A DNA stretch of 64,000 nucleotides from Octopus bimaculoides (Eukaryota), in contig NC_068995.1 of assembly GCF_001194135.2 (NCBI RefSeq), forward strand, positions 461,964 to 525,963. The letters are read 5' to 3'. Every line of letters begins with the position of its first letter. The first letter of the stretch is position 1. Position numbers and translations under genes: made by a program. Of the stretch, positions 1-64,000 are shown one piece after another. A model generated the notes under the pieces. It saw only the letters and a list, made by a program, of their open reading frames with translations, was not told the DNA's origin and searched no databases.

Positions 1-634
1 TAGATAGATAATTAAATGTACAAATAAACAATAGAAATAAATGTTTAAGTAAAAAGGAAAGGTGGAAAAAAGAAATCTGAAAACCTCATCCGAAAAGCAT
101 CAAACGTTGGCCTAAATTTATTTTCTATTCATAAACTTTTGAATCTTTTCCCTATTATTCCTTTTTAATTTTCTCTTACCTTCAACCTTGTTTTGGCTGT
201 TTTTCTTCTTTATGCTCCGCCCCTTCTTGTTCCGCCTCCTTTTTCCCCCTTTTTGTCTTCATGTTGTATTTTTTGCTTTATCTTTTTGTTCAACCTTGTT
301 TTACCTTTTTTTCTCCCTTACTTCTTCGGTATATTTTTTTGGCCTGTGTTCCTTTTTTTTTTTTCTGTCTCTCTTTTTGTGTATTTTGTCTTTTTTTTAT
401 TCTGTCGCAATCTGTCATTTATTGTCTGTTTGTATTTTCCTATAGTTTTGACTGTATCATTTTGCTCATTTTAATTGTTCCTAACCTATCTATTCCCCCC
501 CCCCGTCTACCTATCCCTATGTCCTACTCTCTGTTGTATGTTTCTAGTGGCTCTAGTTCGCTCTTAATCGGCTCAAGTTTGCACTTGACCCAACGAAACG
601 TTAGGACATCGGTTGACAAATATTCTCGTGCCTT

Positions 635-695
635 GTTCGCTGAGTTCAAATACCATGAATCTAACTTTACTTTTCATCCTTTCGTTACTCAATAA
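635..695 (+). mobile_element. Degenerate fragment of tRNA-derived SINE family A
   Basis: ctgagttcaaat...actttacttttcatcctttcg matches the B-box and downstream part of the family A copy at 52943. Confidence 0.55.
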
Positions 696-959
696 ACTCC
701 TTGGTTTAATTTCTTCTCTCAGAATCGGCTGCAATGCATTGTATAAAAGGTCGAAGGGAACAACTGACAATAACTTTTCGCCTGAAATCTAAAGTGATTC
801 GAAGAGAAGCTGGTCGCTCCTTGTTATAGAAAAAAGTGATATTCTGCTAGAATTGTCCAAGGACAGATGATTGCATATTACAGCAGGGAACGGACAATTT
901 GAAGATACTTCTGAAGTTTTCTTGACATTACAGTTTTTCTTTTTTTTCGTTTCATTTTT

Positions 960-1127
960 CTGGTGTGTTTACATCCCCGTAAACTAAGCGGTTCGGCCAA
1001 AGAGACCGATAGAATAAGTACTAGGCTTACAAAGAATAAGTCCTGGGGTCGATTTGCTCGACTAAAGGCGGTGTTCCAGCATGGCCGCAATCAAATGACT
1101 GAAACAAGTAAAAGAGTAAAGAGTAAA
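960..1127 (+). mobile_element. SINE family B, 3' half (low divergence)
   Basis: tggtgtgtttacatccccgt...gatagaataagtact...ctggggtcgatttgctcgactaaaggcggtgttccagcatggccgc...gactgaaacaagtaaaagagt aligns by eye with the 3' half of the copy at 4248-4678, and is followed by (TA)n. Confidence 0.85.
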
Positions 1128-1970
1128 TATATATATATATATATATATATATACTAGAGAATGCGCTTAGCGGTTGCACATCTATGTTAGAAGGAGGTTT
1201 GCAAAACTTTCTTCCTTCAATAAAATTCATTCATATGCTGTATGGTGTCTTCTTTAATTCTCTCTCACTCACTAATTACTAAATCCACATTAGCTATTAA
1301 TTTATTCGGCGTATTGATTATTATAGAGTCTGACTGACAGAGCATGAGCTGGTGGTTGTTGTTGCAGTTGTGGTTGTGGTGTCTGTGGTCGATGATGGCT
1401 ATTGTTGTGGTATGCCTTGTCATGGTAATTATGCAGATGGCATTTCTAGTGTCTCTGGATAGTGTTGTTGTTGTTGTGGTAGCGGTAGTGCTGTGGTTGC
1501 GGGTTTTTATGAAAGCTGTTGCTGTTGATAAGACAGTATTGGTGGTAGTTGTAAGGAAAATGTTTGTGATGGTGGTGGTGGTGGTTTCGGCTGAAGTGGA
1601 TTGCTGGGGAAGGTAAATTTGGAGAATGGAGTATTTGTGGCTGATGTGCAGTGTGGTTGTTGCTGGTGGTGGTGGTGGTGCTGGTGTTGTGAAAGTGGTG
1701 ATGGCGGTGGTGGTGGTAGCTGTGACGGGGTTAGTGGTGGTTCTGGTGGTAGTTTAGGAGTTGGTGCATTTGATGTATTTTTAACACATGAAGAGGCGAT
1801 ATCAGTTCGACTTTTACAGTATTGTTAAGGGCACGAGTACCTGTTGTGTGTGTGTATCTGTGAGACGCGTGTGTGTTTGCGTCAGTATGTGCTTGTGCGA
1901 GCATACACCTGTGTGTGTGCGTGTGTGTGTCTACAGAGAGAGGAATATATATATACATATATACACACAC

Positions 1971-2008
<38 letters not shown>

Positions 2009-2584
2009 GTTATACATATTTTCGTGCAAACGAACGAGCATGCTTATATATGTGTGTGTGTGTGTGTTTGTATGTGTGCCTGTGTGTGTGTATGTGTGTG
2101 TATATCGTGTATTTCGTTTCACCAATTTTTGTATTTAGTTTTATGCAAACGGCAAGAAGACCCTTCAATCCCCACCATCACCACCCCACCCCCACACCTG
2201 CTCTGCCCTAACCTCCCACCCCCACTCAATTATTTGTGCTTTTTGTCCTTTTTTCTTTGTTGTCTTTTTTTTCCCGTTCTTAAAAGAAGAACCACCATCA
2301 CAAACCACAGAAGAGCGTTTCTTTCTTTCTTTCTTTCTTTCTTTCTAGTCCTCCAAAAACCTGGCTCGACGTTGACGAGGTGGCATAATGAGAGCTAAAG
2401 AGAGACGCACTGTCCGTGACCATCCATGCGTAGAGAACTGTACTGGACTCGAGACATTGCATAAATATCTCTTAATATATACGCACACGCACGCACGAAC
2501 GAACGCACACACCTACCGACAAATACACATATCCACATTCTTCCTCTAACTCTGTCTCTATCCCTCACTCACACACACACAAGC

Positions 2585-2617
<33 letters not shown>

Positions 2618-2764
2618 TATACATATATATATAGGGAGTGATAGGGAGAGAGTGAATGCTTCATCACATCCCACTAAACAATAGGACCCGTTTTCGGTTT
2701 TTCGATGGGTGCAAAGAAGACGGCTTCAATCACTCTCCAGACCTCTACATGTATGCACGTACGC

Positions 2765-2804
<40 letters not shown>

Positions 2805-3291
2805 GAACACAAATATACAATTGTATGTATGAATGAATGTATATACATATATTAATTTCAATTTTCGGCGCATCTAAATAAATATAATGAAAAAAGAAAA
2901 GAGGTGGAACGGAGAATAAATAATAAGAAACATGAAGGAAAAGAGAGAGAGAGAGAGTTGGAGAGGTGGAGTTAAGTGGTGGCGTTGACGACGGCGGGCA
3001 AGATGGAGGAGGAAATAGGAAATCTATTGACAATGTCAGGTCTATTATAATACAACCATCAGGATCTGCGGTAATAATAACAACAACAACAATCGGCAAT
3101 ATCGTCCAACTGACATCACAACCGCCCTGGTCACTCAAGAACGCTTGCTTTGCCCCTTCTTCTTGTTACTTTTTTAGTTTATGCATTCAGTTCTTTTGTT
3201 TTTTTTTGTGGTTTGTCTCTCTTTGACAGCGGTTTTCTACTCTTCGAATGTATTTGCATCTAAGAATGTACAAACACACACACACACGCAC

Positions 3292-3327
<36 letters not shown>

Positions 3328-3520
3328 GCGCAGACGTGACTGTGTGGTAAGAAGTTTGCTTCCCAAGCACGTGGTTCCGGGTTCGGTCTTGCGCGACACC
3401 TTGGCCAAGTNNNNNNNNNNACTGTGTGGTAAGAAGTTTGCTTCCCAAGCACGTGGTTCCGGGTTCGGTCTTGCGCGACACCTTGGCCAAGTGTCTTCTA
3501 CGATAACCCTGGCCCGACCA
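3328..3520 (+). mobile_element. SINE family B, tRNA-like 5' head, containing a gap-flanking duplication
   Basis: gcgcagacgtgactgtgtggtaagaagtttgcttcccaagcacgtggttccgggttcggtc has A-box and B-box-like motifs. 3339-3410 is repeated identically at 3421-3492 across a 10-N gap. Confidence 0.85.
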
Positions 3521-3637
3521 AACGAAAACTGTGTGGATGCCTTTAATTCCTTTTCTTCTTATTGCCAGTGGAATCGTTAAAGCATCGCCAAAAGAGCTTA
3601 GCAGCGTTCCTTTTGGCTCTTTACAAAAAAAAAAAAA

Positions 3638-3726
3638 ACACTTGCCCGAGGTGCCATGCAGTGAGACCGAACCCAGAACCATGTAGCTGGTAAGCAAGCT
3701 TCTTACCACGCAGTCACTCCTGCGCC
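3638..3726 (-). mobile_element. SINE family B, 5' head
   Basis: Reverse complement reads ggcgcaggagtgactgcgtggtaagaagcttgcttaccagctacatggttctgggttcggtctcactgcatggcacctcgggcaagtgt, the same head as at 3328 and 63661. Confidence 0.85.
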
Positions 3727-4247
3727 AACGATTGAAAGAAAGTAAAAGGGAAAAAAATGAAATATTTGTCTGTCACCGAATTTTAAACTATTCTCGAGCA
3801 GAAAGCGTTTCGGCTAATTTAACGCTTCACTTCATATTATAATGAAACGTCTTGCAGTGGATCTTAAGTTACCAATATTGTGATCATCATCATCATCATC
3901 ATCATCGTCATTATCATCATGTTTATGATTATTGTTGTTGTTGTCGGTTTTATTATTAATAATAGAGTCTAGTGGGAGGTGGGGACACGACCTAGAAGTG
4001 TGGCAAGTTTATACGGACGGCGTTAGAAGGTAGCTGTCAAGGGCTGACTATCGTTATTGTAGCCTCCACTACTTATATGTGTAGAAACGTGTGTATATAT
4101 ATAATTGTGTGTGTGTGTGTGTATTTGTGGATATACGTAATGTAAACTAAAAACATTGCTAAACACACACAAAGAGAAAAACAAATTGCATGCAATACCA
4201 TCTGTTTGGAAGGTATGTATATACACACACACGCATGCACACACACA

Positions 4248-4391
4248 GCTGTGAGGTAAGAAGTTTGCCTCCCAACCAGATGGTTTCGGGTTTAGAGCTA
4301 ATACACGGGACATTGAGTAAATGTCTTATAGCGTTGGGCGGACCAACGCCTTGTGAGTGGAGTTGGTGGACGGAAACTAAAAGAAGCCTGT

Positions 4392-4438
<47 letters not shown>

Positions 4439-4678
4439 ATCCGTGTATATATATGTTTATATCTTTGTATGTCTTTCTGTTCGTGCTTGTCGATTGACAA
4501 CCGGTGTTGGTTTGTTTACGTCCCCGTAACTTAGTGGTTCGGTATATGATACCGTTAGAATAAGTATCAGGCTTTAAAACCAAAACAAATATATACTGAA
4601 GCCGATTTCTTCGACTGAAACCCTTCAAGATGGTGCCGCAGCATGGCCGCAGTCTAATGACTGAAACAAGAATAAAGA
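4248..4678 (+). mobile_element. SINE family B, near full length, with internal (TA)n/(TG)n array
   Basis: Head gctgtgaggtaagaagtttgcctcccaacc; body ...gacggaaactaaaagaagcctgtc; internal microsatellite 4393-4440; 3' half matches 960-1127. Confidence 0.85.
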
Positions 4679-4760
4679 CTTACACATACATTAATCTGCC
4701 TCTGGGTCATCGATTAAAGACTGATGTAAATAAGAAGATACAAAAGGAGATCAATAGTTA

Positions 4761-4887
4761 CAGGTTCCTGTTTTTATAACCCTAAAAGATGAAAGCAAAG
4801 TCGACCTCAACGGAATTTGAACTGAAAGCGTAAAGCCGTAAGAAAACCTGCTAAGCATTTTGTCCGGCATTCTGCCAACTTGCTTGA
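4761..4887 (-). mobile_element. SINE family A, degenerate
   Basis: aaagatgaaagcaaagtcgacctcaacggaatttgaactga...ctaagcattttgtccggc is the reverse complement of the family A head and body. Confidence 0.75.
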
Positions 4888-5383
4888 TTCACCATACCTT
4901 TTCCATTTCTTGTAGTACTACATTGTTCCAACTGCCAGAAGAAAGCAATCGAAATTTTACAAACTTTAAGAAAAGCCAAAATTAATCGATATTATCTTCT
5001 ATCCAGTTTAATAAAAGCGCTGCGGTTTGATTTCACAATGTGGTGGACTCAGACATTCATGAAAACCATGGTTGTAACTCTATATATTTAATCTCAAACA
5101 CGTGTGTCGGCGCCCAATTTAATATATTTTTGAGGGTGAGGAGACTGAGGAGGAGACAGTGTGTCTCTGGGAGTGTGCGTACGTAGAAAGAGAGAGAGAG
5201 AGAAAGAAAGAGAGAGAGATGTGTTCGTTTATTTGCTTGTGCCCGTGGCTGTTAACCTTTTGTATTTCGTGTTCTTGTGGTTCTAATTGTCTTTTAGAAT
5301 CCATTTATTGTAGACTTAGACTTGCTTACAGAATCTTTGGGGTTGTTATGTCTATATATGTATGCGCGAGTGTCTACATAGTT

Positions 5384-5454
<71 letters not shown>

Positions 5455-5570
5455 GAAGTAAATACAACGTTAAAGTTTTTATTTTTTTTCCTTTCCTTTG
5501 AAATGACTTAAATTTTGTCGTTCTTCCGGTCGTTTGACTGCTTCTTCTAGCGTGTACGATATTTCGTGAA

Positions 5571-5816
5571 ACCACGTGGCTTAGTGGCCAGAACGTAACA
5601 CTCGCGATCGCATGACCACGGTTTCGAATTCCTGACTGGGTTGTGTGTTCTTGAGCAAAACACTTCCTTTCCTCTTGGCAACCGTCCACTCAGCTGTAAA
5701 TGAGTTCCAGACACAGTTGGGTAGTTAGCCCTGCGAAGGACTGGCGTCCCATCCAAGGATAGCGAGTGTCGTTATCTCATTTACATATTCACCACGGAAA
5801 CCAGATTAAACTCCGG
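5571..5816 (+). mobile_element. SINE family C (tRNA head plus V-domain-like core)
   Basis: A-box-like tggcttagtgg, B-box-like ggtttcgaattc, then ttgtgtgttcttgagcaaaacact...gtccactcagctgtaaatgagt and ccctgcgaaggactggcgtcccatccaagg. Related copies at 20820-21065 and 29190-29270. Confidence 0.7.
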
Positions 5817-5844
5817 AAGGTCATGGTGGTAGTGGTGGTATTGG

Positions 5845-5950
5845 TAGCAAAGTCGAACCCGGCAGAATTTCAACTCAGAACGTAAAGTCGGGAAAAATGC
5901 TGCTAAGCATTTTATCCGGCACGGTAACAGTTCTGCTTAGCTCACCACCT
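5845..5950 (-). mobile_element. SINE family A head
   Basis: gcaaagtcgaacccggcagaatttcaactcagaacgtaaag...gctaagcattttatccggcacggtaacagttctgcttagctcaccacct is the reverse complement of the family A 5' end. Confidence 0.8.
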
Positions 5951-5975
5951 TTTATTAATTGAATATTAATTAGGG

Positions 5976-6040
5976 TTACATACTGATGAGAGACAGATAT
6001 TTTCGGTAAGAAAATGTGAATTTCGAAACTAGTTTGCCGA
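5976..6040 (+). ncRNA. Candidate minimal type I hammerhead ribozyme with extended stem II
   Basis: CTGATGA 5983-5989; stem II GAGA/TTTC enclosing an 8-bp hairpin ATATTTTC/GAAAATGT; GAAA 6025-6028; palindromic ACTAGT stem III. Stem I is poorly paired. Confidence 0.4.
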
Positions 6041-6188
6041 TAATTTTGTATATATTTATGTAATTTTCACTTGTCCTGCCCGCATACTGTTTGTTACTTC
6101 GCTAAATTTCCTTTGAGAACAATTCGGTCTTAGTAGACACATTACATGTGATCTTCTTCTAGCACATTAACAGTCCACCTAGTGGTCT

Positions 6189-6227
<39 letters not shown>

Positions 6228-6234
6228 CAAAAAC

Positions 6235-6450
6235 ACAATAACAAAAAAACAAAAAAACAACAAGGTGAGGACGTGATATGGATAGTATTATTGGACGCTC
6301 AGGAAAGGAAAGAGAGTGTATGACGTTTCGGGCGTAGCCCTTCGTCGGAAAGATGGAAAGTTCGGAGAATGGAAGAACGGAGAAAGAGGAAAATGGTACC
6401 GATGCCCACGAGGTTACATGGTCTATATGAATGTCCATATGAATGTGTGT
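6235..6450 (-). mobile_element. Penelope-like element terminal-repeat fragment with degenerate hammerhead motif
   Basis: Reverse strand reads tctttCCGACGAagggctacgcccGAAAcgtc...ttcctgagcgtccaataatact, homologous to 15714-15779. Confidence 0.55.
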
Positions 6451-7254
6451 GTGTGTGTTTCTATGTGTGTATCTATCTGTATAAGAAGTGCGTATCCATG
6501 GATGCAAATGTGTTTTAGAGGGAGAGAGAGGGAGAGAGAGAAAAGGAGAGAGAGAAAAGGAGAGAGAGAAAAGGAGAGAGAGAGAGAGAGAATAAGGGAG
6601 AGAGAGAGTGTGAGGGAGGGAGGAAGGGAGGGAGAAAGGGGGCGAGACATTAAGCTAAGAATATATAAAGAAAAGATCGAAGCAGAGAAACTTGTCCCTT
6701 TTTCTGACTCTTCCCATTTCCACTGTCTCCCCATTTCTTCCTCCTCCTCCTCCTCACATTAACAACAACAACAACAACGACAAACAAGGGGGAGGGTCCG
6801 TCCCGTTGATGACCGTTGCACAAGAAATGGTAACGGAAGACAGAACGGAACTAGCATCTCGCAAGTGCACGTGTTAGACCACCATTTGTTTATTTATTCA
6901 TTTACTGGTCCCTATTTTACTCCTATCAATTGGAGATCCTTATTTTAACCATGGAAGGTCCAATAAGCCTTTTGTTTCTTTTGCTTTTATTTCTATTTAT
7001 TCATTTTTGTTTTCGATAAATTTCCTCTTCCTTCCTCCCAATTCGAACCCCACACGTTTTTATTCATTTATATTTAAATTCGGAAAAACTTGTTCCACCT
7101 CCCACCTTTGCTCCTCATTATTCTCAGTATTTCTTGCTTTTTGTTGTTGTTTTCTTCCATTAATTCTTGCCAACCACTTTTTTTTTTATTTTGTCATTAT
7201 GTCCTAATAATTTCTCGACAGACAGCCGTTGACCTTGTGGCGAATAAAATACAT

Positions 7255-7392
7255 CATTATTATTATTATTACTATTATTATTATTATTATTATTACTATT
7301 ATTATTATTATTACTATTATTACTATTATTATTATTATTATTATTACTATTAACATTATTATTATTATCTTCATCATCATCATCATCATCAT
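7255..7392. repeat. (ATT)n then (ATC)n trinucleotide array
   Basis: Direct reading of the sequence. Confidence 0.95.
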
Positions 7393-7520
7393 TTATGTTT
7401 TGAGCATCAAATCCCACTGAAGTCGACTTTGCCTTTCATCCTTTGAGAGTCGATAAAATCAAGTACCAGTGAAATACTGGGGTGCGTATAACTGGTTATT
7501 GTTTCCTCCTTTAAATTTTT
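7393..7520 (+). mobile_element. SINE family A, 5'-truncated
   Basis: gaagtcgactttgcctttcatcctttgagagtcgataaaatcaagtaccagtgaaatactgggg matches family A. Confidence 0.8.
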
Positions 7521-8154
7521 ATTCCTAGCAACTCTATTTGAAGTAATTATTATTTGGCTGCATTGTTAAGGAATACGAGACCAGACAGTCAGTGGCCTTA
7601 CCGGTGCCAAAGCTACTTGATGGCACGTCCATCTTAGTAAGGAACTGTAGGAAGAGTTCAAGAGCAGAGGGTCTTCATAGAAATAGTCCCCATCATGTAA
7701 ATGTTTTGATCCTTAATTCTTTAGGCTCTAAAGGGGCAGCATTGAAGTGATGACAACTCGATACCCTTCAGCTATCACATCGAGATATATTGGCTGCATT
7801 GCATCCATTCCAGATAATTAAGGTGCCCCGGAGCCAAGTTCCTTTGTGTTAGCTTTCGTTTTCTTCACTAAATTAAAATAATTTCAAATAATGTATCAGT
7901 CGGAATACAGGTATCATATTAAAGTTGTGTTATTAACACAGGTAAAATGTTTGATGTTATTTATATTAAACATTATTGTTCGTAAGATGGCATTCCTTGC
8001 TGTTATGAATTTATTTCTTAATTTGTGTTTCTCGTCACAGTTCGAAATTACAACCATTGCCACCATCATCATCATCATCAAGGTTACTGTAATTCTAAAC
8101 GTCACCTCCACCATCACCACTTCTACTGACATCGTCGTCATCCTTGTCTTCGTA

Positions 8155-8226
<72 letters not shown>

Positions 8227-8637
8227 CGCATATGTGTGTGTGTGTGTATAAGTATGCATGTATGTGTGTTGGTGTCCTAATCCTTATTCTTATCATTGTT
8301 AGAGTTGCTGCTGCTGTTATTGTTGTTGTCGTGTTCGTCGTCGTCGTTTTACTCACGGCTATTCAAGACCAATCCAGACTAGTGCTTGTGTTTTCATGTA
8401 ACGTGAGGAACACATGCTTAGCGAAACATTAATTTCAATTTTATTTCTTGTTTGTATTCATGAGTCAGAACTTAACGTTGAGTGTAGGTAGAACCAGGGC
8501 GTGGTTGCTGGCAAATTTATATTTTAATTTAATCAATCGTTCCGCTTATGTATTTTATAGCTTAGCAGACCTCCTATGTTTTGTTTCGATTTTCGGTTTG
8601 ATAGAAACAAAATTACTTTCGAATGTCTTTTATATAG

Positions 8638-8679
<42 letters not shown>

Positions 8680-8880
8680 NNNNNNNNNNNNNNNNNNNNN
8701 NNNNNNNNNNNNNNNNNNNNNNNNNNNNNNNNNNNNNNNNNNNNNNNNNNNNNNNNNNNNNNNNNNNNNNNNNNNNNNNNNNNNNNNNNNNNNNNNNNNN
8801 NNNNNNNNNNNNNNNNNNNNNNNNNNNNNNNNNNNNNNNNNNNNNNNNNNNNTATTTAAATATCTGTGTATATGTGTATG

Positions 8881-8911
<31 letters not shown>

Positions 8912-9382
8912 GCGCATGTGTGTGTGTGTGTGTGTGTGTGTCTATGCACACAAAACACAAATAAAGCATTTCATCACGTTTATCAAACAAGTCCATTTTA
9001 CTAAATCCTGGTACTAAATTCTTAACAGGGCTTTACGTGGTGATGATGATGAGGAGGAGGAGGAGAAGAAGAACAACAACAACAACAACAGTAACATCGG
9101 CAACAACAATAAGTATTACGTCTGTTCTCATTCATTTATTCATTGTTTTGCATTCTTTACTCTAATATAGCATCATCATCAATGACAAAGATAAGAATAA
9201 AACAATGACATAACAGAACGCTGAATGATCAAATATTTATTAAGCCAAAGAAATCAATCATCCATAGCCATATGATGACGACAACAACAACAACAACGAC
9301 AACAAAGAGACAATATTAACGGGAAAAAGAATATTTAATAATGAGCAATGAATAAATATAGAGAAACTCCACAAATATAAAT

Positions 9383-9433
<51 letters not shown>

Positions 9434-9440
9434 TTAATCA

Positions 9441-9506
<66 letters not shown>

Positions 9507-9872
9507 GGCAGAGGAACTCCGCCTTCAAAACTATAAAAAGGCAAAAACGAAAACAATAAACACGATGGCCACAACAAAACAAAAAAGGTGGAGCGCTGAT
9601 ATGACATAAATTTAAAATAACGCCAGCCAAATGCACAAGTACCAAATTATAGACAGAAATATAAAGGTTGTGCAATTAATTTACGTTTCAGTGAATTTTA
9701 TTTCGATCTTCAGAGAAAAGGAAAATATTTTTACTGTTCTTTTTTTCTTCTTTTCTTAAGTGTTCATGTTTTTCTTGTTTTGTCTTGATATCTATAAATA
9801 TATGCATCTATGTATCTATCACTCTCTCTCTCTCTCTTTGCCTTTCTTATTCTCTCTCTTCCTTTCTTATTG

Positions 9873-9950
<78 letters not shown>

Positions 9951-9988
9951 NNNNNNNNNNNNNNNNNNNNNNNNNNNNNNNNNNNNNN

Positions 9989-10072
<84 letters not shown>

Positions 10073-10714
10073 AATTCAAACGCATACATATTTACGTATA
10101 CACACACACATACATATACACAACACACACACAAACATATATACATACTAGATAGATAAATGGATATAGATACATACATGCATACATATATACACACATA
10201 AAGATAACATAAGCTATGCATACATACACACACACACACATGTCTGCTTTGTTTCTCCAATGTATTTTTGTCTGTTTCCCGTCCATTTTTGAAAGTGAGT
10301 TACGCGTCCGTTCAACAACGAAAGATTGTTTGACCAGTCTAAAGACAAGTGTTCACTTGGTGATCATGCAGACCCACGGTCCATTGTGTCCTCAGAGATT
10401 CAATGACCTTTCCTGCTCCTTACAGCCTCACCGCACCGTCTCACTATACTAAACTATGATACACACGCACATACAGATGTGTGTGTATGTATGTATATAT
10501 ATATATATATACACACACGCATACACAGAGACACACATACACACACACAATTAGACAAATACACTTATGAACAATCGTAGTCGCGAGGTGAATGAAATTG
10601 AAAAGTACATGAGTCGAGTCAAGGAAAGCGAGGGAAATTCTGAGGAAGACGTGAATGAAGAGAATGAAAGGAAAGGATTAGAGGAATATAAAAATCTTTT
10701 TCAATCTATCTCTA

Positions 10715-10719
<5 letters not shown>

Positions 10720-10748
<29 letters not shown>

Positions 10749-10750
10749 AC

Positions 10751-10814
<64 letters not shown>

Positions 10815-10815
10815 C
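10720..10815. repeat. (TATC)n followed by (TAGA)n, a self-complementary tetranucleotide pair
   Basis: The two arrays are reverse complements, separated by taac/tag. Confidence 0.9.
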
Positions 10816-12217
10816 CAGGTGAAATAAAATCATAAAAAGAGTTATTTCATTGAATAAAACAGAATAGAACTTTCATTAACTGTTCAAACAGAGCTAGCTC
10901 CCCCTCTCGGCGGCGGGATTAGCCAAGGGCAGCAAATTTTGACAAATGTATCCCTTTTTCTCTCACTATTCTCTTTTAGTTCTTCTTTCAGCCATTTTCA
11001 TTCTCGTTGCTTTTGAAATTATTTTTATCACTTTTGTTACTGTTGCATTCATAATTGCTGTGATTATTCGGGCAGCAGCAGTGGCCGCAGCAGCAGCTCT
11101 ATTAGCAGTGGTTGTTGTTGTTGTCGATGGATTAATTGTTGTTGAGATTGTTATTGTCATTAACTCGTTTGTTTATCATAGTGTTGTACTGTTTCGTCAT
11201 CATCATCATCATCATCATCATCATCTTCTCTTCCTCCCCCTCCTCATTCTTATCTTCCTCTCTTTCCTTTATCGTCTTTATTGTCGTTGCTGTGGTCCTC
11301 AACATCATCATCATCAACATTCTCTGAAATCTACTACTACTACTACTGCTGCTGCTGCTAAAAGTCGTAGCGATAGCACTAACAACAGCAATAATAATGA
11401 TGATGATGATGATGTTGATGACAGCGATGATGTTGGTTACTTTTATTCGCCTCAGGGGAATCCAATAAAGGGGACACTACAAGGACAGGTTACAATGTGT
11501 GAGGGTGGGTGGGTTACAAGAGAAGAGAATAAAAAAGAAGAGGAGCGGGGGGAGGGGCAAGAAATTAGATAAAAATGCTTATTATTATTATTATTATTAT
11601 TATTATTGTTTGGTCCTTTCTTATCCGTTAATTACTTTCTCTCTTTTTACTAATCATAATTCGCCAATATGCAAATGCTTTTTTTAAAATGTCGCCCAAT
11701 GCAAAACCCCCACCACCACCACCACCACTGCCGTAACCGTTTTTATTTTGGGTAATTAACTTTGTTTTATTTATCCACAAACACACACCCCCATACACAC
11801 ACATATATATGTATACATATGTCTGTGTGTGCGTGTATGATATTTAAATACTTTCCGTTCCTTATTCTTTATTTCGAACGTTTTCCTCTCCCTATTTCTG
11901 CCCACTAAATTTTAACAACAACAACAACAACAATAATAATAATAATAATACTACAATAACAACAATTAAATAAAACAAGTCCCGAATGCTCCGCCCTTGT
12001 CTCCATTCTCTTATTTACCGTAACGACAGATAAAGTTATTTGACTGTTATTTCTGAAAACAAAATAAAAAATTTTAAAAAAAGCTAATAGTTATAACAAA
12101 AAAAAAACAACCTTTTCACGATTTCCATAAGCAATGTTTTCATAGAAAACAGGTGACTGGAATTATTATCGCCATTATTATTGCTACTTCTGCAGTTGAA
12201 TGAAGGGTAGAGGAGGG

Positions 12218-12615
12218 AGTAAGCGAAAACAGGTAGGGGCAGTAACAGAATGGCCAAACCCCGACCACCAACAGTCTTTTTGTTTGACGTTATGGCCCCA
12301 CTGTGTCCTGCTTTATACCCCGCTCCCTTGGATAACATCAATTTTGACTGTAATTCTTTCACGAGGTCAATACTACGATAAATGACATAACTACATGGTT
12401 AAAGAAGTTCACTTCGCAACCTCCTTAACCATGTAGTTATGTCATTTATCGTAGTATTGACCTCGTGAAAGAATTACAGTCAAAATTGATGTTACCCAAG
12501 GGAGCGGGGTAAGGTATAAAGGAGGACACAGTGGGGTCATAACGTCAAACAAAAAAGACTGTTGGTGGTCGGGGTTTGGCCATTCTGTTACTGCCCCTAC
12601 CTGTCTTTGCTTACT
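12218..12615. repeat. Long fold-back inverted repeat (~190 bp arms, roughly 95% identical, ~8-22 nt centre)
   Basis: 12218-12402 is the reverse complement of 12425-12615, with about five substitutions, a 1-nt indel and a 5-nt indel counted by eye. An imperfect stem continues to the loop at 12410-12417. Confidence 0.97.
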
Positions 12616-13905
12616 TAACAGAAAAATACGAAAATTGTTGACAATGCATAGAATGCACCACCCTAAGGCAGATATAGAACGACTCTACCTGCCAAGAAAA
12701 GAAGGTGGCCGTGGACTTTTACAACTGGAATTAACAATGAAGATTGCCACAATTGACTTAGACACCTACCTGAAGAACTCTGAGGACTGGATGTTAAAAC
12801 TTGTCTCAAAGCACGAAAACAAAACAGGCAAAGGAATATCTAAGTGAATTCCAAATACAACAAACCCCAGAATTAGACAAACTAGAAACAAGCACAAAAA
12901 AAGCTAAGCGCATGAAAACCCGTGCTAAAACTGCTGCCTTAGATACTCTTACTGATAAATGGCAAGAAAAACCCCTCAATGGCAAATACCCAAAGAGAGC
13001 TAATAGTGCCAATGTTGACAAAGCCCTTACCCATCAATGGTTAGTGTCTTCTGGCTTAAAATCAGAGACAGAAGGGTTGATGATAGCAGCCCAAGATCAA
13101 TGTCTACCTACAAGGAGCTACCAGGCCAACATATTAAAGAATGGCAGCTGCCCAACATGTCGTGTATGTAAACAAGATGAAACTATTCATCATGTCTCCA
13201 TGTGCAGTCTTCTTGCGCCTACAGAGTATCTCAACAGGCATGCTAGAGCAGCACAATATATCCACTGAGTAATTTTCAAAAACTTGGACCTGCCCCATGA
13301 TAAAAACTGGTGGGAACACAAACCACCCCCAGTACTTCAAAACGATTACATCTTACTCCTCTGGAACTTCACCATTCAAACTGACAGAAAAGATATATGC
13401 AAATAGGCCAGACATCATACTGAAAGACTTCAGACAAAAATCATGCCTCTTCATTGATATGACTGTCCCAATCGATATAAACCTATCTGTCAAGACCTAC
13501 CAAAAACTGAGCAAATATAAAGATCTTGAAATAGAAATTAGCAAAATGTGGAACCTCAAGACTAAAACAATACCTGTTGTCATAGGTGCCCTAGGAATGA
13601 TAGCAAAAGAGGCTGATTCCTACCTAGCTCAGATACCAGGAAACTCCAAAATGTAAAAGATAGTTTTCATGGGAACTGCCCATATCCTACGTAAAATACT
13701 ATCTATGTAATCTCAAATTTAAAAACAAATTCATGATTTTCTTATATTTTCTTAAAAATTCTCTAGAACAATTCTATGTGCAAAACCAAATATATGACAC
13801 CCTAGGCATAACACCAACTTGAGCATCTAACTTGTTGTCTCTTGGGGTCTCTGAGTGAGACTTGGAGCCAACTTGTACAAATACAATGCGAAAGTCAAAC
13901 ATATA
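12616..13905 (+). mobile_element. 5'-truncated R4/Dong-clade non-LTR retrotransposon (RT C-terminus, CCHC zinc knuckle, restriction-like endonuclease), frameshifted
   Basis: RKIRKLLTMHRMHHPKADIERLYLPRKEGGRGL; WLVSSGLKSETEGLMIAAQDQCL; CRVC..ETIHH..C; NRPDII..IDMTVP..KLSKYKDLEIEISKMW..PVVIGALG; ends KIVFMGTAHILRKILSM* (TAA 13708-13710), then a 3' UTR and (TAA)n. Confidence 0.92.
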
Positions 13906-13990
13906 ATAATAATAACAATAATAATTATAATAATAATAATAATAACAACAGTAACAACAGCAACAACAACAACAACAATAATAATAATTA
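13903..13990. repeat. (AAT)n/(AAC)n array, the tail or target site of the R4/Dong element
   Basis: Lies immediately after the LINE 3' UTR. Confidence 0.9.
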
Positions 13991-15552
13991 CTCTTATTTG
14001 CCCCCAAGGCGAAGGAGGAGGGGGACAATAGAAAGGCAAGGGATTTATATAAAATGATGTTATGAGGGCAAAGCAAAAAAAAACAAAAAAAAAACAAAAT
14101 GCAATCTTACAGGTGGTTGCTAAGTAACATTATTGACTCGGCCATTTGCAGATAAGACAGTTAATGTGTCGCTGTTATTGCTGTGAAGTCCCAGGCCTAA
14201 CTTGACTAAGAATAACTCTAATCAAAGCCATTCCAGCCGTGACGATGCCGTGGTAATATAATTATTTATAGATACATGGATGTAAAGATGTGTTCGTGGT
14301 TAAGAAGAACGATTTGCCAGCGTGCTTTTGTATTGCATCTCCGTGCACAGCAGCCGGAGTAAGCGCTTGCTACCACAGTCCGGATTGGTCAATACATTGG
14401 GAGTAAAATTAAATAGGATGAAGTGTGCTGAAGCCTGTCCGTGGAACTTCTTCACCCGGTTTAACTGCAGCCGAAACTGGACTTTATGTCTAGATTTATG
14501 ATTTGAGGAAACCATCGTTTCGTTCCACATTTCAGAGGCCCCGAAACTGGGTAGCAAAGTGTAAGAACACATCTATTAGTTTATTACACTAACACAGCAA
14601 AAGACTATAAAAATCCGTTGTAAGATTTACGAGATCAATACACTAGCAAAACAAATAAAAGCCAGACTCGTAGAGATAACAATTTGACAATGAATCTCTC
14701 CCCCTCTCTCTCTCTCTTCATATACAGGCTGTGCTATTCTCTGTTAAATGTAAATTGCGCTATTTTCAAGTGTTATTGTATGGTGCATCTCTACCAAGGA
14801 AAGAACACGCCATGACAGTATACTCACCACATCTTTTGCCAAATGTGTTACGCCACCGATGTATTGTTTTCTTAACGACTTTACATACAACACGAATCCC
14901 TCAAACCTTTAATCATATATCCAAAAATCACCATGGTTCCCAAACACATAAATAAAATAATACGTATACATGAAATCACAGAAGGTAAAAGTATATAATC
15001 GAATAAAATACAAATAGAACGGCCAATCGAAAATGTTAAATATAAACGGTTAAAAATCAAAAAAACTACCAGAAAACCTAATAGACAAATATAAAATAAA
15101 GCTAAAAATAAAACAAATATTCACCGACTAAAAAAGTTTTATCAGACGATTAAAATATTTTTTTTTAATTTCTTCAAATTTTTTTTTTTAAATATTTGAA
15201 AAAATCTTTTAGGTGATCCTTCGTTTCCAGTTCCAAAGCTGTCACTGAAACCACGTGTGTTTATTTACATCACATCGGCCTTTTCCGTAAAAGGGTTTTA
15301 GGGTTTGGGTTAGGGAATTCCGTCCCTAACGTAAGATCGCCTAGAAGCCTAATTTCTCAAGATTGGTATTTAGGCAGTGTGCTACATATGCCAGGGCCTC
15401 AATAATTACCGGTATAAACCTGAACTTGTAATCTGGATTGAGTAATGCATGTATCTATGTATGTATGTATTATATCTATGTATATCAGACATATAGGTGT
15501 GTGTGTATATGTATTTATACATGTGTGTGTGTGTGTAAATATATACGTATAT

Positions 15553-15589
<37 letters not shown>

Positions 15590-15590
15590 T

Positions 15591-15622
<32 letters not shown>

Positions 15623-15654
15623 GATCTCTTAATTTTTGCCTTTATATATATTTG

Positions 15655-15779
15655 ACCGTTGACTGAACACTATTCAATTTTTTTTCTCCGTGTTTTTCTC
15701 CTTGTCTCCGTATTCTTTCTGTTGAAGAGCGTAGCTCGAAACGTCAAAGACTTTCCGTATTCCTGAGCGTCATACTAAT
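15655..15779 (+). mobile_element. Penelope-like terminal-repeat fragment, truncated by a gap
   Basis: Pyrimidine-rich leader, hammerhead motif, then ttcctgagcgtcatactaat, shared with 6235-6450 (-). Confidence 0.55.
15714..15750 (+). ncRNA. Minimal type I hammerhead ribozyme motif with one core substitution
   Basis: Stem I TCTTT/AAAGA, core CTGTTGA (consensus CTGANGA), stem II GAGC-GTA-GCTC, GAAA, CG-TC cleavage site. Confidence 0.6.
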
Positions 15780-17476
15780 NNNNNNNNNNNNNNNNNNNNN
15801 NNNNNNNNNNNNNNNNNNNNNNNNNNNNNNNNNNNNNNNNNNNNNNNNNNNNNNNNNNNNNNNNNNNNNNNNNNNNNNNNNNNNNNNNNNNNNNNNNNNN
15901 NNNNNNNNNNNNNNNNNNNNNNNNNNNNNNNNNNNNNNNNNNNNNNNNNNNNNNNNNNNNNNNNNNNNNNNNNNNNNNNNNNNNNNNNNNNNNNNNNNNN
16001 NNNNNNNNNNNNNNNNNNNNNNNNNNNNNNNNNNNNNNNNNNNNNNNNNNNNNNNNNNNNNNNNNNNNNNNNNNNNNNNNNNNNNNNNNNNNNNNNNNNN
16101 NNNNNNNNNNNNNNNNNNNNNNNNNNNNNNNNNNNNNNNNNNNNNNNNNNNNNNNNNNNNNNNNNNNNNNNNNNNNNNNNNNNNNNNNNNNNNNNNNNNN
16201 NNNNNNNNNNNNNNNNNNNNNNNNNNNNNNNNNNNNNNNNNNNNNNNNNNNNNNNNNNNNNNNNNNNNNNNNNNNNNNNNNNNNNNNNNNNNNNNNNNNN
16301 NNNNNNNNNNNNNNNNNNNNNNNNNNNNNNNNNNNNNNNNNNNNNNNNNNNNNNNNNNNNNNNNNNNNNNNNNNNNNNNNNNNNNNNNNNNNNNNNNNNN
16401 NNNNNNNNNNNNNNNNNNNNNNNNNNNNNNNNNNNNNNNNNNNNNNNNNNNNNNNNNNNNNNNNNNNNNNNNNNNNNNNNNNNNNNNNNNNNNNNNNNNN
16501 NNNNNNNNNNNNNNNNNNNNNNNNNNNNTCACACCCACACACGCCTCTCACCGTCACCCACCAACAGTGAGCTTTAGATAGTCAAGAGCGTACATCGCAC
16601 GTGCAAGACTGGGGTGACGGGGGGTGGCGGGTCGGGTTCAGAGTGTGTGTGTGTGTACAGGGGTGGGTGGGAGGATGGCTAGTTTTTTTATATATTTTTA
16701 TAGCTTTTACGGGTTTGTTAGAATTATTTTTGGTTTTATTCTTATTTAATTATTTAATTTCGGTGTGTGTGTGTGTGTGTGTGTCTCTGAGATAGTGTAA
16801 CAGAGTTCGTATGTATATGTGAATCCGTATGTGTGTGTGTGTGTGTGTGTGAATGTGTATGTATGTGGGCATGTGTATTTTCTTTATGTATGTGTTTGTG
16901 TCCGTCTGTGTATTTGCACGTTTGGTTGTGTGTGTGTGTGTGTTCTGTGTGTGTGTGTGTGTTCTGTGTTTATACGTGTACGAAGACATAATTTTTACTT
17001 AACTGTGTATATGCATGTGCGCGTGTCTCTGTGTGCGCATATGTAAACTCATTGTACGCATGTGTGTGTGTGTGTGTGTGAGTGTAATATGCGATGCTTG
17101 TGCTTGTTACTGTGTACAATGCCTGATGTTTGCGTTTGTGGACGCATAGTATTTAGGAGGGCGTTGTAGTGTGCGTGTGTATGTATCTGTGTATGTCTGA
17201 GTGCGTGTGTGTGTATGTGTGTGTGTGTCATTTATCCCCTGCCGAAAGGCAATTATGATAGGAAGGGCTACCCGTTGTTTTTCAGCCAGTGGTTTACAAT
17301 GGAGTGGATGAACAGAAGCAAGTGCGGGGTGTGGTGGTGGAAGGTGAAGGAAGGTGAAGGAAGGTGAAGGAGGGGGTTAGGGTTCTTGCGGGTGGTTTTG
17401 CAGCGGGGGGTGGGGGAGAAGAGGGTTGGGAGGTTGGTGGAGACTGAAAAGAGAGGGGCCTGAAGAAGAGAAAGAA

Positions 17477-17520
<44 letters not shown>

Positions 17521-17674
17521 GACTGAGAAATAAAGGGTGAAATTTATGGCTACGGTGAGGATTGATTGGAAATAGAGAGGGAGAGAGAGAGAAGGGGAGG
17601 ATAGATGGAGAGTTAGGTGTTAAACGAGAAGAAGAGAGAATAAGAGGAAAAGAGTGAGAGACTGAGACAGTGTA

Positions 17675-17710
<36 letters not shown>

Positions 17711-18635
17711 GGAGAGAGAGGGAAGTGAGAAGATGGGGATGAGGAGGACGGTCACAGGTAAAGTATAGAGTGATGGTGGCGGTGGCAGTGGTGGTGGTGG
17801 CAGTAGCGATGTCGTTGTTGGTGGTGGCGGTGGTACAAGTGTTTTTGGTGTTTTGGTTAGTGATAACGGTGATGGTGGTGGTGGTGGTGGTGAAGAAAAG
17901 GCGAGGTTTGAGTGGTGTGGGGAGAGGACGGAGAGGTTGGTTAGGGGAGAGTACAAGGGGGGGGGGGAAATATGCAACACCCTGCGAAAAGTTAGTACAT
18001 ATAGTAGTAGTAGTAGTAGCAACAGTAGTAGTAGTAGTAAAGGAACAATGTGCAAAATCTCTGACTTTGTTATATTTCTTTAAGTTCTGATTTCAAATCT
18101 CGCCAGGCATCCATTCTTTGCTATATTTCAATATTTTGTGGCCGATCAAGCAAAATAGCAGCCAAATGCTTTTTAGGACATGCCATTATTGACACCCATT
18201 CTCGTCCTAAACTTCTTACCTTGTGTCACAGACAATATTATCATTGTTGTTGTTGTTCTTGTTTAAACCGAAGGAGCAGTAATTGAACTCTGAGCCCAAA
18301 CACTTCATACAGTTATCAATATGCGGGTTGGGTCAGCGGAGCACCAAACACTCACCGTAAATGGTAAATTTTCTCTCTTATTGACACACGCATGCACATC
18401 TGCTCTTGTAGTATGATGCCAGGATCTGGTCATAATTTGCATCCAACTATAACACACACGCTTAAAATACTATGGCTGGAGATAGTCATTCTCTCTTTTA
18501 GTGCCTTATTATTTAACACACACACCGGTTAAGTTTCCACTCATTTACTTATTTATTTTTCCTACAATTTTCGTTGCGTCTCGCAACCTTTTCAATAGCC
18601 GTTGCAAACCAAATCCAAAAACGAAGTATATACAT

Positions 18636-18671
<36 letters not shown>

Positions 18672-18981
18672 ACACACACATGTATACACATATATTCGAT
18701 AAGCTATCCCCGCAGTTTCTGAGAGTCAAATCTACTCACAAAGCATTGGTCGACCTGAGACTATATTAGGTGACACTTGACCAAGGTGCCGCGCAAAAGA
18801 TCGGAACCAGAAACCGTGTTTCCGTATTAACCGGAAACAAGAAAATGAGGAGCAGCGAAAAAAGAAATCTGTACTTCAAATAAATACGCACACACAAACA
18901 CACACACGACATGAGTGTAAATACATATATACATATATATGCACACACATGCATACACTTAAATCTATGCACACACGTGTT

Positions 18982-19017
<36 letters not shown>

Positions 19018-20429
19018 ATATATTTGTATGAATGTGTTAGGGGAATGTAGAATAAGAATAAAATAAATATAAAGAAAAGAGCAAATGAAACATTTAACAT
19101 GTTTTCTATAATGAAAAAGAAACGAAAAGAAAAAAGATGGCGGAAACTGCGGGAAAATTAGACGGAAGTTGTTTATATGAAGAAGGCAGATAATAAAAAA
19201 AGAAAGTGAATACAAAAATAATAAACAATTAACTGATTAAATAAACGTAAATATATTAATTAGTTTGCAATATAAATTGACACTAATAGTACAGGAGGGA
19301 AAACGCGTGTTGAGGTAATGACTGAACACAATTGTAACGGATATTGGCCGGAAGTAAGCGTAGAATGGGTGACATAAAGAGAAAACGGAAACGGAAAATG
19401 ACGGAAGTAGTTTGTAAAATAAAGAAAAAGTGATGATTTAAAGTATAAACATGGCGAGAAAAAGTAATAAAAAAGAATATTGAATAAAGAAATGTTTGAA
19501 AATACATAAAGAAAATTAAATCTAAATATATATATATATGCGCAGGCACAGATATGTGTATACATACATACATACATACATAAAAATACAAGAGGAAGAG
19601 GACATCCATGGACCATTAATAAAGAGTTTGCAAATCCAGGGCCCAATATAGACTGAGTTTCACACCTATTATTATTGAAACAACAGGACACAGAGCAACC
19701 AGTCCGGAGCAAAATATGGCTGAACTTGGGATCTTGGGGAGAGAATACAAACCCTTAATTCGTATGCTACCACGATCACGATAGTTTGGACTATAGAAAT
19801 CTGAAAGACCTCAAGAGTTGAAGGATGATGGTTAAGACAACATACTTTCCTTCACAACCTTGCAACAAAGTATATTAAAAAGTGAAAGAAGAACCTACAT
19901 ACATACATACATACATACATACATACATTGGATGCATGAGGTCAGACTTTCACTGATATTGTCGTAGCTTTAGTTCGTCCACAGGTCAGTTTTGATCCAG
20001 CAGACCTAATAATCAAAGCCCTTCCTGATCTGTTTATTTACTTATATTTTCCTTTTTATTCGACTCTCCTTTTTCTAATACAGCTGTGTGTAATTTGTGG
20101 GCTATTTCGCTCCTCTTTCTAGCAGTTCAAGTGGATCTCCCATCAATTCTATTGTTGCTTTCTAATAATCATATTAGTACTCTGGGTGGATTAACTTCTT
20201 AGCTATGTAGAGTTCCGTATTTGAAAGTATATTTAATGCATATATTGTTGTAAAATACTACAATATATTATAATATATTATAATATATTATAATACATTA
20301 TAATATATTATAATACATTATAATATAACAAGATATTTCATATTATACTTCTTCTTGTTGAAAATGAAATTAATAATATTGAGGTTCTCTCACCAGATAT
20401 TTGGCTAAGGATTCATAAGTTCTCGGTAT

Positions 20430-20745
20430 AGAGTCGTCTTCGTCGTCTTCTTCGTCGTCGTCGTCTTCGTCGTCGTCTTCGTCGTCTTCTTCGTCGTCGT
20501 CGTCTTCGTCGTCATCATTAAGGCTGTCATAGTCATCGTCGTAATATTCGTCGACGTTTTCGTTACGGTCATCCTTGTCATCGTCATCGTTTCGTCATCG
20601 CCGTCCTTGTACTCGACGTCGTTGTCATCGTCGTCATAATCGTCAATGTCGTTGTCACGCCTTCATCGTCATCGCCGTCATCATCGTCGTCATCATCGCC
20701 GTCATCATCGCCGTCATCATCGCCGTCATCATCGCCGTCATCACT
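20430..20745. repeat. (TCG/TCA/TCT)n compound trinucleotide array with higher-order 12-mer (CATCATCGCCGT)n
   Basis: Direct reading of the sequence. Confidence 0.9.
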
Positions 20746-20819
20746 GTTAACATTTGTTGTCTTTGTCCATGTCGATGTTGTTTGTTTCATTATTTCTTCC
20801 TCATATTGTAAGAACGCAT

Positions 20820-21065
20820 GACCTAGGAGTTTGGGCCTCGGTCTCGCGATTATAAGGTCGTCGGTTCCGAGAGGGGCAAGGTGGGATGATGTCTCTGAAT
20901 AAGGTAGTTCATTCTACGCAGTTCGTTGCTCCGGTCTGCTCAGCAAAGGCTGAGTACCAGCCATGTACTGGGGCCACTCCCTTTCTCTTTCAACCGTTGC
21001 ATCCTTCATTTGCACCTGAGTCCGAGGTGGGAGAGTCCAGAGGACGTCTGCTTAGGACTGGAACG
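20820..21065 (+). mobile_element. SINE family C, degenerate
   Basis: ctcgcgattataaggtcgtcggttcc...tctctgaataaggtagttcatt...gttgctccggtctgctcagc...gagtacc resembles 5571-5816. Confidence 0.55.
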
Positions 21066-22601
21066 AAAAACAATAAGTGAAAGCATGGTATATCTTACCA
21101 ACCCACACTCGCTCGTGAGTGATGGCTATATTTTTGTTGTGCTTCATCCAAGGTAAACCCTATTTGAATGACTCTACGACGATCACAGGCGTTCCAACCA
21201 TGCCCTTCTCGTATTTTTATAGCTTTACAGGACTACATTATTTGGTATATCCTTTTCAAAGACTTTATTTTAGGAAGATTTAGCTGTTTTATCCATCAGA
21301 TCGAGGGACCAAGTAGAATCTTCTTTGTTGACTTGTTACGTTTTTTGTAACAGAGTTGCTGTTGGCGGTGGTGGTGGCGGTGGTGGTGGCGGTATTGTTT
21401 CTTGTCATTGCTGCCGATGTTGTTGTTCACGTTGTTGTTGTTGTTGCTCTATTGTTTTGCTATTCATTTATTTATTGCCATCGCTCCCACCGTTTGACCA
21501 CAAAGTAATCGGAGTCACGACCAAACCGTGTCCATTCCTCTTCTGCCTCCCACTTACCCCGCCCCTTCTTCGCCGCCCTCTTTCTATATAACTNNNNNNN
21601 NNNNNNNNNNNNNNNNNNNNNNNNNNNNNNNNNNNNNNNNNNNNNNNNNNNNNNNNNNNNNNNNNNNNNNNNNNNNNNNNNNNNNNNNNNNNNNNNNNNN
21701 NNNNNNNNNNNNNNNNNNNNNNNNNNNNNNNNNNNNNNNNNNNNNNNNNNNNNNNNNNNNNNNNNNNNNNNNNNNNNNNNNNNNNNNNNNNNNNNNNNNN
21801 NNNNNNNNNNNNNNNNNNNNNNNNNNNNNNNNNNNNNNNNNNNNNNNNNNNNNNNNNNNNNNNNNNNNNNNNNNNNCACCACCACCGCCACCAACGGGGA
21901 CACAACTACTAACAGCGCCACCACCACCACCCACTCCCAGCAACACAACTGGAACAACAATTACGTTCACCACCACCACCACCACCATCATCACCACCAC
22001 CATTAAAACCAACAGTAGCATCATCATCAGCAACACCATCACCATCACCACCGCCGCTCCAATATCAGCACCATCACCATCACCACACCATTATCAACAT
22101 CATCATCACCATCAGCACGAGACCAACACCAACAGCATCGTCGCCATTTTCCCTCTCCGTGATCACACCCCTATAGATCGAGTGTTCATCCTCCCTCCAC
22201 TCACACCATTATTAAACACCAACCACTTCATCTGACGCCACCTCGTACACACATTACGCAGACACACACATTCAACATACATCGCACACACACACATTTC
22301 ACACACCACTTGACAATATATCACAGCTGTATCTAACTAGTTCCCCACCCCCATTACACACCAGTCAAACATGACTACCAACAATATGACCAACACCATA
22401 GAACCAAGAACGACACCACACCAGGTCATTCATTTATAGCGACATAAGCACTCCACCACCACTACCACATCACCACCACCATACTATATACTGTAACACG
22501 AAGACAACCACCACTACCACCAACGCCTCAAACCGCAACCATAACAGACGCAACTCTACCATCCTTTATCTGAATTAGCGTCTTTGCATGTGTATCTATC
22601 C

Positions 22602-22638
<37 letters not shown>

Positions 22639-22867
22639 CCTATCTATCCAAGTTGAGGGGTGGAACACGTAAAATGCACGCAACTTAACTGAAACCTTTG
22701 ACATAATAGCTATACAACGAGTAATGGTCAACGTAACTAATCTAAATTCCGAGTGACGATGTGACTTTCATTTCATTAAAGTAATCTCTGCCTGATGATT
22801 AGTTGTTTGGCGTAGTTCGTTGCGTAACTATTAAATCAAGAGCTTCAGTTAGCTAAGAAATATACGT

Positions 22868-23015
22868 AGAAAGCTCACCGTGAGGAAAATTCACCACGAG
22901 GAAAGTTTACCGGGAAAAATCTATTCATAATATCTCACTATTAATAGTTAAAATCTATTTTATTGAAAACAAAACAACAAAAACGGTGAATTGATGGCGG
23001 TGAACTTACTGGACA
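22868..23015. mobile_element. Degenerate MITE-like element with tandem subterminal units in inverted orientation
   Basis: Left aagctcaccgtgaggaaaattcaccacg versus reverse complement of right end aagttcaccgccatcaattcaccg. Confidence 0.35.
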
Positions 23016-23299
23016 TGATATATATANNNNNNNNNNNNNNNNNNNNNNNNNNNNNNNNNNNNNNNNNNNNNNNNNNNNNNNNNNNNNNNNNNNNNNNNNN
23101 NNNNNNNNNNNNNNNNNNNNNNNNNNCTATGTATGTATGTATTTATGTATGTATGTCTATCTATCTATCTACTCGTCTATCTCCGAGTGTGAACGCGCAT
23201 ATATTTGCGCACGCGTGTGTTTATAGATAATACGTATGTGTGTGTATATATATGCGTGTAAATATACGCACACATATACATACATTTTCATGTGTATTA

Positions 23300-23358
<59 letters not shown>

Positions 23359-23386
23359 TAGATGTACATAAATCAGTGTATACATG

Positions 23387-23424
<38 letters not shown>

Positions 23425-23600
23425 CAATCATATTTCTCTCTATATATACATGCCTGTATGTATATATATATACATATATGTATGTATATGTATATTTTAT
23501 ATGTATACACCTACATATGTGTACATTTACAAATAGCTGTATACGGAAATGTGTATATTTATTCAAATATGTATGCATACATTCATACACACACAAACAT

Positions 23601-23646
<46 letters not shown>

Positions 23647-24123
23647 TCATGCACACACATGCACGAGCATGAACACAAAGAGAAACATTTCATTTCTGCC
23701 CTCTTATCCCTTTCCTTTCTGACCGGATCACATTCCCCATTGTTGTTAAGGGGGTCCTATTAGGGGACTACAGGTGCGACAGCCTTTCAAACCCTAAAGG
23801 ACACACACAGTCCCCCCTTCTCTTTCAGTGTCTCCTTCACTCATTCTTTATACACATTTTCACCTCCTCCTCCCTTACTCATTCACTGACATACTCATTC
23901 AAATATTTACTCATTCAGTGAATCTTCTTCGCTTTCATTCATTCAATCCGTGAGACAATCACGTATTCAAATATTTGCTCATTATCTTATTCATAATTCC
24001 TTCTTCGTTATTAAACTCATTCATCAATTCTTCTTGACCTTTGCTCATTCTTTCGCTCACTGACCAACTTTTATTTATTTATACCCTAACAGACTGAGCC
24101 GCACACGTGTGTGTGTATATATT

Positions 24124-24174
<51 letters not shown>

Positions 24175-24481
24175 NNNNNNNNNNNNNNNNNNNNNNNNNN
24201 NNNNNNNNNNNNNNNNNNNNNNNNNNNNNNNNNNNNNNNNNNNNNNNNNNNNNNNNNNNNNNNNNNNNNNNNNNNNNNNNNNNNNNNNNNNNNNNNNNNN
24301 NNNNNNNNNNNNNNNNNNNNNNNNNNNNNNNNNNNNNNNNNNNNNNNNNNNNNNNNNNNNNNNNNNNNNNNNNNNNNNNNNNNNNNNNNNNNNNNNNNNN
24401 NNNNNNNNNNNNNNNNNNNNNNNNNNNNNNNNNNNNNNNNNNNNNNAATATATGTTATCAGTATGCATACATATATATATA

Positions 24482-24539
<58 letters not shown>

Positions 24540-24884
24540 ATGTATGTATGTATTTATGTATGTAAAGGCATATACAGATCTACAAACACAACCCATATAC
24601 ACAATCTGATACACATGCAGTGGTTTGATTAAACTTGTTCCAACCATTTGAATAAGTCTGGAGACAAATAAATCTTCAAGTTTTAAATTCTATTTACAAT
24701 AAACATCTCAGATTGAGTTCCATTCATCAATAAATGTAAAGACGAGCGCTCGCTCACGCACACACACACACAAATATATAAATATATATCACTAAGTTTG
24801 AATAAGGTGTTAGGAAACATCTTCTCCTTACAAGAAAGCTGTAAGATTCTTGTGATGTGACTCTTCCACAATTCTTTTCTTGCA

Positions 24885-25045
24885 GATGGAAGTGAATGAA
24901 TATATCGAACATAGATTGGAAAAAATTCAGCGTGGGAACTTTGTCAAACCCAACCTCCAAGAAGTCGTGAATTGGGTGAAGAATTCATGGAATAAAGTTC
25001 CCGACAGTTGCGTTGCCAAAGCACTACGAGCAGGCCAGAGATATA
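24885..25045 (+). mobile_element. pogo/Tigger-family transposase fragment (C-terminal end of the DDE domain)
   Basis: MEVNEYIEHRLEKIQRGNFVKPNLQEVVNWVKNSWNKVPDSCVAKALRAG fits the KP..V..WV..(S/A)W..P...I..A pattern of pogo DDE C-termini. Confidence 0.7.
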
Positions 25046-25385
25046 GGAGTAAAGCTTTTAGCTTCTCTGCTTTCTCCTTCATAGATCGGGCATGTTATTC
25101 CCTCCTTCATGGATAGGGTATATTATTCTCTCCTTCAGTTTCATTTGGAGCTTACAACTTGGAAGGAAAATCTGAAAAAGAAGTTGCTGTGGTTTTGCAA
25201 AAGCTCGTTTGCATAATTTGAAAAGGATTGTCAGGAATCCATCGGAACCAGCAGCTGAGATTCTATCTACTTCATCTATGGCTAGCATGACATATTCTTT
25301 GATGTGGATGTTGCCGGGGCCTCATTATCTGTTTTCTCCTTTTCAAGGGATTATTAAAAACTTCTCTCAATCTCTATCCTTTCAG
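25046..25385 (-). mobile_element. CR1-type LINE fragment (region preceding the RT domain)
   Basis: AIDEVDRISAAGSDGFLTILFKLCKRAFAKPQQLLFQ..KLKERIIYPIHEG / ITCPIYEGESREAKSFTPISL corresponds to the conserved SAAGPDG..KLK..PIHKGG...NYRPISL segment. Confidence 0.8.
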
Positions 25386-25789
25386 CTAAAACTTGTTACT
25401 CGTATATCTAAATAACAAATCCGGTTCTCTATATTCAGATTTCTTTATATATATAGGCGTATATATGAATATCGGTTTGTGTACACACACCACACACACA
25501 CATGCATGTGTATATATACAAGCTTGTATATATATATATTTCTTGCAAGATTCCTGATATGACAGATTCCTTGACATAACATTGCGACATAACACAGAAT
25601 TTTGAAATCTTAAATTCAGGGATTAAACAAATGACAAGGGAACAAGAATTGCATAATCAACGTCATTGATTTACACTTGTTTCAGCACTAAGAAACAGTG
25701 TGCTCAGAGCTGAGTGCTTGTGCGTCACTTGACAGCTCCTTCGGAGCCATTAAAATGAAGTGTATCTTTATTTGGCAAAGCATCGAATT

Positions 25790-26035
25790 AAAGAGAAATG
25801 CTTAGCTTCGAAGCCATAAACATGCATGAGAAATGCGATACAATTTGCGGGTGAGAAACCACAGTTCGAAACACCCAGATTTGGAGAATCATTTGTTGAA
25901 ACATGGACGCATAATGAGCATGCGCAAAACTGTTTAAGCGTAGAAATGCATAGAAATATATACGAGTTAATAAAATACATTGAAAAGGACGAACCAGCAG
26001 CAGAATCGGTGACATTCCAAGCAAAAGGCTTTTCT
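25790..26035 (+). mobile_element. Tigger/pogo CENP-B-type HTH fragment, highly degenerate
   Basis: GEKPQFETPDLENHLL... and DEPAAESVTFQAKG resemble the F.AS.GW motif region. It is cut by a SINE at 26035. Confidence 0.45.
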
Positions 26036-26205
26036 GCATTTTGCCCGTCTTTACGTTCTGCATTCAAATTTCACCGAGGTTGACTGTGCGTTCCATCTCT
26101 CTCGGAGATCAAGAAAATAAGAACCGATTGAGCGCTGGTGTCGCTGTAATCGACTTACCCCCACCTCCAAACCCGCTGGTCTTGTACCAAAATTGCAAAC
26201 CTCTG
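26035..26205 (+). mobile_element. SINE family A, degenerate
   Basis: gtctttacgttctgcattcaaatttcaccgaggttgact...gctggtgtcgctgtaatcgacttaccccc. Confidence 0.75.
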
Positions 26206-26894
26206 GGGTTTCGCAAAAAACAAAAAAAAGAGAGAAAGTAAAATATTATTGATAAATGAACATTATGGGTTTTTTGTGATCATGACCCTATATAATTTTT
26301 AATTCTATTTTAATTAGCTAAAGAGAAACCAGCAAGTTATTTGGTAAATTAATTAAACATAAATTTCTTATATTTGTCACTTAAGGGGTAAAAAAATCCA
26401 TTAACTAACAATAACGTTACAGTAACAATACACGGGAAATAACTCACTCAAATACACTATATCAAAGGAAGAGTTATTTTCCTTGTAACGTGAGGTGAGA
26501 ATGATGCATCAACTTGTAATGTAAAGATCAGCAATAATTCTGGAAAGATACGGCCACAAGTCGTTCCATCCATGACCATCTCGTCTTATAGCATATTAAA
26601 GCCTGCGTTATCATTGAATATCTGACATTGTAACCTTTAAAACTTCCATGCCAACACTACACTTGATATCCCCCCCCCCCCNNNNNNNNNNNNNNNNNNN
26701 NNNNNNNNNNNNNNNNNNNNNNNNNNNNNNNNNNNNNNNNNNNNNNNNNNNNNNNNNNNNNNNNNNNNNNNNNNNNNNNNNNNNNNNNNNNNNNNNNNNN
26801 NNNNNNNNNNNNNNNNNNNNNNNNNNNNNNNNNNNNNNNNNNNCCTCGTGAAAAGCTCCTTCGCTTACTCGAAAGTATGCGGAGTGTCTGCCAA

Positions 26895-26987
26895 TTAAGG
26901 TGATTTCAGATTTAGAATGACGGCGCCAATGGATCACGGAAGATGGTTAGACCGATATGACGAGTGGAGCACAGGAGATGAAAAGAT

Positions 26988-27018
<31 letters not shown>

Positions 27019-27749
27019 ATGTATGTATGTATGTATGCATGCAAGTATGTGTGGTCATCGCATAAATAATGCGGTTGCTGAGTCTAATTGCACGAATGAA
27101 CCTTTTTGGGACCGAATAGTGACTGGTGACGAGAAATGGGTTCTCTATAAAAATATCAAGGGCCGAAGACGGTGGGTAGAGAAACACCGGGACCCCAGGC
27201 TAAAGAAGGTCCTCACCCATGTAAGGTGTTTGTTAACTGGTTGGTGGGATGTTAAAGGTTTAGTCCACTTTGAACTTTTAAACCCAAACCAAACGAAAAC
27301 AAAGGAGATCTACTGTGAGCAGCTTGAGTGGCTTAAGTTAGTGCTAGAAGAAAAGTGACCGTCTTTGGTTTCAAGACGAAAGGTGTTCTTCCATTAGGAT
27401 AATGCTCGGCCACATACAGCGAGGATGACATTTCAAAGGCTGAAGCAGTTTGAATGGGAAACGATGTCTCATCCACCATATTCGTTGGACATTGCCCCAT
27501 CTGATTATCATTTATTCCGGAGTCTTCAAAATCATTTGGACAGGAAAAATATGAATTCTGTAGACGAGGTCAGAACAGTACTGGAGGAGTATTTTTCGTC
27601 AGGGTCAAGTGAATTTTGGAAGAGGAGCCTTGCAATTCTACCAGATAGATGGAAGAGCATTGTAGAAAATGAAGGGGAGGATATTTTAGATAAAAAAAAA
27701 AAAGACACTTTGTTAAAAAAAACCCACATTATTTATGGGGTGACCTAAT
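26895..27749 (+). mobile_element. mariner (DD34D) transposon, degraded, with 3' TIR
   Basis: DRIVTGDEKW (D 27128), DNARPH (D 27398), HPPYSLDIAPSDYHLF (D 27503; 34-residue spacing). In-frame stops present. Right end attatttatggggtgacctaat. Microsatellite at 26985-27045. Confidence 0.92.
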
Positions 27750-28165
27750 GGATGGATGGATGGATGGATATGATTTTGTTATGTGGATTCATATAACATA
27801 CATATATAGATACATGCATGTATGTGTACATACGTTCTTTCTTACATACATGTGTTATATGCGTACGTGTGTGTATGTATATATACATATGTATGTATTT
27901 GTATGTACTGACGAATATATCTATGTGGCTATATCTATCTCCACACATGCAGCATATTTATTCGTGTCCTAATCAGTTTTATGGTGTACTCGTTGGTAAC
28001 TATTTCTAAAAATACGAAACAGAAAATATAAAGAATCTTGTCAAAATAAACAACGAACAGGGGAAAATATACAACATGTCTCTATGGGGAACATTACTTT
28101 AACACAAACGGAGAGGCGTGGGCAGTGAAGAACACACATGATCAAGTACTATGCATAACACACAC

Positions 28166-28196
<31 letters not shown>

Positions 28197-29189
28197 GATA
28201 TGTGTGTGTATATACATACATTTGCATGCATACACATACATGTCTGTCTGTCTGTCTGTCAGTCTGTATGTAGGTCTCTTCTATTTTTTTATTATTATAA
28301 ATCTTCCACTGAGGGAGGAGCCGGTTCCCAACAAAGATATAAGGCTCCATCTTTGAGGATTGCTCTGCATTTTACATTTGATGTAATGTTCACATTGCTT
28401 AATTAAATGGAATCGCATGAAACGATCGTACTGCATTAACTTTATATATCCTTGTTGCTTATTTTGACTATATATATATATATATATANNNNNNNNNNNN
28501 NNNNNNNNNNNNNNNNNNNNNNNNNNNNNNNNNNNNNNNNNNNNNNNNNNNNNNNNNNNNNNNNNNNNNNNNNNNNNNNNNNNNNNNNNNNNNNNNNNNN
28601 NNNNNNNNNNNNNNNNNNNNNNNNNNNNNNNNNNNNNNNNNNNNNNNNNNNNNNNNNNNNNNNNNNNNNNNNNNNNNNNNNNNNNNNNNNNNNNNNNNNN
28701 NNNNNNNNNNNNNNNNNNNNNNNNNNNNNNNNNNNNNNNNNNNNNNNNNNNNNNNNNNNNNNNNNNNNNNNNNNNNNNNNNNNNNNNNNNNNNNNNNNNN
28801 NNNNNNNNNNNNNNNNNNNNNNNNNNNNNNNNNNNNNNNNNNNNNNNNNNNNNNNNNNNNNNNNNNNNNNNNNNNNNNNNNNNNNNNNNNNNNNNNNNNN
28901 NNNNNNNNNNNNNNNNNNNNNNNNNNNNNNNNNNNNNNNNNNNNNNNNNNNNNNNNNNNNNNNNNNNNNNNNNNNNNNNNTGTGTGTGTGTGTGTGTGTG
29001 TGTGTGTTTATAATCCTTGTTCTATTTTCGGATTATTAGCAGGGTTGTTTATCAGAATTATTACTGGGTGTTAGAAACATATTTTGTGAAAAGTGTTGAA
29101 GGTTCAATGATGAGTCTGTTTGGGTCTCACTAATCAACCTTTTATTGTTATGTATTTTGCAGCTTGAAGTCATGCTTTTGTGATTAGAA

Positions 29190-29270
29190 TGCTGGGATCA
29201 CTAGATCGTAAGCTGACATGTTCAATCCTTTGACCAGACGGCGCTTTGTGTCCTTGGAAATTACTCTCGA
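29190..29270 (+). mobile_element. SINE family C head fragment
   Basis: cactagatcgtaagctgacatgttcaatcc..gaccagacggcgctttgtgtccttgg. Confidence 0.45.
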
Positions 29271-30785
29271 ACCAGTCGCAAGGCAACCTTTTCTCCGTCA
29301 TCCTGGATGTTCTGCTGGGTAAATCTGTGATATCTTGAGGCTTATCATATCTCCGTATGACTATACTCGCCTCTAAAACAGTCGGCGAAAGACGCTGCAG
29401 ACGTCGAAGTTATATTCAATACGAAGAGACAGCCATGACAATATTATCCCTGATATATCTTGTCAAAAGAATCTTCGCTCATTTGATAATAGTAATGCAT
29501 TGAATGAAAGCTGTTTGAAGGACAAGACATCATCTTCAACATCAAAAAGAAATGCGTATTAATAAAAATGAAAAGGAAAAAATAAAACATGATGTCTTAA
29601 CTCACGTCTTAATTTGAATGTCATTTCTAACAATGTAAAGAATTTTCTATATTTACAAAACATTTCCTCTACGGGCCATAGATAGGATAACTTCGACACA
29701 AACAACACAAAGTCGGTTATAGCACTACCGAAAATCTCGCTACTTGAATTGCCAAAGTCAGCAGAAGCATTCTTGTTAGCACAATTTCGAAACATGGTCA
29801 GCATCCGTGTAAGAACAATGACACAGGAAGATGTATCCTCAAAGATAGGTGCCTCCCCAAACAATTAGTTTATCGTGCTAAAAATTGTCTTGAAGATGTC
29901 ACATGAAACATGTTATATCGGAATAAGTGAGAGTATATTTAAAACATAAGTGCACACACTGCAACAGAATCATTATTTTAAATAAATAGTAAAACATTAT
30001 CCAACTTCATTGGCCGAAAATGTCTGAAGTCTTACGAATAATTATTAACGATTTCAAGATAGATAATTATTGAAAAGTTATTGGAAAGAAACGTCAATAT
30101 ACGGCATATCATAATACTGGAATACGCTTCATTAGTAATTTACAAGATGGTAGGCTAAAAACTTTACTCGTTCCAGTCCTAGTTAGTCGCATTCAAATTG
30201 TGTTCCATCGTTATAAGGCATTTTTAATGATTTTCAAATTTCTTTTTCTATTCGTTCCTGAATATTATTTGCTGGGTGGATAAATAGAAATGGGAATCTT
30301 GAAGAAGCAGCTCTTCAAAGATTTCACTTCAAATGATTTGAAAATGTCTTGGGTTTATCTGTTCCATTACTTTCTAAGTTCAAATTCCACCTAGGTGTTG
30401 ATGACCACGGTTAAGCACTCGACACCCGGAACACAGTTACACGTATTTGACCAGAATGGACAGAGAGTCCTAGAACCAGCAGGTTAGACATCATTCAGTA
30501 ATGGATCAAACATGGACAGAAATCGTAAAAGGTTTTGCGATCGGTCGGGGGTTCTTATTTACAGAATTGCGAACTTTATAGTGTTGGGCACGGTGGGAGC
30601 ATATCAAAGTTAAAAAAGAAAAGAATCGAGAGAAAGTATGAATGTATGTATGTAATGAATGTATGTATGTATATAAGTATGCATGCACAATTGCATATGT
30701 CTTTATGGACATATGTACTAATAAACATACATACACACATTTATATATATACACACACAGCATTGTTGCAATGAAAATAAAACTT

Positions 30786-30816
<31 letters not shown>

Positions 30817-30823
30817 GTATATT

Positions 30824-30861
<38 letters not shown>

Positions 30862-32129
30862 NNNNNNNNNNNNNNNNNNNNNNNNNNNNNNNNNNNNNNN
30901 NNNNNNNNNNNNNNNNNNNNNNNNNNNNNNNNNNNNNNNNNNNNNNNNNNNNNNNNNNNNNNNNNNNNNNNNNNNNNNNNNNNNNNNNNNNNNNNNNNNN
31001 NNNNNNNNNNNNNNNNNNNNNNNNNNNNNNNNNNNNNNNNNNNNNNNNNNNNNNNNNNNNNNNNNNNNNNNNNNNNNNNNNNNNNNNNNNNNNNNNNNNN
31101 NNNNNNNNNNNNNNNNNNNNNNNNNNNNNNNNNNNNNNNNNNNNNNNNNNNNNNNNNNNNNNNNNNNNNNNNNNNNNNNNNNNNNNNNNNNNNNNNNNNN
31201 NNNNNNNNNNNNNNNNNNNNNNNNNNNNNNNNNNNNNNNNNNNNNNNNNNNNNNNNNNNNNNNNNNNNNNNNNNNNNNNNNNNNNNNNNNNNNNNNNNNN
31301 NNNNNNNNNNNNNNNNNNNNNNNNNNNNNNNNNNNNNNNNNNNNNNNNNNNNNNNNNNNNNNNNNNNNNNNNNNNNNNNNNNNNNNNNNNNNNNNNNNNN
31401 NNNNNNNNNNNNNNNNNGTGGTGGAGGTGGCGGTGGTGGTGGAGGTGGTGGTAGGCAGCAAGAGGAAATTACTAATTACCAACTGGATGGTATGTTTAAG
31501 ACAAAACTGCTGCTCATAAATACCACCTTGAGGTGTAACTACTTCCCCCTCCATCCTTGCCCTCCACTCTTTTCCTTCACCATCGCCCACCATTCTAGCC
31601 CTCCACCCTTGTTCTCCACCATCTTCCTTCATTGTCGCCCTCCATCCTTGCCCTCTACCTCCAATCTAATCAAAGTCGAAATAAACCAAAGAAAGAAAAA
31701 AAAAGAAATTCTTCTCACATTTGTTGTTCTGACAATTGTTGTAGTTTTTGTAGTTGTTCTTGTTGTTGTTGTGCTTTGATCGGAGTAACTCCAATCATGA
31801 CCACCTCGTCTTTTTATTCCGTTAGGATTACATTGTCTGATGCGTCTTTGCCTTTTTTTTAAAGATAATGAGTGACCCGAGAGAAATTTCTTTGCTATGT
31901 CTAGCAGATTAATCGTCCACGTAGTGCCTTTATTATCAAGTTATTGACCAGTTGTTGCTGTTGTTGTTGTTTCCCCAACACCACTGCCCCCACCACCATA
32001 GACTGGCACATGGTCAAAAATTTATGCAGTGACTAGAATTATAGTAGATTAAATCTAAAGCAGTTCCCCAGGGCGGATCATCCCCACCCATCGCCCCTTT
32101 CCTATGCTACTGGTTTCTAGTATTTGTTC

Positions 32130-32210
32130 TGACTCTTCTGCGTTTTGAGTTCAAATCCTGCCCAAGTCAACATTGTCTTTTATCTTTATGGGGTCAATAA
32201 AATAGTACGC
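32130..32210 (+). mobile_element. SINE family A fragment
   Basis: tgagttcaaatcctgcccaagtcaacattgtcttttatctttatggggtcaataaaatagtac. Confidence 0.65.
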
Positions 32211-33708
32211 GTCCATGGTGGCGTATTGCATTGATAGACTCTGTAAGCGCGGGGGGGGGGGTTTACACAAGGTGCCTTGTGGTATTTATTCTGGTTCTTT
32301 GTCTTCTGACAGCAGTGTCTGTAACAACATTGGAGACAAGCTGTTCTGGCCTAAATCGATGGCCATTTGCTTTGGCTAATATTGAGGACATAGAAATGTG
32401 AAATCCTCATGCACAGACAGCTTCCACGCTTCTTCAAAACAGTGTTACATAGGTCTAAGGGTCAACATTGACCGTCAGTGGTCCTTACATTTATTCCAAC
32501 TCCTTCCGTTTTGGTTTCAAATTACTTTCTAGCCTGCTTGAGTGGAAGATTTAATCCGTCTCTCGATTTAACGCCACTACCTGGTTATTGGGGGACATTA
32601 AACGAAGTTCCCAATGCTGCAAGTAATCGGACTGGGCTTCCAGCTTGCGGATAACTCCCCTCCCTTTCTACCCCTCATTCTCCCTCTCCCCCAATCCCCA
32701 CTAATCTCGGAGGTTTAATCTATATCAGTCACTGACAATAATCTTTCCTTATCTTCTCATATGTCTAATCCCCTCATTTGCATGCATAAGATTTGATGAA
32801 TCTAACTCGACCGTTATTTTTTCTTACCAATGGCGTCCCTGAGTATATTTTTCACAATTATTAAGAACCATATATCTCTTTGCCTAATCATCATCAACTC
32901 ATATTCCAAACTTCTCAATTCCTTTTAACAAGTTCTTAGTTTTAATAGATTTTTCGAGATTAGTTTTCAGTTATTACATTCCATATCGTCTTTCGCAATG
33001 TTTACAGAAAGCACATTCTACATCGCAGAGATTCCATTCTTTAGACTAATCTGTCTGTTCTCCAATGAATTTCCTCCTCTTTTCACACAGGCTCACCTTT
33101 CTGTTTTAATTTAAATAATTTATTCCTATCTTCAAATAAGACAGAACGGATGTAGTTTGTGGAAATTCGGTTGTTATTTCTAGCCGAACGATTGACTGTA
33201 TAGAAGCCCTATCGTGAGATCGAGGAACTCCATCGTTAAGACATGACAAGCATCTCAGATGTTATGACGTCATAATTTCATTCTCATCGTTTAAGACGGA
33301 CACGTATTTCTCTATAAAAATCTCAATTAACACAGAGTTTTTTTTTTTTTATCTGTCGCATATGGTTGGAGTCCAAAACAAGCGACAAGATGGAGGTTAT
33401 TTTTATATTTGTTTCTCTGAGTAATTTGTGTTTGTTATTTACGTCTCGCGAAGAATTATCACTTCTTTTTCTTATTTGTGTTTTCTATTTATGTATATCA
33501 TGTGAATGTATGATGCAATAGTTTACCTGTGTAGACGTTAGCTAAGACAGGTGTTTGCCAGTCACCTGTTAGGACAGGAATTTCAAAAATATAAGAAATG
33601 TGAGGACGTTCACAAGTATCGAGTCGCGTGGTGGGAAGGGTGGGATGAATTCATGTTTTATATTGTCTGCTTTAGTATGGATGTCCTTACTCGAACAACG
33701 TACTGTTT

Positions 33709-33750
<42 letters not shown>

Positions 33751-34171
33751 TGTATACAGGGAGAGAGAAAGAGAAAGAGATACATACATGCATACAATTA
33801 GAACAATTGAAGGACGTGTCGATTCTTTACGGCCATTTCTAACGAAGTTTTTGATTAGTGGGTACATTATATCATTATAAAGAAACCGTTTTCGTCAGAG
33901 GAGTACATGAACTTTACAATCAAAGACATTTAAAATAATCTTTGAGAAATAATTTAAAATCCACGGTAACATGTTCAACAATTCTGTCACTAGTTTCAGA
34001 AGCACTTTTGAGCCTGCTCCTCCCGTGTTCTGAAGTATATTATGGACTGTGTATTTAATAAAATGTCCGTGTCTGAATAACTCAAGAGAGGGTTATATAT
34101 TCGGTTGGGTCCAATTAACAGTATAAATGACCTTGTGCCTAGAATACAAATGATTATTTTATTTCTACCAG

Positions 34172-34204
34172 TCTTTTGACTATGCTGGGTCACTTCCTTG
34201 AAGG
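34172..34204 (+). CDS. Candidate 33-nt micro-exon (phase 2 to 2; LLTMLGHFLE), product unknown
   Basis: Acceptor ttattttatttctaccAG and donor agg|GTAAGT; only one of three frames is open. No homology recognised. Confidence 0.25.
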
Positions 34205-34924
34205 GTAAGTCAAACAAAATGCCCCAGTATATATTTACCCCTGGTACTTACTCTATCGGCCTCTTTCTACCTGACCGTTAAACTACAAAGGTGCAAATAT
34301 AAAGATGCATACATGCACCCACATATATACACATGCGCTCTCTCTCTCATACACACACACACACACACACATAGACGCACACATGTACATAAATATATTT
34401 ATACCTAGCTAGCTTTCGCTGCTCTTATCTCTCTCCTACTCTATATATACATACACACACAAATTTATGTGTATATGTGTCACCAGTATTGTTATAAAGC
34501 AACGTTATCATGAGCCATATTATTTTTTTGTAGAAACAAAAATGCTTATCTGCTTCGGTGGAACTGTGTTGAAAGATCGTGCGGTGTCAGTTGTCAGAAA
34601 AAGACTATTTATACCAACAGAAGCCTTTATTCCTTCCTATATATCTGTTAGTCTGTCTGTGTGTCTATCGTGCTGTTAATTTGTAAATCTATTATACTCA
34701 TACCTACACACCAAAACCTTTTCAGTTTGTTTTCCTTGAGCCTGTTTGGGAACATAATGCTAGTAAGCATAAGCATGGATTATATGTAGCTCAGTCTCCT
34801 AAGCCTGATAAGCTAGGTTCGTATAGAGAGCCTACAAAACTTTAATCGCATAGAGGCGAATCAAACTGTTGTTAAATAAGAACAACAAAAACAACAACAG
34901 TAATAATAACGGTAATAATAATAA

Positions 34925-35411
34925 TTATGGACAATTTCATAGGAATGTCGAAGATGAGACAGACAGAAAAAAGGTGGCTGTGGATGACCGTATGGCATAT
35001 TATCAGTTACTGAACGCCATTATCCCAGGAATATTAGCCAATTCGATCGCACCACCCGAAAGACAATGACAATGCATGGTGCCCTCTACTTTAAGGGGAA
35101 CGTACACAGGCTCTACATGAAGAAGTGTAAAGGTGGACGTGGGCTGATTAGCGTACGGTAGTGCATTAACAGTGAGAGAAAAAAGATAGTAAACAGCAAA
35201 CAAGATCTGCTACAGTATGCTGTTAATGCAGAAGGATTTACCAACAATGGAGTGGAGGGTGCCAACGAATTCCGATCACGAATAGCCAGCGAGAGAGAAG
35301 AAACTCTACTCCGCATGGAATTACATGATCAGTTCCGCCGTGAAACTAACAAATTAAAAGACCGGGAAGTATCATGGAGGTGGCTCAGCAAGGGTGACCA
35401 TAAAAAGGAAT
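34925..35411 (+). mobile_element. R4/Dong-type LINE fragments (two out-of-order pieces)
   Basis: GQFHRNVEDETDRKK/RWLWM (34925-34990), then FDRTTRKTMTMHGALYFKGNVHRLYMKKCKGGRGLISV...ELHDQFRRETNKLKDREVSWRWLSKGDHKKE. Confidence 0.8.
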
Positions 35412-35692
35412 ATACCACCAGCATTGTCTAAACGACCGCAATATTAGTTTCGGAATTCATCCAAGGCTAGGACCACGGGTCATACGTCTCCTACCCAATT
35501 TAGGATCACAACACATAAATATATTGCAACACAATTTCTTTTCTTCAACAGGCTCTGCCCTATTTAACATTGTCCCGAAACAGGTCATAGGAAAAGGACC
35601 CCATCACCTTTAAACGGAGTCTGGATAAATTTCTTCAAAGAATACCAGATAAGCCACCTATATCTGGATAGAACTCACTCAACAAGAACTCC
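35412..35692 (+). mobile_element. CR1-type LINE 3' end
   Basis: HCLND..FGIHPRLGPRVIR..LQHNFF..ALFNIVPKQV..DPITFKRSLDKFLQRIPDKP..NSL matches the typical F(K/R)..LDKFL..PD.P terminus. Confidence 0.75.
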
Positions 35693-36319
35693 NNNNNNNN
35701 NNNNNNNNNNNNNNNNNNNNNNNNNNNNNNNNNNNNNNNNNNNNNNNNNNNNNNNNNNNNNNNNNNNNNNNNNNNNNNNNNNNNNNNNNNNNNNNNNNNN
35801 NNNNNNNNNNNNNNNNNNNNNNNNNNNNNNNNNNNNNNNNNNNNNNNNNNNNNNNNNNNATATATACACACACACCATGCCAACTTTAGGACGAAAACTT
35901 CTAAATGCAGTGAGTGGTATTCAATCTCGGTTCTGCAGTTAATTTCCCTTCTTCCAAGTATGCCGAAGATGTACAAGTGACGTGTAAAGCTCGTATCGTT
36001 ACACATATTCGCTCTGGCATTGAGAACACTTTTAATATTAGTCTGCTTCTTCATCAGTTCTCCTTACTAAAGTTCTTCTTCATTTCTGTATATTATATCG
36101 TATTAGTTTCATTTACTCGAAGGTATTTGCTACTCCTGTTTTAATTCTTCGGTTTCAGCCTCTAAAGCTACCTTAATGCTTTGAGCGTTAATTAATTTGC
36201 CTCTTCTTAGTCTACCTGACACATTTGCCTAATCTCATACATACTTTCATATTACTGCTTAATACTACATGGACAGGCTTAATGCCTTCTCCAGCTGCCT
36301 GTTGTCTCTCATATGTACA

Positions 36320-36384
<65 letters not shown>

Positions 36385-36676
36385 CATACATATTATATAG
36401 ATACATATATACAGGCATCATATGTATATACATATATACATGTACATATATATATATACGTACGAACATACATACACACCACATATATAATTATATATAT
36501 ATATGCACATTTAAATCAGTTTATAGAGAGGACTGTTGTTTAAAATAATAATGATGATGATAACGATGATTATTATTATTATTATTATAATAACTACATG
36601 TTCTTGAGATGTGTGCACCACTTTCTTCTAAGAATGTAGAACTGTTTCTGCACAGTGCAACTGTAGTTGATAGATA

Positions 36677-36722
<46 letters not shown>

Positions 36723-37208
36723 ATGAGCTGAGAGAAATAACTGGTCACGCATGTGGTCAACGTATCCTCTTCGTTTTCTCTGTAGGATTTCTTGTGCTGT
36801 TGATTTTAGAACGCCGAGTCACACCCGATCTAAATAAATCAAGCAAACTTGTGACCAAAGTCGTTCCAGCCATGACTTTGTTATCTATGTAATTTCAGAC
36901 ATTCTATTTGTAAGAATATATCATTCAACGGCATCCTTCTTTTTTAAACCTTGCAGGGAGCTATTTACGGGAGTTGTTACTAGTATTTCTAGCATTTCGC
37001 TGCTCCTCTTTGACGATAGCATTGTTGAAGTTAGTAAAGGTGATAGTGGTGGCGGTGATGGGGATGGTGATGATGATGCAATACGAATATAGCTGCTCCA
37101 CACAGATTTTTAGACGGTACCGTTAAATCTAGGATGTCTTCAGCAGCAGAATAAACAGCAGGGTGATGGTGTCGTCATAACAACTTTTGATCCAACTATT
37201 TGCTACAG

Positions 37209-37264
37209 TGATATCGCTAACAACTATGGCCGACAGGATACCTTTTCTTTTCCCTTTGATGCTG
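37209..37264 (+). CDS. Candidate 56-nt exon (DIANNYGRQDTFSFPFDA, or ATG-start MADRIPFLFPLML), product unknown
   Basis: Acceptor ccaactatttgctacAG and donor ctg|GTAAGT; phase-compatible with 34172-34204. Confidence 0.25.
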
Positions 37265-37359
37265 GTAAGTCTGCCTGTTGCACAGACATCGTAGTTCCAC
37301 GCTGTTCTCGTTAGTGCTAGGTCTGTCTGCAGCAGTTTGGCTCACCATATTCCACACTC

Positions 37360-37760
37360 CACTCTCTTTACCTCCACCCCCCCCCACACTCTGCACTCCA
37401 CTCTCTAAAGCACATACACCACACTCCACTCTCATCACATTACTCCTCACACTTCACATGTTATACTTCACTTGTCAGTCCCACTTAACACACCCCACCC
37501 ACATTCTTTTTCACGCACTATACTCACACTCTTTCCCTCATTTGACACCACACTCTCCCTCACTCCACTCAATACGCCTCACTTAACATTCCTTACTCTT
37601 TACACTCCAGATTCCAGTCACACTACTCAATACATCACACTTCAAATTCCTCATACTCAACACCTTCACTCCCACTCTCTTTATACCACACTCATCCTCA
37701 CTCCTCCCCGACCACCCCTTATTCTTAACACTCGATATACAGTCCATTCTCGTATCAAAT
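37360..37760. repeat. Degenerate CACTC/CACAC-rich low-complexity tract
   Basis: Strong C/A/T skew with recurring cactcc and cacact units. Confidence 0.7.
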
Positions 37761-38089
37761 CTCTCATCTTGGACATCAGAAAGCAAAAACATTTTTAGAC
37801 CTTTCCAAACAAACACCCGCTTCTTCCCCTTTTATTTTCATTCCATATATTCCCCCCCCCTCTCTCTCTCTCTCTCTTTTTTCCTTGTTTCCTTCCTACC
37901 TTCCTTCCTTTCTTTCTTCCACCTCTACGGCTACGTTTCCATCCACTTCAAGAAGTTCTCTTCAAGTACAGAATAACGATTCAAAATGTCTTCTAAACGT
38001 TTGAGTAACGAAATATCGTTGATGTCAATACATCTCTTTTTTTTTATTATCACAGAATCGGTCTACAACAATAACAACAACAATAATAG

Positions 38090-38303
38090 TCCTTTCCACT
38101 TTAGGCACAAGGCTTGAAATTTTGATGGGAGGGGACTAGTCGATTGAATCGGCTCCAGTGTTTCAGTGGTACTTAATTTATCGACCCAGAAAAGATGAAA
38201 GTCAAGGTTGACCTCAGCAGAATTTGAACGCAGAACGTAGTGATGGGCGAAATACCGCTAAGCATTTCGTCCAGCGTGCTAACGATTCCGCCAACTCGGT
38301 GCC
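38090..38303 (-). mobile_element. SINE family A, near full length
   Basis: Complete reverse complement of the head (ggcaccgagttggcggaatcgttagcacgctggacgaaatgcttagcggtatttcg), body and tail; (ATT)n-type arrays on both sides. Confidence 0.9.
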
Positions 38304-38431
38304 ATAATAATAATAATAATAATTCTTGCCTTAATCTCTTTCTGCGAAGTGTATTGAGAAAATCCAGGCCTACCTATGAGCTTTCTAAAAAAAAAAGGAG
38401 GAGGGGAGTGAAAATAAATTCCCTGCTATAC

Positions 38432-38474
<43 letters not shown>

Positions 38475-38805
38475 CAATATATGAGTATATGCATATATAT
38501 GTACATACCTTCATCTACATGTACATATAGATACATAACTGGGTACATGACGTGGCAAAAGAACATGGACAAAATGATAAACAAGGTACAACAAACAAGN
38601 NNNNNNNNNNNNNNNNNNNNNNNNNNNNNNNNNNNNNNNNNNNNNNNNNNNNNNNNNNNNNNNNNNNNNNNNNNNNNNNNNNNNNNNNNNNNNNNNNNNN
38701 NNNNNNNNNNNNNNNNNNNNNNNNNNNNNNNNNNNNNNNNNNNNNNNNNNNNNNNNNNNNNNNNNNNNNNNNNNNNNNNNTATATATATATATATATATA
38801 TATAT

Positions 38806-38892
<87 letters not shown>

Positions 38893-39424
38893 TATGTTAT
38901 GCTTATACAAAATATGTATAAATATACAGTATGTTTTATACAATACAAAAATGATGCAAGATATATACGAGTTATTTTGACAAGTTCTAGGCGTGTAGAT
39001 ATTTGTTGCCAAACTGCCAATCACCTTTGAAGACGGTTATTGCCCGTTATCGCTTAAATATTTTGCAGACAATTATTTGATATTAATGGTGGTGGCGTGG
39101 TGTGTTGGTGCGGCGAACAAATTGTCTTAAGCTTTTAATTACTCATTCTTAACATTCTGAGTTATAGCCTGGGCGTGTCGGCTTTACCCTCGTCGTGTTA
39201 TTATTATTTTCGTTTCTGCTGTTACTTTGTTCTATATGAGTTGATCCAAATCCCTCAAGTTAGAGTAAGTCCAGCATTTCATTACCAATGGTATTAGTGA
39301 CCGACACTGATAAATTCTAGGGAAAGGAGACCAGAATCAAAGAACTAAGAGTCTGTTAAATTTGTTATAATTCAGCTTTGAATGAGTTTTAAGAGAATCT
39401 TTAATTTTCTGGTTGACAATGTTT

Positions 39425-39870
39425 TCCTTTGTTTACAGCAATGCTTGAAAGGAACGTGTATAGTGTGTGATCGTCGCAGTGACCATGACAGAGAGAGTTG
39501 CCATGGCGATACCTGCTCAGAAGCTTTTGCAAGGTTGCAGAAAGTGTGTGGAGAGGAGTATGTGAGCTGCACACAAGTGTACGAGTGGTTCAGACGATTC
39601 CAAGATGAGACACCCACAACCAGTAGAACTGAGAAAAACATCGTAGATGTGCGTGCAACTGTGAGGGGAGATCGTCGAATGACGATCTGTGAGTTATCCA
39701 CAGGATGTGCAGATTAGTTGCAGTTCAGTTCAGTCGATTATCAATGAAGATTTGGGAATGAGATGCATGCCTGCCAAGTTTGTGCCAAAACTGCTTTCAG
39801 CTGACCAAAAGGACACTCGGGTTTGAAATCTTCTTGATGGGTCAAGAACGATGAAAACTTTTTGGAAACT
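39425..39870 (+). mobile_element. mariner 5' half (HTH region), degraded
   Basis: TCSEAFARLQKVCGEEYVSCTQVYEWFRRFQ..RTEKNIVDVRATVRGDRRMTICELS..SVQSIINEDLGM..AKFVPKLLSADQK (WVP-like linker). Confidence 0.85.
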
Positions 39871-40135
39871 TTGCGTAGGCCTTTGAGCAGGTATCGCCAA
39901 GCTTTTGACAGAACTTGATGCAGATTCTCTGCATGGTCGTGGTCAATGCGACAATCACACGCTACACACGTTCCTTCCAAGCACTGTTGTAAACAGCGGA
40001 AGTGAGCTAGTTCGGTAAAACTTAGTGCGCATGCACAGCAGAGTTCAAGGTCAATCTGTGTCAAGCGGCTTCACTCTGCGTGCTAAGCTTCGTTACTATG
40101 GCAACAGTCCGGATACTTATTGAAGAGACCATGTA
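39855..40135 (-). mobile_element. mariner 5' end (TIR, 5' UTR and first codons), inverted relative to the adjacent copy
   Basis: Reverse strand starts ta-catggtctcttcaataagtatccggactg and encodes QRICIKFCQKLGDTCSKAYAK. 39932-40000 is the reverse complement of 39425-39490. Confidence 0.8.
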
Positions 40136-40202
40136 TGTATATATATATATATATATATACATATATATATTACTAAACGTTTCAACTACTTCTCCTTATC
40201 GC

Positions 40203-40244
40203 GCTACTAATAGTTTCCGTACATGCGTCCGTTCATCAGGCGTC
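40203..40244 (-). ncRNA. Degenerate minimal hammerhead-like motif
   Basis: Reverse strand reads gacgc-CTGATGA-a-cggacgcatgtacg-GAAA-ctat-ta-gtagc; stems are imperfect. Confidence 0.3.
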
Positions 40245-40296
40245 AATCGCCTCATTGGATGGACAACTCTTCGTATTGGCTTTTACGCAGCTAATT

Positions 40297-40329
<33 letters not shown>

Positions 40330-40689
40330 NNNNNNNNNNNNNNNNNNNNNNNNNNNNNNNNNNNNNNNNNNNTATATATGCGTGCGCGTGCGCGCGCGTG
40401 CTTGTGTGTGTGTTATATACTGCCCATCAAAGTTTAATGGAATGTGCTACACACACTCTCTCTCTCTTTCTTTCTCTCTCTCTGTTATGTTAACAATTAA
40501 ATCAGAAGTTCCGCCATAAATGTCTGCAAATAAGTAAAACAAAACACAACAAAACACAAACAAATGGTAAAAACAAAAACCCAAAACGAGAATCTTTCCA
40601 AATAAACAAACCAAAATCTTCTCAAGGCTCCTAAACATGTTTGTTGTGGCTTTTCATGTTTCACACTGTTGTTTCTCTTGTTCTTCTTC

Positions 40690-40760
40690 TTGTTGTTTAT
40701 CTCGTTCTTCTTCTTGTTGTTTATCTCGTTCTTCTTCTTCTTGTTGTTTATCTCGTTCTT
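40690..40760. repeat. 24-bp minisatellite x3 (ttgttgtttatctcgttcttcttc)
   Basis: Direct reading of the sequence. Confidence 0.9.
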
Positions 40761-40994
40761 GTAACATTTTATTAGTTTTTGCTGATACCATTTCTGTTGT
40801 TAATGCCGTTGTTGATGTTGTTGCCTTTAGAGCTCACGTTGATTTAGTAATCAAATATTGTTGTTGTTCTTGTTCGTTTTGTTCCTAAATTCGTTGTGGT
40901 TGTTGTTGTGATTGCTGACATTTTAATTGCTCTCCTCCTCCTCCTCCTCCTCCAATCGCATTCGACGTTGTTGTTGTTGCAATTGTTTAGACTG

Positions 40995-41160
40995 AAGTCG
41001 GTACTGAACCGTAGAGTTGTAATCAGAAGCATTCCGCCCATGGCCGCTTCGCCTTTTCATACATACTTTTTGTCATGCTAAATGACTGTAGATAAGGTGT
41101 GATTTGAGGGAGATCAAGCTACTATTTCATGCTGGCCGAACGACTGACTAGAGGCTTACT
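40995..41160 (+). repeat. Unclassified interspersed repeat family D (bipartite)
   Basis: Motifs (c)attcc(a)gccatg(a)cc and gtgatttgagggagat..gctatttctagc..tagaggct recur at about 14170-14250, 19965-20135, 26520-26590, 31875-31930, 33140-33215 and 36820-36890. Confidence 0.55.
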
Positions 41161-42246
41161 CATAGACTAATATCGTTCTATAGTGTTGTTGTTGCTGTTG
41201 TAGTGATTGTGTTAAAGAGAGAATAACATGTCTGTTCTGACATAATTGAAATAGTAGACAATCAGGAAATTAAAAATGGCATGTGTCGAGAGAGAGAGAA
41301 AGAAATTGAATTAGTGTTAACAAATGTAATGTGTTGTGAACATAAAATGATCAAATTAGAAATAATCAACCGATAAGGAAATTGCAATATTAACTCAGTG
41401 AATATTGTAGCTTGAATCAGAATCATTTTAGCAAAACACGGGAGAAAGCTTCGAATATGTTTCCATCTTATTAGTTCTCCTCAGTAAAGCAGAAGTTTTA
41501 CTACATTTGCCGAATACATATGAGGTTATCATTAATTATATGTGATATATTGTATATATGTGGGGGTGGGGTAGAGATAGCATATTTAAAGAAAAGAATA
41601 AATCATTGAGATGAATTACTCTGAGACACCATTCTCAAAACACGATGCTTAAATTGCAAATTTAATATAATCGATATAAAAATAATCTGATAGGATATGC
41701 CTTCGCACTGCAAAAAAGGCATTCACTTAATGACCCTTCAGAAAGTAAGGAGCCCCCCCCACACACACACACACATCTATATATAACAGTCAAAACTCTT
41801 ATTTAAATCGCCAAAATACACTTTACGCACAATTGCATTATATTGCAATACACTTGACAAAATTTCAAGCCTGTCGGGTTTTCAATATAACTCTTGCGCA
41901 AACACCCATACAGAGACCAACACTCATATACTCTACATACACGCGCAGGCATATGAATAGTGCATGTGTCGAATTCTGTAACAGTGGATCATGCTAGAGT
42001 CGACGGTGATCTTAAGGAACGTATCATTCAGTTGGAGCAACGTAGGATCTACAACTTCCAGAAGTCTTCACTTATAACTCAATTGTTGATGATCAGGACA
42101 GTGTCAACTGCCCCGCTGACTTCTTTAACTTGCTAAGAGCATGATAGGCGCGAAGCCAACGATAACTTTCTGATCGGCCATAACCAACAACTACATGAAA
42201 TGTATGTATGTATTTATGCATTTCCATATATATAAATACACACATC

Positions 42247-42420
42247 TGCGCAGCCGTGGCTGGATGCTTAAAAGTTTCGCTTAGCAAACACGTGATTTTG
42301 GCTTTATTAGTTGTGTGCGTCAGCTTGGACAATTTGCAATACTATAATTCCGGATTGATCGAGGCTTTGCGATTGAATTTGGCAGACAGAAACTGTGAGC
42401 TGTTCGTCGTAAATATGCAT
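42247..42420 (+). mobile_element. SINE family B 5' half, degenerate
   Basis: gcgcagccgtggctg..aagtttcgctt..gatttggcagacagaaactgtga..tcgtcgtaaatatg, running into (TA)n and a gap. Confidence 0.65.
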
Positions 42421-42749
42421 ATATATATATATATATATANNNNNNNNNNNNNNNNNNNNNNNNNNNNNNNNNNNNNNNNNNNNNNNNNNNNNNNNNNNNN
42501 NNNNNNNNNNNNNNNNNNNNNNNNNNNNNNNNNNNNNNNATATATACACATACATTATACTTATATATATGTTAAATTCAAATTACGATAAACGTAAACA
42601 AACAAACGAAGTTTGCTTTTAGAAGCGTTGACATGTCTTAGAAAGTTAAAGAAGTGATTTTAAATTCTCAAACGCAGGATAATGCTAATAATATAGCCTG
42701 AACAGGATAAACTACCCCTATTTTGCAAACAAAAAGTGTAGGTGGTTAG

Positions 42750-42787
<38 letters not shown>

Positions 42788-43296
42788 GTATGTATCTATA
42801 TGAATGTGTGGGTGTGCTGTATGGTTCTTTTATATCAATTTACGCATTTTCGTTTGATTTCCTAACAGTTTGTTTTGATACAAAACTTCCAAAATCTACC
42901 ATCAACATTTTTCGACCATTTCAGACTCATTTTCTGCCTCTTGTAGCAGCAATGTTGATGTTGCTGTTGTTGCAACCATTTCATTTTGGGCAGGGCGTTC
43001 ACATAACCACAATAATTTCAATTTTGTTTTGCAACGATAGATTTAAACGTCATCGGGGAATTGTTTATTTTTGTTGTGGTTATTGAATGTTTCGTATGTG
43101 TTTATTTTAGAAATGTGACGTGATATGTCTTTTCGCCTCCATCATTAATCGTCTATTTTCATTGAGAATTCAAATAAACAAATACAGCAAGCTCAAGAAC
43201 AATGCAGTGCAATAAATACGTCAGATGTTTCAGTTATGAAAAATAAACGAATATCATAAAATCTGCTGCCTGAATCAATATACGCGCGCGCGCACG

Positions 43297-43335
<39 letters not shown>

Positions 43336-43440
43336 GCATATATGTACACACATATACATAATTATATACGTATTTAAATGCATACACTCTTACAAACACA
43401 CATGCACACACACTAACACACATATATACATAGATACATA

Positions 43441-44225
43441 CAAGGTGTGATGGGTAAATTGTCGCCATTTTATATTTTAATTTCGCGCATGCGCATCGGT
43501 TGTTTTGATTTTGTTAACTACACAGTATAGTAAGGTCAGTTGGGCACCGTCTGTGAGAAAAATAGCACTACGATGCAATTCACTCTGCCAGAAATTTGGA
43601 AACTACATGCTGTACTGCTTGGCATTCATGCTAGAAGCTCCAATACGAACATTTCAGAGTGTTTGGGTGTCAATCTGAGGACATGTAACGAGAGTTATAA
43701 AAATCTAACATCATGGTGTTTGGAGTGATCAATAATGATGGCAACGTTATGCCTCCATTCATCTTCCCACACGGCCTCAGACACAATATGGAGGCATACA
43801 TCAAGTGCCTGAATTAAGTAGTGCCTCTCTGGGTCAAAAGGGTGGCTGCTGGAAGACCCTATGTCTGGCAACAGGACTCTGCACCATTTCACACAAGCAG
43901 GAGAACCCAGTCATGGCTGTCAGAGAATTTCTGCAACCACATCTCTCCTAACATCTTGCATCTGACTCCTTAGGTTGCAATCCCCTTGATTATTATGTGT
44001 GGGGCGCAGTTGAGCGAGAGACCAACAAAACTTGTAACACCAAAGATGAACTGAAGGCAAGGACTATGGCAGCATTGACCAACTTAAACAAGGAAACCCC
44101 CCCAGAAGAGTAGCAAGAGATTCCGAAGTCGTCTGGAGGTCGTGGTTGAAGCCAATGGCGATTTTATTGAATAAATTTACGCTTCAGTATTTCATATAAA
44201 TGCTTCAGGTATTTCAAGATACTTT
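43441..44225 (+). mobile_element. Tc1/mariner DD37D (maT) transposon, internally deleted
   Basis: Follows TA; 5' end caaggtgtgatgggtaaattgtcgccatttt; IMVFGVI..DG.VMPPFIFPHGLR..YVWQQDSAP.HTSRRTQ..NPLDYYVWGAVERETNK..EANGDFIE*. D-to-D distance is 113 nt versus 114 expected for D37D. Confidence 0.88.
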
Positions 44226-44922
44226 CATTTTTTGTGCCAAGGCATTAAAGAGCGAACTATGCATACATACATATCAAGCATATTGGTATATACCTTCAAG
44301 ATATCTGGCGTTGCCCAGGAAACAGTCGCTAATTTCTTCAAAAACAAGTGGATTCTGAAGAGATATTTTATTCAAAACGGGTTATAATTTTTCTAATACT
44401 GATACGGATATTGTTGGGCGAGAGAAGAGGATGAAGTGAACTGATTTCAGCCAAAAAGCGAACCAGAAATAGAGTTATCTATATATTATAATGTATACAT
44501 ACATCAGACACATATACACATATAAGTAGGTTGATCCAGTAGTCTGGTGTATTAGCGAGATACCGTGGCTTTTACAGACTGAAAAAAGATATAGTTTGCT
44601 ACCTGATAAAACGACCACACGTCGGGGGAAACACCAAAGTAACAGCCTGCTTGCACCCGGCTAAATAAGTTCTATGCTCTACTGTGGTATTGAGTGCTTT
44701 TCTCCCCCCCCCCCCAGTTAAAGCAAACGATATAAGCGTATGATATATAAGCGTATGTCTTGAATATGTATATATATATATATATATGTGTGTGTATGTG
44801 TTTATGTACATATCCATGAAGATTAGATAGTTTTGGTAAGAGGCAAAGCTCCAAGAGAAACACGCCATTGGTGAATATGATTCAACTGTGAAGAATTTGG
44901 TTCTATACAGTGGCATTATTAC

Positions 44923-44963
<41 letters not shown>

Positions 44964-46262
44964 ATATATATACATATACACACACATATGATTATATTTA
45001 TGTATGTATACATGCCGTCGAATAATGCGTGTGTTTGTGTGTATATATACATGCCGTCTGCAAAAAGGACTTCCTGATCACAAATCAAGCTGTTTGTTTG
45101 GAGTATAAAATGACAAACAAGACCTTGTGTGTATATTGACGTTGTCTGGAGAATGTTTACCTCAGAAATAAACATAAACATACATACTAACACAGAGATG
45201 CCCCCACACACGCACACACACAGATACACATATATAAATACACATAGACACATGTGTACATAAACACATCTGTACGTACTACCACACCGAGATACATACA
45301 TAAGTACAGTGGAGGGAGCACACGAATACATGTACATATACGAGTGTTATATAAACACACGAACCGATGCACTGACAAATATTGAAATATCCTGCATCAT
45401 TACATATGTATATTTACGTAATCTATGATTATTTATTATAATATCATTATTTAGTATAATTGTATGTAGAGACACACCCCCGATCTGTACGTCAGTGCAC
45501 GCGCACTTGCATAATAGAAGACGCGCTTAACTCCTTGCATATCTGTGTCTGAACACACACACACGTGTATTATATATATATATATATATATACATACACG
45601 CACACACACACACACACGCAGAAAGCAAGATAAGTACGCACACAGGCACAAAGATATGTATATGATACGCGTATATATATATGTATGGACGTATGTGTGT
45701 GTTTGCATACATAAATTTATTTATTTATTCTTTAGAGCGGCGATTCAATTGCTTTGAGTTTCATGCCAATATTTTTATCAAACATATGTGTATGAGTGTG
45801 TGTCTTTGTAAGTATATGTATGTAAATATACAGTTTGTATATGCGTGTTTCTGTAGGTATATGTGAGTATGTATATATACATATATATANNNNNNNNNNN
45901 NNNNNNNNNNNNNNNNNNNNNNNNNNNNNNNNNNNNNNNNNNNNNNNNNNNNNNNNNNNNNNNNNNNNNNNNNNNNNNNNNNNNNNNNNNNNNNNNNNNN
46001 NNNNNNNNNNNNNNNNNNNNNNNNNNNNNNNNNNNNNNNNNNNNNNNNNNNNNNNNNNNNNNNNNNNNNNNNNNNNNNNNNNNNNNNNNNNNNNNNNNNN
46101 NNNNNNNNNNNNNNNNNNNNNNNNNNNNNNNNNNNNNNNNNNNNNNNNNNNNNNNNNNNNNNNNNNNNNNNNNNNNNNNNNNNNNNNNNNNNNNNNNNNN
46201 NNNNNNNNNNNNNNNNNNNNNNNNNNNNNNNNNNNNNNNNNNNNNNNNNNNNNNNNNNNNNN

Positions 46263-46302
<40 letters not shown>

Positions 46303-46669
46303 TTGCGCGCGCAATGGAAGTGGGAGTTTTTGTGAATTCTTTTTTGTCGTGTTTCAGCTGTTTTTTTGCTGTTTTTTGACCTTTGAATATTTAAAAGATT
46401 TTTTACCTATTTTTATTTCTTTTATTTTTGCTTTATTTTCTATGTTTGTTTCTGTTGTTTTGCATCTTTGTTCGCTTACTATGTGGGTTTATTTTTTGAT
46501 TTGGTTGGTTATTTTGTTGGTCAGTTATTTTTAGCGTTTTGACAGAAAAAGGTCATCCTAAAATTGCTTTTTAACGTAAGGGTGTCCAAATAATTCGAAT
46601 GCTTACACAGAACAAGTTTTACAGCCACATCATCCAAATCGACCGGGTGAAACCGGGTTTAGCTGCTAG

Positions 46670-46701
<32 letters not shown>

Positions 46702-46800
46702 AATACATGTTTATATATACGCATAAATACATGTATATATACATACACATAGATGCATGTATATATACACACATAAATACATGTATATATATATGCATGA

Positions 46801-46833
<33 letters not shown>

Positions 46834-46864
46834 TACATACAATATACAGACTCCTATATGAGCA

Positions 46865-46958
<94 letters not shown>

Positions 46959-47249
46959 TATATATGTATATCTATCTACCTATTTGTCTATATTTATCAG
47001 TCTGTCCGTGTACCTATGTATGTATGTATTATCTATTTGTCTCTCTCTCTCTCTTTCTATATATATATATATATATATATTCAAACAAACATATTTATAC
47101 ATACCTAATATATACTTCTATATATACTTATATATACTGATACATATAAGTATATTTTGCTCAACAGGCTTTCAGACTTGGCAATAGAATGCAGCTGAAA
47201 ATTATTCTTAACAGGAAGCCAAAATGTTTTAATGCAAAATGGCATGCAG

Positions 47250-47306
<57 letters not shown>

Positions 47307-47448
47307 TTGTGTATACACATATATGTATGTGTATATATTCATGAAATTTATATACAGACATATGTATATATATATATATATAAGGTTGTACTTGTATGTG
47401 CATGTGCATATATGTATATATGTGTGTGTGGATGTCTGTGAATGTATG

Positions 47449-47505
<57 letters not shown>

Positions 47506-48284
47506 ATGTGTGAATAAGTCTGTATATTATACTATATTTACCTATGCTGCATACCTGTATTCCATTACATAAACATTCATTTTTTTTTTTTTTGAAAATG
47601 AAATTGTAATAAAAGAAAATATTAAAAAATCGACAGCGAAAAATATATTTAAAAAAAATATCGAAATATCACGCGCTTTTGCAACACTAAACAATAACTA
47701 CAACAGCCATGGACACGACTACAATAACCACCACTACGAATAACAACAACAATTTCTACAGCAACTCCCTGCAACGTAACCTTAAAATAAATTTAATATT
47801 TTGGAAGCAGCCCAATGTAAAATCTGTATAATGTATCTAAATCAAGAAACAGGAAGAAATTAAGCACTATTTATTTCATGTTGGTTAGGCAACTCCCTTC
47901 TTGTGTACGGAACGAAAGCAAATATACAATCTATGGTGGAAGTCCGATGAATTATGAGCAAAAACAAGAGCCAAAAATTATCGTACGTCAGCAAAACGCC
48001 GTAATGGCCGCCGACGCCATTACGGCAGCAGCAGCAGCTCTCAGAACCATTTCCATGGTTGTTAATGATTTTTTTTTTTAGTGTGTGTGTGTGAGAGTCA
48101 AATTCTGAATGCTGAGGAAACAGTTTAAGATTTTATAACTTTTGCCAATTCCGAGTGTCAAGAATTTAATCTTACAATTATTCCGACACTAATTTTCTGT
48201 AAACAGATTGTTTTCCATATAATTTACTTTCTTTTCTCTCCGTATGTTATAATTATCATCATCAAGATTATTTTTCTGCTCTTT

Positions 48285-48620
48285 CAGTTGAAATCCCGCC
48301 GAGTTCGGATTCGATAAAATAAAGTGTCAGACAAGAACTGGGGGTCGATGGTTTCCACTACTCCCCCCTCCCCTCAGCACTTCTGGCCTTGTGCCTAAAT
48401 CAGAAGCTTTTAAAGGCAGTGAATTGGCTGAATTGTTAGCGCGTCGGAAAAATGTTTAGCACCATTTCTTCCGATTCCTTACGGTCTGAGTTCAAATTCC
48501 ACTCAGGCTAACTTTACCTTTGCTGTCCAGACAATAACTACCAGTTGAGTACTGCGCTGCATATATTCGACTTCTTCGTTCCCTCAAATTTATCAAATTT
48601 GTGTCAAAACTAGAAAGAAT
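48285..48620 (+). mobile_element. Two tandem degenerate SINE family A copies
   Basis: 48285-48400 body and tail (ctgggggtcgat..tggccttgtgcctaaa); 48412-48620 head (aaggcagtgaattggctgaattgttagc..tctgagttcaaattccac). Confidence 0.7.
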
Positions 48621-48754
48621 TATTACAACAAAAGCGTATATCATTTCAGTTAATTTGGATGTGAGGATCTTGTAGGTGGTGTTGGGACGTGTTGTTGGTC
48701 GGTAGTTCTTTGAATTGTATCATTATCATTAATGTTGTTGTTGGTGGTGGTGTA

Positions 48755-49020
48755 TTATGATTATTGTTATTATTATTGTTGAGTGAGAGAGCAGTGCATG
48801 CCACCAAAGTGAAACTGAAGTAAAATATACGAAGCCCAGTATACCCATCATGACTACCCGTCTGATAAGGGTACACCAGGCATGTGCATCACGACCATAT
48901 GTGCGCGACATGGTGATCTCACATCAAGATAAACAGCGCACGACCTTGCATGTGAGGCCCAGTTAGAATTTTCTCCAGGTCGAGTAGCCCATCACGCTCA
49001 AATAATCCTGAATAAGAGTT
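48755..49020 (-). mobile_element. Retroposon-like 3' end with (AAT)n tail, family unassigned
   Basis: Complex sequence ending ...gcactgctctctcactc followed by aacaataataat on the minus strand; resembles a LINE or SINE 3' terminus. Confidence 0.5.
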
Positions 49021-49021
49021 G

Positions 49022-49052
<31 letters not shown>

Positions 49053-49308
49053 ATATATATATATATATATGTATATATAATAGACACTCAGACACATCGA
49101 TTGTGCACAGATAATAAATATCCGTTTAAAGGATGAATTACATCATATAGGAACAATACTCACACCCCCCACACACCTATATATATATATAATGTTTAAA
49201 TATTTACCTGCATCTAAGCGCATACATAGAGCTTCTGGAGATCAAAATGCAGAATACCGGAGAATAGAACACTTTGATCTTCGCAATCTATATTTAGGAG
49301 GACATATC

Positions 49309-49383
<75 letters not shown>

Positions 49384-49774
49384 GAAAGAGAGAGAGTGAG
49401 TGAGAGTATTAGTGTGTGTGTACGTGTGTATGTGTGGGGGTACATAGATGAAAATATACACTCGTATAACTATGCACACATCAATCATACGTTTAGCTTC
49501 CTACATCAATCATGTTTCCAGTTGTTCTTGCAAATTCTTCCTTCAAGTCACAAGATATTTGACTGCTTCTGCGCACAATATACACACTCATATACACACG
49601 CAATATATATATATATATATANNNNNNNNNNNNNNNNNNNNNNNNNNNNNNNATATATACACACTAACACCACGCTAGGAGAGGTTTTGAGGCGTTGCCC
49701 GGCGCTAATATGTAAGGATATTTTTACACTTGAATAACCTACTTGATTTAAATTTCGTTTTGTCTTGCTTTTGT

Positions 49775-49826
<52 letters not shown>

Positions 49827-50520
49827 CGATACAGATATTGATATTCACAAATGCAATCATATCTGTAAAGTTGTACGTTTTCTATGATGAGCAAAGCTTT
49901 TCTATGTATGTTAATAATTCGAATGTGTGACCTGAATTGCGAAAAAACTATATTTATGTGATTTATTATATTTTCTTGTAATTATAAATTTATATTGCCA
50001 CACATAAAAGAAACTAGCAATTCTAAAAGAAATGTGTTATATTCAGTAAGAACTCTAGAGTAAGCAAGAATTCTTGCCATACAGTTTGATGTTATGGTAG
50101 AAAAATGTCAGCTCCAACAAGCAGGCTGGCCATTAGGAAAAACGTTGGAGGTTCAACTCCACTAACACGCTGATGTCAGTGAGACTTGTTAAGGGCCACA
50201 GGACAAGACAATATCACTGAAAACTGAATGCGCTTCAACCGCTTGGTTGTGATTCGAAAAAAAAACAAAAAAAACGAAGATGCAAAGATCTTCTTAACTA
50301 TCATACATAACCAAACTTGCCCCTGTTAAAACATTTATAAAATATATCGATTTGTCACAGCCTAATCTTCGTATATTACTGGTATATATTTTATTGACCC
50401 AGGAAGGGAATAAGTTAAAATAGATCTCAGCCAGATTTGAAATAAGATATAAAGTTACATAATTAAATGTTTCGCGGAATATACACTGTTTCGCCAATGT
50501 TTCCTCCACTCACTGTTATG

Positions 50521-50567
<47 letters not shown>

Positions 50568-50697
50568 TGCTGATATATATGCATTTTTATGTACATATGT
50601 ATGTAGACGTATATATTCATACATACGCATATGCACACTTATAAATAACCGCATATATATATTTTTTTAAAATTACACTCATGCGTATAAATATGTA

Positions 50698-50742
<45 letters not shown>

Positions 50743-51834
50743 GCATACAAACACACACGTGCTACCCATCCGAATCTAGCCAGATTCTAAAAATATATGA
50801 ACAAGTGAAAAACAAGAAAATTTAATCTGTATTTTAATTAAATTTCTTCTCTTTTTCTCTCACTTGGCTCCAAGAATGGGTTAATCTTCAACAACAAACG
50901 AAGAAGCGCAAAAAAAATAAAACAAAATATTTACAAATGAAACAAAAAACATTAAAACATTCTTCGTGTTCCTTTCCTGCTGTTGTTTCCGAGAGGAATA
51001 TCTAGATTTTTCTGTGAGCTTAGCATTCTCCGGTTGGTATAATTTTGTTGTTATATCAAAAGGAATTTTTCAGTGATTGTAACGAAGTTTAAGTTACACC
51101 CCGCCATAGCATAACGATGCCCAAGATGTGGACCATATGTTGGAACAATATAGACACCTTATTTGACTTATATATAACAATATGAAAAGAATCTTCAACT
51201 CAGTAATGTTTTTGTTATGGCTGATGTTGTTATTGTTCTTGTTCTTCCTCAAACACTGCCTTCGAGATCGTTGCCTCTCGTGCTTCTGGACTCGATGAAA
51301 TTAAGTGCCATTCAACTTATATAACACTAGTAGTAATACCCGTCGTTGATCGGTTAATTACTTTTACTCTTTCTCGGGAGACACATTCAAAGAGATTTAC
51401 TCCTCTTGTTTGTGTGTATTTTATAAGAAAAAAACATGCAGCAATTGAAGTAGAAAAAAAGATCAATTTCATACACGAACTTCTGTTTGTTTATTATATG
51501 ACAATAATAAGTGAGTTGCATGTATTATTTTATATATCAATACAGTAATGGCAATTAGATACAATCTAGATACAATTTGGACGACCTGCTGTGGTTGCTC
51601 AATGTCTACCCTGGCACCAGCATTGGCTATGTGAGAACCACAACGACCCATGCATTTTCATTCTGGTTTTTTCACATAAATTCGTTTCATTTTGAAACTG
51701 AACAATCAGCTGTGTTTAGTTTAAGGGTCAACCAATGCATAACCGTGAGTTTCTTTGCACTCGGCAAGAAATGGAAACAAAATTGAAAAGAAAAATCATA
51801 GTAGTAGTAGTAATTTTTTTTTTTATTATAGACG

Positions 51835-52025
51835 CAAGGCCTGAAATTTTGGGGGCGAGGCTAAATCGATTACATAGACCCAGTGGTCAAATGGTGCTTA
51901 TTTTATCGAACCCCGAAAGAGACAAAAGACATAGTCGAACGTGGCGGAATTTGAACTTTGAACGTAAAGAGCGAGAAATTCAGCGAAGAATTTTTTTCTC
52001 CGATGCGTTTACGACTCTGCCAGCA
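51835..52025 (-). mobile_element. SINE family A, degenerate
   Basis: aggcctgaaattttggggg..ttatcgaaccccgaaagag..gtcgaacgtggcggaatttgaact..gactctgccagc. Confidence 0.8.
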
Positions 52026-52211
52026 TAGTAATTGGTGACGGTCCTTGGCGGCTTCAGTTAAGATCTTGCAGTGTTTAACTTTGCTTCCGTCTTTTCAGTC
52101 ATCCGGTGTATGTGTATGGGCATTAACCAGTGTGTCTGTATGGTGTAGATGTGTACATGTGAGTAGATGTGAATATGTGCACATGTTAAGCGTATGTGTC
52201 TGTGTCTGTAT

Positions 52212-52254
<43 letters not shown>

Positions 52255-52709
52255 TGTATGCTAGGTTTTCATGTGCGTATGTATGTGAGAGTTTGTACGT
52301 GTATGTGCGTGTGTGTGTGTGTGTGTGTGCATAGTTATGTGAGAGACGTTTATATCTCAAAGTCTAACAATGCTTGGAGTGTAAAACAAGATCTGAAGAA
52401 TGTCTGAAGGACAGACCAGAGAATGCGAGGTTGTTAACCTTTTCTGTTGTTGTTGGTGTTGGTGTTGTTGCAAATGTTATTTCCATTGTCGTCGCTTTTT
52501 TTTATATATTCTCATTGTTCGTGTTATTGCTAGTGTTCCCCACCCCCACCCCATGTATACTCGCATTCAATTCTTCTGTAAACGCTTTTTACCATTTATA
52601 CCCTTTACTTATCCCTGCAATCTATGTAGATCCCCAAATTTTCTGTCTCACTTTATATCCTACCCCTTATCCATCGCCCTGATGAGAAATAAAATAAATC
52701 ATCATATTC

Positions 52710-52942
<233 letters not shown>

Positions 52943-53169
52943 AAGGCGGCGAGCTGGCAGAAACGTTAGCATGCCGGGCGAAATGCTTAGCGGTATTTCG
53001 TCTGTCTTTACGTTCTGAGTTCAAATTCCGCCGAAGTCGACTTTGCCTTTCATCCTTTCGGAGTCGATAAATTAAGTACCAGTTGCGTGCTGGGGTCGAT
53101 CTAATCGACTGGTCCCCTCCCCCAAAATTTCGGGCCTTGAGCCTAGAGTAGAAAAGAATTATTCTTATT
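52943..53169 (+). mobile_element. SINE family A, full length (reference copy)
   Basis: aaggcggcgagcTGGCAGAAACGttagc (A-box-like) ... gaGTTCAAATTCcgcc (B box) ... ctttcatcctttcggagtcgataaattaagtacc ... ctggggtcgatctaatcgact ... attatt tail. May correspond to one of the described octopus OK/OR1/OR2 tRNA-derived SINEs; not verified. Confidence 0.92.
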
Positions 53170-53773
53170 GATGTGACGATCAACTTTTCGTCCGTCACTG
53201 CTCCGTCCGTTGGTTGCCCCGCCCTCTCCACGCTCACCCACGAACTTTAGTACAAGGGGAAAAGGAAAGAGAAAACGGAATTAATAAACAAAATATTATA
53301 TGGAAATAAACAAAATGTCAAAACAACAAACAGGAATTAGTAAACAGGAAATGCCAATACAACAACAACAACAACAACAAGAAATAGAAAAAGAGCAGCG
53401 ACAACGGCAACAACAAGCACAACAACAATTCCTACACCAACAAGAGTAGCGACATCATTGAACGACCACAGCAACAGCAACAACAATAGTATGAGATTCA
53501 TAAATATATGAGAGGGAAATTCATATCCGAGACGGTAACAACAACAACAACAACAACGAAAATATTACAGTAAAAAAAAAATAACAACAACCACAATAGC
53601 AGCAGCAGCAGCAGCAGCAGAATTACGAACGGCATCCAAAAAAAAAAAAGAAATCCAATGCCAATAATTAAATATAGATACGAGCTCTCCCCCACCCCCA
53701 CCCAATAAGCTTGTTCCCCCACCCCAGTCGCCAAACCAGCCAGTCAGCTTACAAACCACCAACAACAAAAGTC

Positions 53774-53823
<50 letters not shown>

Positions 53824-54112
53824 TGATCAATTACATAATCACACATACATATACAAGCACAACACGCACACACATACATACGTATTGATACATGCATATA
53901 AATATATAGCTATATAAACATATATATACTCACACACGTACACACACACACATATACATACATAGCATGTGTATAATATACACGCATACACACTTAGATG
54001 ACAAAGTATTCCACTTATTTTGTTTGAGAATCAACCTGACTTAATGAATAAAGTGTTGATTTGGCATTGGGGCAAGTTGCTGTGTAGGCTGGTTTGTCGG
54101 TGGGTGTGCATC

Positions 54113-54150
<38 letters not shown>

Positions 54151-54242
54151 TAATACATATGGACACAGATAGGTGCATATATATCTGTATGTATAAATAT
54201 GATATATGCTTACATATGTGTGTGTGTAGAGAGAGAGAGAGA

Positions 54243-54274
<32 letters not shown>

Positions 54275-54544
54275 CTGAGAAAGAAAGCGTTAAATAGCAA
54301 AAGATATGTGGGTGTATATATATCTATGCGTACGCATTTCCACACACTCGCCCACATAAACACTCACGCAGATGTACATGCGTACATATATACACCCGAT
54401 GTGCGCGTGTGCGTGTTTGCAGTGTTATTTTATCACTACACGATCAAGGGAAAATGTACTCAATACAAGATGTAGAATATATGTTTTGTAATATACACTT
54501 AACATGATCAATATCTTCCTTGATGCTAATCGGAGTTTCGGTGT

Positions 54545-54770
54545 GTGGCCATTTCCTCAGGTATCGCAGACTGGTCTATTTTGAAAGTTTATTTTATCCA
54601 AGACATAGAACCCTTCGTTTGTTATCACGAGTCATGTAATCTCTGACCATGGATTTTATTGGAGGGCTCACAGAGGAAGATGAAAAAACGCACGCGATAT
54701 TGATAATCATACCCAGGGGAATTATTTTTTTATGCTTTTAAGAGACGACCTCCTTGATACCTTTTAAATA
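54545..54770 (+). mobile_element. Possible very degenerate Tc1/maT catalytic-domain fragment
   Basis: tggcca...gactggtctattttgaaagtt resembles WP....D.SI..IL..V. Weak. Confidence 0.25.
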
Positions 54771-55422
54771 ATTTTTATTTTACTTTTATCCAATTTGTAA
54801 ATCAAATTTTATTGGCATAAGGTAGATTTAAAAGGCTGAAAGCTGAATGTTTATTTGTGAAGAAATATCGAAATTAGGTGGTGTTTCTTGTTAACCTAGT
54901 ATATATATATATATATATATATANNNNNNNNNNNNNNNNNNNNNNNNNNNNNNNNNNNNNNNNNNNNNNNNNNNNNNNNNNNNNNNNNNNNNNNNNNNNN
55001 NNNNNNNNNNNNNNNNNNNNNNNNNNNNNNNNNNNNNNNNNNNNNNNNNNNNNNNNNNNNNNNNNNNNNNNNNNNNNNNNNNNNNNNNNNNNNNNNNNNN
55101 NNNNNNNNNNNNNNNNNNNNNNNNNNNNNNNNNNNNNNNNNNNNNNNNNNNNNNNNNNNNNNNNNNNNNNNNNNNNNNNNNNNNNNNNNNNNNNNNNNNN
55201 NNNNNNNNNNNNNNNNNNNNNNNNNNNNNNNNNNNNNNNNNNNNNNNNNNNNNNNNNNNNNNNNNNNNNNNNNNNNNNNNNNNNNNNNNNNNNNNNNNNN
55301 NNNNNNNNNNNNNNNNNNNNNNNNNNNNNNNNNNNNNNNNNNNNNNNNNNNNNNNNNNNNNNNNNNNNNNNNNNNNNNNNNNNNNNNNNNNNNNNNNNNN
55401 NNNNNNNNNNNTAATATATGTT

Positions 55423-55462
<40 letters not shown>

Positions 55463-55772
55463 ATATATGTTTGCATATATATATATATATATATACATAT
55501 ATATATACACATATATACATACATACAAGCATGCACATATGTCTGTATGTACGTATGTGTGTATGTATATATGTATAAAATATATGTGCGTGTGCTTTTT
55601 CCTATTTGCACTATGTAGGTGACTTTTGCTCTCATATTTTTTTCTGCAAATCACTGTCACGAAACATTTTCTTGTTTTTTAATGGAAATAACAAAATCTA
55701 CAACAGTCCAAGTTAAAGATACTGACCAGTGCCCACAACAACTGACCACCAGAAGTATAACCATTTCGTTAT

Positions 55773-55992
55773 AAGGCGGAGAGCTGGCAGAATCGTTAGC
55801 ACACCGGGCGAAATGCTTTGAGGCACTTCGTCTGTCTGCATGTTCTGAGTTCAAATTCCGGCGAGGTCGACTTTGACTTTCCTCCTTTCGGGGTCGATAA
55901 ATTAAGTACCAGTGAAACACTGGGGCCGATGTAATCGACTGGTCCCCTCCACCAAAATTTCAGGCCTTGTGCCTAGAGTAGAAAGGATTATT
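55773..55992 (+). mobile_element. SINE family A, full length
   Basis: Colinear with 52943-53169 over its whole length. Confidence 0.92.
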
Positions 55993-56429
55993 GCCGTTTA
56001 GCTATCCGGGCTATAATCAGGGAAATACTGCTTGGCGAGTCAGTTCGATAAACCATCATGGATGTAGGGACTAGCGGGCTGGTGCGGGACATGTGCAAAC
56101 TGGAAGGGTTAAACAGGACATGTGTGTACGCGCACACACACACACACACACATAGAAGCTACATTTTGTGTTCGAACCCAGCCGACTTACTTGTGGAGAT
56201 TTACAGAATAGTTTCGCTTCACTTATATATAACGGATTCTGCTACCGTGACTCTCGTTCTACCGTATCCGTTTTGTCAGGAAGAGCAAACAACCCGAAGA
56301 ACAAAACCGTGGAGAAAACGCCGTAGAAAAGAGAATCCGGAATCGAGTCAGGGTGCTCCCTGATGGAACAGCCCCTCATCTCCCAGCTAGTTGACCCCAC
56401 CCAACTCGATTCATTCATGTTAGTGTTTA

Positions 56430-56815
56430 TACTGTTGTTGTTGTTATTGTTACTTAATTTCTTTCGTATCTGTTTCTATGTCAGCTACACAAGATTTAGA
56501 ATTTAGCTTTGCAAAATCCCCTACTCCACAACCCCCGTGCAATACAGAAATTATTCTTTTTAACTCCGGTTTTGTTGGAACTCCTGGAGTCTTCTATGCA
56601 TAGCGGGCTTGCTACCTGCAGCCTACAGTACCATACTATCCATTCTTTTCAACTAATTCCTTCCTGATTATTCTGGCCATGCCAAGGGGGCAAACCTTTT
56701 GCAACAGTTCTACTTGGCATTCTATTCCCATTTCCTTTATATTCCTCTTGATGCCTTCTGATACTGTCCCCAAGGACCCAACAATAATTATTTCGAAGCA
56801 ATTTAGTACACTTGA
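56430..56815 (-). mobile_element. R4/Dong-type LINE 3' end (endonuclease C-terminus, 3' UTR, AAT/AAC tail)
   Basis: Minus strand reads IIIVGSLGTVSEGIKRNIKEMGIECQVELLQKVCPLGMARIIRK, matching the PVVIGALG...LQK..L.GTA.I.RK terminus at 13570-13710. Confidence 0.8.
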
Positions 56816-56834
56816 TTGTCCGGATTAATAAAAT

Positions 56835-57030
56835 GTCGGAAGGGATGAGTTACGGTATTTCTTCCGTATTTTTAAGGTTCTGAGTTCAAAACTCCACCGA
56901 GGTCAGCTTTGCCTTTTATCCCTCCAGGGTCGATAAAATTAGTTACCTGTCACTCTCTATCTTAAATGTAGCCGACTAAACTTCATCCCTCAAAAATGCT
57001 GGCCTTCTGCCTAAGTTAGAGACCATTATT
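56835..57030 (+). mobile_element. SINE family A, degenerate, with (ATT)n tail
   Basis: ggttctgagttcaaactccaccgaggtcagctttgccttttatccctccagggtcgataaaatt..tggccttctgcctaag. Confidence 0.8.
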
Positions 57031-57279
57031 ATTACTATTATTATTATTATTATTTTCGTTGTTGTCGTTCTTGCTATTATTCTAACAAGCAGACAACATC
57101 TCTAGCACATTGCGGTTGGCTGTTTGTTTGTGAGTTGATTCAAGAATGTAATTTGAGATTTGCAATCAAGGTTTCACAGAGGCCTTATCAGGTAAGATAA
57201 AGACACACCTAGGAAATCGTGGCAAACTCACTCAACAAACTCACTCACTCACCACCCGTTACTGTCGTCTATAGTAAAG

Positions 57280-57335
<56 letters not shown>

Positions 57336-57982
57336 ATGTATTATATATACTATATATATTATATATATTTATTTACATTATATAATTGTGTGTGTATGTA
57401 TGTGTTTACAAATTTGAAAGCATGTATGACAGTTCTGTACATATATGTGTGTATGTATACGTATATATATGTGTTTGTGTGTGTTATTTGTAAAATTACG
57501 TAATTTTTTTGTGCATGTCGAATCTGTAAGCGGAACAGTAAAAATATGCAAGTATTTATGACAGCGCAGCACATTTTACTCTTCCTCGTTGTTGTTACCG
57601 AAATCCCAGGAATGTAGTTTTCTCCCTTTGTTAAAATAATCTTCTTTATAGGAGCAATTTGAATAATTTAAAAGAAAAGCAACTCTCACTCTCTCTCACT
57701 CACTCACTCACTCACATACATACATACATACATATATACATAATAAATATCTGTCCTCAGAATTCGATGATGTACATCAACTTGAATTCTACATCTCGTT
57801 TTCGGTAGGGTGGAGGCGGTGCTGCACATCGTAAAATCTTGCAATTCAGCAACACGACGTGCAATACGCCATGATTAAAACAGCAAACGATTTTGATGAA
57901 CGTCTAAAGATTGTTCGGATTTTAACTGGGCTTGAATACGAAATGACGAATTATTATTTATCTGCAATGCAATATGTAACAT

Positions 57983-58029
<47 letters not shown>

Positions 58030-58407
58030 CCATACTTGCAAACATACAAACATGCATACGCACAAACATAAATATATGTATGAATGTATACATATAGATA
58101 CACACATACACAGGTACATTTTACTCTCCTGTTCTGGCAAATAGATATTACAATGAATTTACTCATGTACTTGCATAAGTAAATGTACACGTATGTTTGT
58201 AAGCATGTTTGTATGTCTTTATGTATGTATAGTATGTGTGCTTGTATAAAATTCAGTAGATTCAACAACTCTAGATTTAGATGTAAACATCGCACAAAGA
58301 AACAACACATATATTACATAAATATGCAGCGAAACTTGATAAGACGGAAATTGTGCAGACGCCCCCCGTTTATGCATATATATGTATGTATGTATGTGTG
58401 TGTGTGT

Positions 58408-58446
<39 letters not shown>

Positions 58447-58593
58447 GAGAGAGATAGTGAGAGAGAGAGAAAGGAAGATATGATTGTATACATATACTCA
58501 TACACACTAAGATATATATACATGTATAAATATGCACAAATATAAATATATACATACATATTCTTTATGTATAAACACAAAGTATATATAGTG

Positions 58594-58650
<57 letters not shown>

Positions 58651-59289
58651 TTCATATACGTGTGAACATGTGTGAGTTTATGACCGGGTCTACGCGTCGA
58701 CCATCGCTAATCTAAAAGAAATTGGTGTCGTTTACTTTGTTTCCCTGTCCCGTGATGTAGCGGTTCGTCATATAAAAACTGGTAATTTGTGCTCTAGAAA
58801 CACAATGTGGGTCCGTACGATTGGCTTAACCTTTCAACGGGTCCCGCAGGATTTATGGGGCAGCGTTTTTAACTCGGAAACATTTTATCAAGAGAAGATA
58901 TAAATTGCTCCTGCGCCACATTTGCTCAGGAAACAGTACTCAAGACCAAGTCTTCGGCGGAGAATATTAAACCAGGTCGAGTTGAAATAATTCTTGCCTT
59001 CTGTGTTGATGCGACCATTTAAAAAGAGAAAACAACATAAACCGTGGATCGGTGTTAGTATACCGAAAATCAGTTGAAAGGTAAATGGAATTCTTAAAGA
59101 AAGAGAAACGTTTCAAAGCTTTGCTCCAGCTTGGTCGTGTTTAATGAGTGAAACAAGGAAGAGAGTGAAGAGTATATCTATTACTAGAGCACTATAAGTC
59201 GTGGGTGACAGCTTTCGGAAATAAAGGATAAATAATTATATTAATATGTCAAACATTGGAAGCACCAGATAGTCTGGGTTTCGATAATC

Positions 59290-59370
59290 GTTAAGGTGCT
59301 CTACAGTCGGGGTTCAAATCACACCGACGCCAACTTCAATTTTCATTCTTCTAGAGTCAATAGAGTACCT
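59290..59370 (+). mobile_element. SINE family A fragment
   Basis: ggggttcaaatcacaccgacgccaacttcaattttcattcttctagagtcaatagagtacc. Confidence 0.5.
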
Positions 59371-59751
59371 GATGAGTACAGGTACTCTGCTCGTCTCACT
59401 CGCCTTCTCTTCTACATACAGACATATACAGGGAAGGAATGAACACGGTTTGAAAGAGAAAGAGATAAATAATTAGATACGAAGATGTGTGTGTGCGTGT
59501 GTGTGTAATCGCTTGTTTATACGTTTGTCTACATCAGTACACTAAACATGCACTGAAGAATGAACTCAATACTAGTGAACAAGTAGAGCCAAAACTTACA
59601 AATAAACACTCGCAATTTGCAATAAATACTATACACGCATACACACAGGATCATGTTGAAGCAGCACCATACACACACACACACACACACAATTCACATT
59701 CACACACACATACACATACATATACGTATGTACATATAAATTTATATATAA

Positions 59752-59807
<56 letters not shown>

Positions 59808-60352
59808 AATGCTATATATGTGTGTGAGCGTCGTGTATTACATATGTGTTTTGTAAAGGTGTCTGTGTATAAACACAATGATGGATATGCATACATGTAC
59901 GTATTTATGTGTGTGTGTCTGAATATATATACATGTTTGTGCCCATTCCCATACATACACACGCGCGCACACACAAACAAATACATACACATATACACGA
60001 TGTATATAATGCAAGTATGCACATATGTATGTAGATCTATGTATGTTTGTGTATACATGATTGGTATGCGTTTGCCTGCTGATGGTGCGTGCACTTCCTA
60101 CCAGCCGTATCGCCTGTCGGTCGGCCTCGAGAATATAACACATTTTAACGTTGTTTGCATGAGCTGATGTATGTTACATACCCTGCCACTCTTCTAATAT
60201 ATACGTTTATAATGAGCATGTGGCGACACCTACATTGATATATGTATGTGTGTATGGATGTATGTATGTAGGTAGGTATGCTTGTATCTGTGTGTATATA
60301 TGCATACATGTATGAATATATTTGTATGCGTGTGCATACGTATATATGTGTA

Positions 60353-60440
<88 letters not shown>

Positions 60441-60811
60441 TGTGGGTATACTTATATATATAAGGCGAGATAATACATACAAATAGTAATGTATATACAT
60501 TTGCATGTCTATCTGTAGATCTAGCTATCAATCTATCTATCTACGTGTGTGTGTGTATATACATATATATATATATATACACACACACATACACACACAC
60601 ACATATATGTATATCTATGTAAATGTTTGCGCACTCGCGTGATTGCGCATGCGCAAATGCTTATGCGTGCGTATTAGTACGGTTGTTCGCTTGTACAATT
60701 TACCGCTATATAATACACATATATATATATATATATATATATATTCATATGTATGTGCTTGTATATATATATATGCGTACAATATAACGGTAGCATCAAT
60801 AACATATGTAC

Positions 60812-60864
<53 letters not shown>

Positions 60865-61619
60865 ATCTGTATATGTTATGGTACTCTAAAAACATAAGTT
60901 TTATCCATTAGAAACACACGCGTAAGCACATATATATCACATATGTCGTGGTTTATATTTAACAATAACTCCCACTTCTCTGCCTTTTTTTTCTCCCTGC
61001 GTACACACACATGCACATATACACCCCCACACACACAGATACACACTTACATACACACAAACACACACTCACATATTCATATCAATATACATATATTGGA
61101 TATAAATATACATGTATATCATGTTATGCATTAATTTATCTCTCCCTCGATTTCTGTTCTTCGCTTTCTGTTCGAAATTATTGTATGTATGTATGTATGT
61201 GCGTGCGTGTGTGTGTATGTGTGTGTACAAACATATATACATACATATCTACACTCTAATGCTGCTTGTTAACTAGTTTTGATTATTTAACTTTTCTAAA
61301 GGAATGCCATTCTGAAAGTCCTCGTTCTCTAGAAAATTCGTATAAATTCTAATTACGATATGTTTTTATCAGAACATGATTGTCAAGTTTTTTTGCTCAT
61401 TGAAGATATCGCAATTACACATATAGCAGATAATGCCATTCTGTGCACACCTGTTCAGACGATGTCGATTTGATGGAGGTGGGGAGCTAATGTACAGCGC
61501 AAGCATTTGATCACTATAAACAGATCGTTTGTGAAGATCGTTCGCAAAAGAGCTGAACGTTCATACGTCGTCTTCGACGGTGTAGGGGTCCATCGTATAA
61601 TGATATATTACATTATATT

Positions 61620-61670
61620 TTACTGGTTTCATTTTGAGGTTATGGCCATGCATCAGCACCGCCTTTTGTA
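61620..61670 (-). mobile_element. SINE family B 3' tail fragment
   Basis: Reverse strand aaggcggtgctgatgcatggcc..aatgaaaccagta. A similar plus-strand tail lies at about 59115-59175. Confidence 0.5.
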
Positions 61671-62258
61671 TAAATGCTAGTTTATTTCAAAGTCACTACC
61701 CGTCCCTCTCACCGGGTTTCGCATTAGTGAAGCAATGGTTTTGGAAAGGCTACGCTTCTATGCGGTTTTTTTTTTTTGCTGCGATCTGGGTTCATTTGAT
61801 GCTTCATAAAAACGTTTTTCTAAATGTTCTTTGAATACATCCACGTTGGGGAAAGTTAAGACACTGTACTGATGATGCCCATTGCGACAGAAACACGGGT
61901 CACCATCTACTGACCTCCACTCCTCTTGTCTCCTGACAAGCAGACAGTCTTCTCCCCAACAGCATGTCGTTTCTGGAGAAATTCTTTAATTTCAGGTTAT
62001 CTTCCTTGTCAGTTCCTGCTGGAATATCTACACATAAAGACGTGTGTGTGTGTGTATTTTAGAGATTAGAATATAATGATAAAGCTTGTTAAGATTAATT
62101 TGTCCGCTAGACCGGACATTGTGCATAAACGTGAGTCGTAGACTAGAAGCTGAAGTGGCATAGAAGGATGCCTGTGCAAACTGAGCTCGTTTATGTATAG
62201 AGTTTCTCCATACATACATACATATATGTATATACATGTTTATACGTAGATAAAAAGT

Positions 62259-62298
<40 letters not shown>

Positions 62299-62533
62299 CA
62301 CACACTCACATAGAGAGAAGGGCAAAAACACATACACACATAAACAGATGTGCAAATGCACCATGTATCCTTAGATGTATACGTGATATACTGACATTCC
62401 TATATAAAGTTCATCGATGTATACACGTATGTGTGTGTGAGTGTGTATAACATATATAGACAGATGTATATATATATATCTGTATATATGTATGTATATA
62501 TATATATATGTGTGTGTATAAATATACGCACAT

Positions 62534-62603
<70 letters not shown>

Positions 62604-62789
62604 GAATGCATAATAATAAAACGTTCTCAGTTGCCTCAGCCCTGACCCCCTTCGCCAATACTCCACACATCTCACATGAAACATAAATAGATTCCTCCAA
62701 AATCTCATAAATGGACATTGCTATTATCTCTGTCTGAAACAAAATTCCGCCCTCATTAACCCCCTCCCGGGAACAGGATAAATAAGAAT

Positions 62790-63000
62790 CTCTATGCCCC
62801 ACTGATCCTCATATTGACAAAGAAGCCTTTATGATTTTATAATTGCTAAACCACTTTACCCGTTCGCAGATTACCAAATTAAACCCGCCGACCTTTAAAA
62901 TGTTACCTAATCACAAAAACAGCCAGTTATACCTTACATTCTCCGTCGACCTGCCCACGCGAATACACAAACTTCCTGAATGTAATCAACATAAAAAGCT
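62790..63000 (+). mobile_element. Possible Penelope-like RT N-terminal relic
   Basis: DKEAFMI resembles the ADKG..V(I/V) motif, and LPTRIHKLP resembles LPKIHK. Both matches are short and degenerate. Confidence 0.25.
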
Positions 63001-63594
63001 CCAGCTTCAAACAAAGAGAACAGAAACCCGAACATTGAAGCAAACCACTTTCACCAAAAAGAGACCACACTGCATTGAGCCATTGCACTTCTAAAACTTC
63101 AGTTTGAAAACTAAAGAATCCTACCGTCTGATGATTCCCACCGGAGATGATACTACGAGCCTCAGTGAGACATTGAGATTTCCATTATTTAACAAATAAT
63201 TATTCTTAACCACACAGCCATACTTAGTTGAAGAGTCAGACTTGCAGACATTCTGACGTGCAGACGTACAATTTTAACGCTTTGGATTTGTGCTCTGCAG
63301 ACGACCGCTGTTTGCTTGACGGTTCAACTTGGCAGCTATTGTAAATAACATATTACGCCTTTCCACATACAATAGAAATATGGTCTGCCCACAACAGCAT
63401 GCTGTCTGTAGGTACGCCCAAGATCTCAGTTACATCTGTAATCTTTAAAATGATTTAATGAAACTCGTTAACGAACTTCAAATGGAAGGAATATTTCACA
63501 AGCCATTGTGTCTCACATAAAAAGCATAACTCTTGTATACATATTTTTGTTTATAAACCCATAAATAATATGTTTAGAATTCGGAATGTGTGTA

Positions 63595-63650
<56 letters not shown>

Positions 63651-63660
63651 CATACATACA

Positions 63661-63722
63661 CGCAGGCTGTGTGGTAAGAAGCTTGCTTCCCAACCACATG
63701 GTTCCAGGTTCACTCCTACTGC
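63661..63722 (+). mobile_element. SINE family B head
   Basis: cgcaggctgtgtggtaagaagcttgcttcccaaccacatggttccaggttca. Confidence 0.8.
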
Positions 63723-63859
63723 AAAATATCAGCAGATCGATCTCCGAGTGTCTAGGTACATCATGGGTACACATCCACCCCTGGGATCCCACTGCAGAAA
63801 AACTAAACAATAAAAAAGTCTCGTTAAATAGAACGCTACACAGTCTTTGTTCTGACAAT

Positions 63860-63910
63860 CAAGGCTCTCGGTTCAAATTCCACCGAAGTCAAATTTACTT
63901 TTCATTCTGA
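63860..63910 (+). mobile_element. SINE family A fragment
   Basis: cggttcaaattccaccgaagtcaaatttacttttcattc. Confidence 0.55.
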
Positions 63911-64000
63911 AAAAAGACTCGTATCAATCCAGAATGGTTGAGTGGTGCGATTGTGAGAACATCGAAGCGGATACTTTGTGATATTTGTTCCAGCTCTTTG

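What the first reader, a model, noticed from the sequence alone, without database searches (positions are those of the whole stretch)
12218..13905. ~400 bp fold-back hairpin fused to the exact 5' end of a truncated R4/Dong LINE
Seen: 12218-12402 and 12425-12615 are reverse complements of complex, non-microsatellite sequence, with about five substitutions (mostly transitions), a 1-nt and a 5-nt indel, and a near-zero spacer. LINE homology (RKIRKLLTMH) starts about 1-2 nt after the right arm ends, and no TSD brackets the palindrome. The arm differences argue against an assembly chimera. Inference: either (a) the RLE retrotransposon created an inverted duplication of its target flank during 5' junction formation (snap-back or template jump in TPRT), or (b) this is an undescribed foldback/MITE family into which the LINE inserted or with which it travels. 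If transcribed, it forms a ~190 bp dsRNA directly upstream of LINE sequence. That would be an ADAR substrate and possible endo-siRNA/piRNA source; extensive A-to-I editing in coleoids is established.
Basis: partly seen in the sequence, partly recalled or inferred. Interest (0 to 1): 0.75.

Follow-up and report, generated by a model that had tools for sequence, protein, structure and literature searches.

The report
Hairpin duplication at a LINE 5' junction
A dead, 5'-truncated Dong-type jumping gene in an octopus-like genome has a 400-bp near-perfect DNA hairpin fused to its broken end. It is most likely a scar of the known "snap-back" copying error made during insertion, so it is a tidy natural example, not a new kind of element.

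Summary
Window 12218-12409 and 12418-12615 are reverse complements: 192 and 198 nt, an 8-nt loop, 7 substitutions (6 transitions), and a 1-nt and a 5-nt indel. It is the only long, complex inverted repeat in the 64 kb. Homology to restriction-like-endonuclease (RLE) LINEs of the R2/R4/Dong group starts 1-4 nt after the right arm. It runs through a decayed ORF to a (TAA)n-type tail. The arms have no LINE, protein, Rfam or in-window relatives and no target-site duplication.

Best explanation (about 0.5): the hairpin formed in the same event as the insertion. A DNA 3' end snapped back during 5'-junction formation and made an inverted copy of the upstream flank. This junction class has been described for R2-protein insertions, and related forms for L1. 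Three things support it: the flush junction, arm divergence (about 1.8% per arm) that matches the LINE's own decay (about 1.3-2.7%), and ordinary neutral-looking arm differences.

Not settled: whether the left arm is native flank or foreign "extra template", and whether the arm is a genome-wide repeat. Novelty is modest.

The parts
11913..11966 (+). Upstream compound microsatellite (AAC)6(AAT)6 followed by ACT. It is either an incidental neighbour, or the left half or duplicate of the Dong target.
   Evidence: TRF. It matches 13952-13992 at 36 of 41 positions. The exact 18-mer AACAACAACAATAATAAT occurs only at these two loci in the window. One-mismatch versions occur at 5 other loci.
11967..12217 (.). 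Segment 'A': AT-rich unique sequence (GC 0.32) between the upstream microsatellite and the hairpin. It is presumed native upstream flank.
   Evidence: No LINE homology. No significant similarity to the downstream flank or to the arms. Composition.
12218..12409 (+). Left arm (X), 192 nt, GC 0.43. Under the preferred model it is the original upstream target flank.
12410..12417 (+). Hairpin loop and turn-around point (CACTTCGC).
12418..12615 (+). Right arm (X'), 198 nt, the reverse complement of the left arm (96.4% over aligned positions). Under the preferred model it is the newly synthesised inverted copy.
   Evidence: No protein relatives in any frame. No LINE homology.
12616..12619 (+). Junction nucleotides TTAA(C). 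They are 0-4 nt of filler, or the first LINE codon (AAC = N where homologues have D).
   Evidence: Alignment to 110 homologues. tblastn start at 12614.
12620..13710 (+). Decayed ORF remnant of a 5'-truncated RLE LINE. It covers the post-RT linker, the CCHC knuckle (CPTCRVC...H...C) and the PD-(D/E)XK endonuclease (RPDI...D...K). It has two frameshifts (about 12815-12845 and about 13389-13392), in-frame stops at 13266-13268 and 13654-13656, and a short deletion before KIVFMG.
   Evidence: The homologue P0004 carries PF00078 upstream and aligns to R2 protein structures from the RT through the C-terminus (E 2e-24).
13711..13902 (+). LINE 3' UTR.
   Evidence: Lies between the ORF stop codon and the tail. 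It is 77% identical in the related copy L001, as far as position 13802.
13903..13990 (+). (ATA/TAA)n, then (AAC)n(AAT)4: the LINE tail merged with its microsatellite target.
   Evidence: TRF. Dong elements target TAA microsatellites (PMC3812793).

Best explanation
A Dong/R4-type LINE carrying a restriction-like endonuclease inserted by target-primed reverse transcription into a TAA-type microsatellite. That microsatellite now lies at 13903-13990. Reverse transcription stopped, or the RNA ended, just after the RT domain, at the codon before RKIRKLL.

While the 5' junction was being made, a DNA 3' end was extended on nearby target DNA in the wrong orientation, instead of joining directly to the upstream DNA. 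There are two possible routes. In one, the cDNA 3' end jumped onto the bottom strand of the upstream flank about 190 nt from the break and copied back towards the break. In the other, the upstream top-strand 3' end folded back, copied about 198 nt of itself, and then jumped onto the cDNA to make the second strand. Both routes give the observed order: upstream flank A, X, an 8-nt turn, reverse-complement X', then the LINE 5' end.

Since then the element has decayed. The two arms have picked up ordinary neutral changes: transitions, a homopolymer slip and a 5-nt tandem slip.

Shown here: the structure, the flush junction, the LINE identity and its decay, and the compatible ages.

Inferred: that X is native flank, which 3' end snapped back, and that one event made both the junction and the hairpin.

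No function is implied. If a passing transcript covers the locus, it would carry a dsRNA stem of about 190 bp.
For: 1. The inverted repeat is real and far beyond chance. It is the only complex one in the window.
2. The right arm ends at 12615 and LINE homology begins at 12614-12620. The duplication boundary and the LINE truncation point therefore coincide within 0-4 nt. A single event predicts this. An independent origin does not.
3. The arms are not LINE sequence, so this is not twin priming or cDNA-on-cDNA snap-back. Six-frame translation finds no relatives among 5.8 billion proteins, and there is no LINE homology upstream of 12605.
4. The ages agree.
   - The arms differ at 7 of 192 sites, about 1.8% per arm.
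   - The LINE differs from columns conserved in at least 95% of homologues at 4 of 72 positions, one of which the octopus copy P0111 shares and so predates insertion, leaving 3 of 72. It also has 5 clearly private changes in 197 aligned residues against P0111.
   - At roughly 2.25 non-synonymous sites per codon, that gives about 1.3-2.7% nucleotide divergence.
5. The arm differences are transitions plus slippage indels. That fits post-formation mutation, not an assembly or library fold-back artefact, which would give identical arms.
6. There is precedent in the same superfamily. [quoted passage not shown] L1 produces inverted duplications and foldbacks at target sites (PMC11702581).
7. The 3' side looks like a normal Dong insertion: a (TAA)n tail in a microsatellite (PMC3812793). 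Dong-R4 LINEs are abundant and recently active in Octopus (PMC13282606).
Against: - No empty site, outgroup locus or genome-wide search was possible. It is therefore not shown that the left arm is native flank or single-copy.
- A Dong insertion should have TAA-type microsatellite on its 5' side too. Here the nearest one (11913-11966) lies 650 bp upstream of the LINE 5' end and closely resembles the 3' microsatellite (36 of 41 positions). If that pair is a long target duplication, then segment A and both arms are all inserted 'extra' DNA, and the simple target-flank model is wrong.
- A second Dong-like fragment in the window does have its 5' end right next to such a microsatellite.
- There is no microhomology at the LINE/arm junction.
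- The age match is rough, because the counts are small. Gene conversion between arms could also make the palindrome look younger than it is.
- Read-level confirmation is missing.
Confidence: 0.5

Rival explanations
1. The hairpin formed in the same insertion event, but its material is foreign. After the LINE RNA ended, the reverse transcriptase switched to another template. This could be a hairpin-forming RNA or DNA, a foldback-element transcript, or a distant locus 'A-X' copied with a U-turn. On this reading, segment A (11953-12217) plus both arms are 'extra template' DNA carried into an (AAC)n(AAT)n microsatellite. The microsatellite was duplicated as a target-site duplication of about 40 bp.
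For: - The compound microsatellites at 11913-11952 and 13952-13992 match at 36 of 41 positions, including the terminal (T)ACT. They are the only exact hits for AACAACAACAATAATAAT in the window.
- Dong elements target TAA microsatellites, so microsatellite is expected at the 5' junction (PMC3812793). The second Dong-like fragment at about 34935 does abut such a repeat.
- 'Extra template' 5' junctions are a described class for R2 proteins.
- The arms are more GC-rich (0.43) than segment A (0.32).
Against: - It needs more steps: a donor elsewhere, two template switches and a U-turn.
- Similar compound microsatellites are locally common. Three lie within 11.3-14 kb and about 7 in the window, so the 'duplication' may be chance.
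- A 40-bp target duplication is not documented here for this clade.
- The arm matches no Rfam family above threshold and no protein.
Confidence: 0.17
2. The hairpin and the LINE have independent origins. The palindrome is either a pre-existing palindromic MITE or foldback repeat, or a later replicative inverted duplication of ordinary DNA. Its adjacency to the LINE 5' end is coincidental.
For: - Short inverted duplications (median 284 bp, with microhomology) are a common class of structural variant in humans that is independent of mobile-element insertions (PMC12350158).
- Octopus genomes hold many TIR and MITE families (PMC13282606).
- A copy-number test on the genome could not be run.
Against: - The outer boundary of the inverted repeat would have to fall within 0-4 nt of the LINE truncation point by chance.
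- There is no target-site duplication: no TA or TTAA on both sides.
- The arms contain no subrepeats.
- No other copy exists in 64 kb of a repeat-rich genome.
- No LINE sequence lies to the left of the hairpin, so the hairpin did not insert into a longer LINE.
- The related Dong copy L001-L003 has a different truncation point and no hairpin.
Confidence: 0.18
3. The palindrome is an assembly or library artefact. It would have been created by fold-back chimeric molecules, or by a mis-join of two alleles or paralogues in a draft short-read scaffold.
For: The window is a gapped draft scaffold with 17 N runs. No reads could be examined. No independent assembly of this locus was found through exact-protein look-ups.
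Against: - The arms differ by 7 substitutions and 2 slippage-type indels, and the loop is asymmetric. Fold-back chimeras give identical arms.
- K-mers spanning the loop must exist in real reads for the turn to be assembled.
- The hairpin sits in the middle of a 5.8-kb ungapped contig.
Confidence: 0.07

Closest known systems
'Snap-back' 5' junctions of R2-protein-mediated (PRINT) insertions (Zhang et al. 2024, PMC11371274; PMC11331408)
   Same: It involves the same LINE superfamily (RLE, target-primed reverse transcription). Reverse-complemented DNA is fused directly to the 5' end of a, typically 5'-truncated, retrotransposed sequence. The sub-class that copies nearby target DNA gives exactly the order target, inverted target, insert.
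   Different: Those events are somatic, in cultured human cells, at rDNA, and were detected in short reads. This one is a germline-fixed, aged example of a Dong-type element at a microsatellite. It has a long arm (about 190 nt) and an 8-nt turn. The native origin of the arm is not proven here.
L1-associated target-site inverted duplications and foldback junctions (PMC11702581; PCAWG, PMC7058536)
   Same: A retrotransposition intermediate (a DNA end plus cDNA) self-anneals or is replicated. This leaves inverted genomic DNA next to reverse-transcribed sequence.
   Different: L1 uses an APE endonuclease. The reported foldbacks are usually kilobase-to-megabase chromosomal rearrangements in cancer or over-expression models, not a compact 400-bp hairpin.
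L1 twin priming (5' inversion)
   Same: An inverted segment lies at the 5' end of a LINE insertion and is produced during insertion.
   Different: In twin priming the inverted segment is LINE sequence. Here the arms have no LINE homology, and the inverted repeat is between two non-LINE copies.
Palindromic MITEs and Foldback (FB) elements
   Same: A short non-coding unit made almost entirely of two long inverted arms, which can form a hairpin RNA.
   Different: There is no target-site duplication, no subrepeat structure and no other copy in the window. One end is a LINE truncation point, not host DNA.
Replicative short inverted duplications (human long-read SV catalogues, PMC12350158)
   Same: The size class (about 200-300 bp) and the head-to-head arrangement with a tiny spacer.
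   Different: Those duplications are not tied to a mobile-element junction. Here the boundary coincides with the LINE 5' end.

Membership tests
RLE-bearing LINE (R2 superfamily), R4/Dong group | Homology to the family ORF over the retained part: post-RT linker (..RKxRKLLT..HP.ADxDRLYxPRxxGGRGL..), a CCHC zinc knuckle, and a C-terminal PD-(D/E)XK restriction-like endonuclease | tested here: met
   508 homologues, the best at E 1e-128. The alignment shows CPTCRVC..H..C and RPDI..D..K. The homologue P0004 aligns to R2 protein structures 9nl3 and 9dou from the RT to the C-terminus, E 2e-24.
RLE-bearing LINE (R2 superfamily), R4/Dong group | Reverse transcriptase domain upstream of the endonuclease | tested here: inconclusive
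   It is absent from this copy, because the copy is truncated just after the RT. It is present in longer homologues (PF00078 in P0004). This is therefore a fragment of such an element.
RLE-bearing LINE (R2 superfamily), R4/Dong group | Dong-type target and tail: (TAA)n microsatellite at the 3' end | tested here: met
   An (ATA)n-type array at 13903-13988 follows the 3' UTR directly. Dong elements target TAA microsatellites (PMC3812793).
RLE-bearing LINE (R2 superfamily), R4/Dong group | Phylogenetic placement inside the R4/Dong clade and not in R2, NeSL, CRE, HERO or Utopia | not tested
   No labelled reference sequences were available. The closest named hit is an uncharacterised Octopus bimaculoides protein, 85% identical over 165 aa.
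Snap-back 5' junction of a TPRT insertion | Reverse-complemented DNA fused directly to the 5' end of the retrotransposed sequence | tested here: met
   The right arm ends at 12615 and LINE homology starts at 12614-12620.
Snap-back 5' junction of a TPRT insertion | The forward copy of that DNA is the insert's own cDNA or adjacent target DNA | tested here: met
   The forward copy (12218-12409) lies 8 nt from the inverted copy on the upstream side. It is not LINE sequence.
Snap-back 5' junction of a TPRT insertion | The forward copy pre-existed at the empty target site, as a single copy | not testable with these tools
MITE / Foldback transposon | Target-site duplication flanking the terminal inverted repeats | tested here: not met
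   The flanks are ..GGAGGG | and | TTAACAG... No direct repeat is present.
MITE / Foldback transposon | Multiple dispersed copies | tested here: inconclusive
   There is no other copy in the 64-kb window. A 32-mer from the arm gave no hit in JGI metagenome contigs, and the arm's six-frame translation has no relatives. The genome itself could not be searched.
MITE / Foldback transposon | FB-type arms built of tandem subrepeats | tested here: not met
   TRF finds no tandem repeat within 12218-12615.
L1-type twin-priming inversion | The inverted segment is LINE sequence | tested here: not met
   The arms have no similarity to the LINE part or to LINE proteins.
Known hairpin RNA gene (miRNA or other Rfam family) | Match to a curated covariance model at its gathering score | tested here: not met
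   The best hit is MIR476 at 45.6 bits, against a gathering score of 80. All hits are generic hairpin matches.
hpRNA / endo-siRNA or ADAR-edited dsRNA locus | Transcription across both arms, with small RNAs or clustered A-to-G mismatches | not testable with these tools
Only the folding potential is shown.

The most novel reading that the evidence does not exclude
The palindrome is not a one-off scar. On this reading, RLE LINEs of the Dong group in octopus regularly create or carry long hairpins at their 5' ends, either by snap-back or by co-mobilising a foldback module. That would seed the genome with dsRNA-forming loci of about 200 bp, which would feed ADAR editing or endo-siRNA/piRNA pathways in coleoids.
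Probability: 0.07. Interest if true: 0.65.

Novelty: new member of a known kind. Interest (0 to 1): 0.3.

Why it matters
If the preferred reading holds, this is a natural, germline-fixed and datable example of a junction class so far documented mainly in engineered R2 insertions and in L1-driven somatic rearrangements. It would show that snap-back synthesis also happens in the wild, in a microsatellite-targeting Dong element, and that such palindromes can persist for a long time. That is useful to people who model second-strand synthesis and 5'-junction formation of RLE LINEs, and to those engineering R2-type insertion tools. It also flags a route by which LINEs can create long inverted repeats, which are potential dsRNA sources and fragile sites. 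As a single locus without expression data, its wider biological importance is small.

Tried and rejected
- **Read evidence.** Long-read, RNA-seq and small-RNA checks were therefore impossible.
- **Copy number.**
  - blastn of the arm, the LINE and both flanks against the window found no second copy.
  - Six-frame translation of the hairpin against the 5.8-billion-protein collection found nothing at E <= 0.01.
  - An exact 32-mer from the arm had 0 hits in JGI metagenome contigs.
- **Independent assemblies of the locus.** Six exact-ORF look-ups from the window found nothing. The look-up of O. bimaculoides P0111 also found nothing.
- **The only related DNA recovered.** Three Logan contigs (L001-L003) hold a Dong copy that is 77% identical. 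It is truncated elsewhere and has no hairpin.
- **Arms as LINE sequence (twin priming, cDNA snap-back, 5' UTR).** Rejected for coding regions. A family-specific 5' UTR origin cannot be excluded.
- **Arms as a known RNA.** Rfam gave only sub-threshold generic miRNA-hairpin matches. There are no tRNAs.
- **Similarity of segment A to the downstream flank.** Not significant: score 20, against a shuffle maximum of 21.5.
- **GAAGGAGG-type purine runs on both sides as a target duplication.** Rejected: only 8 nt match, and they are not adjacent to the insert.
- **Mini-palindrome GAAGT-TC-ACTTC at the tip as the fold-back primer.** The extension it predicts does not match the observed right arm, so it is probably incidental.
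- **Purine-only pattern of the six transitions between arms.** The sample is too small to interpret.
Full report
**1. What is there**

Reading the region and running the repeat finder confirm a large inverted repeat. A global alignment of 12218-12409 with the reverse complement of 12418-12615 shows:
- arms of 192 and 198 nt, separated by 8 nt (12410-12417);
- 185 of 192 aligned positions identical;
- seven substitutions, of which six are transitions and one is a G/C transversion;
- a 1-nt difference in a T run and a 5-nt TACCT difference that looks like a tandem slip.

Complementarity ends abruptly at both outer ends. Folded as RNA, the segment forms one continuous hairpin of -340.8 kcal/mol. 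Shuffled sequences give -111 +/- 6 (z = -39). The arms are complex sequence with no tandem repeats. A window-wide scan finds no other long inverted repeat that is not microsatellite or N-run noise.

**2. The LINE**

Downstream of the right arm lies a decayed open reading frame.
- Its conceptual translation finds 508 homologues, the best at E 1e-128 and about 55% identity over the whole 366 residues. They come from many animal phyla.
- The closest named relative is an Octopus bimaculoides protein, 85% identical over the C-terminal 165 residues. The window is therefore most likely octopod.
- Longer homologues carry an RVT_1 domain just upstream of the part retained here. They align to solved R2 retrotransposon proteins from the RT through the C-terminus (E 2e-24).
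- The retained part has the CCHC knuckle and the RPD...D...K restriction-like endonuclease motifs.
- The ORF is broken by two frameshifts, at least two in-frame stops and a short deletion.
- It ends at 13710, followed by a 3' UTR of about 190 nt and an (ATA)n array that grades into (AAC)n(AAT)n (13903-13990).

Dong elements, including one from a snail, target TAA microsatellites (PMC3812793). Dong-R4 LINEs are abundant and recently active in Octopus vulgaris (PMC13282606). Filing the fragment as a 5'-truncated Dong/R4-type RLE LINE is reasonable, although I did not place it on a tree.

**3. The junction**

tblastn with five long homologues starts at 12614 in four cases and at 12605 in one. In the 110-sequence alignment, the codon before RKIRKLL (AAC, 12617-12619) sits on a D conserved in at least 95% of homologues. 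The LINE therefore begins between 12616 and 12620, and the right arm ends at 12615. The outer boundary of the repeat and the LINE truncation point coincide within 0-4 nt. There is no LINE homology anywhere upstream. The hairpin did not insert into a longer LINE.

**4. What the arms are not**

- They have no similarity to the LINE part or to anything else in the 64 kb.
- Their six reading frames have no relatives in the large protein collection.
- They match no Rfam family above threshold. The hits are generic miRNA-hairpin matches well below gathering scores.
- They contain no tRNA.
- They have no flanking target-site duplication and no subrepeats.
- An exact 32-mer from the arm was absent from JGI metagenome contigs.

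Twin priming and cDNA-on-cDNA snap-back are therefore excluded, because in both the inverted piece would be LINE sequence. Nothing supports a MITE or foldback family. The tests for copy number are weak, however, because no cephalopod genome could be searched.

**5. Relative ages**

If the junction and the duplication arose together, arm-to-arm divergence should be about twice the LINE's divergence since insertion.
- The arms differ at 7 of 192 sites (3.6%), or about 1.8% per arm.
- For the LINE, I counted departures from columns conserved in at least 95% of 110 homologues. There are 4 of 72, and one of them is shared with the octopus copy P0111, so it predates insertion.
- I also polarised the differences from P0111 using the outgroup consensus. 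This gives 5 clearly private changes in 197 aligned residues, with 23 ambiguous.
- At roughly 2.25 non-synonymous sites per codon, these give about 1.3-2.7% nucleotide divergence.

The two estimates agree. The counts are small, and gene conversion between arms could bias the arm estimate downward. This is compatibility, not proof.

**6. Mechanism and precedent**

R2 proteins belong to the same RLE superfamily. When used to insert transgenes in human cells, they produce a 5'-junction class named 'snap-back'. [quoted passage not shown] The result is reverse-complemented sequence next to the, often 5'-truncated, insert (PMC11371274; PMC11331408). L1 over-expression and cancer genomes show inverted duplications at target sites, and foldback junctions containing reverse-transcribed sequence (PMC11702581).

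The octopus locus has the order expected for the 'nearby target' sub-class: flank A, X, turn, reverse-complement X', LINE. Two routes give this order.
- The cDNA end jumps onto the upstream bottom strand about 190 nt from the break and copies back to the break.
- The upstream top-strand 3' end folds back, copies about 198 nt of itself, and then jumps to the cDNA end to start second-strand synthesis.

I cannot tell the two apart. No microhomology is visible at the arm/LINE junction.

**7. The main complication**

A TAA-targeting element should have microsatellite on both sides. The nearest upstream one, (AAC)6(AAT)6-ACT at 11913-11952, lies 650 bp from the LINE 5' end. It matches the 3' array (13952-13992) at 36 of 41 positions. 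The exact 18-mer spanning the AAC/AAT transition occurs only at these two places in the window.

If this pair is a long target duplication, then segment A (11953-12217) and both arms are all 'extra' DNA brought in at the 5' junction. That would be an 'extra template' event with a U-turn, not a copy of the native flank. A second Dong-like fragment at about 34935-35420 does sit right next to such a microsatellite, which shows what a plain junction looks like here.

Against this reading, similar compound arrays are locally common: three within 11.3-14 kb and about seven in the window. The variant also needs more steps. I give it about 0.17.

**8. Other rivals**

- **Independent inverted duplication.** Such duplications are common in human long-read catalogues, with a median of 284 bp (PMC12350158). 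This and a pre-existing palindromic repeat both need the boundary coincidence. Together they get about 0.18.
- **Artefact.** This is unlikely, because the arms differ in ways that fold-back chimeras do not, and because the loop must exist in reads. However, the scaffold is a gapped draft (17 N runs) and I could not look at reads. It gets about 0.07.

**9. What could not be done**

There is therefore no long-read confirmation, no RNA-seq and no small-RNA test. Exact-protein look-ups for six window ORFs and for the O. bimaculoides protein returned nothing. The only related DNA obtained was three 1.1-kb Logan contigs. They carry a copy that is 77% identical, truncated at a different position (equivalent to 12957), and without any hairpin. 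That is one small data point against the idea that the LINE travels with the hairpin.

The dsRNA/ADAR/siRNA suggestion rests only on the fold. In the RNA hairpin, the seven arm differences would appear as four A·C mismatches, two G·U wobbles and one G·G mismatch. No transcription is shown, and no gene is evident around the locus.

**10. Verdict**

The most likely explanation (about 0.5) is a snap-back 5' junction formed during insertion of a Dong-type LINE. It would be a natural and aged member of a junction class already described experimentally. It is a neat specimen and a good seed for a genome-wide survey of Dong 5' junctions. It is not a new kind of element, and nothing yet indicates a function.

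Noticed in passing
window 34880-35420: There is a second, more diverged Dong-like LINE fragment on the + strand. tblastn to homologue residues of about 257-302 hits 35030-35158, with E down to 5e-7. An (AAC)/(AAT) microsatellite (34880-34930) lies directly before it. This is an ordinary microsatellite 5' junction, and it has no inverted repeat beside it.
   Followed up: partly
window 36030-36134 (-) and 56654-56788 (-): There are weak LINE-protein matches on the minus strand: an RT region (E about 0.02) and a C-terminal region (E about 0.01). The first lies across an N gap from the 35-kb fragment. It could be a separate insertion or an inverted piece.
   Followed up: no
window 26957-27748 and 39382-40064: There are mariner/Mos1-type transposase remnants: PF01359 at 26957-27358 and the HTH_48 domain at 39382-39717. 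The HTH region has a 66-nt, 85%-identical inverted partner at 39936-40001.
   Followed up: partly
window 3340-3384, 3422-3466, 3657-3713 (-), 4234-4292, 63667-63711: A short interspersed repeat of about 45-60 nt, 82-91% identical, recurs five times. It translates as ..VRSLLPNHMVPGS... It is probably a SINE core.
   Followed up: no
whole window (17 N runs, e.g. 8680-8852, 15780-16528, 28489-28980, 30862-31417, 54924-55411): The window is a draft scaffold with many gaps, mostly next to TA/TG/TC microsatellites. Large parts are dinucleotide and trinucleotide repeats. No convincing host exon was seen among ORFs of at least 90 aa.
   Followed up: partly
window 11913-11952 and 13952-13992: Two near-identical compound microsatellites, (AAC)n(AAT)n followed by (T)ACT, match at 36 of 41 positions. 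They bracket the whole unit of segment A, hairpin and LINE. They may be a long target duplication or may be a coincidence in a microsatellite-dense stretch.
   Followed up: partly
window 12404-12415: There is a 5-nt mini-palindrome, GAAGT-TC-ACTTC, at the hairpin tip. Also, all six transitions between the arms are purine-for-purine on the + strand of the left arm. Both are probably incidental.
   Followed up: partly
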